From Eubacteriales bacterium (lineage in GTDB: Bacteria; Bacillota; Clostridia; Oscillospirales; CAG-382): a stretch of DNA of 64,000 bases. Under the pieces are notes generated by a model that ran no database searches, was not told the DNA's origin, and was given only the letters and a program-made list of their open reading frames with translations. Where the stretch lies: positions 5,339-69,338 of the forward strand of contig JAQVPJ010000009.1 of assembly GCA_028702135.1 (NCBI GenBank), written 5' to 3'. The translations under genes and the position numbers were made by a program. Of the stretch, positions 1 to 64,000 are shown piece by piece. How positions within the stretch are numbered: the first letter of the stretch is position 1; every line of letters starts with the position of its first letter.

Positions 1-681
1 TATGGTCTGCTCGTTTATGGGATATTTGTTTTCGATAAACGCAGGCACGAACATGCGGGTATCGTTTACATAATCCTCCAATACCTGAATGGCTTTCCTC
101 TTTTTATCCTCAATGAGGATAACACATTTTTTTATGCTCAGCGCGTGCATGAGTATTTTTGCACCGTTAATTAACTCCTTTGGTCGCTCAAGCAGCAATC
201 TGTAGAGCGCGGTCGTGTAAACATCATGCTCGCAGCAATTTATAATGATTCTTTTCAGATTACCCTTATGCTCCGAGAGTTTTATATACATGGGTTTCTC
301 ATCAAAGCAATCGATAACGGAGTACTGCTTCAAAAGCGCACATATCTCATCTGCGGATAACTCCAAAAGTGGTTTTTTTATCCCTTTTATTCCCTCAAAC
401 GGTGTGTCTTTTTTATCGTTTTCGATAGCGATATACCTGTGCTCACCCTCTTTTGCCGTTCCCTTAACGATTCCGGAAACGCTTGAATATAACTGCATTC
501 CGTCATCTCTTACCGCCACTGCCTGTCCCATGGCAACAGTACCTCCCGCCTCGACCAAAGGGGAGACATAACCGTCGATGGGGATATACACAAGCTCGGG
601 AGGTGTAACATAACGGAGCGGATAATCTCGGCTGTATTTTTTATTTTCGGGTTTGATACCGCCAAAGAAGGTTAATGGCAC
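1..681 (-). CDS. RnfC-like protein, N-terminal part (gene runs off the window start)
   Basis: Minus-strand frame is open to position 1, so it is absent from the ORF track. GTG at 681-679 follows a GGAGGAAAT RBS. Translation VPLTFFGGIKPENKKY...SSVSGIVKG...IINCCEHDVY resembles the RnfC N-terminal barrel-sandwich region. The canonical GxGGAGFP motif is not seen. Confidence 0.5.
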   Translation of the reverse strand, partial: MPLTFFGGIKPENKKYSRDYPLRYVTPPELVYIPIDGYVSPLVEAGGTVAMGQAVAVRDDGMQLYSSVSGIVKGTAKEGEHRYIAIENDKKDTPFEGIKGIKKPLLELSADEICALLKQYSVIDCFDEKPMYIKLSEHKGNLKRIIINCCEHDVYTTALYRLLLERPKELINGAKILMHALSIKKCVILIEDKKRKAIQVLEDYVNDTRMFVPAFIENKYPINEQTI

Positions 682-843
682 AAAAATTTCCTCCGCAATT
701 CTACAAAACTGATTTAAGAACTACTTATCATTTTATTATAAATATCTCTCACATTATAGCATAATATGTGATATTTTCAAGTAAATTTTTGTATTGAAAT
801 ATTTGAGCGAATATTGTACAATGGTAAAAACGGGGGTGAGCCA

Positions 844-1380
844 TTGGAGCTTAACGATAAGTTCGACATAAAAGTGTTTATTTTATTTCTGTTGAGCAAT
901 TTAGACGAGCCGCTTGAGTTTTCGACGGTAAACGATATTGTTATACAGGACGGTTTTGTTAATTACTTTGATTTTGCCATTTGCTTCGCCGAGTTGCTGG
1001 AGGCAGGTCAGATTACCGAAACTGACGAAGTAAAGCCGCTTTATGCCATTTCCGAGGCGGGACGCATGGCTATTGAGAGCTACGAGAGTACGATTTTCAA
1101 CTCGGTTAAAGAAAAAGCTCTGCGGTCTGCATTAAGACTATTGGCTTTCAACCGAAGCGGCAATAGAATAACGAGCTCGCTGACGGAATGCAAAGGCGGT
1201 TATATTCTTAAATGCAGTATTAAGGACAGCGAGCGTGTACTATACGATACCGAGGTTTTTCTTACCGAAAGGCATTATGCCGAAAAGCTAAAGGCGAATT
1301 TTGATGAAAAAGCAGAGATAATATATAAGGGTACGCTCGCTCTTTTATCGGGCGACGTAAATTTTATTTTTGATGAATAA
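844..1380 (+). CDS. DUF4364-like protein (putative winged-helix regulator)
   Basis: ORF 814-1380. The likely start is the in-frame TTG at 844, 5 nt after GGGGGTG. The N-terminus (KVFILFLLSNLDEPLEFSTVNDIV...NYFDF...ELLEAGQI) looks like DUF4364 family proteins of Clostridia. It overlaps the nth start. Confidence 0.55.
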   Translation: MELNDKFDIKVFILFLLSNLDEPLEFSTVNDIVIQDGFVNYFDFAICFAELLEAGQITETDEVKPLYAISEAGRMAIESYESTIFNSVKEKALRSALRLLAFNRSGNRITSSLTECKGGYILKCSIKDSERVLYDTEVFLTERHYAEKLKANFDEKAEIIYKGTLALLSGDVNFIFDE

Positions 1381-2008
1381 CAAGAAAAAAGCCGAAAAAG
1401 TGATTAAAATGTTGGAGGAGAGCTATCCGGACGCACAATGCGGTCTTGAAGCGGAAAAGGACCCTTTCAAGCTGCTCGTTATGGCGGTGCTCTCCGCACA
1501 GACGACCGACAAAATCGTTAATAAGGTTGCCAAAACGCTCTTTATTCGTTTTCCAACCCCCGAATCCATCGCATACAGCGAACCGGGTGAATTAAAGCAG
1601 GAGATACGGTCAATAGGACTATATAACAGCAAATCGAAGAATCTCAGGCTTGCCTGTCGCCGTCTTGTAGAGGTTTACGGCAGTGTTTTGCCCTCAGACA
1701 TGGACGAGCTGCTCACGCTTGCCGGCGTCGGGCGAAAGGTCGCAAACCTTATACGGGGAGATTTGTTCGGACTTGGCGGCATTGTAGCCGACACCCATTG
1801 CATTCGCATATGCGGACGGCTCGGCTTTGTCGAAAGCAAAAACCCGATTGTTGTCGAACGCACTATGGATGCTTTGATACCTAAGGAAGCCCAGAGTGAT
1901 TTTTGTCACAGAATTGTCCTTTTCGGGCGGGAAATCTGTAATGCAAAAAAGCCCCTTTGTGAGAGGTGCTTTTTAAAGGAATACTGCTGTTACATAAAGA
2001 GCAGTTGA
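1373..2008 (+). CDS. nth: Endonuclease III
   Basis: HhH-GPD motifs (LSAQTTD, LAGVGRKVANL) and a C-terminal 4Fe-4S cluster CX6CX2CX5C (CNAKKPLCERCFLKEYC). Confidence 0.92.
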   Translation: MNNKKKAEKVIKMLEESYPDAQCGLEAEKDPFKLLVMAVLSAQTTDKIVNKVAKTLFIRFPTPESIAYSEPGELKQEIRSIGLYNSKSKNLRLACRRLVEVYGSVLPSDMDELLTLAGVGRKVANLIRGDLFGLGGIVADTHCIRICGRLGFVESKNPIVVERTMDALIPKEAQSDFCHRIVLFGREICNAKKPLCERCFLKEYCCYIKSS

Positions 2009-2025
2009 GTATTAACGGCTTGCAG

Positions 2026-3192
2026 TCATGCATTCTCCCTGTCTATTTCAATGACAGTAAACAGGGTTGCATCGGCTTTACGGACTTTTTCTGATATTTC
2101 TTCTTTTATAGCCGCTTCCGGTTTTTTTATGTCGTACGGAACGACAATATCGAAGATAACGTTCGTATGCGTAGGACCAGTTACTATACGGAAGTCGTGT
2201 ATCGTTATCCGCGAATCAATATCGGCGATCAGCGCTGTTACCAGCTCCTTTGTTTCAAGCGTTTTCGGATCCGAGGTCAGAATAGGGTCCATATGAATAA
2301 CTGCGGTGCAACCGAATTTATTATGTATCTCCTTTTCGATATTGTCTATTACATCGTGAACCGCCAATATGTCAGCTTCGGCGGGAACCTCTGCATGCAG
2401 AGAAATCATCTGCCGCCCGGGTCCGTAGTCATGTACGATAAGGTCATGTATCCCGACCACCTCAGGATGAGCCAAAACGGTTTCCTTTATTCCCCTGACA
2501 AATTCGCTATCGGGAGGCTGACCTAAAAGGGGACTCATCGTATCCCTTACGGAGGTATAGCCCGTAAACAGCACGAACAGAGCAACCAATAGACCAAAGT
2601 ACCCGTCAGTATTTAATCCGGTATAATATGTTATAAGCATTGATATGAGAACAGCTCCTGTCGCAAGGCAATCGCTAATGCTGTCCTTAGCTGCCGCCCT
2701 CATCGCTGAGGAGCCGAGCTTCCTGCCGATTCTGCTGTTGTAAAATGCCATATACGATTTTACCGCTATCGAGATGATAAGCACAACAAACGCTGTCGAT
2801 GAAAGGTCAATCTCGGTCGGAGTAATTATTTTTGAAATGGAGGATTTAAGTAGTTCAATACCGACCAGAAGTATAATCAAAGATACTATCAGGCCCGATA
2901 TGTATTCCAAACGCCCGTGTCCGAACGGATGAGCAATATCCGGTTTTTGTGCGGATACCTTGAACCCTACCGCTGTAACGATTGAACTTCCAGCATCAGA
3001 AAGGTTATTGAACGCATCTGCGGTTATGGCAATAGAACCGCTTAATATTCCCGCAAAATACTTTATGCAAAAAAGCAGAACATTAAGGAAGATTCCCAAA
3101 ACGCCGCACATAACACCGTAGCTTTGTCTTACCTTCTTTGAGGAATACTCCTTATTATTCTTTATAAATAATCTTGCTAAAAGCGTAATCAA
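2026..3192 (-). CDS. Cation diffusion facilitator family transporter
   Basis: Six predicted TM helices, metal-site motifs (ITADAFNNLSD, HPFGHGR) and a C-terminal cytoplasmic dimerisation domain. TTG start follows an AAAGGGAG RBS. Confidence 0.88.
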   Translation of the reverse strand: MITLLARLFIKNNKEYSSKKVRQSYGVMCGVLGIFLNVLLFCIKYFAGILSGSIAITADAFNNLSDAGSSIVTAVGFKVSAQKPDIAHPFGHGRLEYISGLIVSLIILLVGIELLKSSISKIITPTEIDLSSTAFVVLIISIAVKSYMAFYNSRIGRKLGSSAMRAAAKDSISDCLATGAVLISMLITYYTGLNTDGYFGLLVALFVLFTGYTSVRDTMSPLLGQPPDSEFVRGIKETVLAHPEVVGIHDLIVHDYGPGRQMISLHAEVPAEADILAVHDVIDNIEKEIHNKFGCTAVIHMDPILTSDPKTLETKELVTALIADIDSRITIHDFRIVTGPTHTNVIFDIVVPYDIKKPEAAIKEEISEKVRKADATLFTVIEIDRENA

Positions 3193-3502
3193 AAAATTAC
3201 TCCCTTTTTAGAACTATTTTTTATGTAATCTGTGAAAAATCCTTTTATATTATTTACATACCAAGCGATTTATTCTTACCTGAAACAGAATGTAATAACT
3301 ATATAATTTTTGGTCATTTTAATTCATTTTAAGCGTTAAGTCAACTATAATGGTATAATTTTAACATAAGCAGATTAAAAACCCTGTCGAACTCAGGCAA
3401 TTATTTTACGGTCCGGTTAATCCATTTATATGCAACTGGTATTTTTTAGTGCCTTTTGATACTGTATCGTAATGTAAATAATACAGCGGTCGATATATTA
3501 TA

Positions 3503-3531
3503 TTGACAGATAGTTTAACAAAGAGTATAAT
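3503..3531 (+). promoter_or_regulatory. Sigma-A type promoter for the diguanylate cyclase gene
   Basis: TTGACA (3503-3508), 17-nt spacer, TATAAT (3526-3531). Both hexamers match the consensus exactly. Confidence 0.6.
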
Positions 3532-3686
3532 AAGTTTGCCGTTAATGAAAATTTTTGTTGTATAAAATAATAATTATGTTACACTTATTGTTAAATTATT
3601 TTTGAACAGTTTCGAAAAATGTTGAACATCGCATCTTTTTGTATGGTCCGTCGGATATTGTAGGTCTGCAAGGGGGAGATGATTTT

Positions 3687-6377
3687 TTGAGCAGTCTGCA
3701 TAATAAAATCACAAGACATATAAATCTGCTGACTTTTTTAGGGATAATAGTTATTATTCTTATGTCTTTTGCATTTTTATTTGATTTCACTGTAAAGAGC
3801 TCCGAGCTGACTGAAGATGCGAATAAAACACAGCTTGGTGAAATCGCTATGCAAACATCAAATCTTGTTGAAACAAAAATCAATGACTTGCTGTGCTTTG
3901 TTCAGTGTGCCGCGGAGACATTCAGTGACTATGAGGACCTTATATCAGACGAATCATTTGACAGACTGAGGATTATAAACAAATCAGGCAGCTTTGACAG
4001 GGTTCGGGTAGTGCTGCCCGATGGCAGAAGCTATGACGAAAACGGAGAATGTGTTGATGTTTCGGAACGCTACTATCTTGTAAACGCTCTCAACGGTAAT
4101 AGCGGTATTAGCAATTTACTCGATTCTATTTATAATACTGAGAAGATTATAATTTTCTATACGCCGATTTATCAAAATGGAAGTGTTATCGGCGTTCTTA
4201 CGGGGGTATACGAAGCAAAAAGCCTTTCCACCGCAATAAATATGAGCAGTTTTGGGGGTCACGGTTATGCCAGTATAGTTGAAGCGAACGGTGATGTCAT
4301 CATATCTCCGGGCAAAAACGATCTGTCGGAGAACAAAACATATAATGTTTGGGAGAAGCTTTCAAATGCAGAATTCTCAAACGGATACAACCTGGACAGT
4401 ATAAGAACGGGTGTAAAGAACGGCGAGAGCGGCATTACAGAGTATACACTTGATGGCAAAAAAAGATATACATACTTTATGCCGATACGGAATTCTGACA
4501 ACCTAACACAGGATTCCGAGTGGTATGTAATGCAGACGATACCCGAAACCGTGATGAAAATTCAGACTGGATATATTAATGAGATTTCCACCGCTCTGCT
4601 CTTAAAGGTTATCGTGCTTTTTATTGTTGTATTCGCTTTTTCCTGGTATTATAACGCTGCTGCCAAAAAAAGCGTTTCATATGCGAAACAGCAGCTTGAT
4701 TCTGTTGTGAACACCGTGCCGGGCGGAGTTGCGAAATGCTCGGTAAGCGACGGATACCCTTTCTTGTTTGTAAGCGAAGGCTTTTTGAAAATGATAGGCA
4801 GCAAGCAGGAGGATTTTTCAGACAGCAGCAAGAACAGTCTTATCACACATATTCATCCCGACGACAGGAAGGAAGTCGAAAAGGCTCTGCAAAATCAGAA
4901 TATCGGGCAAATCGAGGAATTGAAATACAGAATCAGGGATTCCTCCGGTAATACGATCTGGGTGCTAAACAAATGTATGCGTACGATCGACAAGCATGAA
5001 AATACAGCTTGTCTTTATTGCGCCTGTATTGATATAACCGACGAAATGAAGCTTAATCAGGATTTACTGCTCAGTAACGAGCGCTTCAAGATGGTTATGC
5101 AGCAGACTTCAAATATTGTGTTCGAATATGATTCAGAGACAGACAGGATACACTTTATTACAAAATCCAATTCCTATTACAGATTGCCGAGGGTTATTGA
5201 CAACGGACCATTTTATTTTATTGAAAACGGCATTGTATTTGTAGAATTCGCCGAACATTTCCTCAACTGCTTTAAATCAATGTCAAGAGCTGAAACGAAT
5301 ATGGTTTCGATGATTCTGAAGCTCAGACGTGCTGATGGGAAGGCGGTTTGGAATAGGCTGACTATATCGGCTATCAACGACCCTTCGGGTAAATCCTACC
5401 ATTCGATAGGTACATTCGAGGATATCCATCAGACAAAGGAGGCGCAGATGAGACAGCGGCGTGAAGAGAAGTACCGTGCCGCAATGCTCTCAGATACAAT
5501 TGCCACTTATGAAATCAACCTTACAAAAGATAAGTATATCAAGATAAACTCAAGCGAGACGATCCTAAAGACACTAAGTATTCACGACACCTATTCAAAC
5601 AATTTAAACAAAATCTGCAACACCCTGATTTATCCAGATGACAGAACACTTTTTTTGAGTGTATATGAAAAAGATAAGATAATCGAATCATATAACAGCG
5701 GAAGGATAATCCTCTATCAGGAATACCGTCATATCGATGAAGACGGACAGCCTTTTTGGATTTCCAGTACGACAAATCTTATGTCGGACCCCGAGAACGG
5801 AGATATCAAGGCTTTCTCCTATATAAAAGATATTGACAGGCAGAAAAATATTGAGCTTTCCATCAAGCGTAACTCCGAGCGTGACTCTCTGACCGACCTT
5901 TACAACCGCAAAGCGGCAATGAACCTGATATCAGAATACCTGAGGGATCCTGAAAACTCCTCGAAAAGAGGCGCGTTTATTTCAATAGATTTAGACTGTT
6001 TTAAGAACATTAACGATAAATACGGTCATATGGTCGGGGATGAGTTGCTGAATAAAGTTTCAATCAGCTTCAGAACCGTTTTCGATGGCTCCGATATTGT
6101 CGCAAGAATGGGCGGCGACGAGTTTATAGTGTTTATGAAAAATGCCGGAAAGAGAGTCGATATTCTTGCAAAAGCGCTTGAAGCGAGCAGATCAATCAGC
6201 AAGCCATCCATAGAAGATAAAAAAGATATATGCATTACGACAAGCATGGGAATCGCACTTTCACCGATTCATGGAAGCTCTTTTGAGGAGCTGTACAGAA
6301 ATTCGGACAAAGCTCTTTACCATGCTAAAAGAACAGGTAAGGACCGCTGTGTATTTTATGACGAGGGTATGGGATAA
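3687..6377 (+). CDS. Sensor diguanylate cyclase (Cache-TM-PAS-PAS-GGDEF)
   Basis: N-terminal TM helix, periplasmic Cache-like domain, second TM helix, two PAS-like regions, and a C-terminal GGDEF domain with an intact RMGGDEFIVF motif. ORF opens at 3639, but TTG at 3687 lies 8 nt after GGGGGAG and is the better start. Confidence 0.9.
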   Translation: MSSLHNKITRHINLLTFLGIIVIILMSFAFLFDFTVKSSELTEDANKTQLGEIAMQTSNLVETKINDLLCFVQCAAETFSDYEDLISDESFDRLRIINKSGSFDRVRVVLPDGRSYDENGECVDVSERYYLVNALNGNSGISNLLDSIYNTEKIIIFYTPIYQNGSVIGVLTGVYEAKSLSTAINMSSFGGHGYASIVEANGDVIISPGKNDLSENKTYNVWEKLSNAEFSNGYNLDSIRTGVKNGESGITEYTLDGKKRYTYFMPIRNSDNLTQDSEWYVMQTIPETVMKIQTGYINEISTALLLKVIVLFIVVFAFSWYYNAAAKKSVSYAKQQLDSVVNTVPGGVAKCSVSDGYPFLFVSEGFLKMIGSKQEDFSDSSKNSLITHIHPDDRKEVEKALQNQNIGQIEELKYRIRDSSGNTIWVLNKCMRTIDKHENTACLYCACIDITDEMKLNQDLLLSNERFKMVMQQTSNIVFEYDSETDRIHFITKSNSYYRLPRVIDNGPFYFIENGIVFVEFAEHFLNCFKSMSRAETNMVSMILKLRRADGKAVWNRLTISAINDPSGKSYHSIGTFEDIHQTKEAQMRQRREEKYRAAMLSDTIATYEINLTKDKYIKINSSETILKTLSIHDTYSNNLNKICNTLIYPDDRTLFLSVYEKDKIIESYNSGRIILYQEYRHIDEDGQPFWISSTTNLMSDPENGDIKAFSYIKDIDRQKNIELSIKRNSERDSLTDLYNRKAAMNLISEYLRDPENSSKRGAFISIDLDCFKNINDKYGHMVGDELLNKVSISFRTVFDGSDIVARMGGDEFIVFMKNAGKRVDILAKALEASRSISKPSIEDKKDICITTSMGIALSPIHGSSFEELYRNSDKALYHAKRTGKDRCVFYDEGMG

Positions 6378-6391
6378 TCAACATAATACAG

Positions 6392-6434
6392 AGCTGCTGC
6401 AGATTTTCATAAATCGGTCTGCAGCAGCTTTTTG
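6392..6434 (+). terminator. Intrinsic terminator after the diguanylate cyclase gene
   Basis: 12-bp stem AGCTGCTGCAGA / TCTGCAGCAGCT followed by TTTTT. Confidence 0.8.
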
Positions 6435-6456
6435 CTTGTCTGATATTCAAAGCAAC

Positions 6457-6485
6457 GAAAAGCTCCTAAAATCAGGAGCTTTTCT
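6457..6485 (-). terminator. Intrinsic terminator after the 6543-7313 gene
   Basis: Stem AAAGCTCCT / AGGAGCTTT with T-runs on both strands, located just 3' of the minus-strand stop codon. Confidence 0.7.
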
Positions 6486-6542
6486 ACTACTTATGCTCCA
6501 AAGATGCAGTATGGTTTTTTCTCTCTTTTACTGCTTATGAGC

Positions 6543-7313
6543 TTATTTCTTTCTCTTTACAGCTATAATAATTATTGATCCTATAACCACGACGGCTGCG
6601 ATTGCGATAAGTATTATGGTTGTTTTATCAAGACCATCTTTACCGCTGTCGCTTGTAGTGATTTCAGATGATTTTGACGGAGCGGAGCTTTCGACATCCT
6701 CACTATCGGCAGCCGAATTTGTTGGTTTTGACACCTCTGCGTTGCTATCATCCCCGGATTTTGAGGGCTCGCTTGATTCAGCTTTCGATGACTCATCTCC
6801 AGAAGAAGTGTCCAAAATCGGTTCATCGACAGAGAGCACTGCCTTTCCGTCTGTTACTTTCTCACCTGCAAGATCTATTCCGGAAAGCGTTACAGACATA
6901 TCCTTTTTAACCAGTGCAGCAGCTTTTTTTTGTTCCTTATTCTTTGCGTTAGGGGAACTGTCGGAATGGATAGCGATTAAAATCTCATCTTCACCTATAC
7001 TCAGTTTGCTTGGATCCTCACATCCGGCTACAGCGTTTGCCGTCACCTTATAAACATTGTCCGATACTTTTTTACAGATAAAATACGTAACGAATTTGAG
7101 GTTTGCGGTTTGAGCTTCCTCTTTGTTTGTGATTATAACTGCGTCCTCACCTTTGATTACACCGTTGACATAGTTTATATTGAACTCATAGCCGTCGATT
7201 TTGATTTCGGCAGTGCTCTCCTCCGCACTTGTAAATAAAGCAGATATTGTTCCGATAAGTAAAGCTGTAACAAGTATTGCCAGAATTTTCTTCATTGACA
7301 TTAATCCTTTCAT
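6543..7313 (-). CDS. Secreted protein, C-terminally membrane-anchored, unknown function
   Basis: Signal peptide (KKILAILVTALLIGTISALFTSA), a beta-rich module of about 130 aa, a Ser/Asp/Glu-rich linker, and a C-terminal TM helix followed by KRKK. Confidence 0.7.
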   Translation of the reverse strand: MKGLMSMKKILAILVTALLIGTISALFTSAEESTAEIKIDGYEFNINYVNGVIKGEDAVIITNKEEAQTANLKFVTYFICKKVSDNVYKVTANAVAGCEDPSKLSIGEDEILIAIHSDSSPNAKNKEQKKAAALVKKDMSVTLSGIDLAGEKVTDGKAVLSVDEPILDTSSGDESSKAESSEPSKSGDDSNAEVSKPTNSAADSEDVESSAPSKSSEITTSDSGKDGLDKTTIILIAIAAVVVIGSIIIIAVKRKK

Positions 7314-7849
7314 ATTTTTTGATTTTTGTTTAAAGTATTATATCACGTTATTTTTTTTACGTCAATATAATTTTAAACGCTGTAACATAAAAAATGCTTG
7401 ATTGTCAATAACCGATGATGCTTTCAGGTAAAAAAAGAAGCCGACGCCTGTCTGCCTTGTAAAAGTGGCGAAGCCGTTAATACTAGCCTTTGAATAAGTA
7501 ACGACAATATAGTAGTTTTGGGTTATGGATAACTCAGTTTGTTATATCCCTTATTCGATTTACATCATACCAAGTTATTCCGTTAACACCCCATTTGTAG
7601 ACAAGAAATTCTAAAAGACTTTTGGTTGGTATCTGACCATTTGTTGTACTTATTCAGCTGTTTTTTCATCCTCAAGGTAACAACGGAGGTATTATGCTTC
7701 AAAACAGTCCTATGTATTACCGATTTCGTGACATTATTTACTGTTTTATATGTCATACAAGCGGTTATATATGATAATGCGTAAGTCAATAATGACATTT
7801 TTGAAAAGCCGAAAAGCATAGATAAATCAAGACAAATCATAAAAACATA

Positions 7850-7882
7850 GAAAAAGCAAGGACTATTAAATCCTTGCTTTTT
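7850..7882 (-). terminator. Intrinsic terminator directly 3' of tRNA-Leu
   Basis: On the minus strand, GCAAGGA-loop-TCCTTGC is followed by TTTTT, immediately after the CCA end. Confidence 0.75.
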
Positions 7883-7965
7883 TGGTGCGGCTAATGGGAA
7901 TTGAACCCATACGGTTGCCCACACGCCCCTCAAACGTGCGCGTCTGCCAGTTCCGCCACAGCCGC
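7883..7965 (-). tRNA. tRNA-Leu (anticodon GAG)
   Basis: Cloverleaf folded by hand. Acceptor stem is GCGGCTG/TAGCCGC. Anticodon stem CACGT/GCGTG carries loop TTGAGGG (anticodon GAG, plus-strand 7929-7931). A long variable arm, T-arm ATGGG-TTCAATT-CCCAT and an encoded CCA are present. Confidence 0.92.
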
Positions 7966-8027
7966 ATCCGTATTTTTGCACTGTTGTAAGAGGAGTTTAT
8001 TAATGCTTAAATAACAGCGCAAGAGTT

Positions 8028-8055
8028 ATTATACACGGTTTTGGAATTTTGTCAA
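8028..8055 (-). promoter_or_regulatory. Sigma-A type promoter upstream of tRNA-Leu
   Basis: Minus strand reads TTGACA, 16-nt spacer, TATAAT, about 55 nt upstream of the tRNA 5' end. Confidence 0.5.
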
Positions 8056-8070
8056 TACCTTTTTTATGAT

Positions 8071-8295
8071 TTAGAAGTTTAAAAGCTCGGGATCGCTGTT
8101 TTTATAAATCCTTCGCGGTCGCGGTTTGATTTTGAGCAAATCGAGCTTGAATTTTTTGCAAGTAGCTTCTGCCTTGACTATCCCGTTTATATCACAGACA
8201 CAAACCTCCGTATCCATAATCGGAGTTGAATGCTCGCAGTAAAAACAGTATCTCTCCTCGAATACTTCATTTTTTTTCAAAAACAGTCCCTCCAT
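8071..8295 (-). CDS. Small Cys-rich hypothetical protein
   Basis: 74-aa ORF with a CxxC...CxC...C pattern (CFYC, CVC, C), a possible Zn-binding fold. No family recognised. Confidence 0.45.
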   Translation of the reverse strand: MEGLFLKKNEVFEERYCFYCEHSTPIMDTEVCVCDINGIVKAEATCKKFKLDLLKIKPRPRRIYKNSDPELLNF

Positions 8296-8352
8296 GATTT
8301 TAAACGATTACATAAACTCCGTAAGATAGTATATTATATCCGCTTAAAAAAG

Positions 8353-9267
8353 TCAAGTTGTGCCGAAAACAAGCGATAGCAATCCTATGACCGCGGCGTT
8401 GAAAAAGCGTCCCGCTATGTACATCCGTGCCGAGAGCTTCCCGCGTATAACGGATATGACCTGCATTATGACGCATAAACCCGAAAAACCGATGATAATG
8501 CTAACCACAGCGGACTTTGCATATAGTTCGAGCTCTGTTGCCATAGCACATCCTGTGGCAAACTCAAAAAAACCTTTTACAAGCACTTTATAAAATCCCT
8601 TAAAGCGTAACGTATATAAAGCAAGCTCTCCCAAAACCGAAAAAACGACGATAAGGGCGCAGACAGATATCATCGTCATCGCAGACGCGCTTACCGCCTC
8701 GGCAAGTGATATACGCTTCCTGTTGATACGGGAGGATTTATTTATTCGTGTAAAGTCTGATTTATCCATATATGTAAACCGCAGAACTATCGCCAATAAT
8801 ACAGAAGAAAAGAGCTGAAATGCGGCAAGCCTGATACCTGTCCGAATATCTCCGAAAACAGCCATACCTATATAACCGAGCATAAAAGAAAGAGATGCAT
8901 TATTTGTAAAAGCACAGATATATTCAGCTCTTTTTTTACTTATTATACCCTTTTCATACAAATAGACCGCGCTGTTTGCTCCTACGGGAAAACCGCATAA
9001 CAAGCCGAGCAGCAGAACCTCCGCCTCGATTCCGTACCTTCCGCTTCCGGCGATTAAATCCGTAAACGGCATGGATATTATTATCTTCGCCAATACCATA
9101 TATACAAAAAGCGTAGGTACAATTACCCTCAAGCACAGATATAGGCTCTTCGTAACCGGAACAGACACAAGATCCGGACTTATGATAAGACGCAGAAAGA
9201 CGGCTATGACAAGAACATCGAAAGCGATTCCGATACCCTTTTTAAATGTTATTCTCAAAAAAATCAC
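8353..9267 (-). CDS. ylbJ: Nucleoside-recognition / YlbJ-like sporulation integral membrane protein
   Basis: Polytopic membrane protein. Motifs VIVPTLFVYMVL and LLGLLCGFPVGAN...FTNNASLSFMLGY resemble the YlbJ family. It is shorter than B. subtilis YlbJ. Confidence 0.6.
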   Translation of the reverse strand: MIFLRITFKKGIGIAFDVLVIAVFLRLIISPDLVSVPVTKSLYLCLRVIVPTLFVYMVLAKIIISMPFTDLIAGSGRYGIEAEVLLLGLLCGFPVGANSAVYLYEKGIISKKRAEYICAFTNNASLSFMLGYIGMAVFGDIRTGIRLAAFQLFSSVLLAIVLRFTYMDKSDFTRINKSSRINRKRISLAEAVSASAMTMISVCALIVVFSVLGELALYTLRFKGFYKVLVKGFFEFATGCAMATELELYAKSAVVSIIIGFSGLCVIMQVISVIRGKLSARMYIAGRFFNAAVIGLLSLVFGTT

Positions 9268-9345
9268 TCCGAGACAAGTATATATCCCTCACACTTGATA
9301 ATATACATTATTGACCGAGTATATTTGATAACAGGGTGAATATCT

Positions 9346-9570
9346 ATGAAAAAACAAGATTTTTTTGAAGGCGCGTATATCGAGCTGCGCGGCAACAGCG
9401 ACCTGCTTGTCGAGGGCTGCGAAGCGTTGCTTGATTACAACGAGGATCTTATTATTCTGCAGATCGGCAAGCAGGCTTTAAACATACACGGCAGGCATAT
9501 GCAAATGCGTTACCTTTCTGAAAAAAAGGTCGGTATCAGCGGATTTATAAAGGGTGTTATGTATGTATAA
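9346..9570 (+). CDS. yqfC: Sporulation protein YqfC (YabP family)
   Basis: 74-aa protein with the YabP/YqfC pattern (IELRGNSDLLVEGCEALLDYNEDLIILQIGKQALNIHGRHM...ISGFI). It overlaps the start of yqfD, as is typical. Confidence 0.8.
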   Translation: MKKQDFFEGAYIELRGNSDLLVEGCEALLDYNEDLIILQIGKQALNIHGRHMQMRYLSEKKVGISGFIKGVMYV

Positions 9571-10744
9571 ACTACTGCATAAAATTTTCGGTGCTTACAC
9601 TCTGAGCGTGCCGGTGAGGGACGGAATACGGCTGGTAAACATTTTGAACCGCAAAAAAATCCTTTTTTGGGGAGTCAGGAACACGGGCGACTCCATTTGT
9701 TTTAAGGCATCTTTGTTTTCATGCGAAGCCTGTATCCGCACGGCAGCAGAAAATGAAATAAGTGCGACTATCGTAGAAACTATCGGTATACCGTTCGTGT
9801 TTTCAAAATACAAGGGCAGATACGGATTGATTTTGGGCAGCTTTGTCGGACTCTTTCTTATTTCCTGCGCACAGCTCTTTATCTGGGAGATAAGTATTAC
9901 GGGAAACGATAATATCCCGGACGCAGCCATAATAAACACCCTCTCGAAATTCGGTGTTACACGAGGTGCATATATCCCGGATCTTGAAATAAACATCATC
10001 GAGGAGCTTGTGCTTATGGATAACACCAATATATCCTCTATTTCCATAAACATAAAAGGCTCATACGCCGAAATAAACCTGCTCGAACGTGCCTATCCGC
10101 CAGAAATGAACAAGCCGGGACAGTATTGTAACTTAATAGCATCGGATGACGGGATTGTAATGAAGGTGGAAGCTATCGACGGCACTCCAGAGGTAAAGAC
10201 CGGTGAAGTCGTATATAAGGGGCAGATACTGGTCAACTCCTTTATGCTTGGGAAGTTTGGTCAATACCGCCCAACGCACGCAAGAGGTGAGGTTTTGGCA
10301 CGGGTTAGGGAGAAATTTACAGTAACTATTTCTCTTGAGCAGGAGGAAAAGATATATACGGGCAGGACCGAAACCATAAAGTCCATCGATATACTGGGAT
10401 ATTCCTTTAATTTTTTAGCAAAGGACACATCCTCTTTTGAGCTGTATGACACAGAGGTATCCCTGCAAGAGAAAAAACTGCTCGGCGTTCTGAAAACGCC
10501 TGTCACCGTCACGACCACGCTTTTCAAGGAATATCGCATCAACCGGTATTCTATAAGCGAAGAAGAGGCGAAATCAAGAGCTGCCAATGCGTTTTCGGGG
10601 TATTTAGACCGTATTGAACATGAAATTGTAACTTATGACTGCGACGGCAGGTATTACAAGAAAAAAAACGCCTACGTTCTCACCGCAAGCGTTGTCGTAC
10701 TAAAAAATATCGCTGTTGAAAAGGAGATAAAAATCATTGATTGA
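9563..10744 (+). CDS. yqfD: Sporulation protein YqfD
   Basis: Typical YqfD layout: N-terminal module, a central TM helix (GLILGSFVGLFLISCAQLFIWEISITGN), and a C-terminal beta-rich domain. ORF opens at GTG 9554; ATG at 9563 is preferred. Confidence 0.85.
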   Translation: MYKLLHKIFGAYTLSVPVRDGIRLVNILNRKKILFWGVRNTGDSICFKASLFSCEACIRTAAENEISATIVETIGIPFVFSKYKGRYGLILGSFVGLFLISCAQLFIWEISITGNDNIPDAAIINTLSKFGVTRGAYIPDLEINIIEELVLMDNTNISSISINIKGSYAEINLLERAYPPEMNKPGQYCNLIASDDGIVMKVEAIDGTPEVKTGEVVYKGQILVNSFMLGKFGQYRPTHARGEVLARVREKFTVTISLEQEEKIYTGRTETIKSIDILGYSFNFLAKDTSSFELYDTEVSLQEKKLLGVLKTPVTVTTTLFKEYRINRYSISEEEAKSRAANAFSGYLDRIEHEIVTYDCDGRYYKKKNAYVLTASVVVLKNIAVEKEIKIID

Positions 10745-12158
10745 GCTTCTTTTTATAGCTCTCCGAAAGGTTCATTATCGATAGTATATAAATTAAAATC
10801 GTCTTTTTAAGCTCTGCGGAGGATATATATTCATCTCTTTGATGAGCGTCTCCCCTTCCCTCGCCGAACTTTCCCCGTTCGCTCTGTAAAGTAGCTCCGA
10901 ATGCTACCGTGTTGGCAAGCCAGCGGGCATAGGTTCCGCCACCCATTGTATACGGTCTGCATTCGTATCCCAATACCTCCTCGCAGGCATTTGTGAGCGC
11001 CATGACTCTGTCGTCGCTCGCCGGTATCAGATACCCCTCCGAAGACATTACCAGCTGTACCGCAAAGCCCTGAGGGGTAAGTGTTTTTTTAATCTTTTCG
11101 AATACAGGTTTATAAGTTGTGTCCGGAATGTATCTGATGTTGAAGTTCTGAATCATAATACCATCCGAAACGCATAGCCTGCCGCCGATGCAAGTAAGGT
11201 ATTGGAACGCCTCGCTTACCCTATCTATTCCGAGCGTTCTGCCGAAATACTCGCCGCAGGCTTGAGATAAAAATACAAAGGGCTTTTTATCGCTGTCGGG
11301 AAGAACTTTTTCATTCAGATAGTTCGCTAAAACCCCTATAGCGTTTATACCCTGCTCAGGTTTCGCCGCGTGCGCTCCTTTGCCTGATGCATGGATTTTT
11401 ATCCGTTTCGCATCAAGTCTTTCGAGCTTTATCCCCCTATATTCGTCGGTTGTGCTGACATCGGTTTTTTCATCCCAGATAACAGCATATGCATAATCGG
11501 GTACTGCATTTGAAACGCTTCCGCCTCCCAGCTCCGCAATTATATCGGGTAGTTTTCCTAACATTATGTTAACCTGAAGAATTCCTTTTTCACCTATACA
11601 AACAGGGAACTCGGCATCAGGAGTGAATGAAAATAACGGCGGTGTTCTGACCTTGGAAAAATATTCGAGATCGCTACTGCCTACCTCCTCGTCGCTGCCT
11701 GCGATAAGGCGGACCGAAAACGGGAGTTTTTTTTCTGATTCCTTTAAAAAACGCATCGCATAAAGCCCGCATATAAACGGTCCTTTGTCATCCAAAGCTC
11801 CTCTGCCGATGTATTTATCACCCTCGATGGTAAGTCTGTATGGCTCGTAACTCCAGCCGTTTCCCGCAGGCACAACATCGAGATGAGTGGCGATTCCGAC
11901 CTCCTCGGGTTTGCTGCCATAAATAATGCTCGCACAATAATAATCATGATTTTCTGTTTTAAATCCGTAAACGGAACCAAGCTCGATCGCTTTGTCAATA
12001 GCGTTGGCACACTGACTGCCGAAAGTATAAATACCTTCCCTTTTTGATGCGATACTCGGAATTGAAATCAATGCCGCCAAATCCTCTTCGAGATGCTCTT
12101 TTATATCAGCTCTTTCAAGGTACTCCGCTGCATCCTTGAGTATTTTTTCTTTATTCAT
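10734..12158 (-). CDS. pepV: M20 family dipeptidase PepV (Sapep type)
   Basis: HLDVVPAGNGW, GRGALDDKGP and SDEEVGS metal-ligand motifs with PepV-like length. Its 3' end overlaps yqfD tail-to-tail by 11 nt. Confidence 0.88.
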   Translation of the reverse strand: MNKEKILKDAAEYLERADIKEHLEEDLAALISIPSIASKREGIYTFGSQCANAIDKAIELGSVYGFKTENHDYYCASIIYGSKPEEVGIATHLDVVPAGNGWSYEPYRLTIEGDKYIGRGALDDKGPFICGLYAMRFLKESEKKLPFSVRLIAGSDEEVGSSDLEYFSKVRTPPLFSFTPDAEFPVCIGEKGILQVNIMLGKLPDIIAELGGGSVSNAVPDYAYAVIWDEKTDVSTTDEYRGIKLERLDAKRIKIHASGKGAHAAKPEQGINAIGVLANYLNEKVLPDSDKKPFVFLSQACGEYFGRTLGIDRVSEAFQYLTCIGGRLCVSDGIMIQNFNIRYIPDTTYKPVFEKIKKTLTPQGFAVQLVMSSEGYLIPASDDRVMALTNACEEVLGYECRPYTMGGGTYARWLANTVAFGATLQSERGKFGEGRGDAHQRDEYISSAELKKTILIYILSIMNLSESYKKKLNQ

Positions 12159-12182
12159 TCATTACACGCTTTCATCTATTGT

Positions 12183-12710
12183 TCATTGCTTTTTGAAAAT
12201 GTCATTTCCTTCTGTATCAATAGCAACGATTAATGGAAAATCATCAAATATAAGGCGTTTTACAGATTCGCATCCCAGCTCAGCAAATGCGATTTCCTCA
12301 CAGCTTTTAATATGCTTTGCCGCAAGAGCACCCGCACCGCCAATCGCGATAAAATACAGGCTTTTGTTGCGTACCAGTGCTTCTATGATGTTTTTACTGC
12401 GATCACCCTTACCGATTGCTGCAGCAAGTCCGTTATCAAAAAGCTGAGGATAATAATCCATTCTGCCTGCGGTAGTAGGGCCGAATGCGCCGCATATCCT
12501 TCCTTCTTTGGCGGGAGTAGGGCCGGCATAATAAATAACGCTGTCCTTTAGCTCAAAGGGAAGCTCTTTGCCGCTTTCGATCAGAGCAACTATTTTTTTA
12601 TGTGCGGCATCCCTTGCGGTATATACAACGCCGGATAATAAAACCTCGTCCCGGCATTTCAGATTATCTGCCCATTCTCTAATATTGCTTGTATTTAGTC
12701 GCATCGGCAT
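12183..12710 (-). CDS. Fe-S hydro-lyase beta subunit (class I fumarate hydratase / tartrate dehydratase beta type)
   Basis: TtdB/FumA C-terminal domain signature: YTARDAAHKK, YYAGPTP, GPTTAGRMD, AIGKG, FIAIGGAGAL. Confidence 0.85.
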   Translation of the reverse strand: MPMRLNTSNIREWADNLKCRDEVLLSGVVYTARDAAHKKIVALIESGKELPFELKDSVIYYAGPTPAKEGRICGAFGPTTAGRMDYYPQLFDNGLAAAIGKGDRSKNIIEALVRNKSLYFIAIGGAGALAAKHIKSCEEIAFAELGCESVKRLIFDDFPLIVAIDTEGNDIFKKQ

Positions 12711-12712
12711 GT

Positions 12713-13378
12713 TTACTCCGCACTTTTATGTTCTGCCGATAAAAGCGCTTCGACAGCGCATATGGATTCGGCAATTTGCTTGCGTCGCTGATCAAGACCC
12801 GCACTTACAAAGACCTGCTTTTTTTCGTATTCGGATATCATCCTGTAAATGCTTCCCGCGCGCTTATCAGCCTCTGCAACAAGGCGCATAATCTCGTTGT
12901 CAGCCTCAGTTCTCGCTTTTGCAAGAATCTCCTGCGCTTCCGCTTTCGCCTTTTGTATTATTTCCTGCGAACGCACATCCGCAATCAGCAACTTCTCGCC
13001 CATCTGCTCGCAGAGCTGCTTGTATTTAAGCTGGCTTTCTTTATCCCCGTCTGTTTCTCCCGCATCAGCGGAGGACACCTCCGGAGCCGGTGTTTTTTCC
13101 TCGGGTTTATCCGGTTGTGCAGACAATCTGTCAATCTCTTTTTGAAGGTTATGCTTATCTGTTTCAAGGTTACTGATTTCAAAGGTGAGCTTTTCGAGTT
13201 GAGAAAGGGACTCCTCATATTTCCTTGTAATCTCGTCTTTTTCGCTGTTTAATCTCTTGACTGTATCAGAGTATTCAACCTGCTTCTGCTGTATATCGCT
13301 GTTCAGCTTAATTATAAACGCTTCCACTTCCTCCGGACTGTAACCCTTAAATACCTTGTTGAAGTAAATTTTATTCAA
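12713..13378 (-). CDS. DivIVA domain protein
   Basis: N-terminal DivIVA motif (FNKVFKGYSPEEVEAFI) followed by long coiled-coil sequence. Confidence 0.75.
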   Translation of the reverse strand: MNKIYFNKVFKGYSPEEVEAFIIKLNSDIQQKQVEYSDTVKRLNSEKDEITRKYEESLSQLEKLTFEISNLETDKHNLQKEIDRLSAQPDKPEEKTPAPEVSSADAGETDGDKESQLKYKQLCEQMGEKLLIADVRSQEIIQKAKAEAQEILAKARTEADNEIMRLVAEADKRAGSIYRMISEYEKKQVFVSAGLDQRRKQIAESICAVEALLSAEHKSAE

Positions 13379-13489
13379 AATAGCATCTCCTTATACGCTT
13401 ATATAACTATTCTCTCTCATATGGATATTATCATAAAACCCTGTTCTTGTCAATATTTTCGGTTTTTGATGTATTAATTCTATGGCAAG

Positions 13490-14242
13490 TCAAAGCCTGC
13501 GCATCGTTATGCTGTCGGGCAGAAGCTTAGTTAAAACTCTGTATACTTTATAAATCAGCCTGTTCGTATATACTCCTCTGCCCTTTCTTGCTTTCATGAT
13601 AGATTTCAGGGCAACCTGTCTGACATCGCACCTCGGCAAAACAGAAAACAGCGAAGGCTTGCCGTCGATTTCCGCAACCGCTGTGAACTCCGTTTCCATT
13701 GGTCCAGGACATACCGCAAGCACATTTACACCGCTTTTCCTCAATTCGCGCCGCAACGCCTTAGCAAACGCAAGGACATAAGCTTTTGTCGCACTGTATA
13801 CGCTCATGCGCGGTGTGGGTGAGAATGCCGCTATTGAGGAGACTTGAATTATACAAGAACCTTTTTCCATATACGGAGCGGTCATCAGAGAGATTGCAGT
13901 TAGCGCAGCGCAGTTTAACATCACCATATCCCGTTGTTCAAAGACGGGCAGCTCCATAACGTCGCCAAGCTTTCCGAAGCCGGCATTATTGATAAGAATA
14001 GTAACCTCCGGCTTTTTTTCTGCAAGATACTTTTCGTAAGTCAAAAGGCTCTCTTTTTCGGTCAGGTCAACAGGGAGAACAAAACTTTTTACCTTCGGAT
14101 TGGCAGACGCAAGAGCGGTAAGCTTGTCCTCCCTGCGGGCAATAAGCCAAAACTCCTCGATTTCAGGACAAATCTCCGTCAGTACCTTAAAATATTCCAT
14201 ACCGAGCCCCGAAGACGCACCTGTGATGATAGCCGTTTTCAT
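13490..14242 (-). CDS. SDR family oxidoreductase
   Basis: TGASSGLG cofactor motif, NNAG, and catalytic YSATKAY. Start is set at ATG 14242 behind GGAGGTATCT; the longer ORF-track start lacks an RBS and would overlap the next gene. Confidence 0.88.
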   Translation of the reverse strand: MKTAIITGASSGLGMEYFKVLTEICPEIEEFWLIARREDKLTALASANPKVKSFVLPVDLTEKESLLTYEKYLAEKKPEVTILINNAGFGKLGDVMELPVFEQRDMVMLNCAALTAISLMTAPYMEKGSCIIQVSSIAAFSPTPRMSVYSATKAYVLAFAKALRRELRKSGVNVLAVCPGPMETEFTAVAEIDGKPSLFSVLPRCDVRQVALKSIMKARKGRGVYTNRLIYKVYRVLTKLLPDSITMRRL

Positions 14243-14291
14243 AGATACCTCCAAAAACAGAATTTGAGTGTGATTTATATAAGAAAAAGGA

Positions 14292-15587
14292 TTGATTCTT
14301 TTGTATATAGAGGAAATAAAAAACATAATATGGGGTATGCCGACCGTTTTTTTAATTTCGGCTGTCGGGATTTATTTCACTGTAAAAAGCGGATGGTTCC
14401 CGATAACAGGGATCAAGGAGATACTCCGTTCGACGTTAGGTTCACTGTGGGGTAAAAACAGAGATAAGAGAAAAAACAGCGTGACCTCGTTTATGGCTGT
14501 TGCGACCGCTATCGGCGGAACAGTGGGGGTAGGCAGCATTATAGGAGTCGGTTATGCCATCACCTCAGGCGGTGCGGGCAGCTTATTCTGGATGTGGATA
14601 AGCGGTTTCTTCGGTATGATGATTAAGTACGCTGAGGTTTATATCGCGGTAAAATACCGAAAAAAGAAAAGCGACGGATACGCCGGGGGCGCCATGTACT
14701 GCTTATGGGATTTCGGTTATAAAAGGTTGGGTGTTCTGTTCGCTCTCTTATGTATCTTCGCTTCCATCGGAGTCGGCAACCTTACGCAGACCAATGCGGT
14801 TTCACATGTTTTGCAGGATACCGGTATCCCTCTAACCTTTACAGGGTTCATTCTCTGTTTTCTTTTCGCTTTGATTATCCTCGGAGGTCAGCGTAAAATC
14901 GCACGAATAAGCGCTTTTGTTGTGCCGGCGGTATCCCTGATTTATCTCATCTGCTCTTTTTATATTCTGCTCCGTTTTCTGCCCGAGATACCTGACGTTT
15001 TCAGAAGAATCTTCAGTGAGGCTCTCGGATACAAGGCAGCACTCGGTGGTTTTTCGGGTACGATGATATCGCAGTCGATACGTGTGGGTTTTGCCCGTGG
15101 TGTGTTTTCAAACGAGGCAGGTATGGGGTCTTCACCCATCGCACACGCGGCGGCGGAGAACTGCACACCGCATACGCAGGGTATGTGGGGTATAACCGAA
15201 ATTATTATCGATACTTTTGTTGTGACAACCCTTTCAGGTCTTACCCTGCTATGCGCGGGAGCGAACGGAGCGAGCGAACTGTTCGAACTCTGCTTCGGCA
15301 GAGTAGGCATACACCTGCTCGGTGTACTGCTCACCGTGTTCGCTCTCGCTTCCATGATTAGCTGGTGTTTTTACAGTGAGGTATGCATACTCTTTTTAAC
15401 ACAAAAAAAGGTTTATCTTACCGTTTACAGGTTAATTTCCATCGCCGCCACTTTTTTCGGTGCGCTGATGTCCGTAACGGTTATCTGGGATATAGCCGAT
15501 ATTTTCAACGGGCTGATGATTTTCCCAAATATGTTCTTATTGATTATAAAAAACAATGATATAACTAACCGCAGAAAAAACATTTAA
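14292..15587 (+). CDS. Alanine/glycine:cation symporter (AGCS) family protein
   Basis: Polytopic membrane protein with AGCS hallmarks (IWGMPTVFL...GIYFT, SNEAGMGSSPIAHAAA). TTG start. Confidence 0.85.
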   Translation: MILLYIEEIKNIIWGMPTVFLISAVGIYFTVKSGWFPITGIKEILRSTLGSLWGKNRDKRKNSVTSFMAVATAIGGTVGVGSIIGVGYAITSGGAGSLFWMWISGFFGMMIKYAEVYIAVKYRKKKSDGYAGGAMYCLWDFGYKRLGVLFALLCIFASIGVGNLTQTNAVSHVLQDTGIPLTFTGFILCFLFALIILGGQRKIARISAFVVPAVSLIYLICSFYILLRFLPEIPDVFRRIFSEALGYKAALGGFSGTMISQSIRVGFARGVFSNEAGMGSSPIAHAAAENCTPHTQGMWGITEIIIDTFVVTTLSGLTLLCAGANGASELFELCFGRVGIHLLGVLLTVFALASMISWCFYSEVCILFLTQKKVYLTVYRLISIAATFFGALMSVTVIWDIADIFNGLMIFPNMFLLIIKNNDITNRRKNI

Positions 15588-15648
15588 CGCAATATCAAAT
15601 CGATTATGCTTACATATAGAGTTAAAACAACGAAAGGAACGGATATCT

Positions 15649-18156
15649 GTGTGGCATTCAAAAACGACATCATTTATTTATGACGCTCTCTCAACCTCCC
15701 CCGTGGGACTTACCTCGGCGGAAGCATCAAAGCGTCTTGCTGAAAATGGAAAAAACCTTCTGGAACAAAAGAAAAAAAAGGGTATAATAGCTCGGTTTTT
15801 ATCAGCACTTACGGATAAAATGATAATAATACTGCTGATTTCAGCGGCGGTATCATATGCTGCTTCGGTAATCAGCGGCGAAAAAAACATCGACCCTGTC
15901 CTGATATTGATTATTGTTTTTCTTAACACCACAATAGGAATGATACAGGAAAGCAGAGCAGAAAAAGCTCTTGAGGCGCTGCGCTCCCTGTCTTCGCCCG
16001 AATCAGTCGTCATAAGAGATGAAAAAGCGGTTAGAATAAGGAGCGAGGATATCGTCAAAGGCGACATAGTGCTTTTGGAAAAGGGTTGCTTCGTACCGGC
16101 TGATATAAGGCTTACAGATATCAACGAGCTCCAAATAGACGAGTCGGCGCTTACTGGCGAATCCTTCGGCGTCATGAAACATACAGAGCGCATCTCTGCG
16201 GAAAACGCCCATATAACCGAAAAGCACAATATGGCATGGTCAGGTACCGCAATCATTGCCGGAAAAGGCAGAGGTGTGGTAGTTGCAACGGGAATGGAAA
16301 CCTATGTAGGTAAAATTGCAAAAATGCTTAACGTAGAAACTACTGTCAAGACCCCGCTACAACAGCGACTGACAAGGGTTAGCGGTATCCTCGGGAATGC
16401 GGCGCTTTTTATCTGTGCGGTGATTTTTGTTCTTTCTATAATAGAAGGATTGCCTGTTGACGAAATGTTTCTTACCTCAGTAAGTCTTTCCGTTGCTGCG
16501 ATTCCCGAAGGACTTCCGGCAATAGTAACAATCGTGTTATCCGTCGGAGTTCAGGTTATGGCAAAGAAGAAAGCCGTAGTTAAAAGACTTCCCGCTGTCG
16601 AAACACTCGGCTGTGCAAGCGTTATATGCTCGGATAAAACAGGCACTCTGACCCAAAATAAGATGACGGTTACTGAAGTCTATGGTGATAAAAGAAAGCT
16701 GTCACTGCTTTTTATATTATGTAATGATTTATCCTCTCCTACCGAAAACGCACTTTATGACTATGCTAAAAAAATAATACCCGATACCGATTCAATTGTC
16801 AACAAATACGGACGCATCAGTGAAATTCCGTTCGATTCGAAAAAAAAGCTTATGATAACGACACACAGATATAACAACCGCTTAATTACATACATAAAGG
16901 GTGCGCCCGATGTTCTGTTCCCGCTGTGCAAGAGTAATATCAGTGCCGCGGAGAGGGCTGTAACCGATATGGCGAGCAGGGCTCTGAGAGTGATGGCTTT
17001 TGGTAAATACGAGAGCTCAAGCCCTCCCGCAAACCCGCTTTCGATAAGCTATGAGCTTGTCGGTCTTTGCGGAATGCTCGATCCTCCGCGGCCGGAGGTA
17101 TATGAGGCGGTTGCAGTATGCAAACGCGCCGGAATCCGCCCGGTTATGATAACGGGTGATCATCTTGATACTGCGGTAGCCATAGGCAAGAGCATAGGTA
17201 TTTATAGCGACGGCGATGAATGCCATACCGAAAAGGAATTATCTGGTCTTGACGATATTCAGCTCTCGGAGGCGGTCAAAAACTGCACTATATTTGCCAG
17301 AACCACTCCCGAATTCAAGGTAAAAATCGTTGATGCTTATCAGCGGAACGGAATGGTAGTAGCCATGACGGGCGACGGCGTAAACGACGCTCCCGCTTTG
17401 AAGAAAGCGGATATAGGCTGCGCTATGGGCATCGGAGGCACCGATGTCGCAAAGGAAGCGGCGGATATCATCCTTACAGACGATAATTTTTCCACTATCG
17501 TCGAAGCGGTCAGGCAGGGTCGAGGAATATATTCCAACATTAAAAAAGCGGTACATTTTCTTCTGTCGTGTAATATAGGTGAGATATTGACGGTTTTCTT
17601 TGCAATATTGCTGAGATTTCCTGCTCCGCTCACGGCGATACAGCTCTTATGGGTTAACCTTGTAACGGACAGTCTGCCTGCAATATCTCTCGGCTTGGAA
17701 AAAGCAGACCGTGATGTTATGGAGCAAAAGCCGATAAAAAAAGGCGAGTCACTCTTTGCACGGGGTATGGCGCTTGAAATGATTGCCGGAGGCGTTCTTA
17801 TCGGAACTGTTTCACTGATCGCTTACTTTATCGGTTTAAATAGCGGCAGCCAGCAGCTCGGACGCACAATGTGCTTTTTGGTGTTATCCGTTTCTCAGCT
17901 TTTTCATTCTTTGAATATTCACAGCAGAAAATCTATTTTTAAGTCGAGCGTGTTTAAAAACCCTTATCTGATCATCTCCTTTATAGTCTGCGTCGCCCTC
18001 CAGCTCGCCGTTGTAGTCGTGCCTTTTTTGGCTACCCTGTTCGGTTCGGTGCCACTTAATACCAAACAATGGATGATTATATTGTTTTTTTCGATATTTC
18101 CGTTAATATTTGCTGAAATTTACAAACTATTAATAAATAAGTGTAATAATAATTAA
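15649..18156 (+). CDS. P-type ATPase, Ca2+-transporting (P2 type)
   Basis: DKTGTLT phosphorylation site, PEGLP in TM4, TGDGVNDAPALKKADIG hinge motif, and about 10 TM helices. GTG start. Confidence 0.9.
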   Translation: MWHSKTTSFIYDALSTSPVGLTSAEASKRLAENGKNLLEQKKKKGIIARFLSALTDKMIIILLISAAVSYAASVISGEKNIDPVLILIIVFLNTTIGMIQESRAEKALEALRSLSSPESVVIRDEKAVRIRSEDIVKGDIVLLEKGCFVPADIRLTDINELQIDESALTGESFGVMKHTERISAENAHITEKHNMAWSGTAIIAGKGRGVVVATGMETYVGKIAKMLNVETTVKTPLQQRLTRVSGILGNAALFICAVIFVLSIIEGLPVDEMFLTSVSLSVAAIPEGLPAIVTIVLSVGVQVMAKKKAVVKRLPAVETLGCASVICSDKTGTLTQNKMTVTEVYGDKRKLSLLFILCNDLSSPTENALYDYAKKIIPDTDSIVNKYGRISEIPFDSKKKLMITTHRYNNRLITYIKGAPDVLFPLCKSNISAAERAVTDMASRALRVMAFGKYESSSPPANPLSISYELVGLCGMLDPPRPEVYEAVAVCKRAGIRPVMITGDHLDTAVAIGKSIGIYSDGDECHTEKELSGLDDIQLSEAVKNCTIFARTTPEFKVKIVDAYQRNGMVVAMTGDGVNDAPALKKADIGCAMGIGGTDVAKEAADIILTDDNFSTIVEAVRQGRGIYSNIKKAVHFLLSCNIGEILTVFFAILLRFPAPLTAIQLLWVNLVTDSLPAISLGLEKADRDVMEQKPIKKGESLFARGMALEMIAGGVLIGTVSLIAYFIGLNSGSQQLGRTMCFLVLSVSQLFHSLNIHSRKSIFKSSVFKNPYLIISFIVCVALQLAVVVVPFLATLFGSVPLNTKQWMIILFFSIFPLIFAEIYKLLINKCNNN

Positions 18157-18205
18157 CTATTTATATGATACAATTTATTTGTTATGATGAAATTGGGGGA
18201 TGTTT

Positions 18206-19228
18206 ATGGAAAAAAAACTACCCGTTATCGGTGAACAAGCTCTTGTGCTTAGTCAGGACAACGGTAAGTATCTGCGTATACACGGCAGATACACGATCAA
18301 GCAGGATTGTCTTGCATTTGACTGGGTGAACAGCGGAATAAGCTTCAACTTTTCCGGAACCGGCTTTATTCTTTCCTTTGGAAGTTATTCAGCAGATCAA
18401 CCGGCTTATGTCAAGGTATTTCTCGACGGTGTCGAGCAGCGTTTCGCTATCACAAACGGCAGCGAAAAAATCATTTACGAGAACCTGGCGGAAAAAAGGC
18501 ACAGAGTTACCATTTTGAGGATTACGGAAGGTTCCACACCACTCTTGTTCAAGGATCTTGTTTTTATGGGAATGGAGTACAAGGTCATGGCGCCGCCCTT
18601 TGACAAACCGAGAAAAATCGAGTTTTTGGGTGATTCTATAACCTGCGGATACGGTGTTATTGCAAATCCGAGCGAGACTTCATACTACACCTATCAACAG
18701 GACAGCACTATGACTTATGCCTATTTTACCGCAAAGGAACTTGACGCAGATGCGCATTACGAGTGTATTTCCGGTAAAGGCATCGTATGCAACTGCCTCG
18801 GAGAGAAGGATTACGAGATACCGCTCTTCTTCGAGCACGCCTCTCAAAGCGGTGAGCCCTGGGATTTTTCAAAATGGACACCGAACATTGTTGTTATCAA
18901 TGCAGGTACAAACGATGCTGCCGGTGCGATACCCGACCAGTTATACACCGAGGCATGCATAAGCTTTTTCAAGCAGATACGTTCAAGGTACGCCGAAGCT
19001 GATATTATATGGGTGTACGGTATGTTAAACGACAAGTATATATCAGCTATTAAATCAGCCGTAAGAGAGCTGAACAAAACCGAAGAGAAAATTCATTTTC
19101 TATACGTTGAGAGCATCAATCAGATGAAGGGTGAAACCGGAGCAAACGGTCATCCGAACACAAGAGCAAATATGCGGGTTTCAAAGTTGCTGGTCAAAAA
19201 GATTAAATCGATTACTGACTGGAAATAG
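18206..19228 (+). CDS. SGNH hydrolase with N-terminal beta-sandwich (CE2-like acetyl esterase)
   Basis: GDSITCGYG (block I Ser), NAGTNDA (block III), and a C-terminal GHP His. The N-terminal module of about 130 aa matches CE2 architecture. ATG 18206 lies 5 nt after GGGGGA. Confidence 0.7.
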   Translation: MEKKLPVIGEQALVLSQDNGKYLRIHGRYTIKQDCLAFDWVNSGISFNFSGTGFILSFGSYSADQPAYVKVFLDGVEQRFAITNGSEKIIYENLAEKRHRVTILRITEGSTPLLFKDLVFMGMEYKVMAPPFDKPRKIEFLGDSITCGYGVIANPSETSYYTYQQDSTMTYAYFTAKELDADAHYECISGKGIVCNCLGEKDYEIPLFFEHASQSGEPWDFSKWTPNIVVINAGTNDAAGAIPDQLYTEACISFFKQIRSRYAEADIIWVYGMLNDKYISAIKSAVRELNKTEEKIHFLYVESINQMKGETGANGHPNTRANMRVSKLLVKKIKSITDWK

Positions 19229-19273
19229 TCTTTAAAACACGCGGTTTACTAACACATGGATTTCCATATCAAT

Positions 19274-19309
19274 AAAAAAGCGTCTCGGTAATTCCGTAAC
19301 GCTTTTTTT
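19274..19309. terminator. Bidirectional intrinsic terminator between convergent genes
   Basis: AAAAAAGCGT...ACGCTTTTTTT hairpin with A/T runs on both sides. Confidence 0.65.
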
Positions 19310-19333
19310 ATTTGTTTCACATTAAACGACAGG

Positions 19334-20047
19334 TTAATAATATCTGCTGCTCTTTCCATACCTGCTGTTATTATACTTCTTCGTATTCTCCTCGTTAGCA
19401 TCGTTGAGAATTAGACCTAAAACCTTCGCATCAATAAACTTTAGCGATTGAAGTGCCTTGTCAAGCTCGGTGTACGTGCTTATCTTTCTTCTCACTACGA
19501 CAATTACTCCATCGGCTATTTTTGCCAAAGGCAGAGCGTCTGACACTATATTTATAGGCGGCGTATCCATAATAATATAATCGAATCTCGATTCAAGCTT
19601 GGATATCAACTGCTGCATCTTTAAGCTTGCGAGCATTTCGGAAGGGTTCGGAGCAGAGATTCCTGCCGGAATAACAAACAGGTTCTCAAACTTTGTCGCC
19701 TGTATCGATTCCTCAACGGTAGCAAGTCCGCTTAAAACATTTGTCACTCCCGGATCTCTTGCTATTCCAAACGCTTTATGCACCTTGGAAAGACGAAGGT
19801 CACAGTCTATAAACAGCACCTTATTGAACGCTTGTGCCAGCGAAATCGCAATGTTCACAGAGGTGGTTGACTTTCCCTCCGCCTGTAGTGAGCTTGTTAT
19901 TACAATCTTTTTACATTCGTCTTTTATTACCGAAAGTACTATATTGGTACGAATCGCCTTATATGCTTCCTGAACTCCGAAAAGCTCCGTGTTGCTGTAT
20001 GCGTAATCGAACGCGACTCTGTTGCTGTTCTTGGGTTCCGCCGTCAT
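19334..20047 (-). CDS. CpsD/CapB-type tyrosine autokinase (BY-kinase)
   Basis: Walker A motif (AEGKST), Walker A'/B-like segments (LFIDCDLR, IIMDTPP), and a C-terminal Tyr cluster (YNNSRYGKSSRYY). Confidence 0.85.
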   Translation of the reverse strand: MTAEPKNSNRVAFDYAYSNTELFGVQEAYKAIRTNIVLSVIKDECKKIVITSSLQAEGKSTTSVNIAISLAQAFNKVLFIDCDLRLSKVHKAFGIARDPGVTNVLSGLATVEESIQATKFENLFVIPAGISAPNPSEMLASLKMQQLISKLESRFDYIIMDTPPINIVSDALPLAKIADGVIVVVRRKISTYTELDKALQSLKFIDAKVLGLILNDANEENTKKYNNSRYGKSSRYY

Positions 20048-20743
20048 TTAACTGTCCTCCTTTTTTAAAATCTTCCCCTTAAATGCCGGTATTGACCCTA
20101 AAACGGGCAAATCATATCTGTCCATAAGATCTTTTACGGTTTTTACCCTTATATCGAGTATCTCGCGTAAAAGTGCGATGATATAAACCAAAATCATTCC
20201 GAATACAAAACCTATAACCGAATATATAACCGTCTTGTCACTCGAAAGACGCGCTTCCGTTGCGTCCTCTGTTGTCCAGCAGGAAACATCATAAGAGGAG
20301 CTGTTAAAATACATCGAAACCGATGATACTATAGCGGCGGTTATCGGCTGTGCGTATTCCTTGTCGGGACAACTGAAGTTTAACTTTATTATCTCAGTGT
20401 TCCCTACTGGTGAAAAGGTCGTCCATTCCCTCAACTGCTTGACGCTGTATTTTTTACTAATCGCATCGGGAAGCTCTTCATGTACGACCTTGAAAAAATT
20501 GTCCGAATTCAATATCTCTATATAGGTCGCGACAAGCTGCCTTGCAAGAGTCAGATCTGCAGTGGTATTTATATCACTCGTAGCCTCTGATTTTATTGTG
20601 AATTTTGACTCGGAATAATAGGTCGGTACAACAAAAAACTTGGAATAAGCATATGCGATACCAAAGAACAACACACCGCATGCGATAATCAATATCAGAT
20701 TGTTTTTTAGTATTTTAAACAGTTTTTCGTTAGTAATCTCCAT
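20048..20743 (-). CDS. Wzz/CpsC-type chain-length determinant (BY-kinase activator)
   Basis: Two TM helices flank an extracytoplasmic domain. It abuts the kinase gene with no gap (20047/20048), the classical CpsC-CpsD arrangement. Confidence 0.8.
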   Translation of the reverse strand: MEITNEKLFKILKNNLILIIACGVLFFGIAYAYSKFFVVPTYYSESKFTIKSEATSDINTTADLTLARQLVATYIEILNSDNFFKVVHEELPDAISKKYSVKQLREWTTFSPVGNTEIIKLNFSCPDKEYAQPITAAIVSSVSMYFNSSSYDVSCWTTEDATEARLSSDKTVIYSVIGFVFGMILVYIIALLREILDIRVKTVKDLMDRYDLPVLGSIPAFKGKILKKEDS

Positions 20744-20843
20744 CTTTTAACTCCTATAATTTATATCCATATCATTATATTCTTTGCTGCAGTCGTTGTC
20801 AATGTTTCATTTATATAAAATGTAAACATTCATTGAAGACAAT

Positions 20844-21878
20844 TTAATCATCAAGAAAAACAGTCCTTTTTTCCTCAGCTGATTTATATATGGCAAGAAT
20901 TATATCCACAGCTTTTCTTCCCTCTTCAAAATCAATCAGGGGTTTTGTTTTTGTTTTTATCGCTCTGATTACATCAGATATCTGGTTTCTGTGTTCGGCA
21001 GTGGATAACGCGGTAGGTGTTGCTGTGGAAGAAATAAACGACGGCTGCAAAACGATATCCTCATATTTGCTGTTGTCTATATCCCAGCGGACGATAGAGG
21101 TTTCCTCAAGGGCTATAGAACCCTTTTCACCGTTTATTTCAAGCCTTCTCGGGTAGCCCGGATAAACTGAGGTCGTAGCCTGTATTACACCTATCGCACC
21201 GCTTTTATACTCGACAACAGCCGATAAAGTATCCTCAACCTCAATTCTTCTGACAAGAGTTTTTGACAGTGCATAAACACTTTTTAGAGACCCTGCAAGA
21301 TATTGAATCAGATCAACGCCGTGTATACCCTGATTCATAAGCGCACCGCCGCCGTCTACCCTTTTCGTGCCTCGCCAGCTGCCGCTGTCATAATATTCCT
21401 GAGTGCGGTTATATTTCATATATATATCAGCACAGAGAATCCTGCCGAGCAGACCTTCTTCAATCGCCCGGCGCGTAATCGTTACTCCCCTTGAAAACCG
21501 GTTCTGCGATATGGATGATAAAATAATGTTGCTATCCCTGCAAGCGTCTTCAATGGAATCGAGCTGTTCCTTTGTAATCGCCATAGGCTTTTCGACAATA
21601 ATATGCTTTCCGGCTTTTGCCGCTTTTATTACAACCTCAGCATGGTAACCGCTCGGAGTACATATGTTTACAACATCGATTTCGCTTGAGGAGAGCATTT
21701 CCTCAAGAGTGGCAAAAACTCTTATCCCGTGTCTTTTAGAAAACTTCTCCGCCGCATCGTAAACGACATCGGTTACTCCGACCAGTATCGCCTCGTCTTG
21801 CAGCTCCATTATCGCATTTGCGTGGAAATCCGCAATCACACCGCAACCTATAATGCCAAATCTGATTTTTCTTTTCAT
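20844..21878 (-). CDS. Gfo/Idh/MocA family oxidoreductase
   Basis: N-terminal Rossmann motif (IRFGIIGCGVIA), EKP motif (IIVEKPMA), and a C-terminal alpha/beta domain. Start is ambiguous between 21878 and 21890. Confidence 0.85.
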   Translation of the reverse strand: MKRKIRFGIIGCGVIADFHANAIMELQDEAILVGVTDVVYDAAEKFSKRHGIRVFATLEEMLSSSEIDVVNICTPSGYHAEVVIKAAKAGKHIIVEKPMAITKEQLDSIEDACRDSNIILSSISQNRFSRGVTITRRAIEEGLLGRILCADIYMKYNRTQEYYDSGSWRGTKRVDGGGALMNQGIHGVDLIQYLAGSLKSVYALSKTLVRRIEVEDTLSAVVEYKSGAIGVIQATTSVYPGYPRRLEINGEKGSIALEETSIVRWDIDNSKYEDIVLQPSFISSTATPTALSTAEHRNQISDVIRAIKTKTKPLIDFEEGRKAVDIILAIYKSAEEKRTVFLDD

Positions 21879-22035
21879 AAATCCGACCATTCTTTGTTTC
21901 GTATTATTTTTTCTATATACGAATTGTAACAAAATTATGTTTCCGTGTCAACTTATTTGTTATATTTGGGGATTGACTTAACTTAGCAAATGATGTATAT
22001 TTATAACAAATTAAAAACCAGAAAGAGGAATGGAA

Positions 22036-23118
22036 ATGAATCGCGTGTATAATTTTTCTGCAGGTCCCTCCATGCTGCCCTTATCCGTGCTGGAAAAAGC
22101 AGCGAAGGAAATGACTGATTACAACGGCAGCGGTATGTCTGTAATGGAGATGAGTCATCGATCACCTGTGTACGAAGCAATTATCACCGCGGCAGAGAAG
22201 AATCTCCGTATTCTCATGAGCATACCCGAAAACTACAAGGTTTTATTTCTTCAGGGCGGTGCGACAACTCAGTTTTCCGCTGTTCCGCTGAACCTGATGA
22301 ACAAAAATAAAAAAGCGGATTATATCGTCAGCGGTCAGTTTTCTAAAAAAGCCGCCCAGGAAGCTGAAAGATACGGTGAAGTTAATGTAATCGCAAGCTC
22401 CAAGGATAAAAATTTCACTTACGTTCCGTATGTCGACAAGTTTTCACCGGATGCGGATTATGTGCATATATGTTTTAACAACACCATTTTCGGAACAAAG
22501 TATAATTATATACCCGACACGGGAAATATACCCCTCGTCGCTGATATGTCCTCGTGCATATTGTCCGAGCCGTTCGATGTTTCAAGGTTCGCACTTATTT
22601 ATGCCGGAGCACAGAAAAATATGGCACCTGCCGGTCTGACCGTCGTAATAGTACGGGAGGACTTAATAGGAAACGCCCGCCCCGAGACGCCGGTTATGCT
22701 CAACTATAAAATACAAGCAGAAAACAATTCGATGTATAATACCCCTCCGTGTTACCCGATTTATATCGCAGGATTGGTTTTTGAATGGCTCTTGATGATA
22801 GGAGGGCTTGAGGCAATGAATAAGATCAACGAAAAAAAAGCGGCGATTTTATATAATTACCTCGACAACTCAAAGCTCTTTAAGGCGACAGCTCAAAAGG
22901 AATTCCGATCGATAATGAATGTCTGCTTTATAACGGGTGACGAGGAACTCGACAAAAAGTTCTGTTCGGAGGCGAAAAAGGCCGGTTTGGAAAACATTAA
23001 GGGGCATCGTTCCGTTGGCGGAATGAGAGCATCTATTTATAATGCGATGCCGACCGAGGGCGTAGAGTCGCTTGTTAGCTTTATGGAGAAATTCGAATCG
23101 GAGTATAAACCGGTATAA
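22036..23118 (+). CDS. serC: Phosphoserine aminotransferase
   Basis: N-terminus is NFSAGPSMLP. Length and the remaining sequence match SerC. ATG 22036 lies 6 nt after AGAGGA. Confidence 0.92.
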   Translation: MNRVYNFSAGPSMLPLSVLEKAAKEMTDYNGSGMSVMEMSHRSPVYEAIITAAEKNLRILMSIPENYKVLFLQGGATTQFSAVPLNLMNKNKKADYIVSGQFSKKAAQEAERYGEVNVIASSKDKNFTYVPYVDKFSPDADYVHICFNNTIFGTKYNYIPDTGNIPLVADMSSCILSEPFDVSRFALIYAGAQKNMAPAGLTVVIVREDLIGNARPETPVMLNYKIQAENNSMYNTPPCYPIYIAGLVFEWLLMIGGLEAMNKINEKKAAILYNYLDNSKLFKATAQKEFRSIMNVCFITGDEELDKKFCSEAKKAGLENIKGHRSVGGMRASIYNAMPTEGVESLVSFMEKFESEYKPV

Positions 23119-23143
23119 AAAGCCGGTATGAAAGGACTATAAT

Positions 23144-24307
23144 ATGAAACAGATTCAATTACTTAATAAAATAGATAAAATAGGCACAGACGAGTTCGAT
23201 AGGGAAAAATACACTTTGTCCGAAACTGCGGAGAACCCATGCGGTATTCTTGTCCGCTCCTCTTCAATGCACGAGATGGATTTCGGAGATAATCTTCTTG
23301 CTATTGCAAGAGCGGGCGCAGGCGTGAACAACATACCGATTGAACGCTGTTCCGAAAAAGGTATAGTTGTGTTCAACTCTCCCGGAGCAAACGCAAACGG
23401 CGTAAAAGAGCTTACCATAGCGGCTCTGCTTATCTCCTCAAGGAACATTGTCGGGGGCATAAACTGGGCTAACGCCCAAAAGGGTCAGGCAGAAGTCGCA
23501 AAGCTGGTCGAAAAGGGCAAGTCTAAATTCGCAGGGCCGGAGCTGAGGGGAAAAACTCTTGGAGTTATCGGTCTCGGTGCGGTTGGCGGAATGGTGGCAA
23601 ACGCTGCTTACTCTTTAGGCATGGATGTTATAGGCTGTGACCCTTATCTTACCGTCAGCGCCGCCTGGTCACTCTCGAGGGCTATCATTCGTGCTGAGAA
23701 TTACGATGAGATTTACGCAAAAAGCGATTATATTACCATTCATGTTCCGTCTGTCGCTTCCACTAAAGGGCTTATAAACAAAGAGACTATTGCAAAGATG
23801 AAAGACGGCGTCCGCATCATAAACCTTTCAAGAGATGATATAGTCGATAATGCAGATATAATAGAGGCGTTAAAGAGCGGCAAGGTATCTTCTTATGTAA
23901 CGGATTTCCCGACAGAAGAGGTACTCGGCGTCGAGGGGATTATTGCTATACCCCATCTCGGTGCATCTACCCCGGAGTCTGAGGAGAACTGTGCATATAT
24001 GGCAGCGCAGCAGATGATCGACTATCTTGAAAACGGCAACATACGCAACAGCGTAAATTACCCTGAGATTGTTTTACCGCGTGTTACAAAAACAAGGGTT
24101 GTTGTGTTGCACAAGAATATACCGAATATGCTCGCTCAGATCTCAACCTCCCTATCGGCGGCAAATATAAATATCGAGAGCCTCCTCTCCCACGCAAAAG
24201 GCGACAATGCCGTTTCTCTTTACGAGACCAATGACGAGGTGGACTCCGGCATAATCGAAAAAATACTTTCAATCCCCGGCGTAAGAAGGGTCATGACAGT
24301 GCATTAA
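23144..24307 (+). CDS. serA: D-3-phosphoglycerate dehydrogenase
   Basis: 2-hydroxyacid dehydrogenase NAD motif (GVIGLGAVGG), catalytic region (PHLGAST), and a C-terminal ACT-like domain. It lies directly downstream of serC. Confidence 0.9.
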   Translation: MKQIQLLNKIDKIGTDEFDREKYTLSETAENPCGILVRSSSMHEMDFGDNLLAIARAGAGVNNIPIERCSEKGIVVFNSPGANANGVKELTIAALLISSRNIVGGINWANAQKGQAEVAKLVEKGKSKFAGPELRGKTLGVIGLGAVGGMVANAAYSLGMDVIGCDPYLTVSAAWSLSRAIIRAENYDEIYAKSDYITIHVPSVASTKGLINKETIAKMKDGVRIINLSRDDIVDNADIIEALKSGKVSSYVTDFPTEEVLGVEGIIAIPHLGASTPESEENCAYMAAQQMIDYLENGNIRNSVNYPEIVLPRVTKTRVVVLHKNIPNMLAQISTSLSAANINIESLLSHAKGDNAVSLYETNDEVDSGIIEKILSIPGVRRVMTVH

Positions 24308-24321
24308 CAATAACAAAATTA

Positions 24322-24358
24322 CTCACCGCAGGCGAATAACCTTGCGGTGAGCTTTTTT
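24322..24358 (+). terminator. Intrinsic terminator after serA
   Basis: Stem CTCACCGCA / TGCGGTGAG followed by TTTTTT. Confidence 0.8.
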
Positions 24359-24359
24359 A

Positions 24360-24788
24360 TTACATTTTTTTGTTGTACTTGAATATCAAGAAAAATTCTA
24401 TTATTTCACGCAGCAAAAAAACCCCGATGGCGACGCAAGTCAGCCATAACGGTGCTTCCGCTAAAATCGTAAGCATAAGCAGCAGGATGAAAAAAGGTTT
24501 TGTTATATCGGACGCTCTCGCTTTTGCCTTGTCTCTTATCATGATATTTCTTTCGTCCGATAATTCTATTTCGTTTTGCTTTTTAAGTTCGGGTTTTTTA
24601 TTATCAATAGCATTTATCGAGAGCATAGCGACGCTCATTCCGAATAATCCCGCTCCGATACCTATAGAAATTCCGGATAATATTTTTGATTCTTCATCCC
24701 CAAAAAAGATAAGACTCACGCAAATCAATATAATCCCGGCTATCATAGCAGCCGTATAGATAAGTTTGTTTCCACGCATATCAGTCAC
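24360..24788 (-). CDS. Small membrane protein co-transcribed with an XRE regulator
   Basis: Four predicted TM helices. Its start overlaps the stop of the upstream HTH gene by 4 nt. Confidence 0.65.
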   Translation of the reverse strand: MTDMRGNKLIYTAAMIAGIILICVSLIFFGDEESKILSGISIGIGAGLFGMSVAMLSINAIDNKKPELKKQNEIELSDERNIMIRDKAKARASDITKPFFILLLMLTILAEAPLWLTCVAIGVFLLREIIEFFLIFKYNKKM

Positions 24789-24979
24789 TCCTCGTATAAA
24801 AATATTTCTTCGATTTTCATATCAAAATAACGGGCTATTTTAAACGCTAAAACAATAGACGGGTTATATCTTCCGTTTTCAAGCGAGCCGATAGTCTGTC
24901 TTGACACTTCAAGCTCTTTTGCAAGCTCCTCCTGACGGATGCCCTTTGCTCTTCGTATTTCCTCTAACCTGTTTTTCAA
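24785..24979 (-). CDS. XRE family HTH transcriptional regulator
   Basis: 64-aa Cro/CI-type HTH protein (IRQEELAKELEVSRQTIGSLENGRYNPS). Confidence 0.9.
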   Translation of the reverse strand: MKNRLEEIRRAKGIRQEELAKELEVSRQTIGSLENGRYNPSIVLAFKIARYFDMKIEEIFLYEE

Positions 24980-25129
24980 AAAAAATCTCCCCCTAATAAA
25001 AAGCGGAAAGCACGCTTAACATTAACTATATCAAATAGTATATAAAATGTCAAGTATGCTTTCCATTTTTAAAACAGGTTTTAAAATAAATTTTTTTATA
25101 AAAAAATCGTTTGCTTCAAAACTTCAAAT

Positions 25130-26080
25130 TCAATTACTTTCCTTATTTTGATTTAATTCGCTCTCCAAAACATCAGCGAATTTTTGAATATGCGGTCCTA
25201 ATGCAGCAACCCAGTCCAATGTTTTTTTGTCCTGTTTGAACTTATTCGGGTTTTTGCGTATCTTAACAACCCTCTCCATTATCTTGATATCAGGGACGAG
25301 CTTATTTTCTATCACCCATTCTCCGGAGGCTGTTTTTGCGATTATATTCCCCGTTTTTAATGTATATAGGCAGCGGGCTATGTCAAGCATCCAGCCTGCA
25401 TTCGAAATATTTTTCTGCGTTGTCTGAGCGTTTTTCCTGACAGAATCATAAAGCCTTTTTATGTCTTCGGTCAGCTCCTCCCTGGTCGGATAAGCAAAAA
25501 GCTTTCTTCTGTCCTCGCCGCATGAAACCATTCCGTAATCCTTTAGCTCCGCCATAGAAAAGGCATCAAAGTAATAACTGTCGGTGATTTTCTGGCCGCT
25601 TGTTCCCCAATAGACCACCCTATCGGTTGTTTTGTTGATAAACGCTTCCTCTGTAAGAAAACCACCCTCAAATAAACGGAAATAAGAATTTCCGGGGTAT
25701 TCCGCCAAAAGAACCTGCCGCAGGTTTAAGAGCTTATTTGCCTGTTCATCCGTTATTGTGCTCTTACAGAGGCACAATATGTCGATATCACTCCACCCGA
25801 GCCTGAAGTCACCGAGCGATACAGAGCCGTATAAATATACGGATAACATATTTTCCCCTAATATATCTTTTATTCTTTTTATCATCAGGTCTATACTGCT
25901 CTGAAGATTGTTTATTTTTTCTATTTTGTTCTTTTCTCGTTTGATTCTCGTGTTTTCACGGATATAATCAGCTTCCAGTATCGCATTCCGAACCGCTGAT
26001 TTTATTATCGCATATAAGATCATTATCCAAAAAACACACAATATAATACTACCTAATACAATTGCTCCCGTTTCTGGCAA
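25130..26080 (-). CDS. Membrane-anchored nucleotidyltransferase (ANT(9)/AadA-like fold with DUF4111-like C-terminus)
   Basis: Pol-beta NTase motif (YLYGSVSLGDFRLGWSDIDIL) and a C-terminal helical region resembling adenylyltransferases (NAGWMLDIARCLYTLKTGNIIAKTASGEW). Start is set at TTG 26080, 7 nt after AAGGAGGG. An N-terminal TM helix is followed by a basic segment. Confidence 0.7.
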   Translation of the reverse strand: MPETGAIVLGSIILCVFWIMILYAIIKSAVRNAILEADYIRENTRIKREKNKIEKINNLQSSIDLMIKRIKDILGENMLSVYLYGSVSLGDFRLGWSDIDILCLCKSTITDEQANKLLNLRQVLLAEYPGNSYFRLFEGGFLTEEAFINKTTDRVVYWGTSGQKITDSYYFDAFSMAELKDYGMVSCGEDRRKLFAYPTREELTEDIKRLYDSVRKNAQTTQKNISNAGWMLDIARCLYTLKTGNIIAKTASGEWVIENKLVPDIKIMERVVKIRKNPNKFKQDKKTLDWVAALGPHIQKFADVLESELNQNKESN

Positions 26081-26293
26081 GAAACATCCCTCCTTTATCG
26101 GTAGTAATAGCATATCACAAAATTAATAATATTTCAACATTTATTTATATTGAAAATTTTTACTTTTACATGCAAATAACAACTACTTTTTACCTACAAA
26201 AAATCTGCTTTGCCTTGACAAACCTTCTTGTTGTGTGTTATCCTTTTCTTGTATTATGTAAAATGTAAGACAGTTGAAAAAGGGAGAAACCGT

Positions 26294-28801
26294 ATGGCAA
26301 AAATGATAGTTTTTGACGGAAACAGCATATTGAACCGTGCTTTTTACGGTATCCGTCCGCTTACGACCAAGGACGGTCTTCCGACAAATGCGGTGTTCGG
26401 TTTCGTAAATATTATTGAAAAGAGCATTTCCTCGCTTGGAGAAAAACCCGAATATGCTGTAATCGCCTTTGATATGAGGGCAAAAACCTTCCGGCACGCA
26501 GCCTGTGAAACCTACAAAGCGACAAGAAAGGGTATGCCTGAGGAGCTTGCGGCTCAGCTTCCGTACGCAAAAAAAGCGGCGGAGGGTTTGGGTCTTGTTT
26601 TAATTGAAAAAGAGGGCTACGAGGCGGACGATATACTCGGTACATTGTCCGAGATTGCAAAAGAACAGGGATGCGAATGTATTATTGTAACCGGTGACCG
26701 CGACAGTTTTCAGCTTGTCGGAAACGGCACGACCGTTCACCTTGCCGCCACCAACGAAACAAAAATTTATACAGAACAGACGATATTGGATACTTACGGC
26801 GTTAAACCGGCACAGTTAATTGATGTTAAAGCTATCATGGGTGACGCTTCCGATAATATAAAAGGAGTTGCCGGAATCGGCGAGAAGGGTGCGCTGAAGC
26901 TTATAAGCGATTATGCCGACCTTGACGGAGTTTACAGGAATATCGATGGGATAAAGGGTGCTTTAAAGGACAAGCTGATCGCGGGAAAAGAAAGTGCGAT
27001 ACAGTCCCGTTTTCTTGCGGAAATATGCAAAAAAGTACCGATTTCGCTTAATATTGACGATTATATTTACAAGGGCAAAGACAAAACCGCATTGTATGAG
27101 CTTTTTACGCGGCTTGAGTTCAGGCAGTTTATAGAACGCTTTTCACTTGCGGACGGAGAAGCCGCCTCGCAAAAAGTCGAATTCAGGGAAGTAGATATAG
27201 CAACGCTTGAAAAAACAGCGTCAAGAGGTATTCTGTACCTTGATATCAGGGACGGAAGAGTCCTTGCCTCCGACGGAAAAGAATACTTTTCGGCATATTT
27301 CGATGAAAAAGCGGGAATGCTTTTTGAAAACAAGAAAAATAAAATATGTGTCTGGTCCGTAAAAGAACTGTATCACCTGCTTAAAAAGATAAATATTGAG
27401 CCGATGTGTGAGTTTGAGGACCTTTCCCTGCTCGGATATGTGCTGTCCCCGTCTGATAGCGGTGTTTCCTTTGATAAACTCACAATGACGTATCTTAATA
27501 TCACGACTTCACAAACAGACGTTTCCCTGTTTGCACCTCTGCTTGATATAATGCTTATAAAGGCTGAGGAAAACCTTCAGATTCCACTCTACCGCGACCT
27601 TGAATTGCCGCTTGCTTTTGTACTTTCCCGTATGGAACACATCGGTTTTAAAGTCGATAAAAAAGGACTTGAGGATTATTCGGAAACACTCGGCGACTGG
27701 CAGACGAAAGCAGAACGCAGCATTTATTCCGAGGTGGGACACGAATTTAATATCAACTCCCCAAAGCAGCTCGGAACCGTGCTGTTTGAGGAACTACGGC
27801 TTCCGCACTACAAGAAAACAAAGAACGGTTACTCTACAAATGTCGAGGTGCTTGAAAAGCTGAGGTTATATATGCCTGAGGTAATAGAGCCGATATTATA
27901 TTACAGGCAGATTCAAAAGCTTAAAAGCACATATGCCGACGGACTTTTGAAGGTTATATCAGAGGATGGCAGAATTCATACCACTTTCAGGCAAACCCTG
28001 ACCATGACCGGCAGGCTATCCTCAGTCGAGCCTAATTTGCAGAATATACCCGTCAGGACCGAGCTTGGAAAGGAGTTCCGCAGATTTTTCATCGCAGAGG
28101 ACGGATGTGTGCTTATAGATGCCGACTATTCGCAGATTGAACTGCGTATTCTTGCTCATATCTCTGAGGATGATACGCTTATCAACGCTTTTTGGGAGGG
28201 ACATGACATTCACGCCCTGACCGCTTCCCGGGTTTTCGGTGTTCCGCTGAATATGGTTACCGATGAGATGCGCAAGCGCGCAAAGGCGGTAAACTTCGGT
28301 ATCGTTTACGGCATAGGCGGTTTCTCGCTTTCCGAGGACATAGGCGTTTCGCTAAAAGAGGCGAACAAATATATAGACAGCTATTTTGCCAAGTATCCCA
28401 AGGTCAAGGAATATATGGACTCCACTATTGAGAGTGCGAAAAAGGACGGTTATGTGACTACTCTGTTAGGCAGGCGGCGTTATATACCCGTAATATCCTC
28501 ACCAAAAGCAATGCTTCGCTCGTTCGGGGAGCGTGTTGCTATGAACACGCCGATTCAGGGAACTGCCGCAGATATAATAAAAAAGGCGATGATCGAAACC
28601 GAAAAAGCTCTGATCGACGCAGGACTTAAATCACGTCTGGTATTACAGATACACGACGAGTTGATTGTCGAATCCCCCGTTACAGAAGCGGACAGAGCAA
28701 AAGAAATTCTTGTTCGTTCAATGGAAAATGCGTACAAAATGAGAGTACCTTTATCTGTAGACGCGCATATAGGTAAAACTTGGTACGATGCGAAAATGTA
28801 A
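26294..28801 (+). CDS. polA: DNA polymerase I
   Basis: 5'-nuclease N-terminus (IVFDGNSILNRAFYG, VTGDRDSFQL). Pol A motifs are DYSQIELRILAH, RRRAKAVNFGIVYG-like, and QIHDELIVE. ATG 26294 sits behind an AAAGGGAGA RBS. Confidence 0.93.
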   Translation: MAKMIVFDGNSILNRAFYGIRPLTTKDGLPTNAVFGFVNIIEKSISSLGEKPEYAVIAFDMRAKTFRHAACETYKATRKGMPEELAAQLPYAKKAAEGLGLVLIEKEGYEADDILGTLSEIAKEQGCECIIVTGDRDSFQLVGNGTTVHLAATNETKIYTEQTILDTYGVKPAQLIDVKAIMGDASDNIKGVAGIGEKGALKLISDYADLDGVYRNIDGIKGALKDKLIAGKESAIQSRFLAEICKKVPISLNIDDYIYKGKDKTALYELFTRLEFRQFIERFSLADGEAASQKVEFREVDIATLEKTASRGILYLDIRDGRVLASDGKEYFSAYFDEKAGMLFENKKNKICVWSVKELYHLLKKINIEPMCEFEDLSLLGYVLSPSDSGVSFDKLTMTYLNITTSQTDVSLFAPLLDIMLIKAEENLQIPLYRDLELPLAFVLSRMEHIGFKVDKKGLEDYSETLGDWQTKAERSIYSEVGHEFNINSPKQLGTVLFEELRLPHYKKTKNGYSTNVEVLEKLRLYMPEVIEPILYYRQIQKLKSTYADGLLKVISEDGRIHTTFRQTLTMTGRLSSVEPNLQNIPVRTELGKEFRRFFIAEDGCVLIDADYSQIELRILAHISEDDTLINAFWEGHDIHALTASRVFGVPLNMVTDEMRKRAKAVNFGIVYGIGGFSLSEDIGVSLKEANKYIDSYFAKYPKVKEYMDSTIESAKKDGYVTTLLGRRRYIPVISSPKAMLRSFGERVAMNTPIQGTAADIIKKAMIETEKALIDAGLKSRLVLQIHDELIVESPVTEADRAKEILVRSMENAYKMRVPLSVDAHIGKTWYDAKM

Positions 28802-30402
28802 ACAAGGGTAAACCTGCCCTGAAATATTATTTACTCAAATCGAAAGAAGGGCTAACAATAAAACTCAAGAATCTTAACGGGAGAAAAGCGAGGGTGCTGC
28901 TTGTTTATCCCGATTACACCGACAGGGACCTGAAGGGAAAATCTTCGGGCGGCAGCTACAGCGAGGGCCTGGCTTCTATTTCAGCTGTATTAAAGCAGGG
29001 AGGGCACAGCGTATCACTGCTGCATCTTCTATACCTTCATGACAAGCAGGAGTTTCAGAATAAGCTGAAAGATGCAGGTAAGTTCGATATCATCGGCTTT
29101 TCCGTGCGCACGACAGCGTTTCCCGATTCAAAGCTTTATATCGAATGGACTAATGAGGTCTATCCCGATGTATTCATAATATGCGGGAGCTACCACTGCA
29201 CTCTCGTACCAGCGGAGGTTCTTGCTGTCAACGGGGTTGATTGCGTCTGTATCGGCGACGGCGAATATGCCGAGCTTGAATTGTGCGACAAAATGAGCGC
29301 GGGTGAGGATTATACCGATGTGGAAAGCCTTTGGTTCAAAACAGAGGACGGAAGTTTTATAAAAAACCAGGTCAGGCCGCTGTTCGCCGACCTCGACAGA
29401 ATCCCGATACCGGATTTTGATCTGTTTGATTATAAAAACCTTGACAGTGTCAAGGTAAACACAGCCATCGTAATGATGAGCCGCGGTTGTTTTTATAACT
29501 GCACCTACTGCGGGAACTCACAGTTCAGGAATGTTTATCCGAATAAAAAGATATATGCACGCTTCCGCAGTCCCGAAAATGCGATACTTTATCTTAAAAC
29601 ACTGCTTTCAAAATACCCCAACATACAGTTTATAAACTTCAGAGATGCTATATTCAATATGTTTCCCGATTGGTTCGACAAGTTTATTGAGTTATATAAA
29701 AAAGAGATTCACCTGCCCTTTACGGGGAATGTCCGCTTTGACATTCTTACCGAGGATACGGTACGCAGAATGAAGGAAGCAGGATGCTATACAATCGATA
29801 TGGGGCTGGAGAGCGGCGACCAGGAGATGCGGTTCAAGTATCTAAAGCGTTTTATGACCGACGAGATGATGATAAACTGCTCGGCTTGGTTCCACAAATA
29901 TGGTATTGCTCAGCTTACCTATAATATTATCGGACTGCCCTATGAGGATATACATAAGGCTTTGAAGACTATAAAGCTTAACGCCCGGATGAAGAGCGAC
30001 CGAGTTATACCCAACATATTTTACCCGTATCCCGGGACAGTTCTTTACGAAACCGCAAAGCAGGCGGGCTTTTTGCCCGATGTTATCAGTCCCGACTGTC
30101 GAGTGCCTCTTAAGCAAAAACAGTTTCCCGAGCACGAGGTCCTGTTCATAGAGGCATATTTCATGCACTTCGTAAAAAGATACAAGATAGCGTTTGCCAT
30201 GCCGAAATGGTTAGGAAAACCTTATGAAAGATGGCTTGACTGGCGTGTAACAAGCCGTTTTGTACCACATAAGTTTTATGTATTCCTGCATGATGTATAT
30301 TCCGGGGTCCGCAACCGGTTGAAGGATTTTCTTATTAACAGAATGCCGAAGCTGTATATTAAGCTGCGTATACGCAAGCATAAGAAAAAAGCACAAAAAT
30401 AG
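28780..30402 (+). CDS. B12-binding domain radical SAM protein
   Basis: N-terminal cobalamin-binding-like Rossmann segment (VLLVYPDY...GFSVRT) and a radical SAM CxxxCxxC motif (MSRGCFYNCTYCGN). The start is uncertain: TTG 28780 overlaps the polA end by 22 nt, and GTG 28894 is the alternative. Confidence 0.82.
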   Translation: MVRCENVNKGKPALKYYLLKSKEGLTIKLKNLNGRKARVLLVYPDYTDRDLKGKSSGGSYSEGLASISAVLKQGGHSVSLLHLLYLHDKQEFQNKLKDAGKFDIIGFSVRTTAFPDSKLYIEWTNEVYPDVFIICGSYHCTLVPAEVLAVNGVDCVCIGDGEYAELELCDKMSAGEDYTDVESLWFKTEDGSFIKNQVRPLFADLDRIPIPDFDLFDYKNLDSVKVNTAIVMMSRGCFYNCTYCGNSQFRNVYPNKKIYARFRSPENAILYLKTLLSKYPNIQFINFRDAIFNMFPDWFDKFIELYKKEIHLPFTGNVRFDILTEDTVRRMKEAGCYTIDMGLESGDQEMRFKYLKRFMTDEMMINCSAWFHKYGIAQLTYNIIGLPYEDIHKALKTIKLNARMKSDRVIPNIFYPYPGTVLYETAKQAGFLPDVISPDCRVPLKQKQFPEHEVLFIEAYFMHFVKRYKIAFAMPKWLGKPYERWLDWRVTSRFVPHKFYVFLHDVYSGVRNRLKDFLINRMPKLYIKLRIRKHKKKAQK

Positions 30403-30426
30403 ATTTACACGCGGAAGGAACATGGA

Positions 30427-31278
30427 ATGTCAGCGGAAATAGAGAAAGGCGTTTTATATGTAGTTCCCACTCCGATAGGTAACCTTTCGGATATAACGCC
30501 GCGCGGGCGGGAGGTTCTCGAGTTCTGCCATTTCGTCGCCGCGGAGGATACGCGGGTTAGCGGAAAGCTCCTCTTTCTGCTCGGTATAAAAAAACCCATG
30601 GTAAGCTACCATGAGCACAACAAAAACAAAAGCGGCAAAATGATTTGCGAAAGAATTCTAAACGGCGAGACCTGTGCGTTGATCACGGATGCGGGCACTC
30701 CTGCAATAAGCGACCCCGGCAGTGATTTGGTGGCGCTCTGTGCCGAAAAAAATATAAAAGTCGTTCCCCTGCCCGGTGCCTGTGCAGCAATCACCGCCCT
30801 GTCCGGCTCAGGCCTGCCTTCGGTGCGTTTTTGCTTTGAGGGCTTTCTGCCGGAAAACGCGGGAGAGAGAAGGGAATATCTCGAATCCGTCGTAAACGAA
30901 AAACGCACGCTGATTTATTATATTGCACCGCATGATCTCGACAGAGCACTATCAGAATTCAAAGAGGCTTTCGGAAACCGCAGATGTGTGCTTGCAAAAG
31001 AGCTTACAAAGCTGAACGAACGATATATTCATTCTACGCTGGAAAAACTTCCCGTGGAATTGGACAATTGTGAGGCTTCAATAAAAAAAGGTGAATTTGT
31101 ATTGATTATCGAGGGCAGTACAAACAGCGAGACGGCGTTCTGGAGTGAACTTTCGGTAGAGGATCATTTAAAGCGATACCTGGATCTCGGTATGACAAAA
31201 ATGGACGCTTGCAAGAAGGTTGCGAGAGACAGGGGCGTACCAAAGGGCGAGATTTATAAAATTGCGACCGGTTTATAG
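30427..31278 (+). CDS. rsmI: 16S rRNA (cytidine1402-2'-O)-methyltransferase
   Basis: Tetrapyrrole-methylase-fold N-terminus (LYVVPTPIGNLSDITPRG) and TDAGTPAISDPG motif. Confidence 0.9.
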   Translation: MSAEIEKGVLYVVPTPIGNLSDITPRGREVLEFCHFVAAEDTRVSGKLLFLLGIKKPMVSYHEHNKNKSGKMICERILNGETCALITDAGTPAISDPGSDLVALCAEKNIKVVPLPGACAAITALSGSGLPSVRFCFEGFLPENAGERREYLESVVNEKRTLIYYIAPHDLDRALSEFKEAFGNRRCVLAKELTKLNERYIHSTLEKLPVELDNCEASIKKGEFVLIIEGSTNSETAFWSELSVEDHLKRYLDLGMTKMDACKKVARDRGVPKGEIYKIATGL

Positions 31279-31293
31279 TTTAGGAGTATATCC

Positions 31294-32745
31294 ATGAAAA
31301 ACAAAGCACTGTCAATCCTGTTATCTGCTGTAATCCTGCTTTCCGCCGTTTTGCGGTTTGTACCCGTTGAAGCGGCGTCGGTTGAAAACGCCTTTGATGT
31401 CGAAATAACCGCAAGAGAGACGGTTTTTGTCGGAGATACTTTAAAAGTCTCTTTTACTTTTCATAACATAACCAAGCCTCTTTCCGGTGTCGAATTTGTT
31501 TTTGTGTTCGACCGGGGAATTTTCGAGCCTGTTATAACCGATAATGCCGATGACGAAATGAACGCTTTTATAAAACAGTCCCCTTCGGAATACTGGGAGC
31601 AATCGTGTAATTATAATGTGGAGAACGGCTATTACCTAAGATTCGGAACCGATAATATCGCAGATGAGAATCTTTTGAAAACATCCGCTGATCTTGTTAT
31701 TGAAGTTCCGCTTTTAGTAAAAGCGACCGGAAACTCCACTTTGTCAGTCCCAACCGCAGATATTATGGGCTTTGACGTGGATCCGATGGTAATATATTCC
31801 GGTCAGGGCGATACCCTTGCGCTCACTTCATCAACCACCGATGGAAAATATACAGTTGATATGTCTGTAATAAACAGCATAGAACGCGGCAAACCTGCAG
31901 AGCTTATTGTAACTATAACAAATAACCGCGATGACATAGGTCTCATAGCTGTGGAATTCAAGCTGTATTTCGACAGTAATGTCAAGCCGGTCATTACGCA
32001 AAACGATAACGGTCAGATGGATGCTTTCATCTCCTCGTCTCCCGCTTCGTCATGGGAGCAAATATGTTCTTTTGACGATACCTATGGTCTTTATAATATC
32101 CGGCTTGCTGCTCTCGGTGCGGGTACGGTGGCCGAAGAGATATTAATGACAGGTGAATCCATAACACTTACCATACCCTTTGTTGTAACCGGAAATAGCG
32201 GTAGTACGTGCACTTTTACTGCAACCTCAGAGAGCTGCTACGCGGTAAACAATGTTACTAAAGTGGTTACCGGGCAGGGCGGCAGTGCTTCCTTCGTTAT
32301 ATTACAGGGCTCGAACATCAGCCTTGTAAACGGAAGCGATAAAATAATTTATGATTCAGGCGATTTGAGCTATATGAGCGGGTTTCCCGCAGGAACGACA
32401 ATAGAGAATTTGCTTTCTGAATTTACAAACAGCGGTCTTGTCGTAAAGGACGGAAACGGCGTGATCATTTCATCCGGAATTTGTAAAAACGGATACACAG
32501 TTAACCTTTACAGCGGTGAGGTGCTGCTGGACAGCATCACCGTTGTAATCGAGGGCGATGTCAGCTGCGACGGAGAGGTTACGGCAAAGGATTATCTGTA
32601 TATAAAAAGGGCATTTCTCGGTACAATGACGCTCAATGAAATCCAGCTCCAGGCAGCTTATTTAAAAGAAAGCACAACCATAACCGCTGCAACTTATCTT
32701 AAAATAAAACGTCATGTTTTAGGTACATACAATCTGTACGATTAG
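31294..32745 (+). CDS. Secreted protein with two cohesin-like modules and a C-terminal dockerin
   Basis: A signal peptide is present. Two internally repeated modules of about 140 aa carry cohesin-like strands (LKVSFTFHNITKPLSGVEFVFVFDRGIFEPVI and AELIVTITNNRDDIGLIAVEFKLYFDSNVKPVI). The C-terminus has a dockerin-like EF-hand repeat (GDVSCDGEVTAKDYLYIKRAFLGT) plus a degenerate second half (ATYLKIKRHVLGT). Confidence 0.7.
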   Translation: MKNKALSILLSAVILLSAVLRFVPVEAASVENAFDVEITARETVFVGDTLKVSFTFHNITKPLSGVEFVFVFDRGIFEPVITDNADDEMNAFIKQSPSEYWEQSCNYNVENGYYLRFGTDNIADENLLKTSADLVIEVPLLVKATGNSTLSVPTADIMGFDVDPMVIYSGQGDTLALTSSTTDGKYTVDMSVINSIERGKPAELIVTITNNRDDIGLIAVEFKLYFDSNVKPVITQNDNGQMDAFISSSPASSWEQICSFDDTYGLYNIRLAALGAGTVAEEILMTGESITLTIPFVVTGNSGSTCTFTATSESCYAVNNVTKVVTGQGGSASFVILQGSNISLVNGSDKIIYDSGDLSYMSGFPAGTTIENLLSEFTNSGLVVKDGNGVIISSGICKNGYTVNLYSGEVLLDSITVVIEGDVSCDGEVTAKDYLYIKRAFLGTMTLNEIQLQAAYLKESTTITAATYLKIKRHVLGTYNLYD

Positions 32746-32791
32746 AAATCATACAGATTGCCGAGGTTATGCTTCACGGTTTTATAAATAA

Positions 32792-32824
32792 AAAAGCCAA
32801 CCGAAAATCCGGTGGCTTTTTTAC
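32792..32824. terminator. Intrinsic terminator between convergent genes
   Basis: AAAAAGCCAACCG-loop-CGGTGGCTTTTTT (one bulged A). Confidence 0.7.
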
Positions 32825-32939
32825 GAATAGGTATATTATTTTACTTTAAAGTATTCGCTTTTTGATGTCATATTGTTGTAAGTATACTCGTCGTATATGA
32901 AACTTCTGATAGTTCGGATGTGTATACTCCGTATTCCAT

Positions 32940-33881
32940 CTACTTTCCGTACTCCTCAATAAAGGACTTAACCTCAAGACTGCTGGGAAGAGATGAAATC
33001 GCTCCCACCTTGGTAACAGTAAGTGCGCCGACCGCGTTGGCGTACTTGGCGGCGGCAATAATATCGCCCGTACGCAGATATTCAGCCGTTAAAGCGGCGG
33101 TAAAAGCATCACCCGCTGCTGTTGTGTCAACCGACTGCACATCAAAGGGTGAGATAATGTCACAATACTTGCCGTCGTAAATATAGCAGCCTCTTGCACC
33201 TAACTTTAATACAACATACTTGATATCAACCGCATTGCTTAATGCGATAGAAGCGCGCAGGCAATCCTCTAAAGTGTTGGGACGTATCCCCGTAAGTATC
33301 TCGGTTTCCACCTCATTCGGAGAGAAAATCTCCACCTGCTCCAGCTTTGCAAGCGGAAAATCCCTGCGGGCGGGTCCGGCATCGATAATCAAAGGTACTC
33401 CCTCGGTGTTGGCGGTTCTTGCGGCGCTGATAACAGCCGTATCGCCTATCTCAAACTGTGTGATTATCGCATCCGGGTACGAAAAAAAGGCGTTTTCAAT
33501 ATCGTTCTCGTTTATTCGCTTATTTGCTCCAGGATAAACTATTATGCGGTTAACACCGCCCTTTTCCAAAAGAACAACCGCAAGCCCGGTCTGCTCAAGC
33601 TTGTCCACTTTGAGATAACGCAGATCAAGACCATGCTCCTTATAAAGACTGATCAGCCTGTCACCGTATGCGTCGTCTCCCACTCTGGCGCAAAAAACCA
33701 CCTGTGTGCCTAACTTTGCGGCAGCTACCGCTGTATTGGCTCCCTTTCCGCCGGGCACAAAAGTATATGCACCCTCGGAAACAATTGTCTCACCCGGTGC
33801 CGGCACATATGGTGTTGTCATTAAAAAATCAATATTTGCGCTTCCTACAACGAGAATTCTTTTCATCGACATTTTTGTCAC
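32940..33881 (-). CDS. rbsK: Ribokinase
   Basis: PfkB family motifs: VVGSANIDF, GGKGANTAVAAAKLG, and C-terminal DTTAAGDAF. The exact start (GTG 33881 or a downstream ATG) is uncertain. Confidence 0.88.
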   Translation of the reverse strand: MTKMSMKRILVVGSANIDFLMTTPYVPAPGETIVSEGAYTFVPGGKGANTAVAAAKLGTQVVFCARVGDDAYGDRLISLYKEHGLDLRYLKVDKLEQTGLAVVLLEKGGVNRIIVYPGANKRINENDIENAFFSYPDAIITQFEIGDTAVISAARTANTEGVPLIIDAGPARRDFPLAKLEQVEIFSPNEVETEILTGIRPNTLEDCLRASIALSNAVDIKYVVLKLGARGCYIYDGKYCDIISPFDVQSVDTTAAGDAFTAALTAEYLRTGDIIAAAKYANAVGALTVTKVGAISSLPSSLEVKSFIEEYGK

Positions 33882-34005
33882 CCGTATTTACCCTTCCTCA
33901 AGCCTTGGGAGCAAGTTCCTTTTTAAAAGTTGCTTTATGGCTATAATTTTCAACAAAATATCTGATATTTATACAATTATATATTACACTACTTTTTAAA
34001 ACGTG

Positions 34006-34263
34006 TCAATACTTTTCTTTTTTATACTTCAGGCGTGTCGCCATTCCGCCCCGTATATGACGCTCGTTTTTGTTCTGTGCGAGAACCCGGCTGACCGCCT
34101 TGTATAACACGGGATTCTGAACCTTCAGGCGTTCGGTTATATCCTTATGTACAGTACTCTTGCTTATGCCGAAATGCCCCGCTGTCGCTCTTACCGTCGA
34201 ATTATGTTCCACTAAGTAGGTTCCCAGTTCAGTGGCTCTTTTATATGTGTCCAGAATATACAT
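34006..34263 (-). CDS. spoIIID: Sporulation transcriptional regulator SpoIIID
   Basis: 85-aa protein with SpoIIID-type HTH (TVRATAGHFGISKSTVHKDITERL) and the C-terminal basic segment RHIRGGMATRLKYK. ATG 34263 sits behind GGAGGAAGCGACA; the longer ORF-track start is rejected. Confidence 0.9.
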   Translation of the reverse strand: MYILDTYKRATELGTYLVEHNSTVRATAGHFGISKSTVHKDITERLKVQNPVLYKAVSRVLAQNKNERHIRGGMATRLKYKKEKY

Positions 34264-34463
34264 TGTCGCTTCCTCCTGTTCATTTATATGAAGCGAACAC
34301 TCGTAAAATTCGGTTACTTTTACTTTTGCCGTTATAAAAACAGAAAACAGCGGTTCTTCTCTGCTGCGAATTATTTTGCGGCAATATGCCAATACTGTTT
34401 AATAAAGTTGTATGGTTAATATATAATCTACTTATAAACGTATTTTAAAAAGGGGATTTTGAT

Positions 34464-35381
34464 ATGAAAACGATTAGGCTTGGCAGCTCAAACCTTCAGG
34501 TTCCGCAAATTGCCATCGGCTGCTGGCGTATTCATTTGGCAGGCAGGCACGACGCAGAGTTATATATCCGTACCGCAATCGAGGAGGGCGCGGTGTTCTT
34601 CGACAATGCTGATATTTACGGCAATGGCAAATGTGAGGAAATCCTTGCGGATTCGGTTCAAATGAGCAGCAGTATCCGAGATAAAATTATCGTCCAAACA
34701 AAATGCGGTATAAGAAAAGGCTATTATGACTTTTCAAAAAAGCACATTTTGGATTCTGTCGACGGCAGTTTGAGGCGGCTAAAAACTGATTATATCGACA
34801 TTCTGCTTCTTCACCGTCCCGATGCCTTAATTGAACCGGAGGAAGTCGCCGGAGCGTTCGACCTGCTTAAAAAAAGTGGAAAGGTACGCAATTTCGGAGT
34901 TTCAAATCACAATCCGGCACAGATCAAGCTGCTTCAAAAGTATATTAAACAACCGCTTTTAGCTAATCAGCTTCAATTTGGAATTGCTCACGCATCTATG
35001 CTGTCTACCGGATTGAATGTAAATATGATGTCAGATTTTGCGAATGACCGCGACGGCGGCGTTCTGGATTTTTGCAGATTAAACGATATTACTATTCAGG
35101 CATGGTCTCCTTTCCAATATGGATTTGCGGAGGGAGTTTTTCTTGATAACGAAAATTTTGCTCCGCTTAATAAAAAAATAAACGAGCTTGCGGAAAAATA
35201 CAGCGTAAAAAACACTACCATAGCACTCGCATGGATTTTACGTCATCCGGCAAAAATACAGCCGATAATCGGAACGATGAAGATTGATAGACTGCGAGAT
35301 TGCATAAAAGCTCTGGATATTTGTCTTACACGTGAGGAATGGTATGGGATTTATCTTGCCGCAGGCAACAAGCTGCCCTAA
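34464..35381 (+). CDS. Aldo/keto reductase
   Basis: AKR catalytic-tetrad context (FFDNADIYG, KCG, LLHRPD) with typical length. Confidence 0.88.
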   Translation: MKTIRLGSSNLQVPQIAIGCWRIHLAGRHDAELYIRTAIEEGAVFFDNADIYGNGKCEEILADSVQMSSSIRDKIIVQTKCGIRKGYYDFSKKHILDSVDGSLRRLKTDYIDILLLHRPDALIEPEEVAGAFDLLKKSGKVRNFGVSNHNPAQIKLLQKYIKQPLLANQLQFGIAHASMLSTGLNVNMMSDFANDRDGGVLDFCRLNDITIQAWSPFQYGFAEGVFLDNENFAPLNKKINELAEKYSVKNTTIALAWILRHPAKIQPIIGTMKIDRLRDCIKALDICLTREEWYGIYLAAGNKLP

Positions 35382-35473
35382 AATGATTCCGTAATCCTTT
35401 TATTTATACCCGGTTTTCGTCAGGAAAACCGGTTTAGTATGTCATCATACCCGGCGACTCTTCATAAGCTGTA

Positions 35474-36187
35474 TTGAAGGGAATGATGACGGTTTTGGCA
35501 GAACTGAATAAAGATGGAATTATATTCAACACGATAACAATAAAGGGAGAGCTTTTATATAACGATATATTACTCTTATCCTACAAAATAGATTATCCCG
35601 AATTCAATACGGCTTATAAAAATTCTGAAACTGAAATAAATATGTTTTATAAGAACAGAGCATTTGAATACAAAAAGCACTGTGAAAGCGAGCTTTTCGA
35701 TGCGGCGGTCAGGCAGTACAGATCTGATATGGAAAATGGCTACCCTATAAGGGTTTTTGAAGCCGTAAGCACTTTTTCGGTATCTTACGCTCTTTCATGT
35801 ATTATCAGTCTTTATACTGATACTTATGAGTATACCGGCGGAGCACACGGTAGTACGTTCAGGGATTCGCAGACCTTTAACCTGCAAAAGGGCTATGTTA
35901 TGAGTCTGAGTCATCTTGTAACCTGCTCTCCCGATTACAGAGCTTTCATTTTTGGATATATAACAGAAAAAGCTGCCGAAAACCCCGATTTATATTTTGA
36001 CAACTACAAAGAGCTTATACCGTCAACCTTTTTCAAAAACAACTTTTACTGCACTCCAGACGGGATTGTAATATATTTTTTGCAATATGATATCGCTCCC
36101 TATTCAAGCGGAATCATGGAATTTCTTATCCCCTATTCTGAATGCGTTATTAATCCGGCAAATTTGTGCATCAGCAGAAAAATATAA
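35474..36187 (+). CDS. DUF3298/DUF4163 domain protein
   Basis: Signature YEYTGGAHGSTFRDSQTFNLQKG and C-terminal PYSSG motif. The exact start is uncertain (TTG 35474 or ATG 35483). Confidence 0.7.
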   Translation: MKGMMTVLAELNKDGIIFNTITIKGELLYNDILLLSYKIDYPEFNTAYKNSETEINMFYKNRAFEYKKHCESELFDAAVRQYRSDMENGYPIRVFEAVSTFSVSYALSCIISLYTDTYEYTGGAHGSTFRDSQTFNLQKGYVMSLSHLVTCSPDYRAFIFGYITEKAAENPDLYFDNYKELIPSTFFKNNFYCTPDGIVIYFLQYDIAPYSSGIMEFLIPYSECVINPANLCISRKI

Positions 36188-36196
36188 TAAAAATAG

Positions 36197-36224
36197 TTGA
36201 CATTTTACGACAATGTGATATAAT
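36197..36224 (+). promoter_or_regulatory. Sigma-A promoter with extended -10, upstream of the AraC-family gene
   Basis: TTGACA (36197-36202), 16-nt spacer ending in TGA, then TATAAT (36219-36224). Confidence 0.55.
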
Positions 36225-36370
36225 TATTAAAAGATTATGCAAAGCAACATGATTTTTTGCTAATTCGGACATACAAATTTGATTTAGTAAAGCTCACTCT
36301 CATTTTTTTATTGCATTATCCTTAATTTTTAACTATAATATATATAGTGTTATGAGATCAGGGGTGCAGA

Positions 36371-37240
36371 ATGGATACCAAGTGTAAATATAATAAGGGC
36401 AGATTTGTATCTGTCGGAATTACTGATGGCTTTTCATACTCTCCCGGACAATTTAACATTATTCTTTTAAAAAAGGGATATCTGTCGTTAAAATGCGGCA
36501 ACAACAGATTGATAGCAAACGGTCCTTCACTGATTAGTCTTTACGGAACCGAAGAGGTTACGCTCGGTGCTTTAAAAGGGAGCGTTGCATCATTCAATTT
36601 TGCTCCACAGTTTATAAACATTCACCTCAGTTCAAGGCTTCTTTCCTCGGAGGATTATTTAAGCATCGCAGCGGAGCATCTTTTCCCCTCTTTTAGAATA
36701 TTTACACACCACTCGGATGCATACGGAGGTGTGCTTCCTCTCGGAGAAACAAGCTCGCAACGAATGAATGTGCTTTTTGACAGGATATCGGTTCTGACCT
36801 CGAAACAACCAACCTTTAAATGGTCCTGCAAGGTTCGCTCCGAGATTTTTCTGATACTTGATTTAGCAGAATTCAATCTTAGCACCTTTGAGAGCGGCGG
36901 CAATGAATTAAGCGATATGCTGGAATCCATTCACGCAAAAATCGATACCAATTTAAGTCTTCTCAGCTTATTTAAAACTTACAACACCACAGCGCCGACG
37001 GTCAGCAGAAAATTTAAAAAATTATTCGGCACCACTGCAATTAATTATGTTTTAAATCTCAGACTTACCCTTTGCTCATGTGTTTTAGCATTCACGGATA
37101 TAAACGTAAATGAAATAGCCGAGAGTTATGAGTTCAACGATTCCACTTATTTTGCCAGAATGTTCAAGCGTCAGTTTGGGTTGGCACCCCTGGATTTCCG
37201 CATTAAAAAAAGATCCGACCGCGATAATAATCTGAAATAA
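36371..37240 (+). CDS. AraC family transcriptional regulator
   Basis: C-terminal double HTH of AraC type (INEIAESYEFNDSTYFARMFKRQFGLAPLDFR) and an N-terminal cupin-like sensor part. Confidence 0.85.
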   Translation: MDTKCKYNKGRFVSVGITDGFSYSPGQFNIILLKKGYLSLKCGNNRLIANGPSLISLYGTEEVTLGALKGSVASFNFAPQFINIHLSSRLLSSEDYLSIAAEHLFPSFRIFTHHSDAYGGVLPLGETSSQRMNVLFDRISVLTSKQPTFKWSCKVRSEIFLILDLAEFNLSTFESGGNELSDMLESIHAKIDTNLSLLSLFKTYNTTAPTVSRKFKKLFGTTAINYVLNLRLTLCSCVLAFTDINVNEIAESYEFNDSTYFARMFKRQFGLAPLDFRIKKRSDRDNNLK

Positions 37241-37246
37241 ACCTAA

Positions 37247-37290
37247 TAACATACAAATAGCGAGATATAAATCTCGCTATTTGTATGTTA
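37247..37290. repeat. Perfect 20-bp inverted repeat with 4-nt loop (probable bidirectional terminator)
   Basis: TAACATACAAATAGCGAGAT-ATAA-ATCTCGCTATTTGTATGTTA, 7 nt after the AraC-family stop codon. No clean U-tract on the plus strand. Confidence 0.6.
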
Positions 37291-37480
37291 TGTGAAATTG
37301 GGGATAGAGATAATTAAATTATTAGTGCAAACCGACATAAAAAAGAAAAGACGGTATTATATTAACAATAAAAAACCTGTTTATTCTCTAATCCTGAACT
37401 ATTATACACATCTAACATAAGTTTGTCAATAGTTTTTTTAATAATATTGATTTTTGTTTATAATTAGCATTTATGGTATT

Positions 37481-38818
37481 TTATTTAATGTTCTGATCAT
37501 TTACCGGCTTTAGCTTTGCATCCTTCATAGCAGGGTTATTTATCAGCTTTCCGTTTTTATCAAAGCGTGAGCCGTGACACGGACAATCCCAGGTATGCTC
37601 TATCCTGTTCCACTTCAAAGCACAGCCAAGATGGGTACAGCGTTTCGTGACGGGTTTTACAAAGTTAACCAAAGTCTCTCCGATGTTTACGAAAAACTGC
37701 TTTTTAATAAACGAACGCCTCGGCGTGAAAACCTCGTATCCGACGGTGGATTTACCGGTTATCATATCGCTTAAAATTTCCGCACTTATCATAGATGAGG
37801 TCATACCCCATTTATTGAATCCCGTTGCAACATATATATCGGTGTTCGCTTTTGAATACTCACCGATATAAGGTACTCCGTCTAAGCTCATACAGTCCTG
37901 AGTAGCCCAAGCGTATTTTTCTTTTGCATCGGGATAAAAGGTTTCTTTATAATCGCGAAGCTCCCTGTATCCCCCGCCCATCTTTCCGGTTCTGTGATCT
38001 CCGCCTCCTATGAGCAACAGGTTGCCATAGTTACGGAAAGACATTCCGTTTTGTTCCGAATCGACATACATACCATGTATATCCGGTGCGTTTTCGAGTG
38101 CGATAACATAAGAACGGCTTTGATACAGCTTTGTGAAATAAAAGCCTTTGGTGTTTATAAACGGAAAATGCGTCGCTATTATGATTTTTTTCGCCTTTAT
38201 TTTACCGTTAGCAGTATACACTGTTGTTCCCTTTATTTTTGTAACGAATGTTCTTTCGCGTATATTCAGATTTACCGAAATACCGGCTATAAACTTCATC
38301 GGATTAAATTGCGCCTGATTACCGAACATCACCGCCGCTTTTACATTCAGCGGAAGAGGTATTTTTTTGCACAGCTCCGCTTTAAAGCCGAGACTGTTGA
38401 CAGCTTTGACCTCCCTTTCTATCTTTGCTTTTTCTGTCAACGAAAAGGTATATGCCGCTTTTTCCTCAAAATCGCAGGGAATATCGCGGCTTAGCTCCCT
38501 GTATTTCTGTATCGCCAACAGATTGTTTCTCAGATATTGTCTTGCTTTAGAGTCCCCGGCATTCTTTATCAGATCAGCATATATAAGTCCGTGCTGCGCC
38601 GTAATCTTTGCCGTGGTGTTTCTTGTAACGCCGCTGCCTATTCTATCTCCCTCAACGAGCAGATAATCTGCTACTTTTTCTTTTAAAAAATACGCACAGA
38701 GAATCCCCGCCATCCCACCGCCTATAATGAGGAACTCGCAGCTCTGATCACCCTCAAGCTCTTTGAAAGAAGGCGTGTTTTTTATTTCTTCGCCCCATAT
38801 GGAACCCATATTTATCAC
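37481..38818 (-). CDS. FAD-dependent oxidoreductase fused to a C-terminal Rieske 2Fe-2S domain
   Basis: N-terminal dinucleotide motif (FLIIGGGMAGILCAYFL) and a C-terminal Rieske motif (CTHLGC...CPCHGSRF). Confidence 0.85.
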   Translation of the reverse strand: MINMGSIWGEEIKNTPSFKELEGDQSCEFLIIGGGMAGILCAYFLKEKVADYLLVEGDRIGSGVTRNTTAKITAQHGLIYADLIKNAGDSKARQYLRNNLLAIQKYRELSRDIPCDFEEKAAYTFSLTEKAKIEREVKAVNSLGFKAELCKKIPLPLNVKAAVMFGNQAQFNPMKFIAGISVNLNIRERTFVTKIKGTTVYTANGKIKAKKIIIATHFPFINTKGFYFTKLYQSRSYVIALENAPDIHGMYVDSEQNGMSFRNYGNLLLIGGGDHRTGKMGGGYRELRDYKETFYPDAKEKYAWATQDCMSLDGVPYIGEYSKANTDIYVATGFNKWGMTSSMISAEILSDMITGKSTVGYEVFTPRRSFIKKQFFVNIGETLVNFVKPVTKRCTHLGCALKWNRIEHTWDCPCHGSRFDKNGKLINNPAMKDAKLKPVNDQNIK

Positions 38819-38939
38819 CTCCCTATAATTATCTGCATATTAGGTAAAAATATCAATTTTTTATAACAAACGCATTATTGCGTTTCCAAACCCAATATGA
38901 TAGAATGCAGTAGAATTATTTTATGAGGAATGTACCGAT

Positions 38940-40028
38940 ATGTTTATTAAAAACATCGAGCTGCTAAAGCAGATTATACCATTGAAAAAGCCTTTTAAAA
39001 CAGCGCTCAGACAAGTAGAATTTCTTGAATCCTATATCGTCAGGGCAGTCGCCGATAACGGTTGGTGCGGTTACGGAAGTGCGTCTCCCACGGCCGCGAT
39101 AACCGGCGAAACAGATGCTTCCATAATCTGTGCCATAACCGAATATATAAAACCCGCTTTAATCGGTAAAAAGCTTGATTTTTCGCTTATCGACATAATC
39201 ACGGCTTCAATTGCATACAACATGTCTGCAAAAGCCGCGGTAGAAACTGCCCTTTACGATCTATTGTCACAGGAATCGGAAATGCCCCTATACAGGTATC
39301 TCGGAGGAAAAGAGGAAAGATGCTTTAAAAACGATATCACAATAAGCATTAATTCCCCAACCGAAATGGCAACGGATGCAACTGATGCGCTTTCGAGGGG
39401 AATATCGATCATAAAACTAAAGCTCGGCAGTACTTTACAGGAGAATATAGAGCGTATTGACGCTGTCGCCTCCGTAAGTAAAAAAGCTCCGCTGCGGCTT
39501 GACGCAAATCAGAGCTGGAGTATTGAAACAGCTATAAAAATCAGCGACCATTGTGTAGATAAAGGTTATAACATAGAACTTATCGAACAACCATTCAAGC
39601 GGCACGAAACAGAGCTTATGGGAAAATTCAAGAACATAAGCCGGTTCCCTATACTTGGCGATGAGAGCGTATTTGACTCGCATGATGCAAAAAAAATAAC
39701 CGATAACGGTTTTGCCGACTTCATTAATATTAAGCTCGCTAAGTGCGGAGGCATAAAGGAAGCGGGTATAATCAACAGTATTGCGGAAAAAGCGGGTATA
39801 CGCTGTTTGATGGGCTGTATGCTTGAGTCGCCGATAGGTATAATTGCAGCTGCCCATTTCGCTGCCGCTAATAAAAACATAACCATGATAGACCTCGATG
39901 CCACCGAGCTGCTGGAACACAACCCGGTAATCTCTGCGACCACCTTTACTCCCGGCGAAATTTTTGTTGGTAATAGTGGCGTGGGTTTAGGAATTTACGA
40001 TATAGGTCGCACCGAAAGGATTGCATAA
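38940..40028 (+). CDS. Dipeptide epimerase (L-Ala-D/L-Glu epimerase type, enolase superfamily)
   Basis: MR/MLE family layout with metal/acid-base motifs: KLKLG, LRLDANQSW, IEQP, GDES, INIKLAKCGG. Confidence 0.82.
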   Translation: MFIKNIELLKQIIPLKKPFKTALRQVEFLESYIVRAVADNGWCGYGSASPTAAITGETDASIICAITEYIKPALIGKKLDFSLIDIITASIAYNMSAKAAVETALYDLLSQESEMPLYRYLGGKEERCFKNDITISINSPTEMATDATDALSRGISIIKLKLGSTLQENIERIDAVASVSKKAPLRLDANQSWSIETAIKISDHCVDKGYNIELIEQPFKRHETELMGKFKNISRFPILGDESVFDSHDAKKITDNGFADFINIKLAKCGGIKEAGIINSIAEKAGIRCLMGCMLESPIGIIAAAHFAAANKNITMIDLDATELLEHNPVISATTFTPGEIFVGNSGVGLGIYDIGRTERIA

Positions 40029-40029
40029 G

Positions 40030-40767
40030 ATGAACATACGGGACAGAATTCAATCTATAATCGAGACAAATCCTTCGGATATTGGAGTTCTAATCAATAG
40101 CGGTGATACGATAATCTTCGCATACAACGAAAAAAAACCGCTTCGCAGTGCCAGCATTATCAAGCTCTTTGTTCTCTCCTACTATATCGATAAAAACATC
40201 CCAATGGATATGAAGATAAAAACAGATAAATCTGCATATACGCACTTCAGTGTGATAAGCGAGCTCGGTATACGCGAAGCTACAATTTATGAGCTTCTTT
40301 TGCTGATGATTTCTTCGAGTGACAACACTGCTGCAAACATACTGTCATCCCTCGCGGGGCTTGATAAAATAAACGATTATATCTCATCCACGCTTGGGCT
40401 TACTGAAACTTGTATGAACAGGCTAATGCTCGACTTTGAGGCTGCCTTGCGGGGATACGATAATTTTACCACAGCAGCTGACACTGTGTTTATTCTGAAT
40501 CGATTATCAAAGAATCCCGCCGCTATGGATATTTTAAAAAGGCAGAAGGATTTATCGGGTCTGATGCGTTATATTTACAGCGGAGTGGATTTCTACGGAA
40601 AATCGGGCGAGCTTTGTAATGTAAAGAACGATTCTGGTATCTTAAAATCGGAAAGAGGTGTCGCTGTCGCTGCGGTTCTGACCGGTAATATCGATAATAA
40701 AACAGCTGAAAATCTTTGCGGTTTATGCGGTCTACTCGCAATCGGAGCCAATGAAATAATATACTAA
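40030..40767 (+). CDS. Class A beta-lactamase-related serine hydrolase
   Basis: SxxK (SIIK), SDN (SSSDNTAAN) and KSG triad-like motifs. ATG 40030 lies 9 nt after GAAAGGA and 2 nt after the epimerase stop codon. Confidence 0.75.
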   Translation: MNIRDRIQSIIETNPSDIGVLINSGDTIIFAYNEKKPLRSASIIKLFVLSYYIDKNIPMDMKIKTDKSAYTHFSVISELGIREATIYELLLLMISSSDNTAANILSSLAGLDKINDYISSTLGLTETCMNRLMLDFEAALRGYDNFTTAADTVFILNRLSKNPAAMDILKRQKDLSGLMRYIYSGVDFYGKSGELCNVKNDSGILKSERGVAVAAVLTGNIDNKTAENLCGLCGLLAIGANEIIY

Positions 40768-40801
40768 AAAAAGCGTACCGGGAAATCCGATACGCTTTTT
40801 C
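40766..40801. terminator. Bidirectional intrinsic terminator
   Basis: AAAAAAGCGTA-loop-TACGCTTTTT between convergent genes. Confidence 0.7.
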
Positions 40802-40817
40802 ATATTATAATATTCTA

Positions 40818-41855
40818 TTACAATCTTGTCGCACTGTTTACGGCAAAATCCTTTGAAAACACGCTTAAGTTTGCGAAAAGGTCTTTGTTTACACTGTAAA
40901 GTACGGTTCTTCCCCTGTTCCTTGTATTCAAAATCTTCGCTTCGGCAAGCATATTAAGGTGATAGAACACCGCCGTAAGCCCTTTACCGAAAGCGTTGGC
41001 AATTTCGGTCGTGTTCATCTCACCTTTTTCTTTTATCATGTTGATAATGCTGATTCTAAGGGTATCAGCAAGCGCTTTTGCCACGATAAACATATCGAAT
41101 GCTCTTGAACCGAGCATCTCCTGCAGCTTGTCAGTCGTACCGTAGCCAATTACAAGACAGCGTGTGTCTCCTTCACCAAAGACTGCCGCCATCTTATTCT
41201 CGGTCGCGGAAACCGAAAAGTAAGCAATATTTTCGGAGTCTGTTTTTATGTTAAGCGCGTTAAGGATTTCTGTTCTTACAATTTCCGATTCGAGCAGTCG
41301 CAAAACATATTCGATTTTTATCCTTACCTTCTGGTAGTGCTTTTCCACAAGAAGGAGCTTACTGTTCAGTTCGTTTATTAAGAGCTCATTAAAATAGCTC
41401 TTGTTCATACTGTAAAGTACGATCATGAGTTTGACTTTGTCAGGTACATCAATGTTCTTTATAAGCTTATATACCTGTTCGGGCGAAAGGGATTCCGAAT
41501 CATCAATTGATTCGCACTTTAAATAATAACTCAAAACTCTGCCGAACAGACCGGGAGCTTTTATTGATGAAAGAGCTGTTTCGATATTATTTTCATTTGA
41601 AAAAATGTTACTGTTAGCAATCAGAAAATTTTCGGAAATAAACCCAGATAAACCGTCAGGTGAGTAGAAGAATAAAAGCAGATCTTCATCAATTGTTTCA
41701 CCGTTAAGAACCGAAAAATGAGTTTTCTCATAATCCTCCGGATCCTCGATAACTTTCTCCAATGATGATTTGTTGAAATGGTAATTGAATAATCTGACGA
41801 GGTCATAAATCTGCCCGGGAATTTTCACGTATTTCATCTTCGCCAATCCTTCCAT
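40818..41855 (-). CDS. ArsR-type winged-helix regulator with a large N-terminal domain of unknown function
   Basis: C-terminal ArsR/SmtB HTH (MNTTEIANAFGKGLTAVFYHLNMLAEAKILNTRNRGRTVLYSV). The roughly 260 N-terminal residues match no family I recognise. Confidence 0.7.
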   Translation of the reverse strand: MEGLAKMKYVKIPGQIYDLVRLFNYHFNKSSLEKVIEDPEDYEKTHFSVLNGETIDEDLLLFFYSPDGLSGFISENFLIANSNIFSNENNIETALSSIKAPGLFGRVLSYYLKCESIDDSESLSPEQVYKLIKNIDVPDKVKLMIVLYSMNKSYFNELLINELNSKLLLVEKHYQKVRIKIEYVLRLLESEIVRTEILNALNIKTDSENIAYFSVSATENKMAAVFGEGDTRCLVIGYGTTDKLQEMLGSRAFDMFIVAKALADTLRISIINMIKEKGEMNTTEIANAFGKGLTAVFYHLNMLAEAKILNTRNRGRTVLYSVNKDLFANLSVFSKDFAVNSATRL

Positions 41856-42337
41856 ATTAATCTTATTTAATTACCATGCTTTTTTATATACAATTTTGCA
41901 ACTTACCGGCAAATTGTAAAGCAGAGTAATTATTTACTTAATGAGTATATCATATTTATTTTTATTTGTCAACATTTATTGAATAATATTAGTTATTTAT
42001 TTTTATTTGTTTTTATATTTGAAATATTTGTGGCATATTTTACGTTATCTATTCATATATCTCACAATTATTTATAATTTAATTTATATAATTTGTATAT
42101 TATTACATTTTTTTGAATATTTATAGTTAAATACAAATAGTTAAACCTTTGTTGTAGTCGCCTTTTGCTTTAGTATAATACCCTGCCAACTATAATAATA
42201 TTCAAACTTGGGTTTTTTATACATTGAAATTATCAATGATTTTCTTCCGCTTGATTTGTATTTTTTTTGTTCTACACCGGATATTGAGTTGAGCTAATAA
42301 AACAAAAAAGATAAAAACCTTGAGTATGCTTTTAAAC

Positions 42338-42367
42338 TTGACGGATCTGCTCGAAAAGTGCTATAAT
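42338..42367 (+). promoter_or_regulatory. Sigma-A promoter for the ABC exporter operon
   Basis: TTGACG (42338-42343), 18-nt spacer ending in TGC, then TATAAT (42362-42367). Confidence 0.5.
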
Positions 42368-42423
42368 CAGCTTGAGCCCTAATAGCTTAAGGTTCTTTTA
42401 TTCACTATACACCGGAGGAAGCT

Positions 42424-44154
42424 ATGAAGATTTTATTGAGAATAAGCAGGGAGGCTGTAAAATACCGAAAGCAGTATATAATTGCAATATTATCGACCTT
42501 TACGATTACTTTAATAAATCTTGCCGCTCCCAGAATACTCTCAAATCTAACCGATACCCTCGGCTCGCTTAACAACATGGACACACCCCATATAATTTTA
42601 AAGCTCGCAGTTTTACTGATTATTCTATATGTATTGAGAACCGCATTCAGGTTTATGACCAGTTATCTCTCTCATCGCGCCGCATGGAAGCTTGTCGGAG
42701 ATGTGCGCGTGAAGCTTTACGATAAAATACAGAACCTCTCTATGAGCTTTTTTCATGACAAGCAGACCGGCGAGCTAATGAGCTGTGTTATAAACGATAC
42801 CGCTACTCTGGAAACGCTGTATGCGCATGTAATTCCGGAGCTTATAACGGGGTTTATCACTTTTTTCGGGGTTATGGTCATACTTCTGATGATAAACGTC
42901 AAGCTGACGCTGCTTACCTGTATACCCATGCCATTTATAATGACGATAGGGTTAATTTTTGTATACAAGATAAAACCGAAATTCAGAAAGGCTCGTGCTG
43001 AGCTTGCGGAATTCAACGCAAAGTTGCAAGATAACTTTTCCGGTATCCATGAAATACAGGCGTTCGGACAAGAGGACTATGAGGAGAAAAAAATAAACGA
43101 GCAGTCCGCTCATTATACCGAAACAAACCTGAACGCTTTAAAATACAGCGCATTTTTTCATCCTACAATCGAATTTTTTTCCTCTGTCGGCACGGTAATC
43201 GTTGTCGGAATCGGCGGAATGCTCGCCTATAATAATTCGATGTCGGTTTCGGATATAGTGGCATTTCTTCTCTATCTTTCGCTGTTTTATGCCCCGGTCG
43301 CAAGCTTTGCCCGTCTGCTTGAGGATACTCAGATGTCCCTTGCGGGTGCAGAGCGTATAATATCGATATTAGATACAAAGTCGGAAATTACCGATTCGGA
43401 AAATGCTGTTGATATTGGCAGGGTGGAGGGAAAAATAGAATTTCGTTCGGTTGATTTCAGCTATAAAAACGGTATACCGGTGCTTAAAAACATAAGCTTT
43501 ACCTGTGAAGCAGGGAATACGATTGCACTCGTCGGACCGACCGGTGTAGGGAAAACAACCCTCGCACAGCTTATTGCACGATTTTATGATCCGACTTCGG
43601 GACAAATTCTTGTTGACGGGCACGATATAAAGAGCATAACCATAGACAGCCTTAGGCGGAATATAGCCCCAGTATTGCAGGACACCTTCCTTTTTAACGG
43701 TACTGTTGCCGAAAACATCGGTTATGCGGACAGGGACACAAAAATGGAGGAAATAATTAACGCTGCAAAAGCGGCGAGGATTCACGACGATATTATGCTT
43801 ATGCCTGAGAGATACGAAACAAAGGTCGGGGAACGAGGTATGAGGCTTTCGGGCGGACAGAAACAGCGTATTGCGATAGCGAGGGCTATCCTGCGCAAAG
43901 CTCCGATTATTATTTTGGACGAGGCTACCGCTTCTGTTGATATGGAAACCGAAAAGGAAATACAGGAAGCTATCTCCGAGCTTGCAGGAACACGTACCGT
44001 AGTTGCAATTGCACACCGTTTGTCCACAATTAAGCGTGCGGATATAATTCTTGTTTTAGAAGAAGGTAAAATCGTTCAGCAGGGTAAGCACAGTGAGTTG
44101 ATCAAACAGGAGGGCTTGTACTCAAGGCTCAGCAATGCTAACAAAAGCGATTGA
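42424..44154 (+). CDS. ABC exporter, fused permease/ATPase (type I exporter, MsbA-like)
   Basis: Six N-terminal TM helices, Walker A (GPTGVGKTT), signature (LSGGQKQR) and Walker B (IIILDEATS). GGAGGAAGCT RBS. Confidence 0.9.
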   Translation: MKILLRISREAVKYRKQYIIAILSTFTITLINLAAPRILSNLTDTLGSLNNMDTPHIILKLAVLLIILYVLRTAFRFMTSYLSHRAAWKLVGDVRVKLYDKIQNLSMSFFHDKQTGELMSCVINDTATLETLYAHVIPELITGFITFFGVMVILLMINVKLTLLTCIPMPFIMTIGLIFVYKIKPKFRKARAELAEFNAKLQDNFSGIHEIQAFGQEDYEEKKINEQSAHYTETNLNALKYSAFFHPTIEFFSSVGTVIVVGIGGMLAYNNSMSVSDIVAFLLYLSLFYAPVASFARLLEDTQMSLAGAERIISILDTKSEITDSENAVDIGRVEGKIEFRSVDFSYKNGIPVLKNISFTCEAGNTIALVGPTGVGKTTLAQLIARFYDPTSGQILVDGHDIKSITIDSLRRNIAPVLQDTFLFNGTVAENIGYADRDTKMEEIINAAKAARIHDDIMLMPERYETKVGERGMRLSGGQKQRIAIARAILRKAPIIILDEATASVDMETEKEIQEAISELAGTRTVVAIAHRLSTIKRADIILVLEEGKIVQQGKHSELIKQEGLYSRLSNANKSD

Positions 44155-44194
44155 AAACGCAGCGGAGGGTTACCCGCCGCAGAAAGAGCTGTAA

Positions 44195-45367
44195 ATGAGC
44201 AATACGGATTTTAAACTGCATTCGGAATATCTGATTAAGCTACTGCGAGCTGCTTTGAACAGCGAGTGTATTTCGGTTATGCCCGACGAAATCCCGGCAA
44301 AAATTGATATGAAAAAGATATTTTATCTTGCAAAGCTACATTCGGTAGCCCCTGCCGTATATCCGGTTATTAAGGATTCACCGCTGCCTGCTGCAAGACT
44401 GTTTGAGGAGGAATATAAAAGGTCCTGGCGTAAAAATGCCATACAATATATCGAGTTAAGTAATATTTTAAGTAAAACCGATGAATTTTCCATCAACTGC
44501 ATCCCTTTAAAGGGCAGCGTATTGAAATACCTGTATCCCTCTCCTGAGATGAGGACGATGGCTGATATAGATTTTCTGTACGACGGCAGAAAAACAAGCG
44601 ATATTCTTCTCATCATGTACGCACTCGGTTATACAGCAAACCCGGATTCGCCAAATCACCATACCTTTTACAAAGAACCTGTTATGAACGTGGAGTTCCA
44701 CGAGAATCTGTTTAAAAAAGATAATGACTTTACCGAATTCTTTAACCCCGGATGGCGTTATTCAAAGCAAACAGGCAAAGATAAGCCACTCAGGGAGCTT
44801 ACCGACGAAGGGTTTTATATATATCTTGTAGCGCATACCGCTCAGCATTTTCACAATGGCGGTGCTGGCATCCGCAACGTCATGGATGTATGGGTGTATC
44901 TTAAAAAATATAAAGACACCTTAGACTGGAAATACATAGATTTGGAATTCAGGCGTGCTGGTATCTATAATTTTGCCGAAAACCTTAAAGACCTTGCAGA
45001 TATCTGGTTCGGCTCAAGCAAAGCATCGCCACTGCTTGACGAATTCGGCGACTATATAATCAGAAGCGGCACTTATGGAACTCGGGCAAATCAAATCAAT
45101 AACACCCTTTGCAAGGAGGGCAGGTTAAGCACAAATAAGCTGAGAGTTATATTCAGGACTATTTTCCCTCCCTATGAAATTATAAAAAGCAAATACCCAA
45201 ATGCAGGAAAATATCCGTTTCTTCTGCCCATATACTGGATAAAAAATGATTTAAACGCACTGATAAACCGCAAGCAGGATATTAAATACTGGATAAGAAC
45301 CATATCAAAAGCGAATGAAAAAAAGATTAAGGACCATAGCGAATTTATGAAAAATTGTGGGCTATAA
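44195..45367 (+). CDS. Uncharacterised nucleotidyltransferase family protein (NTP_transf_5 / PF14907-like)
   Basis: PLKGSVLKYLYPSPEMRTMADIDFLYD motif and a downstream histidine-rich helical part typical of this family. Confidence 0.7.
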   Translation: MSNTDFKLHSEYLIKLLRAALNSECISVMPDEIPAKIDMKKIFYLAKLHSVAPAVYPVIKDSPLPAARLFEEEYKRSWRKNAIQYIELSNILSKTDEFSINCIPLKGSVLKYLYPSPEMRTMADIDFLYDGRKTSDILLIMYALGYTANPDSPNHHTFYKEPVMNVEFHENLFKKDNDFTEFFNPGWRYSKQTGKDKPLRELTDEGFYIYLVAHTAQHFHNGGAGIRNVMDVWVYLKKYKDTLDWKYIDLEFRRAGIYNFAENLKDLADIWFGSSKASPLLDEFGDYIIRSGTYGTRANQINNTLCKEGRLSTNKLRVIFRTIFPPYEIIKSKYPNAGKYPFLLPIYWIKNDLNALINRKQDIKYWIRTISKANEKKIKDHSEFMKNCGL

Positions 45368-45400
45368 AAAACCGTACCTATCATGTGGTACGGTTTTTTT
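45366..45400. terminator. Bidirectional intrinsic terminator
   Basis: AAAAAACCGTACC-loop-GGTACGGTTTTTTT between convergent genes. Confidence 0.8.
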
Positions 45401-45401
45401 A

Positions 45402-47243
45402 TTATGAGGATATATAGCCTGTGTATGTAGGAACTATATCCGCTATCAGCTTTTTTATATCACAATTCTCATCTTTTAGCGCATTGCGCAGATTCTCAAG
45501 CTTTGAAAACAGCTCCTCGGCATTCACTTCAATCGGTTTTCCTATAAAAATCAGTTCGTTTTGGGTTGACTGAATACCCTCCTCCTCCATCAACAGTTCC
45601 TCGTACAGCTTTTCTCCCGGCCGCAGACCGGTAAATTTAATTTCTATGTCCTCATACGGCTTGAATCCCGAGAGCTTTATCATGTTTTCTGCCAAATCGA
45701 GTATTTTCACGGGCTGCCCCATATCAAGAATAAATATCTCCCCGCCCTTGGCTATAGCTCCCGCTTCAATAACAAGGCTGACCGCCTCGGAAATAGTCAT
45801 AAAATAACGGATTATCTCAGGATCCATGACAGTAACCGGACCGCCCTCGCTTATCTGCTGTTTAAACAGCGGAACAACGCTGCCGTTGCTGCCCAATACA
45901 TTTCCGAACCGTACCGCAACATATTCGGTATCTGAAAGCCTGTCGAAAGCCTGCACGATCATCTCGCAGATGCGTTTTGTCGCTCCCATCACATTCGTCG
46001 GATTTACCGCTTTGTCGGTTGAAATAAGCACAAACCTGTCTGCAGAGTATTTATCCGCCGACCTCGCTATTGCCAAAGTACCGAAAACATTGTTCTTTAC
46101 AGCCTCGTTTGGACTTGATTCCATTAGAGGTACATGCTTGTGTGCCGCAGCATGATATACTATATTCGGGCGGTATTTTGCAAAAATGGAGTCAACGCGG
46201 TTTTCATCCCTTACCGAACCGATAAGCACTACAAGATCTATATTAGGATATTTCCTTTTAAGCTCGTTTTGTATCTCGTATGCGTTGTTTTCATAAATGT
46301 CAAAAATAATTAGCTGCTTTGGGCTATGCGCCGCTATCTGACGGCATAACTCTTTTCCGATAGAACCTCCGCCACCTGTAACAAGGATTGTCTTACCCCT
46401 TAAATATCCTGCCACAGCCTCCAAGTCTACTACGATCGGAGGGCGTCCGAGGAGGTCCTCGATTTCAACGGACCTTACATTGCTTGCGTCGATTTTTCCG
46501 TTTACAATCTGAAAAATGCTCGGAAGAGTCTTGAGTTTGCATTTGGTTTCCTTGCATATATTCAGTATTTCAGCTCTGTCCGCGTTGGTCGCTGTTGGAA
46601 TAGCGTATATAATCTCATCAACCTTGTATTTTTTAACCGCGTCGGCGATGTCTTTTCTGGTTCCTACCACCTTGACGCCATGCAGTCTGCTACCTGTCTT
46701 CGAGTCGTCGTCATCGATAACGCAAACAACCCTGCAATTCCAGAATTTATCGCTCGAAAATATATCACGAATAAGAAGGTTGCCCGCTCTGCCCGCTCCG
46801 ATTATCATGATACGCTTTTCGGGAGAGTTATGACTGACATATCCTCTTTTGATGGTCCTTATCACCCGGTAAAAAAACCGCGGTATTATCGTCATACATA
46901 AGAGTAGTAAGAAGTAAATAATATAATAGGTCTCCGGCTGTGAGCCGTTGAAAATACTGTTGCCCGTAAAATAAAAGAGGCTTGAAATAAAGCTTGCGAT
47001 AATAACCTTTCCCGCTTCGTGAATACTTGCAAATTCCCAGATACTCCTATAAAGCCCCAATAAATAATAAACAGCGATTGTTATAATAACATTAACGGGC
47101 AGATATGAATTTATATCACCCCTTAGTTCCTCCCCTGTTGCTAAAGAAAACTCAAACCCGAGTACCAGAGCGACATATGAAGCCGAAAGGATAATCATAA
47201 TATCACACAACAGTAATAGAGCAACTTTTATGAATTTTTTCAA
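45402..47243 (-). CDS. Polysaccharide biosynthesis protein CapD/PglF/WbpM type (membrane-bound NDP-sugar 4,6-dehydratase)
   Basis: Four N-terminal TM helices, two Rossmann motifs (IIGAGRAG, VTGGGGSIG), and an SDR extended-family YxxxK region. TTG start behind AAGAGGA. Confidence 0.88.
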   Translation of the reverse strand: MKKFIKVALLLLCDIMIILSASYVALVLGFEFSLATGEELRGDINSYLPVNVIITIAVYYLLGLYRSIWEFASIHEAGKVIIASFISSLFYFTGNSIFNGSQPETYYIIYFLLLLCMTIIPRFFYRVIRTIKRGYVSHNSPEKRIMIIGAGRAGNLLIRDIFSSDKFWNCRVVCVIDDDDSKTGSRLHGVKVVGTRKDIADAVKKYKVDEIIYAIPTATNADRAEILNICKETKCKLKTLPSIFQIVNGKIDASNVRSVEIEDLLGRPPIVVDLEAVAGYLRGKTILVTGGGGSIGKELCRQIAAHSPKQLIIFDIYENNAYEIQNELKRKYPNIDLVVLIGSVRDENRVDSIFAKYRPNIVYHAAAHKHVPLMESSPNEAVKNNVFGTLAIARSADKYSADRFVLISTDKAVNPTNVMGATKRICEMIVQAFDRLSDTEYVAVRFGNVLGSNGSVVPLFKQQISEGGPVTVMDPEIIRYFMTISEAVSLVIEAGAIAKGGEIFILDMGQPVKILDLAENMIKLSGFKPYEDIEIKFTGLRPGEKLYEELLMEEEGIQSTQNELIFIGKPIEVNAEELFSKLENLRNALKDENCDIKKLIADIVPTYTGYISS

Positions 47244-47445
47244 TACGAATACATCCTCTTGTTAATAATGATTTCCTGCTTAGTAATACTAACACAATTA
47301 CTATGTTGTAACAATAGTCATTTCGCTGATATTTTTGCCTTATATTTTTTGTTTTTGTAAATATCCCGAAAATCCTATGGAGAATTGCCGGTTATACGTC
47401 GATTAAGTCAGATGTATACTGATTCCGGCAATATTTTACTACATT

Positions 47446-48078
47446 TTAACGGCGAAATTTGGCGAAGCAGGGGTTGTGCTCCCTTTCGTCCGAAAGCGTC
47501 GTTTTTCCCTCATGACCCGGGTAAACGGCATAATCCCCCGGAAGATTATACAGCATTCTCAAAGTGTTGTCCATATCCTCATCGTTCCCGTCAAACGCAG
47601 TTGTGCCGACTCCACCCTTAAAAAGAGTATCCCCGCAGAAAATAATGTCACCAAAAATATAACATACACTTCCCTTTGTATGACCGGGCGTCGGCATTAC
47701 ATAGAACTCAAAATCCTGAACTTTGTATATACCTTCCTTGTCAAAAAGGATATCCGCATTATCAAACGGACGCGGATCAAAAGGCACCATCGTTGAAAAA
47801 ACATCCCGCTCAATAAGGTAATGAGCATCATCCTTATGAATGCACACAACCGTTCTTGCCGTTTTGAGATCTCCGAGTGCAAGTATGTGGTCAAAATGCC
47901 CGTGTGTAAGCAGTATTACGCTACAAGTGGCGTTCAGCCTGAAAAGGGCGTCCTTGATTACGGTCAGATCTCCTCCCGGATCGATAACAATCGCATTACG
48001 ATCGTTTTTCTTTTTCAATATATAGCAGTTGGTATGCAGCTGCCCTACCTCAACCGTTTTAATAATATAGTCACTCAT
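47446..48078 (-). CDS. MBL-fold metallo-hydrolase (glyoxalase II-like)
   Basis: THGHFDHI motif and downstream His/Asp ligands (PGHTKGS, CGDTLF). ATG 48078 sits behind AAAGGA. Confidence 0.88.
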   Translation of the reverse strand: MSDYIIKTVEVGQLHTNCYILKKKNDRNAIVIDPGGDLTVIKDALFRLNATCSVILLTHGHFDHILALGDLKTARTVVCIHKDDAHYLIERDVFSTMVPFDPRPFDNADILFDKEGIYKVQDFEFYVMPTPGHTKGSVCYIFGDIIFCGDTLFKGGVGTTAFDGNDEDMDNTLRMLYNLPGDYAVYPGHEGKTTLSDEREHNPCFAKFRR

Positions 48079-48116
48079 GTCTTTTCCTTTCACTCATGTC
48101 TTTTCCTTTCACTCAT
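48072..48116. repeat. 2.4 tandem copies of a 19-bp unit covering the RBS and start codon of the MBL gene
   Basis: CACTCATGTCTTTTCCTTT occurs at 48072-48090 and 48091-48109, with partial copy CACTCAT at 48110-48116. Confidence 0.9.
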
Positions 48117-48210
48117 AATTTGTGTTACGATTATTTAAGCAGTCTTTTTTATAAAAATCCGAGTATAATTGGTAAATTTAAGGGGCATATTACTACCAGC
48201 CCCGCAACTC

Positions 48211-48309
48211 CTATGCGGAAGTGACAGATAATATAAAGGCAATTACCGCCGGTATTATAATAAGCGCCGCCAATATTAGTGTGATAATTGTTTTTGCTTT
48301 ACTTTTCAT
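48211..48309 (-). CDS. Candidate 32-aa membrane peptide (below the ORF-track size cut-off)
   Basis: MKSKAKTIITLILAALIIIPAVIAFILSVTSA. AGGAA lies 7 nt upstream of the ATG, and TGATATAAT (extended -10) lies about 40 nt upstream. Confidence 0.35.
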   Translation of the reverse strand: MKSKAKTIITLILAALIIIPAVIAFILSVTSA

Positions 48310-48578
48310 AAACAATTCCTATCCTCCAGAAATGAATGATTATATCATAGAAAGTATTACACCGATAATGGCGTTGCCGGCTAAACAAGCGTATTATTTA
48401 GATGGATAAAACATACCGGCAGATAGTCTGATGCTGACTTCTGAAAATGCAAAGTATTTTCCTAATGCCGGCTAAACAAGCGTCTAAATCAGATGGATAC
48501 TAATGCTGGCAATATTATACCATAAATTTTCGGTGTATGTAAAGTGTTTTTACTTATATAAAGCAAGGAGGTGATCTT

Positions 48579-48752
48579 TTGAGTCCAAAGGAATTACTTT
48601 ATATAGAGGACGCGTTGAACCATGAAAGTTTTCTAAAAACGCAGTGTCAGGAATGCGCAAACCAGCTTAGTGATCCGGTTTTAAAAAACTTTGTCAACGA
48701 GTTATGCCACAAACGCGGCGAGATTTTCAATGAGCTGTACCGTACTCTATAA
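48579..48752 (+). CDS. Small CotF-like spore coat protein (57 aa, below the ORF-track size cut-off)
   Basis: TTG start lies 6 nt after AAGGAGGTG. MSPKELLYIEDALNHESFLKTQCQECANQLSDPVLKNFVNELCHKRGEIFNELYRTL looks like a half Coat-F domain. It sits immediately upstream of a second CotF-like gene. Confidence 0.55.
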   Translation: MSPKELLYIEDALNHESFLKTQCQECANQLSDPVLKNFVNELCHKRGEIFNELYRTL

Positions 48753-48773
48753 ATTTTAGAAAGGACTAATAAA

Positions 48774-49022
48774 ATGGATGATAAATCCTTGATGGAGAGC
48801 TTACTCATTACGGTAAAGGGCGCGAGCGGTATCTATTATCACGGAATGGTTGAGTCCTCAACGGCAAATGTACGCAACACTTTCGACAACGCCCTGTCGA
48901 AAACCCTGCAGATGCAGAACGATATTTTTTGCAGAATGAGGGACAAGGGCTGGTATCAGACTCAGCCGGTCGATCAGAAGCAGATAACGCAGACCGCACA
49001 AAAATTTGCACAGATGCAATAG
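48774..49022 (+). CDS. CotF-like spore coat protein
   Basis: 82-aa protein with the Coat_F pattern (DDKSLMESLLITVKGASGIYYHGMVESSTANVRNTFDNAL...GWY). Confidence 0.65.
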   Translation: MDDKSLMESLLITVKGASGIYYHGMVESSTANVRNTFDNALSKTLQMQNDIFCRMRDKGWYQTQPVDQKQITQTAQKFAQMQ

Positions 49023-49040
49023 GATAGAACGATTCGGATA

Positions 49041-49090
49041 AAAAATCCCGTTTTTCTCATATCCATATGAGTTAAGCGGGATTTTTCTTT
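49041..49090 (+). terminator. Intrinsic terminator after the CotF-like genes
   Basis: Outer stem AAAAATCCCG / CGGGATTTTT, inner stem CTCATAT / ATATGAG, and a T-run. Confidence 0.7.
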
Positions 49091-49136
49091 GCTTCCGCAC
49101 ATTTTATGCGGAATGGATAAAAGAAAAAATTCGCTA

Positions 49137-49165
49137 TTGACAAACATAAGATTAACCATTATAAT
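49137..49165 (+). promoter_or_regulatory. Consensus sigma-A promoter of the T-box-like leader
   Basis: TTGACA (49137-49142), 17-nt spacer, TATAAT (49160-49165). Confidence 0.65.
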
Positions 49166-49189
49166 GGCAAATACCAGTATATTGACAAA

Positions 49190-49447
49190 TGCACAGACGA
49201 GGACACGAGCTACATAAGAAAAGGTATCAGAGAACTGCCGTAAGGTGCGAGGCAGTAGCCATCTTTTGCATAGCTTATCACCTCCGAGCAGCAATGCCGA
49301 AATTGATTCCGTACGAATTATATTAAGCATTGACGGAACACTCCGCCGTATTAATGAGGAGAGGCGTTGATTAGACGCAGCAAATGAGTGGTTAAATGAG
49401 GAACCCTTTACAGGACTTCATCTCGTTGCAGAGGAAGTTCTTTTTTT
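49190..49447 (+). promoter_or_regulatory. T-box-like transcription-attenuation leader (candidate Ile specifier AUC)
   Basis: Folded by hand. Stem I-like element 49190-49290 has base UGC..GACGAGG / CCUCCGAGCA, AG-type bulge AUCAGAGA, and distal loop GUAAGGUGCGA. The antiterminator AAUGAG-[UGGUUAA]-AUGAGG...CUUCAU-CUCGUU spans 49383-49427. It competes with terminator GGACUUCAUCU / AGAGGAAGUUC plus U7 (49413-49447), about 10 nt before the RBS. Confidence 0.65.
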
Positions 49448-49469
49448 ATTTTTCGAAAGGAGTTTATTT

Positions 49470-51746
49470 ATGGGAAATCAAACAAAGCTGATAGCTTCAC
49501 GTCTTAAATGGGCACGTACAAACACCGATTTGTCTGTAGCGCAGATTGCAAAAGCATGTGACGTTGACGAGCAAAAATACCTTACTCTTGAGGAGGGTAA
49601 TGACGACTTCTCCTTCACATTTCTCTACAAGGCAGCTCTTGCTCTGAAAATGGATATTTCAGAGCTTGTATCGGGGGATAACCCAAAGCTCAGCTTTTTC
49701 AATGTTACCCGTGCAGGCGAGGGTATGCCGATCAAACGCAGAGAGGGCTTTAATTACCGGCACATGGCGCCCCTGTTGAAAAACAGAGCATCCGAACCCT
49801 TTATAGTAACTGCAAAATTTCAGCCCGATCAGCAGGATATGCCTATTCCGCTCTCAACACACAGAGGGCAGGAATTTGATATGGTTATCAAGGGTACGCT
49901 TAAAGTGCAGCTCGATGACCATATCATAGTGCTCAGGCAGGGAGATACCGTTTACTACGATTCCTCTCACCGCCACGGTATGATTGCCGTCGACGGCGAG
50001 GATTGTACCTTCCTTGCTGTTGTGTTCAAAGCAGAGGGAGAAACAGCGACGGATATTGAACCTATGCCGGTTGAACGCAAACCTGAAAAAGAGGGTGTAC
50101 ATGATGCTGTTTATGACGGACTTATCTACAAGCAGTACGTCACAGAAACCCTTAACGAGGACGGCACGCTCAAAACATTTGAAATGCACCCGACACCTGA
50201 CTTCAATTTTTCATACGATGTGCTTGACGCGCTTGCGGAAAAGATTCCGGATAAGCGGGCAATGCTATGGGTTTCCGCTAAAAAAGAGGAAAAATCCTTT
50301 ACATTCTCTGAAATGAAAAGGCTTACCAATCAGACCGCAAATTATTTCAAATCGCTCGGAATCGGATACGGAGACAGGGTAATGCTCGTATTAAAGCGTC
50401 ATTATCAGTTCTGGATGGCGATTTTAGCGCTTCATAAGTTAGGAGCGGTTGCTGTTCCGGCGACAAACCTTTTGTTGGAGAAAGATTATATCTACCGCTT
50501 TGATGCGGGTCAGATAAAAGCTATCGTATGCACCGCCGACGGAAACTGCGCACAAGAGGTTGACAAGGCGGCATTAAAATGCCCCTCCTTAAAAATTAAA
50601 TCACTCGTTAGAGGCTCACGCGAAGGGTGGTCGGATTTTGACGCGGAGGTTGCAAAGCAAAGCGATGTATTTGAACGGATTAAGACAAGCAAGGACGATC
50701 CTTCGATAATGTTCTTCACCTCAGGTACTACAGGATACCCCAAAATAGCGACACATACGGCAACCTATCCCATAGGGCATATAATTACCGCCCGCTGGTG
50801 GCACAAGGTAAATCCGGACGGCCTGCACCTTACCGTCGCCGATACAGGCTGGGGCAAGGCGTTGTGGGGCAAGCTTTATGGGCAATGGTTCTGCGAGAGC
50901 GCAATATTCGTATATGATATGGATAGGTTCAGCGCAGACGATCTGCTTCCGATGTTTTCAAAATATAAAATAACCACCTTCTGCGCACCGCCTACAATAT
51001 ACCGGTTTCTCATAAAGGAGGATCTGACAAAATACGATCTTTCCTCCATAGAGTACGCAACCACTGCAGGAGAGGCTCTTAATCCCGAGGTTTTCAACCG
51101 ATTCAGGGAATACACCGGGCTTACGATTATGGAGGGCTTCGGTCAGACAGAAACCACCCTCTCTATATGTAATTTAATCGGCACCACGCCCAAGATAGGC
51201 TCTATGGGACGCCCGAGTCCCGCCTATGATATGCATATACTGCGCGAGGACGGAACCGAAGCGGAGGTAGGCGAGGTCGGAGAAATTGTAGTCCGCACAA
51301 AAAAAGAGACCTGTGGACTTTTCCTCGGATATTATCTGAACGAAGAAAAAACAAAGGAGGTCTGGTATGACGGCTATTACCACACGGGCGACACCGCCTG
51401 GTTAGATGAGGACGGCTTTTACTGGTATGTAGGTAGGACAGACGATGTTATCAAATCAAGCGGATACCGCATAGGTCCGTTTGAAATCGAAAGCGTTATC
51501 ATGGAGCTCCCATATGTTCTCGAGTGTGCGGTTACGGGTATTCCCGACGAAATAAGAGGAACGATTGTAAAAGCAACCGTTGTTCTTACAAAAGGTAAAC
51601 AACCGAGCGGCGAGCTTGTCAAGGAAATACAGGATTATGTGAAGAGCAAAACTGCTCCCTATAAGTACCCCAGAAGAGTTGAATTCGCCGATTCGCTACC
51701 AAAGACGATCAGCGGTAAGATAAGACGGGTGGAATTGAAAAACTAA
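49470..51746 (+). CDS. HTH(XRE)-cupin-acyl-CoA synthetase fusion (AMP-forming, medium-chain-type)
   Basis: Residues 1-70 form an XRE HTH (LSVAQIAKACDVDEQKYLTLEEG). Residues 90-185 form a cupin (GQEFDMVIKGTLKV...GDTVYYDSSHRHG). The remainder is an adenylate-forming enzyme (FFTSGTTGYPK, GFGQTET, YHTGD, GRTDDVIKSSGYRIGPFEIES, PKTISGKIRR). Confidence 0.88.
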   Translation: MGNQTKLIASRLKWARTNTDLSVAQIAKACDVDEQKYLTLEEGNDDFSFTFLYKAALALKMDISELVSGDNPKLSFFNVTRAGEGMPIKRREGFNYRHMAPLLKNRASEPFIVTAKFQPDQQDMPIPLSTHRGQEFDMVIKGTLKVQLDDHIIVLRQGDTVYYDSSHRHGMIAVDGEDCTFLAVVFKAEGETATDIEPMPVERKPEKEGVHDAVYDGLIYKQYVTETLNEDGTLKTFEMHPTPDFNFSYDVLDALAEKIPDKRAMLWVSAKKEEKSFTFSEMKRLTNQTANYFKSLGIGYGDRVMLVLKRHYQFWMAILALHKLGAVAVPATNLLLEKDYIYRFDAGQIKAIVCTADGNCAQEVDKAALKCPSLKIKSLVRGSREGWSDFDAEVAKQSDVFERIKTSKDDPSIMFFTSGTTGYPKIATHTATYPIGHIITARWWHKVNPDGLHLTVADTGWGKALWGKLYGQWFCESAIFVYDMDRFSADDLLPMFSKYKITTFCAPPTIYRFLIKEDLTKYDLSSIEYATTAGEALNPEVFNRFREYTGLTIMEGFGQTETTLSICNLIGTTPKIGSMGRPSPAYDMHILREDGTEAEVGEVGEIVVRTKKETCGLFLGYYLNEEKTKEVWYDGYYHTGDTAWLDEDGFYWYVGRTDDVIKSSGYRIGPFEIESVIMELPYVLECAVTGIPDEIRGTIVKATVVLTKGKQPSGELVKEIQDYVKSKTAPYKYPRRVEFADSLPKTISGKIRRVELKN

Positions 51747-51776
51747 TCACAATATAAATATATTCGTGGAAAAATG

Positions 51777-51807
51777 CGGAGAGTCGGGTTTGACTCTCCG
51801 TATTTTG
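51777..51807 (+). terminator. Intrinsic terminator
   Basis: Stem CGGAGAGTC-GGGTTT-GACTCTCCG followed by TATTTTGT. Confidence 0.75.
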
Positions 51808-51833
51808 TACGTCTTTTAAGAAAGCGGACTGTT

Positions 51834-52496
51834 TTATCTGATTGTACTGTCGGAGTTTTTTACCGTTTCGATGTATTTCTGCACGTTCTCAAGACCATAG
51901 GCTTCTCCCGCTCTTCTTCCCCTATAAGAACAATAGATAAAAGCAGCTGTAATCAGTAAGGAGTATACGATAATGAACGCAGCTAATTTATCATTGATCC
52001 CCGTTATTACAAAGTTGTTTACCCTTATGTCGTCTTGGGCAATTTCTTTCAAAACATTGTGCTTGTTTACCACACCGAAAACCGAGGCAGTCAGCGCTGA
52101 CGGATACCAAAACTGCGATGCAAATATCCCGCAGAAATGAGTGCCGGTTCCCATATACATATTTATTATATAAATGATTGTTCCGCTTAGAACTGTCTGT
52201 GTTTTAACTTTTTTTTCGGGCTGTACTATCCTCGCCTTGTAAGCAATCTTATAGCCCGCAATATAGCTTGTCAAATACCCTGCTATAATAAACGATATTA
52301 TTGTTACGGCTCCCATTGCAGGATAAACCACATTGAACAAGTACGAGGCATCTGCATGAAGCTCGACGATAGTCGGTGTTTTTATAAAAAAAGAAACTAT
52401 TAACCGAGTGAAAAATGGTAAAATGGATGCAATAAACATTGATAAGGTAAAAATTACGATACCGAAGAAAAAACCGTCATACTTTTTTTCATACAT
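51834..52496 (-). CDS. Polytopic membrane protein, unknown function
   Basis: 220-aa ORF with about five hydrophobic helices. No family recognised. Confidence 0.55.
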   Translation of the reverse strand: MYEKKYDGFFFGIVIFTLSMFIASILPFFTRLIVSFFIKTPTIVELHADASYLFNVVYPAMGAVTIISFIIAGYLTSYIAGYKIAYKARIVQPEKKVKTQTVLSGTIIYIINMYMGTGTHFCGIFASQFWYPSALTASVFGVVNKHNVLKEIAQDDIRVNNFVITGINDKLAAFIIVYSLLITAAFIYCSYRGRRAGEAYGLENVQKYIETVKNSDSTIR

Positions 52497-52686
52497 ACAG
52501 AGAATCTCCTATTATAAAAAATTCTTTTTCATAAATTTAAATCGGATAAATATATATGCAAACATTATATAACAATTTATTTATAATTGCAACATGCAAT
52601 TTTAATTATACTTGACTTAGACCTCTTTATAAGGTATAATTCATTGAGCAAATATTACATAAAATTAATCTGAAAGCTGGCGTAAC

Positions 52687-53643
52687 ATGAGCGGTTTTTA
52701 TGGGATTTACGAGTACTTGAAAAAAAACATGGAAAAAGCCATAATAGGCAAAGGAGAGGTAGTCGACCTTGCGATTATTACGCTTTTTAGCGGAGGACAT
52801 CTGCTTATAGACGATGTTCCGGGTACAGGAAAAACCCTTCTCGCAAAAACGCTTGCCGCCTCGATAAGCTGCAGCTTCAAACGTATTCAGTTCACTCCCG
52901 ATCTTCTGCCGTCTGACCTTACGGGAGTAAATTACTTCAACATGAAAAGCTCATCGTTCGAGTTCATACCGGGGCCTATTTTTACAAACATACTCCTCGC
53001 TGACGAAATAAACCGTGCAACCCCGAGAACACAAGCAGGATTACTTGAATGCATGGAGGAACGGCAGGTCACGGTTGAGGGACGTACCTATCGGCTTGAA
53101 AGCCCTTTTGCTGTAATAGCAACTCAGAATCCTATCGACAACATGGGCACTTTTCCGCTTCCGGAGGCTCAGCTTGACCGTTTCCTTGTAAAAACGAGCA
53201 TGGGATACCCCACTCACGCAGAGAGCAACCGAATAATCGAGAACAACAGTATCACGCAATATGCAGCCGACTCGGTCCTCACGAAAGAGGATGTTTTTAA
53301 AGCTGCGGAGGAGCTTAACAGGGTTTATATCCATCCGGATATCATCGATTATATAAGCAGCATCATCGAGTTTACAAGGCAACAACCGGATGTGCTGCTG
53401 GGTGCAAGTCCGAGAGCGGGTATCCACCTATTAAAGGTCGCCAAAGGATATGCGGCAATTTCGAAGAGAGGATTTGTATTACCGGACGACGTAAAAAGAG
53501 CCGCAGTCCCTGTGCTTGCACACAGACTTGTGCTGACAAATTCCGCAAGAATGAAGAATGCGATGGATCGAACCATAATAAAAGAACTGCTTTACAAGGT
53601 CGCAGTTCCCACTGAGGCTGTGTTCGATGGCGGAGGAAAATAA
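52687..53643 (+). CDS. MoxR family AAA+ ATPase
   Basis: Walker A (DDVPGTGKT), Walker B plus sensor region (LLADEINRATPRTQAGLLECMEERQVTVEG), and MoxR length. Confidence 0.9.
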   Translation: MSGFYGIYEYLKKNMEKAIIGKGEVVDLAIITLFSGGHLLIDDVPGTGKTLLAKTLAASISCSFKRIQFTPDLLPSDLTGVNYFNMKSSSFEFIPGPIFTNILLADEINRATPRTQAGLLECMEERQVTVEGRTYRLESPFAVIATQNPIDNMGTFPLPEAQLDRFLVKTSMGYPTHAESNRIIENNSITQYAADSVLTKEDVFKAAEELNRVYIHPDIIDYISSIIEFTRQQPDVLLGASPRAGIHLLKVAKGYAAISKRGFVLPDDVKRAAVPVLAHRLVLTNSARMKNAMDRTIIKELLYKVAVPTEAVFDGGGK

Positions 53644-53648
53644 TATAG

Positions 53649-54779
53649 ATGAACTCATTTCCTATGTTTCTTGATAAGATAGAGGAATTTTTCTCTTCCG
53701 GATTTTATATATTTCTGGTATTTCCGGCATTGATCGCCGCTCTTATCATTTTGTTGTATAATCTGCTGATCTTGATGCGCAAAAACGCAATCGGCAGGCT
53801 GATTTATAGTCGTTCTTTCTCCGAAGAGGGTGTTTACGCAGGTGACAGCGTTGTTCTTACAGAGGTAATATATAACCCGACTGTTTTTCCCCTGTTTCGC
53901 CTTGACGTGGGTTGCTATATAAGCACCGGTCTTGAAATCGACGGAGAGACAACGGATGTAAATGAGTATCTGGAATATTTTTCGAGCCGGTTTCATCTGC
54001 CTCCCTTTACGCGAATAACCCGTACTCACACAGTAAAATGCAATACAAGAGGCCATTATGTGCTTCAAACAGCCGAGATTTACTGTGATAGAAAATACAT
54101 ATATATACCCTCTAAAGCAGAGCTTTTCGTGTATCCGAAGCCGTTGGGAGAAACGGAACGGATTTTACCCCAACTAAATTTGCTTGGCAGCGAGCTCTCA
54201 AAAAACCGCTTTATAAATGATCCTTTTATGTTCGTGGGAGTACGGGACTATATTCCGGGAGATGCTTTTTCGAGCATAAATTTCAAAGCCTCGGCACGTA
54301 CGATAAAAGGTGGCGTACGGCAGCTTATGGTCAATAACCATGACTTCTCCTCACAGTTGAACATTATGATATACATGGATTTTGACGTGCCGCGCTTTAT
54401 GAAAATAGATACGCCGATGTATGAGGACCTTATCGAGCTTGGTCTTTCATATTCCGCTGAAATAATCAGCCGCGCAACCCTGCAGGGAGGAAAAGTAGGC
54501 TTTGCTGCTAACGCAAAGAGCTATGACGGCTCCATGTACCTGCGCCATAAACCATTTGCCGGTACGGTCCATGTTGTTGATATATTCAAGAATTTAGCGG
54601 CGATTACACCTATGACCGGGGCCTCGTTCTTATCGCTTTTGGACGCAGACCTTAACTATTCGCCTGTTGAAACTGATATCGTTATCATAACCTTCGATAT
54701 AAACGCTGAACTCGAGAGCAGAATAAGGCGTCTGAGAAGGTACGGCAAAGGAGTTTCCGTAATAACTTTAGGGGTGTAG
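53649..54779 (+). CDS. DUF58 domain protein (vWA-like partner of MoxR)
   Basis: N-terminal TM helices and the DUF58 signature GVRDYIPGDAFSSINFKASART. Confidence 0.82.
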   Translation: MNSFPMFLDKIEEFFSSGFYIFLVFPALIAALIILLYNLLILMRKNAIGRLIYSRSFSEEGVYAGDSVVLTEVIYNPTVFPLFRLDVGCYISTGLEIDGETTDVNEYLEYFSSRFHLPPFTRITRTHTVKCNTRGHYVLQTAEIYCDRKYIYIPSKAELFVYPKPLGETERILPQLNLLGSELSKNRFINDPFMFVGVRDYIPGDAFSSINFKASARTIKGGVRQLMVNNHDFSSQLNIMIYMDFDVPRFMKIDTPMYEDLIELGLSYSAEIISRATLQGGKVGFAANAKSYDGSMYLRHKPFAGTVHVVDIFKNLAAITPMTGASFLSLLDADLNYSPVETDIVIITFDINAELESRIRRLRRYGKGVSVITLGV

Positions 54780-54780
54780 C

Positions 54781-55443
54781 GTGAGTAACTTTTTAAAGAA
54801 ATATAATCAAACAAAAGGCGTAATATCAGCCGTTTTATATGCTGCTCTTCTGGGTGCTTTTTTACAGATATTCGAGAAATCGAGATATACCGACAGCACT
54901 CTGAACGGCTTTGCTTTCGCCGGGATTATCGTAACCGGTTTTCTTTTTATACGTGCTATAATTAGGCTGCTCAAGAAAAAGTATAAAAAATTCTTTAAAA
55001 AGCTTAGTCAAAAAACAAAAAAGCTGAAAGCGTTTTTTAAGCAGTTCGGAAAAAGATTTACCAACAGGTTCGGTATAAAAAAACTTCGTTATTTATTACT
55101 GGGCAATGATAAAATAGAATTTATGCTTGGAGAAATAAGAAGAAACAGAAAACGGGAAAAAGAGAAGCAAAAAAGGCTGAAACTGCCCAAGTGGGAGGAG
55201 CTTAAAAACAACAGAGCGCGGGTGCGTTATATATACACCGTTTTTCTTCTGCGCCTCTGCAAGGGTAATTATAGAATCGACCCGGCAAAGACTCCGGCGG
55301 AAATAGCAAAAGTTCATGCCCAAAACGATATGCAACGCCGGCTTTTTGCTTATTACTCAAAGGTCAGGTACGAAGATGAAAGCCTGCCTGTTAAAAACGA
55401 GGTTGTAACCGAGCTTTTAAGTAATGTAAAAATCAGCAGGTAG
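54781..55443 (+). CDS. Membrane protein with Lys-rich linker and DUF4129-like C-terminus
   Basis: Two TM helices, a KKKYKKFFKK basic stretch, and a C-terminal TPAEIA...YYSKVRYEDE pattern like DUF4129. GTG start lies 4 nt after GGGGTG. It is the third gene of the MoxR operon. Confidence 0.55.
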   Translation: MSNFLKKYNQTKGVISAVLYAALLGAFLQIFEKSRYTDSTLNGFAFAGIIVTGFLFIRAIIRLLKKKYKKFFKKLSQKTKKLKAFFKQFGKRFTNRFGIKKLRYLLLGNDKIEFMLGEIRRNRKREKEKQKRLKLPKWEELKNNRARVRYIYTVFLLRLCKGNYRIDPAKTPAEIAKVHAQNDMQRRLFAYYSKVRYEDESLPVKNEVVTELLSNVKISR

Positions 55444-55590
55444 GTTTTTCCGCTTAATAATTTTTTTTTTCATTTTTGATGCGATTATAAGAATATCGCC
55501 CGATGAACGGATAAAAAAATCACTCCGTTAAAAATCAAAAGAGATTGAAAAAAACAGGTTTGAAATATCTGTAAAAAGCAGGCCTTTAAC

Positions 55591-55620
55591 AAAAAATACG
55601 GCGGAGAAATTCTCCACCGT
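55591..55620 (-). terminator. Intrinsic terminator after rex
   Basis: Minus strand reads ACGGTGGAGAA-TT-TCTCCGCCGT followed by ATTTTTTG. Confidence 0.75.
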
Positions 55621-55633
55621 TACGTTTTTCTTC

Positions 55634-56263
55634 TTATCGGTTTTTGCCAATCTGTTCCGAAAGGTGATTTGACAAGACGGCAAGGGATGCGGCCATATTC
55701 TCATTTTGAACAAGAATTCCATCGGGTACTTTAAGATGAACAGGTGCAAAGTTCCATATAGCAAGCACTCCGCTCTCCACCAAAAGATCGCATACCTCCT
55801 GTGCCGATGCGGCGGGAACGGTTATTATCCCTATCTTTATTTTCATCCTGCCGCATATCTCCTTGAGCCTGAAAATAGGTAAAATAAGCTCCTGCTCGTT
55901 CACGACATCCGGATTTTGATCAAAGGCAAGCAAAATATTAAGACCGTATTCCTTAAATCCGGTATAACCCATCAATGCCCTGCCCAACTTGCCCGCTCCG
56001 ACGATAACAGCGTTGTTATTATTGTCATAACCAAGAAAAGCGACCAGCTCTCTGATCAGGTCTTCGGTATTGTAGCCGATTTTCGGTTTCCCCGACGTGC
56101 TTACGCACGCTAAGTCCTTACGTACCTGAACATCGTTAAGCCTTAATTCCTCCGCAATGGCGGTAGCAGATATGTTTATTACCGTGTCGGGCAGGGATTT
56201 GAGATAATTAAGATAAAGCGGCAGCCTTTGCAGGGTGGATTTTGAAATATTCTGATTCGACAT
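55634..56263 (-). CDS. rex: Redox-sensing transcriptional repressor Rex
   Basis: N-terminal winged helix (TLQRLPLYLNYLK) and a Rossmann NADH domain (VIVGAGKLGRAL). Confidence 0.92.
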   Translation of the reverse strand: MSNQNISKSTLQRLPLYLNYLKSLPDTVINISATAIAEELRLNDVQVRKDLACVSTSGKPKIGYNTEDLIRELVAFLGYDNNNNAVIVGAGKLGRALMGYTGFKEYGLNILLAFDQNPDVVNEQELILPIFRLKEICGRMKIKIGIITVPAASAQEVCDLLVESGVLAIWNFAPVHLKVPDGILVQNENMAASLAVLSNHLSEQIGKNR

Positions 56264-56576
56264 ATTACCGCACTCCTAACATTCAGTCTTTATCCCAGAT
56301 TCATTCTCATATATGCGTTCTTTCCCGTATATATGTGGGATTTATGAAGATATTTGCAACAGTATATCACGATACACAAGAAATATCAATATGAATGAAT
56401 TATTTGCCGGTTATAACTTTTTTATATGGAGCTTCATAGAAAAATTAATTGATTCAGATAAGAAAATATATAAATGCCTTATTGCATTGAAGGAATGATT
56501 GTAGTAAACTGATTTTAGTTGATGAAAAAGTTTATCTGGTTAGTCAAACGGGTTTTTTCAAACAGGAGGAATTTAT

Positions 56577-58793
56577 ATGAAGTTCAACGACGGAAAATGG
56601 CAGCATCATATCGATGTACGGGATTTTATCGTATGCAATTATACGCCGTATGACGGAGATGAGAGCTTTCTTGCAGATACGACAGAACGCACTGCCATGT
56701 TATGGGAAAAAGTAAAGGTTCTTATGGAAAAAGAGCGTAATAACGGCGGTGTTCTCGACATTGATGAACATACTATTTCTACGATTACCGCTCATAAGCC
56801 GGGCTATATCGATAAGGAACTTGAGGATATAGTCGGCTTGCAGACAGACTCGCCCTTAAAAAGAGCTATTATGCCATTTGGCGGTATCAGAATGGTAAGG
56901 TCCTCCCTTGAGGCCTATGGCAGGGAGATGGATCCCGAAGTCGAAAAGATTTTCAAATACAGAAAAACGCATAACGACGGCGTTTTCGATGCATATACAG
57001 AGGATATGAAAAAAGCACGCAGGAGCGGGATAATTACGGGACTGCCGGACGCATACGGCAGAGGCAGAATCATCGGCGATTACCGCAGAGTACCGCTTTA
57101 TGGCGTGGACTTTCTAATAAAGCAAAAAGAGCAGGCGAAGAAAGACTTTGTTTTTGATCTCATCAACGAGGATATTATCCGCCAGCGTGAGGAGATTTCC
57201 GAACAGATAAAAGCACTTAAGGAACTCAAGGAAATGGCAGCTATGTACGGCTTCGATATTTCCAAGCCCGCACAGGACACAAAAGAAGCTATCCAATGGC
57301 TTTATTTCGCATATCTTGCCGCTACAAAGGAACAGAACGGCGCAGCTATGTCTATCGGCAGAATTTCGACCTTTCTCGATATATATGCGGATAATGACCT
57401 CGCCGCCGGAAGATATACCGAAACCGAGATTCAGGAGTTTGTGGATCATTTTATCATGAAGCTGCGAATGATTCGATTTCTGCGTACGCCCACATATGAC
57501 GAGCTCTTTTCCGGAGACCCGATCTGGATAACCGAATCGATCGGCGGTGTCTGTATCGACGGCAGACATATGGTTACTAAAATGTCATACCGTTTCCTCC
57601 ATACACTTATTAACCTCGGAGCAGCGCCAGAGCCGAACATGACAGTGTTATGGAGCCAGCGGCTACCGGAAAACTTTAAAGCGTACTGCTCGAAGATTTC
57701 TATAAGAACCTCCTCGGTACAATATGAGAACGACGATCTTATGCGTGTTGAATACGGTGACGATTATGGTATCGCCTGTTGTGTGTCCGCCATGAGAATC
57801 GGAAAGATGATGCAATTTTTCGGCGCGAGGGCGAATCTCGCAAAAGCTCTGCTTTACGGTCTTAACGGCGGTAAGGACGAGATCAGCGGAGAGCAGGTAG
57901 GTCCCGAAATGGCATTGATCAAATCGGATGATACTCTTGACTTTGATGAGGTCTGGAGAAAATACGATCAGATCTGCAACTGGCTGTCGAGACTATATAT
58001 CAACACCCTTAATATAATCCATTACATGCACGATAAATATTGCTATGAGCGCATTCAGATGGCGCTGCATGACGAACGTATTTTCAGAACCTCCGCCTGC
58101 GGTCTTGCCGGTCTTTCTGTAGTGACCGATTCTCTGAGTGCCATAAAATACGCCAAGGTGCATCCCGTCAGAAACGAGCAGGGCCTGACAACAGACTTTA
58201 TCATAGAAGGCGATTATCCGAAGTTTGGGAACAATGATCCGAGGGTTGATGAGATTGCAAGAAGCGTGGTCGAGCATTTTATGGCAAAACTCTCAAAACA
58301 CAGCACTTACAGGAACTCTAAACCGAGCATGTCGATTTTAACTATTACGTCAAATGTTGTATATGGTAAAATAACAGGATCGACACCTGACGGACGAAAA
58401 AAAGGAGAACCCTTTGCTCCCGGTGCAAATCCGATGCACGGCAGGGACTCCAACGGCTGTGTGGCTTCTATGATGTCAGTCGCTTCGCTTCCTTATGAAT
58501 TCTCAAAGGACGGAATCTCATATACATTTTCCATAATTCCCGGCTCTTTGGGTAAGGATGATCAGCAGCGTACTGATAACCTTTGTTCTTTGCTTGACGG
58601 TTATTTTGCTGAGAACGGTCATCATATCAATGTGAATGTTATTAACCGCGAGGTCCTTATTGACGCGATGGAGCATCCCGAGCTTTATCCCCAGCTTACT
58701 ATCCGCGTTTCGGGATACGCAGTGAACTTCATCAAGCTCAACAGAGAGCAACAGATGGATGTTATAAACCGTACTTTCCATACAAGATTTTAA
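56577..58793 (+). CDS. pflB: Pyruvate formate-lyase (formate C-acetyltransferase)
   Basis: Glycyl-radical motif RVSGYAVNF near the C-terminus, active-site Cys pair (ACCVSAM), and PFL length. Confidence 0.93.
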
Positions 58794-58816
58794 GCGTTAC
58801 GCAAAGAGAGGTTAAT

Positions 58817-59545
58817 ATGGGCAACGCTGTCAAAGGCCGCATTCATTCTCTGGAAACCTTCGGCGCAGTCGATGGTCCGGGATTGCGTTTCGTCATATTC
58901 TTTCAGGGCTGTCCTCTGCGATGCCTGTACTGCCACAATCCCGATACTTGGGATACGCAAGAAGGCAGTGAAATTACAGCGGAAGAGCTGATCGCCCGGA
59001 TTTTAAGATACAGAAGTTTTATAAAAAAAGGCGGAGTCACGCTCACGGGCGGCGAACCTCTGCTGCAGAGCAGGTTCGCACAGGAGATAATCAGGCTCTG
59101 CAGGGAAAACGGCTTGCATACCGCTATCGATACCTCCGGTGCAGTTCCGCTTTCGGTATGTAAATCTGCTGTCGATGCGGCAGACTTAATCCTTTTAGAT
59201 ATAAAAGCGATTGATTCCGCACTTGCGAAAAAGCTTACCGGAGCAGGAAACGAGAATGCGCTGAAGCTTCTTGATTATTGCGAGGAAACAAACAAGGATG
59301 TCTGGATCCGTCATGTTCTTGTTCCGGGCTGGACTCTGGACAAAGCTCAGGCAAACCGTATGGGAATATTCCTGAAAAAATACCGATGCGTCAAAAAAGT
59401 CGAGCTGCTCCCCTTTCATAAGATTGGCGAATTTAAATGGGAAAAGCTGTGTATCGAGTATTCACTGACCGATACGCAACCGCCCGAACCTGAAAAGGTT
59501 GACGAAATAAAACAGATACTGCTGTCACACGGATTGGTGTTATAA
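58817..59545 (+). CDS. pflA: Pyruvate formate-lyase activating enzyme
   Basis: Radical SAM CxxxCxxC motif (CPLRCLYCHNPDTW) and GGVTLTGGEPLLQ. It lies directly downstream of pflB. Confidence 0.92.
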   Translation: MGNAVKGRIHSLETFGAVDGPGLRFVIFFQGCPLRCLYCHNPDTWDTQEGSEITAEELIARILRYRSFIKKGGVTLTGGEPLLQSRFAQEIIRLCRENGLHTAIDTSGAVPLSVCKSAVDAADLILLDIKAIDSALAKKLTGAGNENALKLLDYCEETNKDVWIRHVLVPGWTLDKAQANRMGIFLKKYRCVKKVELLPFHKIGEFKWEKLCIEYSLTDTQPPEPEKVDEIKQILLSHGLVL

Positions 59546-59548
59546 AAA

Positions 59549-59585
59549 TCAGGAAGACTGAAAAAACAGCCTTCCTGCTCTTTTG
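59549..59585. terminator. Intrinsic terminator between convergent pflA and GHL10 genes
   Basis: Stem CAGGAAG-loop-CTTCCTG followed by CTCTTTTG. Confidence 0.65.
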
Positions 59586-59607
59586 TATATGCAAACCCGT
59601 TTATCCT

Positions 59608-61962
59608 TTACGCATACAGATCATATGTACCTAAGAAATGTCTTTTTATCTTTAAATAATCCGAAGCCCTTGAGGTCACGCCATCCGAAATGGCAGCGGC
59701 TCTGTTCTGGTTATTGTCGGGAGTATATGTTCCGAGAAAGATACGCTTTGTTATCAGGTAGTCGACGCTGCTTATTTCTCCGTCACCGTTCGTATCACCC
59801 TTTATAACGACGGTATAACTGAATATTCCGTTAGAAATAATACATCCGGTGCCGATTTTCTTGTTGTCATCAAGAAGAGAACCGCTTTTATCCCTGACTG
59901 TAACTGTTCCGTCTAAAAGCGTTTTTGCCATCTCAGCGGTCATACTCTGCGTACCGCCGGAGCAAAAACCGATAGCGGTGTTTCCCTCAATCACAAAATA
60001 ATTTTTTATCGCCAAACCGCTTCGCAGAGCGTTTTTCGTTATTATCCTTATAAATTCCAAATCGTCGAGCAACGCTTTCTTTGCCGCTTTATTTGTGAGA
60101 GTGTTAACGGTGGAAACCGCACTTTCAATATCGTTAATGACCTGATTGAACAACGATTTCTCTGCTGTTGCTTTGATAATGTTCAGTTTTGCTTTAATCG
60201 AACTCGCCTGTGCGGGTATTATACCTTGAAGCGGTAAAATCACCTCGTCAATTCGTGTAATCGCATCTTCGGTAAGAATCAGTACTGCGTTTCTTTCATT
60301 GAGGGTGGGGGGTATCGCCCGGTTACGGTAAAGGGATTTATTTAATATCTCACCGACTTCTTTTCTCAAAAACGCGCTCGCCTCAAAAAATACCGAACCC
60401 GAAGCCCCGATTCTTGCCATATCCTCTGCCTGTTCTGCTAAATCCTCTGAACTGAGCATATCCAAATAAGCACCGAGACCGACACCCACATAACAGTCTT
60501 CGGCTATATTTACAAAATCCTCCATAAGGTTTGTATACCCGATACCGTATGCCATCGGGTGAATCATATCAAGATAACCTTCTCTAAGCCAGGTGACGCT
60601 GTCCTGATATATGTTCTCGTATCCGCTTTCGTAATAGGCCGAAACATCCGCACTCAAAAGTACGTCCGGATTCACCTCATCGATTAGATTTCTTACCGAT
60701 TTCACCATATCGGTGACGAAACCGGCTCTGAATGCTACCCAATCGTCCCAATAGGACGCTTTTTTATTGTAGGACGGGGTAACACAGTACTTAGCTCTGA
60801 AGGCAGACGTAGTAATGCTATCATATCCGAAATCCACCTCCCCGCTGGAGTAGTAGCGGATATAGTCGAGCTGAAATCCGTCGATATCGTATTTTGTAAG
60901 TATATATCTGTATGTATCGATAAGGAACTTCTTTACCTCGGGATTTGCGGGACTCAGAAAGACAAATTTCGATTCATCACCCGGTGAATAGTACTGACCT
61001 GTGTTTGACACAGTACGCCATTCGGGTTTTTTTACGCCGACACAGGCGGTGTTATCCAATCCGTGTCCGACATAATACACGGGCATCCAGATGTGAAGCT
61101 CCATATCCCGTGAATGGCAGGCGTCAATAAAAGCCTGCAGCATATCAAAGCCTTTCCATAACGGATTCTGTTCGAACAGACTATCCTCAGGCATGGGCAT
61201 TATCATCGTCGAGCTATATAGCGTTTCTATGCATATCATATTTATACCCGCATCATAGAGCTGTTGGACATAATTCTCAACCGCTGTGGTCGTTGTCTGA
61301 GTCGGTCGTATCCATACTCCTCTCATTTCCACTCCGCTGCTCTCGCTGCAAAGTCCCTTTATTTCTGTTATCTCAGCAAACAAAGGTGCAGAATTCTTAC
61401 TGAGATCATACGATTTATCCGAGTTATATGCGGTGAGCAACAGCTCATATTCATCATCAACCGCCTCTATCCGCTGCATAAGACCGCTGTAATCGATAAT
61501 ACGGTAAGTCGACCTCGCATTAAAATACGCGTCCTTCATCGCTAAAATCTTCAAATCAAGATGGGTTAGAAGAGTATCGTTATCATATGTAAAAGTAACG
61601 GATTTGTTTGTGTAGGATGCTTTCATTCCTATCAAAACGTTTTTCTTCAACCATTCTATCGATGTTCCATGACCGGATACGACAAAAGAGCCTTCATCCG
61701 ACGGAATACTATTGTTGTTTCCGCCGACAGATGTTACTACCCCGGCGGTAACTACCACCTCATAACCGTATATATTGGTGTTTGTATTGCTGCCTCGGAC
61801 ATTATAAACAACCATATAGTTGGTATTTCGTACGACATTTATACCGTTTATAGCAGTAGACACACTGTAAGAAGCCGCATTTACCTTTAGAGTAACCTGA
61901 GGTAATAAGCCGACCAGCAAAATCAAAACCACCAGCAACGACACTCTCTTAATTCTTTTCAT
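59608..61962 (-). CDS. Secreted GHL10 (DUF187, family 10 glycosylhydrolase-like) protein with C-terminal dockerin
   Basis: A signal peptide and an N-terminal beta module (FVVSGHGTSIEWLKKN) are present. The GHL10-like TIM-barrel core is RGVWIRPTQ...YVQQLYDAGINMICIETLY...FDMLQAFIDACHSRDMELHIWMPVYYVG...DGFQLDYIRY. The C-terminus has two dockerin repeats (GDTNGDGEISSVDYLITKRIFLGT and SDYLKIKRHFLGT). Confidence 0.75.
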   Translation of the reverse strand: MKRIKRVSLLVVLILLVGLLPQVTLKVNAASYSVSTAINGINVVRNTNYMVVYNVRGSNTNTNIYGYEVVVTAGVVTSVGGNNNSIPSDEGSFVVSGHGTSIEWLKKNVLIGMKASYTNKSVTFTYDNDTLLTHLDLKILAMKDAYFNARSTYRIIDYSGLMQRIEAVDDEYELLLTAYNSDKSYDLSKNSAPLFAEITEIKGLCSESSGVEMRGVWIRPTQTTTTAVENYVQQLYDAGINMICIETLYSSTMIMPMPEDSLFEQNPLWKGFDMLQAFIDACHSRDMELHIWMPVYYVGHGLDNTACVGVKKPEWRTVSNTGQYYSPGDESKFVFLSPANPEVKKFLIDTYRYILTKYDIDGFQLDYIRYYSSGEVDFGYDSITTSAFRAKYCVTPSYNKKASYWDDWVAFRAGFVTDMVKSVRNLIDEVNPDVLLSADVSAYYESGYENIYQDSVTWLREGYLDMIHPMAYGIGYTNLMEDFVNIAEDCYVGVGLGAYLDMLSSEDLAEQAEDMARIGASGSVFFEASAFLRKEVGEILNKSLYRNRAIPPTLNERNAVLILTEDAITRIDEVILPLQGIIPAQASSIKAKLNIIKATAEKSLFNQVINDIESAVSTVNTLTNKAAKKALLDDLEFIRIITKNALRSGLAIKNYFVIEGNTAIGFCSGGTQSMTAEMAKTLLDGTVTVRDKSGSLLDDNKKIGTGCIISNGIFSYTVVIKGDTNGDGEISSVDYLITKRIFLGTYTPDNNQNRAAAISDGVTSRASDYLKIKRHFLGTYDLYA

Positions 61963-62062
61963 AACAATATACCTCCCCGTTTAAAACGGCAGTCATCGTG
62001 AATATACCGTCTTCCCGCAGAAAAAACGATATCGTTCCTAATGACCGCCGCTGTTTTTTTTG

Positions 62063-64000
62063 TTATTTGTTTTTCTTTTTCTTTATCAGTAACGCAGCGA
62101 GCACGCCGGCAGCCGCTATAACCGCAACTATGACTACCGGAACAATCCATCCCTTTGCGGGCGGTTTTTCCGCAACCGGTTGCGAGGACGGCTCGGACTC
62201 GGGTGCGCTGCTTGTGTAAGCGGATACCTCGTAGTCATCGGGCACTCTCTTAGCGATCTTGGCAATCTTGCTCGCATAATCAAGGTCAGTATTAAGAGCA
62301 GTCTTTGCATTTGCGTTTTCGAGCGAATCGATAGCGTTTTTTGCTGCGCTAAAGGAGTCATCCGGTGTTTTTTCTGCATTAATATCGGCTATTACAGCGT
62401 CAAATGCCTTCTTTACGATGTTTGCCTCCTCCTCAGACATTCCCGAAAGAGGTAAAATCACTTCGTCAATTCTACCTTTGGAATATTCAAGTACGGCGAT
62501 GGTGGCGGCAGCTTTATCAAATGTGGGCGTTATCGCCTTTTTTTTGTAAATGCTCTTTAGCAGTACGCCGCCTGTGCCCTTTCCAAGATAAGCCGATGAC
62601 TCGAAAAACGAAGAACCTTCCGCACCGAGAGAATTAACCATCTTTGAATGCCTTAACATATCGGCAGCGGTATATTCATTCATAAATACACCGAGCCCGA
62701 CAGAAATGAAAACATCGTCTCCGCAGTTCGCCACCTGAGCAGCTATCTCGTCCTCAAAACCCTCGCCGTAGGACATTGGATGAAGAAGATCAAGATAACC
62801 CTCATCTAACCATGTCATATAGTCCTGATAAAGATGATTATAAGCGTCCTCGATGTTTGGACCTACATCGGCGCTTAACAAAACCGAAGGATTGACCTCG
62901 TCGACCAAATCCCTTACCTTTTTTACCATCCCGGTAACATAATTTGTTCTGAAAGCGACCCATTTTTTCCAGTATGCCGCTTTGGGTTCGTATCTCGGTT
63001 TTATTCCGTATTCGGCTTCAAAAGCAGAGGTGGTTATCTCGTCATAACCGAAATCACAACCCTCAAGATTCGTCCAATAGCGAATATAATCAAGCTCAAA
63101 ACCGTCTATATCATATTTGGTAAGTATATACCTGTAGGTGTCGAGCAGAAATTGAGTAGCCTCCTCGTTTGCCGGATTGAGCATCTGAAAGCCGCCTGTA
63201 TCGTTCGGAGCATAATTACCGCCGAGGTTGGTAACAGAAAGCCATTCTTTCTTTTGGGTTGCAACGCTGAGCTGTACATAAGTGTCGCCCTTCATGCCTA
63301 CAAAGTATACGGGCATCCAGATATGGAGTTCCATATTTCTTGAATGGCAGGCGTCGATATAAGCCTGGAGCATATCAAAGCCCTTCCAGCCCGGATTCTG
63401 TTTGAACAGACTTTCTTCCGGCATGGGCATTATCATAGTGCTGTCATAAAGTGTTTCTATGCTTATCATGTTTATGCCCGCATCATAAAGCTGCTGAACA
63501 TAGCTCTCAACCGCTGTTTTTGTTTTTTGGGTAGGACGTACCCATACTCCCCTGTATTCCACCGTTCGGCTTTCGGTCAACAGCTGTTTTGCCTCGTCGA
63601 GTAATCCTATTATTTCCGAGCTCGCCGAGTCGAAGTCTTCTAACTTGCCGCCGTTTTCATAAGCTTCAATCGCTGTGTCGAAAGCAGTTCTCGTCTCGTC
63701 GAGCTTGCTTTTCGCCGCTTGGTGATCTATATATCTGTAATTATCGGAAGCTGCTTTATAATCATTTTCAAGCTGTTCGATTTGTTTTTTTATACCATAG
63801 GTTACGGAATGCTCGTCATAAACGAATGTAATCTTTTTGCTGCTGAGATCATAGCTGACAGACATGCCCAGCTTTATATTTTTTTTGAGCCATTCAACAT
63901 GTATTCCATGTCCGGATACAACAAAGCTTCCTTTTTTGTTCGGGATAAGATTATTATTGCCGCCCACCGAAACAACTCTATTCTCCTCAACTACAACTTC
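62063..64000 (-). CDS. GHL10 (DUF187) paralog with C-terminal transmembrane anchor (5' end beyond the window)
   Basis: It has the same core as the neighbouring gene, and nucleotide stretches are visibly alignable by eye. The C-terminus is a Ser/Pro-rich linker plus a TM helix and KKKKNK instead of a dockerin. The frame stays open upstream of the ORF-track start (EVVVEENRVVSVGGNNN aligns with the paralog), so the gene continues past 64000. Confidence 0.75.
   Translation of the reverse strand, partial: EVVVEENRVVSVGGNNNLIPNKKGSFVVSGHGIHVEWLKKNIKLGMSVSYDLSSKKITFVYDEHSVTYGIKKQIEQLENDYKAASDNYRYIDHQAAKSKLDETRTAFDTAIEAYENGGKLEDFDSASSEIIGLLDEAKQLLTESRTVEYRGVWVRPTQKTKTAVESYVQQLYDAGINMISIETLYDSTMIMPMPEESLFKQNPGWKGFDMLQAYIDACHSRNMELHIWMPVYFVGMKGDTYVQLSVATQKKEWLSVTNLGGNYAPNDTGGFQMLNPANEEATQFLLDTYRYILTKYDIDGFELDYIRYWTNLEGCDFGYDEITTSAFEAEYGIKPRYEPKAAYWKKWVAFRTNYVTGMVKKVRDLVDEVNPSVLLSADVGPNIEDAYNHLYQDYMTWLDEGYLDLLHPMSYGEGFEDEIAAQVANCGDDVFISVGLGVFMNEYTAADMLRHSKMVNSLGAEGSSFFESSAYLGKGTGGVLLKSIYKKKAITPTFDKAAATIAVLEYSKGRIDEVILPLSGMSEEEANIVKKAFDAVIADINAEKTPDDSFSAAKNAIDSLENANAKTALNTDLDYASKIAKIAKRVPDDYEVSAYTSSAPESEPSSQPVAEKPPAKGWIVPVVIVAVIAAAGVLAALLIKKKKNK

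Follow-up and report, generated by a model that had tools for sequence, protein, structure and literature searches.

An acyl-CoA synthetase fused to an XRE-like and cupin module lies behind a predicted isoleucine-specific T-box

Results

A helical XRE-like domain, a cupin and an acyl-CoA synthetase are joined in one protein

Within the window (the whole 64,000-nucleotide stretch of DNA that was analysed), one unbroken ORF encodes a protein of 758 aa in which a helical XRE-like domain is followed by a cupin, a flexible linker and a complete AMP-forming acyl-CoA synthetase (Table 1). Pfam profiles matched AMP-binding at residues 256-622 (E 2e-60), AMP-binding_C at residues 672-750 (E 5e-22) and Cupin_2 at residues 126-185 (E 4e-11). 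The HTH match was weak (HTH_19/HTH_31, E about 1e-3, under the curated cut-offs); the five-helix XRE-like fold was backed by an AlphaFold model (pLDDT 87.5; helices at residues 3-17, 23-29, 34-41, 49-58 and 63-68, with DVDEQKYLTLEEGNDDFS as the helix 3 region) and, among PDB entries, by XRE domains that matched at the profile level. Residues R90/R91 and Y96 of the cupin were invariant in alignments A1 and A3, as was the metal triad. The linker was predicted to be disordered at about residues 189-210 (pLDDT about 35), beyond which the N-terminal extension of the ligase begins, and the full-length model gave no confident docking of the N-terminal module, comprising the XRE-like domain and the cupin, onto the enzyme (pTM 0.63, linker pLDDT about 35). 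The core motifs of the ANL family were all visible (SGTTGYPK, YHTGD, GRTDD and PKTISGKIRR), and the catalytic domains are predicted to be those of a medium/short-chain acyl-CoA synthetase. Because the gene downstream lies on the opposite strand with a hairpin in between, the 758-aa gene is monocistronic here; no VOR, ilvE or transporter gene adjoined it within the window.

The preliminary description had proposed that an HTH-like domain, a cupin and a full AMP-forming acyl-CoA synthetase are united in this one protein, and the fusion proved genuine and widespread. An assembly frameshift had been named as an objection; the exact 758-aa product was present on 5 contigs from independent sources and is therefore no artefact, and some public MAG annotations split the 758-aa gene itself. 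The 120 best homologs were all about 750-800 aa long with cupin and AMP-binding domains, apart from two length exceptions (P0013, in which the same sequence is annotated as 520 aa, and one protein of 845 aa). The cupin and AMP-binding fusion was also found in 80 species-representative loci, so that the survey by Pfam profiles and species loci places it in at least 80 species.

Table 1. Coordinates of features at the locus, in window positions.
Feature	Position	Strand	Basis or remark
First TATTGACAAA copy	49135..49144	+	-35 hexamer with usual flanks; exact match, promoter overlap
Sigma-A type promoter	49137..49165	+	TTGACA 49137-49142, 17-nt spacer, TATAAT 49160-49165; 12/12 consensus positions
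Second TATTGACAAA copy	49180..49189	+	About +8 to +17 of transcript, overlapping 5' edge of T-box leader; exact match
T-box leader including terminator	49185..49447	+	Rfam match 49185-49428; conserved upstream of orthologs
Stem I K-turn and helix strand AGAC-GAGG	49195-49202	+	
AG bulge AGAGA of T-box leader	49229-49233	+	
Specifier codon AUC (Ile) and conserved purine	49277..49280	+	AUC 49277-49279, A 49280; ortholog register
3' helix strand CCUC, Stem I	49281-49284	+	
T-box sequence and antiterminator 5' half	49383..49411	+	cmscan alignment, model positions 184-219
UGGU bulge, predicted partner of uncharged tRNA ACCA end	49389-49392	+	cmscan alignment
Intrinsic leader terminator	49412..49447	+	Hairpin 49412-49441, then seven U; predicted fold, sequence
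Ribosome-binding site AAAGGAG	49456..49462	+	7 nt ahead of ATG; read from sequence
CDS of 758-aa fusion protein	49470..51746	+	ORF map, Pfam, homolog lengths, species loci
Five-helix XRE-like (HTH-like) domain, residues 1-69, acidic	49470..49676	+	Pfam HTH_19/HTH_31, AlphaFold, net charge
Cupin barrel, residues 75-190	49692..50039	+	Cupin_2 E 4e-11, invariant alignment columns, HppE alignment, Foldseek
2-His-1-Glu triad in cupin	H131 49860-49862; E135 49872-49874; H169 49974-49976	+	Invariant columns
Variable linker, residues 191-235	50040..50174	+	Length and sequence differ across alignment A1
AMP-binding and AMP-binding_C domains, residues 256-750	50235..51719	+	Pfam, PDB 3ETC, NCBIfam
Predicted acyl-pocket position G462	50853-50855	+	Gly in Ile-type, Ala in Val-type paralogs
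GC-rich hairpin between 758-aa gene and convergent gene 51834..52496(-)	51777..51800	.	Terminator-like site called on minus strand

The gene follows a predicted isoleucine-specific T-box leader

An RNA leader and a strong promoter had been described ahead of the gene, and the leader was found to be a T-box. RF00230 matched it over the full length of the model with 57.3 bits (E 7e-11), under the gathering score of 93. By signature, a T-box leader lay upstream of the fusion gene in 64 of the 80 species loci, and Rfam confirmed it at eight loci (L081, L082, L084, L086, L088, L010, L021 and L063), at several of them over the gathering score; the T-box sequence stretch was conserved across the four closest loci. 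The specifier AUC of the window leader, which adjoins the 5' end of the Stem I helix strand CCUC, was called by ortholog comparison; the cmscan alignment puts a 3-nt insertion in the specifier loop. Its register was identical in 54 strictly parsed orthologous leaders and in accord with how Rfam aligns L010 and L063, and the flanking 4-bp helix covaried (GAAG/CTTC in 38, GGAG/CTCC in 6, GAGG/CCTC in 4, AGGG/CCCT in 2 and AGAG/CTCT in 1). At the specifier position the parsed leaders carried AUC (32), GUA (17) or GUC (2). Judged from these alignments, the gene sits behind a T-box that is predicted to be isoleucine-specific, with AUC as its specifier.

The repeated 10-mers reflect promoter consensus and chance

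Two copies of TATTGACAAA had been put forward as operator half-sites for autoregulation, and both are present exactly where they had been reported (Table 1). The upstream copy belongs to a promoter preceded by an A-rich tract, and CTATTGACAAA, being the -35 element, did not vary among the four closest loci. In the window TATTGACAAA occurred 5 times, three of them as -35 boxes of consensus promoters, the other two such boxes being at 8048(-) and 37422(-); no -10 element followed the downstream copy at the right spacing. The window contained about 10 independent cases in which a stretch of 10 nt or more recurred exactly and in direct orientation within 60 nt, compared with about 4 expected from Markov simulations. 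The TATTGACAAA pair is no more than chance and promoter consensus.

Comparison with orthologs gave the same picture. Relatives whose proteins are 86, 80 and 78% identical had lost the downstream copy, which decays to ATTCACAAA, ATGAATAAA and ATTTATAAA in the nearest relatives, and only ..AAATGCA, part of the T-box leader, was kept around it; this copy is probably a chance look-alike. About 60 orthologous promoters shared a layout of A-tract, TTGACA and TGnTAtAAT and had nothing else in common, with no conserved operator, repeat or palindrome among them, and in many the 15-20 nt from the -10 element to Stem I leave no room for an operator. With the upstream 10-mer serving as a -35 element, the downstream one unconserved and no site shared by these promoters, the proposed role of the 10-mers as half-sites was not borne out.

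The half-sites had been part of a BirA-like scheme, in which the HTH of an enzyme-repressor would bind the two TATTGACAAA copies with an acyl-adenylate or a short-chain acid as corepressor. The architecture it calls for is real (an HTH-like domain, a ligand-type cupin and an adenylating enzyme), two exact 10-mers do flank the promoter, and a P. aeruginosa acyl-CoA ligase is reported as a non-canonical transcriptional regulator (PMC12754631). However, the first copy is the -35 box and the second is gone in relatives of 78-86% identity, about four such repeats per window are expected by chance, the orthologous promoters lack a common repeat or palindrome and often the room for one, helix 3 of the acidic helical domain has conserved Glu residues, and the gene already carries a dedicated T-box switch. 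Taken together, these observations make a BirA-like repressor highly improbable.

The ligase has isoleucine- and valine-type paralogs

PDB 3ETC (MacsMa) matched residues 232-757 of the protein (E 3e-199), and the best NCBIfam family was MbcS (NF047394), which scored 460 bits on residues 258-757 where the equivalog cut-off is 850. The preferred substrate of MacsMa is 2-methylbutyrate (PMC10455477), and MbcS of Staphylococcus aureus activates 2-methylbutyrate and isobutyrate (PMC10026030). The substrate preference proposed here is drawn from such homology, at an identity of about 60%, together with a single residue in the pocket.

That residue emerged from paralogs. In about 20 genomes, an Ile T-box (AUC) with fusion A is followed by a Val T-box (GUA) with fusion B; no leucine-type copy was seen among the T-box-fusion loci. 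Neighbour-joining ordering placed the Val-type proteins in one block and the window protein among the Ile-type. Only two strict differences separate the types, one being G462A in the motif D-T-G-W-G/A-K, which we take, by motif alignment with TADVGWVTGH of acetyl-CoA synthetase, to be a known acyl-pocket position. Within the cupin, the paralog alignment held no strict Ile-versus-Val specificity positions, so this domain is probably not reading a pathway-specific acid or amino acid. Genes for a P-loop ATPase and then for the delta, alpha, beta and gamma subunits of VOR come after the fusion at Val-type loci; the alpha subunit scored 548 bits against NF005507 'VorB', exceeding the cut-off of 399, and the operon is predicted to encode a 2-ketoisovalerate:ferredoxin oxidoreductase. 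This pathway context comes from genomes other than that of the window.

We favour, at a probability of roughly 60%, a tRNA-Ile-gated branched-chain acid-CoA ligase that would salvage isoleucine from 2-methylbutyrate, a reading whose substrate, pathway and flux direction we infer, as we do the part played by the N-terminal module, which is the weakest step. According to this model, the strong and apparently constitutive promoter would drive a leader of about 270 nt, whose terminator would halt transcription when tRNA-Ile is charged. Uncharged tRNA-Ile would pair through its anticodon with the AUC specifier and through its free ACCA end with the UGGU bulge, thereby stabilising the antiterminator and permitting read-through. 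The ligase would turn 2-methylbutyrate, a fermentation acid plentiful in the rumen and gut, into 2-methylbutyryl-CoA, which a VOR-type 2-oxoacid:ferredoxin oxidoreductase would reductively carboxylate to the keto acid of isoleucine, leaving transamination as the last step.

Given that MbcS is the best NCBIfam family and that 2-methylbutyryl-CoA is the anteiso primer, the ligase could mainly make branched-chain acyl-CoA primers for anteiso/iso membrane fatty acids, in the manner of MbcS, rather than amino acids. However, regulation by the charging of tRNA-Ile and tRNA-Val points towards a role in supplying amino acids, the Val-type copy shares its transcript with a VOR-type 2-oxoacid:ferredoxin oxidoreductase, and the MbcS score is far from the equivalog cut-off (460 vs 850 bits); we consider this alternative very unlikely. 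Primer supply and amino-acid synthesis are not mutually exclusive for such a ligase.

The N-terminal module accompanies the ligase and has an acidic helical domain

Either fused or as an adjacent gene, the module accompanies the ligase across three phyla. Its stand-alone homologs in Bacillota (183-196 aa, 50-57% identical) are encoded directly upstream of a 550-aa ligase gene, behind an Ile T-box; the gene pair is also found in Bacteroidota and in an unassigned lineage, both outside the T-box scan, and Lentisphaerae carry module-ligase fusions without a T-box. The helical domain is acidic family-wide (net charge -2 to -10; mean -4.4 when fused, -6.4 when stand-alone), mildly so in the window protein (net -2), and conserved Glu residues occupy the places in helix 3 where XRE repressors contact DNA. 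Foldseek returned HppE, 1Y9Q, Psf4, HEPD and MPnS as top matches. The best PDB profile match was 1Y9Q (E 2e-8, TM-score 0.65-0.72), and the module profile aligned with HppE end to end (residues 8-178) with the metal triad in register (HppE H138/E142/H180). The DNA-binding logic borrowed from BirA is thus weakened by the acidic domain, by the Glu residues at contact places and by a non-heme-iron enzyme, HppE, being among the best relatives; the sequence evidence leans against DNA binding by the module.

The module might still be a genuine XRE-cupin transcription factor acting on other sites, such as VOR or ilv genes or its own promoter in T-box-less lineages, in which case the protein would be a trigger enzyme. 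There are established XRE-cupin regulators, PuuR among them, 1Y9Q is annotated as an HTH_3 regulator, and a regulator gene placed first in its operon is a common arrangement. Furthermore, the module is kept without a T-box at six loci (L007, L080, L028, L039, L061 and L062) and is also kept at L093 (Bacteroidota, outside the T-box scan), and a TTATGTAAGCAC box is conserved just 3' of the -10 element in a T-box-less Ruminococcus clade. However, this box has neither dyad nor direct-repeat symmetry, the helical domain is equally acidic in T-box-less lineages (net -3 to -8), the base-contact positions of 434/SinR-type proteins in helix 3 are Val/Pro, Glu or variable, and repressors are not usually present at a 1:1 ratio with an abundant metabolic enzyme. 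We regard a transcription factor as unlikely.

The likeness to HppE raises the alternative of a second catalytic domain, a mononuclear-metal enzyme acting on the acid, the acyl-adenylate or the acyl-CoA by epimerisation, hydrolytic proofreading or decarboxylation, so that the protein would be bifunctional. Beyond the end-to-end alignment with its triad in register, the conserved R91 matches R97 of HppE and the conserved Y96 its Tyr cluster, the Foldseek matches HppE, Psf4, HEPD and MPnS are enzymes of the same architecture, and a 1:1 stoichiometry is suggested by the fusion and by the close pairing of the genes. However, the module is no more than about 18-21% identical to HppE, strict anaerobes are implausible hosts for the O2- or H2O2-dependent chemistry of the HppE family, and the salvage route needs no further chemical step; since isobutyrate, the Val-type substrate, is achiral, an epimerase role cannot be general. 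Catalysis by the module appears distinctly unlikely.

The module is probably a partner that binds a ligand or a metal, not an autorepressor, and it probably does not bind DNA. More specifically, the module, an obligate companion of the ligase that is fused to it or encoded just ahead of it, is best read, at somewhat less than even odds, as binding a metal along with a small anionic ligand and as organising or modulating the enzyme. Metabolite sensing, as first envisaged, may survive in another form, with a ligand site in the cupin whose effect is on the enzyme itself.

Discussion

If the salvage reading is true, a gut or rumen Clostridium would make isoleucine from a branched-chain volatile fatty acid. 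The leader shares with the T-box leaders of ileS, valS and ilv genes (RF00230) a Stem I with K-turn, the specifier loop, the AG bulge, the UGGN bulge and competing terminator and antiterminator, and the AUC and GUA specifiers fit the Ile/Val logic known from those leaders. Unlike them, its target is an acyl-CoA ligase, elsewhere accompanied by a ferredoxin oxidoreductase, and the window leader is divergent (57 bits). This target class is absent from a T-box survey (PMC2494555) and was not found in the literature searched.

The closest solved enzyme is MacsMa, the medium-chain acyl-CoA synthetase of Methanosarcina acetivorans, with which the catalytic part aligns over its full length and whose preference for 2-methylbutyrate fits the Ile T-box; MacsMa is archaeal, lacks both the HTH-cupin module and a T-box, and has a physiological role untied to an amino-acid sensor. 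S. aureus MbcS feeds the synthesis of branched-chain fatty acids and lacks the N-terminal module, and we know of no T-box on it. BirA has in common the concept of an adenylate-forming enzyme with an N-terminal helical domain of DNA-binding type. Its catalytic fold (biotin protein ligase, as opposed to ANL) and its DNA-binding fold (winged helix, as opposed to XRE) are unrelated to those of the fusion, and its operator is palindromic, whereas none was found at the fusion promoters (the closest loci and about 60 orthologs).

XRE-cupin regulators (1Y9Q of Vibrio cholerae; PuuR-type) have the domain order of the module. However, the HTH of 1Y9Q has a net charge of +2 and a polar helix 3, VSKAMLGQIERG, whereas the module family is acidic with the helix 3 pattern xxEEYxxxExG, and no operator was found in about 60 orthologous promoters of the fusion family. 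HppE, together with Psf4, HEPD and MPnS, has the same two-domain layout, a helical HTH-like domain and a cupin with a 2-His-1-Glu triad, and its helical domain is likewise acidic (net -4). At only 18-21% identity to the module, HppE is a stand-alone oxidative fosfomycin epoxidase (hydroxypropylphosphonate epoxidase) with which aerobes make a phosphonate antibiotic; there is no indication of such chemistry here.

A predicted isoleucine T-box leader precedes the fusion gene

The RNA leader that the preliminary description had placed upstream of the fusion gene was borne out by comparison with Rfam. The region matches the T-box model RF00230 over all 219 model positions (E 7e-11), at 57.3 bits and thus below the curated gathering score of 93 bits; when the entire window was scanned against Rfam with the gathering threshold, no T-box was returned, and the match appears in E-value mode. 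Orthologous leaders reach 93-122 bits with the same model, and Rfam confirms the leader in every submitted locus from T-box-bearing lineages, several of them above the gathering score. By signature, a leader lies upstream of the fusion gene in 64 of 80 species loci. The elements that characterize a T-box were found in the window leader from Stem I to the terminator (see table).

Features of the leader, promoter and coding sequence of the fusion gene (positions in the window)
Feature	Position	Strand	Sequence or remark
Perfect consensus promoter	49137-49165		TTGACA-17-TATAAT
10-mer, upstream copy	49135-49144	+	TATTGACAAA
10-mer, downstream copy	49180-49189		TATTGACAAA
Perfect 12-bp palindrome	49151-49172		CCATTATAATGG; centred on the -10 hexamer
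RF00230 match	49185-49428		full model length
Stem I K-turn (GA) strands		+	AGAC-GAGG / CCUC-CGAGC
AG bulge	49229-49233	+	AGAGA
Specifier and following base	49277-49279 and 49280	+	AUC and A; purine after the codon, adjoining a helix
T-box sequence with UGGU bulge	49389-49392 (UGGU)	+	GAGUGGUUAAAUGAGG; placed by RF00230 alignment
Terminator hairpin and seven U	49412-49441 (hairpin)	+	predicted; competes with the antiterminator
Ribosome site	after the terminator	+	AAAGGAG; read from the sequence
Fusion ORF	49470..51746	+	758 aa, unbroken

In the gapped cmscan alignment of the window the specifier could be read as GCU (Ala), CUU or UUA (Leu), and these codons were ruled out by anchoring on the adjoining helix. 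In 54 strictly parsed orthologous leaders the specifier consists of three bases followed by one unpaired base directly 5′ of a 4-bp helix, a register consistent with the Rfam alignments. The helix covaries among these leaders (GAAG/CTTC in 38, GGAG/CTCC in 6, GAGG/CCTC in 4, AGGG/CCCT in 2 and AGAG/CTCT in 1), and the codons read in this register were AUC in 32, GUA in 17 and GUC in 2 of the 54. AUC is settled as the window specifier because the orthologs keep AUC or GUA before one unpaired base and a covarying helix. The regular-expression parser yields some false calls (GAA, TCT and others), and the evidence was taken from the strictly parsed set and the Rfam-confirmed loci only. Read in this way, the window leader is a predicted isoleucine T-box.

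One Ruminococcus clade encodes the fusion gene without any T-box (loci L028:1660-1795, L062:1545-1760, L039:3870-3995, L034:3830-3998 and L061:3845-3998). A TTATGTAAGCAC box is conserved there 8-18 nt after the -10 of a consensus promoter, as is the ribosome-site context GAAAGGAGnAGGCTTGCTATG, and in L039 a terminator-like hairpin (CAGGCGGTCTCCGCCTTTTTT) lies 3′ of the box. The box region is a putative leader or operator in place of the T-box.

The fusion is intact and widespread

The ORF map of the window shows the fusion gene as a single reading frame. Its exact product is present on five contigs from independent sources and 80 species-representative genomes encode the full-length fusion, showing that it is real and not an assembly artefact. 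The carriers belong to Oscillospiraceae, Acutalibacteraceae, Ruminococcus and Christensenellaceae, with two Lentisphaerae. Nearly all of the 120 best database homologs are about 750-800 aa long. Two entries depart from this, one an 845-aa protein and the other an annotation that gives the same sequence 520 aa; AMP-binding domains occur in all 120, and the cupin in all except the 520-aa annotation. Within the 758-aa protein, Pfam identified AMP-binding at residues 256-622 (E 2e-60), AMP-binding_C at 672-750 (E 5e-22) and, clearly, Cupin_2 at 126-185. The domain survey thus upheld the cupin and both ligase domains of the original proposal, whereas the complete XRE-type HTH was matched weakly (HTH_19/HTH_31, E about 1e-3, under the curated cut-offs).

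Among NCBI MAG records, HBR32064.1 (168 aa, 'XRE family transcriptional regulator, partial') and HBR32063.1 (588 aa, 'acetyl-CoA synthetase') are fragments of the fusion gene, and MDD4164594.1 is a 520-aa annotation of it that starts at Met239. Because public records split the gene, automated annotation masks the fusion in some assemblies.

In the window the fusion gene is monocistronic and is followed by a convergent gene and a hairpin; no gene for 2-ketoisovalerate:ferredoxin oxidoreductase (VOR) was found near it there.

Ligase paralogs lie behind isoleucine and valine T-boxes

Residues 232-757 match MacsMa of Methanosarcina acetivorans (3ETC; E 3e-199), an enzyme that favours 2-methylbutyrate as substrate (PMC10455477). 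Together with the AMP-binding and AMP-binding_C domains, the core motifs SGTTGYPK, YHTGD, GRTDD and PKTISGKIRR (the last with the A10 catalytic Lys), which are invariant in an alignment of the fused proteins, identify the ligase as a medium/short-chain acyl-CoA synthetase of the ANL superfamily (MacsMa/MbcS type). The best curated family was MbcS, at 460 bits against an equivalog cut-off of 850 that was not reached; in S. aureus, MbcS is the ligase for 2-methylbutyrate and isobutyrate (PMC10026030). At the level of sequence, the fusion ligase belongs to a family related to MbcS and is not an MbcS ortholog.

In about 20 loci the fusion gene occurs as a tandem pair, with a T-box of specifier AUC (Ile) before the first copy and one of specifier GUA (Val) before the second. 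On the 3′ side of the Val-type copy lie a P-loop ATPase and then a 2-oxoacid:ferredoxin oxidoreductase with its subunits in the order delta, alpha, beta, gamma; the alpha subunit passes the NCBI VorB model (548 bits vs a cut-off of 399). Locus L010:830-9539 has this order of T-box(Ile)-fusion, T-box(Val)-fusion, CbiA/ParA-like P-loop ATPase and VOR, as do L021, L063 and about 17 other loci; the delta subunit in such loci has 68 aa and 2x[4Fe-4S], and the VorB-type alpha, beta and gamma subunits follow it. The conserved P-loop protein between ligase and VOR may have a role in Fe-S maturation.

The Val-type proteins form one cluster; the protein of the window groups with the Ile type. At strict thresholds, 44 Ile-type and 17 Val-type proteins differ at only two positions, K54R and G462A, the latter within the motif D-T-G-W-(G/A)-K. 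From the alignment of this motif with T-A-D-V-G-W-V-T-G-H of acetyl-CoA synthetase, we take position 462 to be a known acyl-pocket residue, its counterparts presumably being Val310 in the S. enterica and Ile312 in the M. thermautotrophicus enzyme. Gly462 would suit a C5 acid and Ala462 a C4 acid. The Ile specifier, the homology to MacsMa and the G462/A462 difference between paralogs point to a preference of the window ligase for 2-methylbutyrate.

According to the proposed mechanism, the ligase would activate 2-methylbutyrate and its Val-type paralog isobutyrate, VOR would reductively carboxylate the acyl-CoA to the keto acid, and transamination of the keto acid would yield isoleucine (or valine, for the paralog). 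This route is the classical assimilation of branched-chain volatile fatty acids (BCVFA) by rumen anaerobes. A requirement for isobutyrate, 2-methylbutyrate or isovalerate has been known since the 1960s in cellulolytic ruminococci and in many Clostridia of the gut; by reductive carboxylation these bacteria make valine, isoleucine and leucine from the acids. Our main reading, to which we give a probability of roughly 0.6, is that the window gene encodes an isoleucine-T-box-gated 2-methylbutyrate-CoA ligase for isoleucine salvage, carrying an uncharacterised metal-cupin partner module. The T-box and the role of the ligase, taken by themselves, we regard as very probable.

In a relative with 86% protein identity (L081:7301-12258), genes for an LPG_synthase_C protein, a sodium:solute symporter and an IorA/IorB-like 2-oxoacid:ferredoxin oxidoreductase follow the ligase gene on the same strand. 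The symporter and the IorA/IorB-like genes, which the window lacks, may provide another means of transport and another partner for carboxylation.

Repeats around the promoter are not conserved as an operator

The two TATTGACAAA copies around the promoter of the fusion gene had been proposed as operator half-sites for autoregulation, and both were confirmed at their positions. Of the five copies of the 10-mer in the window, three (8048-, 37422- and 49135+) are -35 boxes of consensus promoters, so that TATTGACAAA represents an extended -35 consensus of this genome. One of them (8048-8057) belongs to a promoter upstream of a tRNA gene (7886-7965, minus strand). No -10 was found behind the downstream copy; the TTGACA that it contains (49182-49187) was ruled out as a second promoter because a -10 is missing at 16-18 nt. 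The window has about ten independent direct repeats that are exact over at least 10 nt and lie within 60 nt, vs about four expected from first-order Markov simulations, and one 10-mer pair near one promoter is unremarkable. Elsewhere in the window, a 19-nt unit (TCACTCATGTCTTTTCCTT) is exactly duplicated in tandem (48071-48107) at the 5′ end and start-codon region of a metallo-beta-lactamase-fold gene (47446..48093, minus strand).

The -35 copy is unchanged in the three closest relatives fetched (protein identity 86, 80 and 78%). At the second copy these relatives have ATTCACAAA, ATGAATAAA and ATTTATAAA, and after this site only AAATGCA(C/T)AGACGAGGACA, the start of the RNA leader, is conserved. 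Promoters of about 60 orthologous loci have in common an A-tract, (C/T)(A/T)TTGACAA and TGnTAtAAT, and no shared element beyond this core promoter, neither dyad nor repeat, was found among them; in many the distance from the -10 to Stem I is only 15-20 nt. The preliminary description had named a lack of conservation upstream of orthologs as refuting the half-sites, and the proposal therefore fails on the downstream copy, which is not kept there. Overall, the fusion and the repeats of the preliminary description exist, but the repeats are not significant and the model of autoregulation through an operator is unsupported.

Two other candidate elements were rejected. The motif 'ATTGAAT' / AATTTGAATATCACAAA at the 5′ end of the leader is present in only a subset of related loci and missing where the -10 lies 15-20 nt from Stem I, which rules it out as an operator of the whole family. 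The palindrome over the -10 is not kept in the closest relatives.

The N-terminal module resembles a metal-cupin enzyme and accompanies the ligase

An AlphaFold model of residues 1-201 (pLDDT 87.5) has a five-helix cro/C1-type (XRE-like) fold, the profile of the module matches 434 repressor, SinR and a PbsX-family protein, and many homologs carry precomputed HTH_3/HTH_19 matches. Two marks of an XRE transcription factor were looked for, and neither was found. Instead of a basic or polar recognition helix in a net-positive domain, helix 3 has the consensus xxEEYxxxExGxxDFS, and the net charge of the helical domain is -2 in the window protein, on average -4.4 in 27 fused and -6.4 in 43 mainly stand-alone sequences, and -3 to -8 where lineages lack the T-box. 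A conserved operator in the target promoter was absent from the roughly 60 orthologous promoters.

The cupin keeps R90/R91 and Y96, and its triad H131/E135/H169 is invariant in alignments of 27 and 43 sequences. Best Foldseek matches of the module were HppE (E 2e-14), 1Y9Q, Psf4, HEPD and MPnS. Residues 8-178 of the profile align to residues 11-189 of HppE (E 5e-5), with the triad falling on H138/E142/H180; the module thus has the two-domain fold and the 2-His-1-Glu triad of the HppE type. No DNA binding is known for HppE-type enzymes. The best profile match was 1Y9Q (E 2e-8), an uncharacterised 'HTH_3 regulator' whose HTH has a net charge of +2.

Stand-alone proteins of 183-196 aa are the closest relatives of the module, with 50-57% identity in Bacillota. 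In five of six informative contexts their genes lie directly upstream, by 0-40 nt, of a gene whose ligase product has about 550 aa, and in Bacillota an Ile T-box precedes the pair. A further homolog, P0289, lies on a 638-bp contig that shows no neighbouring genes. Fused copies without a T-box occur in Lentisphaerae and in one Ruminococcus clade. Since the module is kept beside the ligase with or without a T-box, its association is with the ligase rather than with the T-box. A full-library profile search with the module matched 1567 clusters with E of at most 1e-10, of which 211 had E of at most 1e-30.

Split module and ligase genes were also seen on a Prolixibacteraceae (Bacteroidota) contig and one unassigned contig (L093, L091), and fused ones without a T-box in two Lentisphaerae/Victivallaceae MAGs (L007, L080). 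The pair outside Bacillota suggests horizontal spread as a unit. A stand-alone homolog in Christensenellales (L092:4001-4552; 183 aa, profile E 3e-42) has no adjoining ligase gene; thus, the module is not always paired.

No positions in the cupin distinguish Ile-type from Val-type proteins at strict thresholds, which argues against the cupin reading a pathway-specific ligand. In a full-length AlphaFold model (pTM 0.63) the linker at residues 189-210 is disordered and there is no confident docking between domains. We consider DNA-binding autorepression a less likely role for the module than mediating assembly or binding a metal and a small ligand; this is the weakest conclusion of the analysis. 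A partner or sensor role that does not involve DNA binding is a tentative assignment, to which we give somewhat less than even odds. We think it rather unlikely that the HppE-like metal-cupin module directly gates the ANL adenylating enzyme, either as a built-in sensor of small molecules or as a second active site. If it were so, BCVFA assimilation would be under two-tier control, by tRNA charging through the T-box and by a metabolite or metal signal on the protein, and the module would be the sole dedicated regulator in lineages without a T-box. Acyl-CoA ligases regulated in this way would form a new class, and the branched-chain acid requirement of rumen and gut Clostridia would gain an identity at the gene level.

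Significance and comparison with known systems

A specifier that names an amino acid makes the T-box an unusually direct label of function. In the present case it divides a ligase family into Ile-type and Val-type paralogs, ties them to a VOR operon and adds acid-CoA ligases to the T-box regulon as a new target class. Substrate specificity, including the G462/A462 pocket switch, and the direction of the pathway become testable, as do the auxotrophy and salvage status of hundreds of uncultured species. The conserved metal-cupin module on an ANL enzyme in three phyla poses a mechanistic problem, and the system may be relevant to feed additives that dose branched-chain volatile fatty acids in ruminants.

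Literature searches on T-boxes with acyl-CoA synthetases or CoA ligases, cupin/HTH fusions, VOR or isobutyrate, and BCVFA genes gave nothing relevant, though the main comparative paper on T-boxes (Vitreschak 2008) may mention such combinations; the Wels 2008 T-box survey has no CoA or cupin entry (PMC2494555). No description of an activating enzyme for branched-chain acids and its regulation was found in the literature searched.

The initial comparison with BirA, as a ligase that doubles as a repressor, did not hold. BirA combines a biotin-protein-ligase fold with a winged-helix N-domain and a palindromic operator overlapping its promoter, and the fusion protein differs in all three, with ANL catalytic domains, an XRE-like N-domain and no operator found. 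Taken singly, T-box, ANL ligase and XRE-cupin layout belong to known kinds. What appears to be new is that a T-box targets an acid-CoA ligase (in other genomes also VOR), that Ile and Val paralogs of this ligase match their T-box specifiers, and that an ANL enzyme carries an obligate HppE-like module.

Follow-up and report, generated by a model that had tools for sequence, protein, structure and literature searches.

An isoleucine-type T-box leader upstream of a predicted branched-chain acyl-CoA synthetase fusion gene in a Clostridia lineage

The window (the whole 64,000-nucleotide stretch of DNA analysed) derives from a Eubacteriales bacterium of the Oscillospirales lineage CAG-382 (assembly GCA_028702135.1, contig JAQVPJ010000009.1, positions 5,339 to 69,338). 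A complete transcriptional T-box leader, delimited at 49185-49447 from the sequence and an Rfam alignment, lies on its forward strand between a promoter and a gene for a 758-residue fusion protein, and comprises Stem I, Stem II, a IIA/B pseudoknot, Stem III, a UGGU-bulged antiterminator and a terminator that competes with it and carries a U7 tail. The promoter matches the consensus at 12 of 12 positions, as a sequence-only reading of this DNA had proposed for TTGACA-17-TATAAT, and is the sole perfect site within 48700-52000; TTGACA occupies the equivalent place in the leaders of lineage relatives. All of the leader elements which that reading had named were recovered at the same positions by direct inspection of the sequence. 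The features, all on the + strand, are as follows.

49137..49165 (+), sigma-70-type promoter: TTGACA 49137-49142, 17 nt spacer, TATAAT 49160-49165
49188..49291 (+), T-box Stem I, from the Rfam alignment and covariation in a 46-leader alignment
49190-49202 with 49281-49290 (+), K-turn-type base of Stem I: UGC 49190-92 and GAGG 49199-202 paired to CCUC 49281-84 and GCA 49288-90
49226-33 (+), AG bulge AUCAGAGA of Stem I
49240-50 (+), GGUG-containing distal loop GUAAGGUGCGA of Stem I, capping the distal helix ACUGCC/GGCAGU
49277-79 (+), specifier AUC (Ile), followed by A 49280 and directly 5' of the CCUC strand
49292..49332 (+), Stem II: CAAUGC 49292-97 with GCAUUG 49327-32, from the Rfam alignment and lineage covariation
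49333-36 with 49346-49 (+), Stem IIA hairpin, ACGG/CCGU
49341-44 with 49358-61 (+), pseudoknot IIB: CUCC (loop) with GGAG, from lineage covariation
49364-67 with 49375-78 (+), Stem III: GCGU/ACGC with a 7-nt loop, from the Rfam alignment
49383..49427 (+), antiterminator: A1 AAUGAG 49383-88/CUCGUU 49422-27, bulge UGGUUAA 49389-95, A2 AUGAGG 49396-401/CUUCAU 49416-21
49413-49440 (+), intrinsic terminator hairpin with U7 at 49441-47; 10 of 11 positions paired, CUUCAUCUC common to the antiterminator
49458..49462 (+), ribosome-binding site AGGAG, read from the sequence, 7 nt upstream of ATG 49470
49470..51746 (+), gene for the 758-residue fusion protein, from Pfam and from similarity to 3ETC and NCBIfam MbcS

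In a sensitive scan, the T-box model RF00230 aligned over its full length to 49185-49428 with 57.3 bits (E 5.6e-12, 471 nt searched), and the second-best Rfam family on the leader reached E 0.058. The match is thus significant, though at 57.3 bits it lies below the curated gathering threshold of 93 bits, at which no T-box is reported in the window. The same holds for eight lineage relatives, all of which score 47-81 bits, and 9 of the 19 more distant orthologous leaders tested pass the cutoff with 94-107 bits; T-box copies with such sub-threshold scores would be missed by routine annotation. The window leader has in common with class I T-boxes (RF00230; Bacillus subtilis tyrS and glyQS) the K-turn base, the AGAGA bulge and the GGUG loop, a specifier in the 3' strand of the internal loop, adjoining the basal helix, Stem II, Stem IIA/B and Stem III, a UGGN antiterminator and an overlapping U-tract terminator. 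A free-energy fold of the whole leader was uninformative (z -0.87).

Compensatory changes were found in 17 of the 19 pairs of Stem I in the alignment of 46 leaders, which, together with the full-length Rfam alignment, bears out the earlier proposal of a Stem I at 49190-49290 with a K-turn-like base, an AG bulge and a GGUG loop. The K-turn (GA) motif is present at the base, where GC/ACAGAC/GAGG and CCUC/CGA/GC align to the RF00230 model, and there is covariation at the basal pairs, GC being replaced by AU in 13 sequences and AU by GC in 9. In the tRNA-elbow platform all 46 leaders share AGAGA, GGUG hardly varies, and the helix between the two covaries. A family model (R1) scored 74.2 bits at 49188-49291 and had no other match in the window. 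Pairing of UGC with the second GCA, obtained from free energy, was rejected, covariation in the 46 leaders favouring the first GCA, inside GAGCA.

The specifier AUC lies in the 3' strand of the internal loop of Stem I, and the enzyme encoded downstream is homologous to activators of 2-methylbutyrate and isobutyrate. The specifier column of 154 Stem I matches reads AUC in 112 and GUA in 34, and the triplet earlier put forward as the best candidate, AUC at 49277-79, is constant in the 112 orthologous leaders amid variable flanks. The third-position C of AUC fits the known T-box 'C-rule' (PMC7778990). It is extremely unlikely that a neighbouring frame, UAU (Tyr), UCA (Ser) or CAC (His), is used and that the sensed tRNA is not tRNA-Ile. 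Calling specifiers by position carries some ambiguity, seen for example in L146, an unrelated leader (UAC-UUC-UCC), and in this family any of the four bases (A, C, G or U), not just the canonical purine, can stand 3' of the codon. AUC alone is invariant, however, and a sister clade reads GUA in those same three columns; since the bases on both sides of AUC vary among leaders, the UAU, UCA and CAC frames are ruled out. In contrast to known T-boxes, the specifier loop of this family is small, with a 5' side of 2-5 nt (AC or ACAC) and a 3' side of 4-5 nt (N-AUC-N), and on inspection of the window and family leaders it lacks the S-turn motif AGUA/GAA; for RNA biology, the family is thus an example of a T-box whose specifier loop is minimal. 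Tyr and Phe T-boxes found nearby in four loci (L014, L024, L056 and L075) differ in having AGUA/GAA at that place.

Stem II, Stem IIA, pseudoknot IIB and Stem III are additions to the elements named in the sequence-only reading, and covariation backs each of them. The six pairs of Stem II are 100% paired in 10 lineage leaders, and four of them are doubly changed; GAAA follows the 5' strand, and the AGUA element of relatives is degenerate in the window (UUAAGC). Pseudoknot IIB shows double changes in three of its four pairs, with the variants CUCC/GGAG, GCUC/GAGC, GCUCA/UGAGC and UUUUC/GAAAA, and Stem III is 100% paired in the lineage leaders with little variation.

The two-state fold expected of the 3' part of the leader was reproduced. 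An RNA ending before the 3' strand of the terminator folds exactly as the proposed antiterminator (minimum-energy fold of 49380-49428, -9.6 kcal/mol), and in the full sequence the terminator hairpin, which was described from the sequence as mutually exclusive with it, displaces the antiterminator (-11.2 kcal/mol alone, z -3.0). At -11.2 kcal/mol and with one mismatch, the window terminator is modest. Across the family the antiterminator is 94% paired (40-57% in slid controls) and the terminator 95% paired (double changes in 8 of its 12 pairs, 0 of 500 shuffles equally high), slid controls for both together giving 30-57%; these family-wide counts include four misaligned rows in which MAFFT set the window-clade CUCGU (A1) against the canonical CUCGU (A2), and because of this strand mismatch the window lineage was aligned and counted separately. 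The bulge reads UGGU in 143 of 147 family leaders, so that the UGGN bulge proposed for the antiterminator at 49383-49427 agrees with the fold, the Rfam alignment and the orthologous leaders alike. Bacterial tRNA-Ile generally carries the discriminator A73. A tRNA-Ile gene was found neither in the window nor in a tRNA search of 61 sources; the tRNA-Val(UAC) of L077 ends in A73-CCA, complementary to the UGGU of Val-type leaders.

The T-box sequence proper had been called degenerate, and this is a real, lineage-wide trait: distant orthologues carry the canonical AAUUUGAGUGGUACCGCG, and the degenerate version is common to the window lineage. In the 5' half of the antiterminator the canonical T-box sequence is AANNNGGGUGGNACCGCG; in the window lineage its ACC-GCG is replaced (GAGUGGUUAAAUGAGG); UGGU persists there, as does the bulged fold of two helices. 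The window leader itself has other bases in place of the normally invariant bulge ACC and A2-helix GCG. Compared with known T-boxes, the near-universal UGGNACCGCG has thus given way in this lineage to UGGUU, then variable bases and a helix rich in A and U, a replacement that brings the Rfam score down to 47-81 bits.

Such a core, together with the lineage-wide sub-threshold scores, might be taken to indicate a T-box in decay, which has ceased to sense tRNA and acts as a constitutive partial terminator or has no role. The leader is present in 63 of 72 species-representative loci and has been lost in two relatives, L164 and L169, the latter retaining a terminator-like remnant only; it is therefore dispensable in some genomes, which also speaks for decay. 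We nevertheless consider decay very unlikely in the window lineage. The scans of genomes and metagenomes gave no relative above 68% identity among the matches listed, and closer relatives were taken from the protein database. In 10 lineage leaders (encoded proteins 64-86% identical to that of the window) all 11 helices stay paired, with 91.7% pairing overall; 21 of the 58 pairs are changed on both sides, a value equalled in 0 of 500 shuffles, and AGAGA, GGUG, UUAUCACC and GAGUGGUU are invariant. Maintained helices and double changes argue for purifying selection on structure rather than decay. Helix conservation in orthologous leaders, with covariation in Stem I, the antiterminator and the terminator, thereby joins the RF00230 match and the constancy of AUC in upholding the original T-box reading, and 49172-49469 is very probably a functional class I (transcription-attenuating) isoleucine T-box. 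The window lineage also illustrates that an 'invariant' T-box sequence may drift a long way with every helix maintained; if the leader works as proposed, the T-box core would be largely rewritable, with UGGU alone kept and function retained.

The 758-residue protein encoded downstream, on the + strand at 49470..51746, contains the following domains.

Residues ~9-70, weak XRE-type HTH (HTH_19 and HTH_31 just below their cutoffs)
Residues 126-185, cupin (Cupin_2, significant)
Residues 256-622, AMP-binding (Pfam)
Residues 672-750, AMP-binding_C (Pfam)

The catalytic part has the two-domain architecture of the ANL superfamily (AMP-binding and AMP-binding_C), and its closest structure is PDB entry 3ETC, the medium-chain acyl-CoA synthetase MacsMa of Methanosarcina acetivorans (667 bits, 54% identity over 521 residues; next structure 365 bits). 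The two proteins align end to end over both AMP-binding domains, and Trp259 of MacsMa, described as critical for acyl binding, corresponds to W444 of the window protein, assuming that the deposited chain and the published numbering are offset by one residue. MacsMa differs in lacking the HTH-cupin N-terminal module, the alignment beginning at window residue 232. T-boxes are known as bacterial elements, and the archaeal MacsMa gene is not expected to carry one. The best NCBIfam model is MbcS (NF047394), at 460 bits against an equivalog cutoff of 850; the window protein is therefore a relative of MbcS and not an orthologue in NCBI's sense. Database annotation of its relatives reads 'AMP-binding protein' or 'acyl-CoA synthetase' only. 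The preferred substrate of the 3ETC enzyme is 2-methylbutyrate (PMC10455477), and MbcS activates 2-methylbutyrate and isobutyrate, not isovalerate (PMC10026030). By homology, the window enzyme is likely a branched C4/C5 acid-CoA synthetase, which would convert 2-methylbutyrate to 2-methylbutyryl-CoA.

Evidence on the substrate also comes from a paralogue. Within the same fusion-gene family, 34 leaders have GUA (Val) in place of AUC, and in at least 15 loci the Ile-controlled copy is directly followed by a Val leader and another copy of the fusion gene. In a tree of 118 proteins, all 13 full-length proteins with a Val leader form one monophyletic group, and the window protein falls among the Ile-leader proteins. 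A sister paralogue with a Val T-box and a clade of its own therefore supports amino-acid-specific activation of branched acids. No Leu-type leader on this fusion-gene family was seen among the 154 Stem I matches. Two CUC matches were set aside as belonging to other genes, L146 to a DAHP-synthase-like gene and L070 to a different AMP-binding fusion. The Ile/Val pair of leaders matches the 2-methylbutyrate/isobutyrate pair of Staphylococcus aureus MbcS, and the occurrence of Ile and Val leaders without Leu parallels the MbcS substrate range. Few residues discriminate Ile-type from Val-type proteins; after a conserved GW, the former have Gly and the latter Ala, and this glycine, G462, may lie in the acyl pocket. 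Branched short-chain acid activation, which the sequence-only reading had suggested, is hence supported indirectly but strongly by the 54% identity to 3ETC, the top-ranking MbcS model and the Val-leader clade.

The isoleucine T-box could be real and the substrate another short acid. Some anaerobes are known to make isoleucine by way of propionate and 2-oxobutyrate, and an enzyme that forms propionyl-CoA, to be reductively carboxylated to 2-oxobutyrate, would feed the normal entry of the isoleucine pathway. The window protein scores below every NCBIfam equivalog cutoff, those of propionate-CoA and acetate-CoA ligases included, and acids from C3 to C8, propionate among them, are adenylated by the 3ETC enzyme, but with that enzyme both steps up to the CoA ester were completed for 2-methylbutyrate only (PMC10455477). 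Moreover, a Val-specific paralogue would have no analogous straight-chain precursor, whereas the 2-methylbutyrate/isobutyrate pair explains both clades, and the Gly/Ala difference after GW fits substrates differing by one carbon, if that residue lines the acyl pocket. We therefore regard propionate as an improbable substrate and retain 2-methylbutyrate.

With 2-methylbutyrate as the substrate, the locus may operate as follows. Transcription would start downstream of the consensus promoter, and Stem I would bind tRNA-Ile(GAU) through AUC 49277-79 and the platform of AG bulge and distal loop. The ACCA end of uncharged tRNA would pair with UGGU (49389-92) and stabilise the antiterminator, so that polymerase reads into the gene; with charged tRNA, the more stable terminator (49413-47) would form and transcription would stop ~25 nt before the ribosome-binding site. 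This responsiveness to tRNA is what the architecture predicts. The product, a PuuR-like HTH-cupin module joined to a Macs/MbcS-type synthetase, would make 2-methylbutyryl-CoA from 2-methylbutyrate, and its likeliest purpose would be to let exogenous 2-methylbutyrate feed isoleucine synthesis under isoleucine scarcity, presumably by reductive carboxylation and transamination of the acyl-CoA. We hold this explanation as a whole, from the Ile T-box through 2-methylbutyrate activation to isoleucine supply, to be fairly likely, and its last part, that isoleucine synthesis is the enzyme's purpose, to be on balance probable.

Many fibre-degrading anaerobes of the rumen and gut need isobutyrate, 2-methylbutyrate or isovalerate, and these acids are fed to ruminants in practice. 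Ruminococcus flavefaciens (L060), long known to require branched acids, has both the Ile leader and the fusion gene; cultivable carriers are R. flavefaciens SAb67 and Neglectibacter timonensis SN17. Branched volatile acids are converted to isoleucine, leucine and valine in rumen anaerobes and methanogens (PMC10658910; PMC7356843, citing Allison and colleagues). Among the 128 neighbouring genes scanned, no 2-oxoacid:ferredoxin oxidoreductase was linked to the gene, a branched-chain aminotransferase occurred in one locus only and no pathway partner was conserved; the step from acyl-CoA to isoleucine is therefore without genomic support here.

The missing oxidoreductase linkage would suit a lipid purpose, in which the same Ile T-box and activity provide external 2-methylbutyrate as an anteiso fatty-acid primer and the Val paralogue supplies isobutyryl-CoA for iso-even fatty acids. 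When isoleucine is scarce, 2-methylbutyryl-CoA could not be derived from it, so that external 2-methylbutyrate would be salvaged. Ruminococci were reportedly shown by Allison, Bryant and Doetsch in 1962 to put branched acids into lipids as well as amino acids, which favours this purpose. So does the role of MbcS, the best NCBIfam model, which is described as the supply of branched-chain fatty acid primers in S. aureus (PMC10026030; PMC11167679) and whose aC5/iC4 selectivity is mirrored by the presence of Ile and Val and the absence of Leu. MbcS lacks the HTH-cupin fusion. In two published surveys (PMC2494555; PMC3766115), T-boxes serve aminoacyl-tRNA supply through synthetases, biosynthesis genes and transporters, and tRNA charging would be an indirect signal for lipid primers; a lipid purpose is on these grounds unlikely, although the two purposes are compatible because the acyl-CoA is a common intermediate. 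The preferred reading, isoleucine supply, suggests how gut and rumen bacteria start scavenging branched acids when isoleucine runs short.

Known T-boxes control aminoacyl-tRNA synthetases, biosynthetic operons or transporters, whereas the target in the window is an acyl-CoA synthetase fusion. No T-box upstream of an acyl-CoA synthetase was found reported in the literature, an earlier listing in the T-box database TBDB being possible, and acyl-CoA synthetases appear to be an unreported target class within a known RNA family; if the assignment is correct, the T-box regulon would extend to carboxylic-acid activation. A literature search likewise found no named genes for the first step of branched-acid assimilation in these Clostridia. 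If the assignment holds, the fusion protein would fill the long-missing entry step of the carboxylation route from branched acids to amino acids, which was described in the 1960s. The amino-acid specificity of a T-box is a functional label independent of protein homology, and by it a widespread fusion protein is assigned to isoleucine metabolism and its sister clade to valine metabolism. Taken jointly, these observations tentatively point, with the matter about evenly poised, to a dedicated tRNA-charging regulon of gut and rumen Clostridia for recovering branched-chain amino acids from branched short-chain acids of the environment, in which HTH-cupin synthetases for 2-methylbutyrate and isobutyrate would be gated by Ile and Val T-boxes. 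The fused HTH-cupin module could add a second, protein-level layer of control. The PuuR-type HTH-cupin regulator 1Y9Q aligns with the N-terminal 190 residues over both HTH and cupin, a weak match (E 0.006); in contrast to PuuR-type regulators, the module in the window is fused to an enzyme, and its DNA and ligand binding are putative.

The gene at 49470, which encodes a fusion of HTH, cupin and acyl-CoA synthetase parts, is preceded by a leader whose elements, on reading the sequence from 48700 to 49700, all lay at the coordinates assigned by the sequence-only reading.

49137-49165, + strand: promoter TTGACA-17-TATAAT (12/12 match)
+ strand: Stem I-like element with a AUCAGAGA bulge and a GUAAGGUGCGA loop
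49277-80, + strand: AUC followed by A
49383-49427, + strand: bulged antiterminator with a 7-nt UGGUUAA bulge
49413-49440, + strand: terminator overlapping the antiterminator, then U7
ATG at 49470, + strand: ribosome-binding site and start codon

An inverted repeat, AAAAAUCCCG...CGGGAUUUUU (49030-49085), 3' of a CoatF-domain ORF (48774-49022), is probably the terminator of that ORF, setting it apart from the T-box promoter. At the curated Rfam threshold the whole window yielded a single tRNA and no T-box. A sensitive scan of 49050-49520, the check proposed for the T-box assignment, returned a full-length match to the Rfam T-box model RF00230 at 49185-49428 (57.3 bits, E 5.6e-12), the second-best family reaching E 0.058. 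In this alignment AGAGA, GGUG, the K-turn strands, Stem II, the IIA hairpin, Stem III and GAGUGGU occupy their model positions. Folding of the 3' domain reproduced the proposed switch between mutually exclusive structures: minus the 3' strand of the terminator, the minimum free energy fold is the antiterminator with its 7-nt UGGUUAA bulge (-9.6 kcal/mol), and with that strand the terminator forms (alone -11.2 kcal/mol, z -3.0).

Genome and metagenome scans, with one genome taken per species plus metagenomes, revealed at least 160 loci with the same full-length fusion (53-68% identity among the matches listed), mostly in Oscillospiraceae, Ruminococcus, Acutalibacteraceae and their relatives among the gut and rumen Clostridia; R. 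flavefaciens SAb67 and Neglectibacter timonensis are among the carriers. Among the matches listed, the leader is present in 63 of the 72 species representatives whose upstream sequence extends to 400 nt or more; the nine leaderless ones include members of Victivallales and Lentisphaerae. Most loci show AGAGA about 280 nt before the start, GGUG about 15 nt further on and, 60-90 nt ahead of the start, a T-run, and the 3' halves of these leaders have a canonical AAUUUGAGUGGUACCGCGGG...CUCGUCUCAAAG core. The curated cutoff of 93 bits was passed by 9/19 loci tested (94-107 bits). As predicted, orthologous leaders keep the Stem I, antiterminator and terminator helices through compensatory changes. 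In Stem I (46 leaders), 17 of the 19 consensus pairs show compensatory double changes; in 50 3' domains, whose alignment was not fitted to a structure, pairing reaches 94.3% in the antiterminator versus 40-57% in slid controls, and 95.1% in the terminator, where 8/12 pairs show double changes and values as high occur in 0/500 shuffles. A lysine riboswitch also occurs in the flanks of orthologous loci, as do T-boxes for Tyr (UAC) and Phe (UUC), whose S-turns are canonical.

Flanking riboswitches: L014:6953-7200 (- strand); L024:7117-7219 (- strand); L056:5481-5583; L075:620-721 (- strand); L068:6119-6293

The T-box sequence, described as degenerate in the window, proved to be common to its lineage, more distant orthologues having the canonical core, which is absent from the window and from the orthologous loci L001 and L081-84. 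Closer relatives came from the protein database (86-70% identity) and their DNA was retrieved. Ten lineage leaders (the window, L161, L162, L163, L166, L167, L168, L083, L082 and L001) have in common the variant GAGUGGUU, after which come variable bases and an A2 antiterminator helix rich in A/U, with AGAGA, GGUGC, UUAUCACC and CUUCAUCUC invariant or nearly so. When pairs were counted on this alignment over the full window-derived structure, including the Stem IIA/IIB pseudoknot, 91.7% of cells pair versus 39-60% with partners slid, a percentage biased upward because the structure came from one aligned sequence. Compensatory changes, which carry no such bias, affect both sides of 21/58 pairs, and 0/500 shuffles reach the observed values; pairing in Stem II is complete (100%), four of its pairs being doubly changed, and pseudoknot IIB shows double changes at 3/4 pairs. 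Eight lineage relatives give full-length Rfam matches, all sub-threshold (47-81 bits). The leader is missing in two relatives, L164 and L169, whose proteins are 77% and 70% identical to that of the window: in L164 (1-1200) the start codon lies 66 nt past the end of a cohesin-domain gene, and L169 (850-1200) retains a terminator-like hairpin remnant only, resembling the lineage terminator. From the pairing, the double changes and the full-length matches, the variant is thus a structured T-box that has been maintained, not debris, though losable, and we classify it as a T-box with a rewritten core sequence. Cohesin and dockerin genes upstream of the leader in relatives suggest that the lineage bears cellulosomes.

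A search of the window and all 160 loci with a Stem I covariance model found 154 Stem I elements. At the triplet separated by one base from the basal helix on its 5' side, 112 of these read AUC and 34 read GUA; the remainder (UAC, UUC and others) belong to unrelated neighbouring genes. The proposed AUC specifier is borne out, and overlapping frames are excluded because the bases 5' and 3' of AUC both vary. The bulge reads UGGU in 143/147 leaders, Ile and Val classes together; in bacteria A73 is present in tRNA-Ile as well as in tRNA-Val, and the tRNA-Val(UAC) in L077 ends ...CCCC-A-CCA. No tRNA-Ile gene was found in the window or the orthologous loci; the only tRNA gene of the window is tRNA-Leu(GAG) (7883-7965, - strand). 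The specifier loop is unusually small and, unlike the Rfam consensus, lacks the AGUA/GAA S-turn signature. A T-box with a similar Stem I precedes a DAHP-synthase-like gene in L146 (651-751, - strand); its loop reads UAC-UUC-UCC, so that the simple position rule yields CUC, at odds with the aromatic amino acid that the gene would lead one to expect.

The ORF at 49470-51746 (758 aa) comprises Cupin_2, AMP-binding and AMP-binding_C domains, and its N-terminal 190 residues resemble PuuR-type HTH-cupin regulators. The closest PDB entry to the catalytic part (residues 232-757) is 3ETC (667 bits versus 365 for the next structure; 54% identity over 521 residues), a Methanosarcina acetivorans enzyme that prefers 2-methylbutyrate and completes the CoA ester with this acid only (PMC10455477). 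The top NCBIfam model, scoring under its cutoff, is the methylbutyryl-CoA synthetase MbcS, which activates 2-methylbutyrate and isobutyrate and not isovalerate (PMC10026030). Database names for the protein are generic only. One NCBI protein record (520 aa; 100% identity, 69% coverage) begins at an internal methionine, and its annotation thus lacks the HTH-cupin part (residues 1-238, 49470-50183); the N-terminus is conserved in orthologues and the frame is open from 49470. No acyl-CoA synthetase target is mentioned in three T-box surveys (PMC2494555, PMC3766115, PMC7778990) or was found in the literature covered. We classify the leader as a T-box family member with a target class unreported in that literature and a minimal specifier loop.

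The gene under AUC control is followed, in at least 15 loci, by another copy of the same fusion with its own GUA (Val) T-box, which begins directly after the stop codon of the first gene.

Tandem Ile (AUC) and Val (GUA-G) T-box paralogues: L042:5337-7921; L051:5310-8250
Further loci: L096, L104, L106, L107, L122, L133, L137, L142
Further loci: L143, L150, L154, L155, L017, L076, L156, L158

The product of L042:5633 (762 aa) shares 55% identity with the window protein along its entire length. Neighbour joining of 118 full-length proteins placed the 13 behind Val leaders in one monophyletic group that contains no Ile-leader protein, and the window protein among those with Ile leaders; the specificity of the riboswitch therefore follows the identity of the paralogue. 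None of the 154 Stem I elements is a Leu-type leader in front of this fusion family. The Ile/Val leader pair matches the substrate pair of MbcS. Only four residues of the window protein separate the two types cleanly.

49617-19: T50A
49629-31: K54R
50526-28: V353L
50853-55: G462A

T50A and K54R are located in the HTH, a hint that the paralogues differ in the N-terminal module as well. Residue 462, directly after a conserved GW, is Gly throughout the Ile-type proteins, and in 92% of the Val-type ones it is Ala; through the W-[I/V]-T-G-H motif it would correspond to the acetyl-CoA synthetase pocket residue Ile312/Val310. The latter is a known specificity determinant (PMC3477478), and G462A may make the acyl pocket narrower.

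The neighbours of the fusion gene are heterogeneous, with no single conserved partner. Among 128 neighbouring genes scanned, none encodes a 2-oxoacid:ferredoxin oxidoreductase and one a class IV aminotransferase; Amidohydro_2 (about nine loci), ACT-domain (four) and sodium:solute symporter genes (three to four) recur in L001-L160, and such a symporter also adjoins the fusion gene in L161. The window surroundings are unrelated and include polysaccharide synthesis genes together with the following.

55634-56263, - strand: Rex-type redox repressor (Put_DNA-bind_N and CoA_binding)
56577-59545, + strand: pyruvate formate-lyase and radical-SAM activase, adjoining the repressor
59608-63967, - strand: two GHL10 proteins

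With such neighbours and no oxidoreductase, the acyl-CoA could feed isoleucine synthesis via reductive carboxylation, which rumen anaerobes and methanogens are documented to use (PMC10658910; PMC7356843), could equally prime anteiso fatty acids, as with MbcS, or could serve both fates; T-box logic favours the amino-acid reading over fatty-acid priming. In L070 a canonical Leu T-box (GAA-CUC-A, S-turn; 2410-2510, - strand), divergent from the Ile-controlled gene, precedes another fusion, of a xylose-isomerase-like TIM barrel (AP_endonuc_2) with an AMP-binding domain, which shares only 24% identity with the window protein and might be a leucine-linked acid-activating enzyme.
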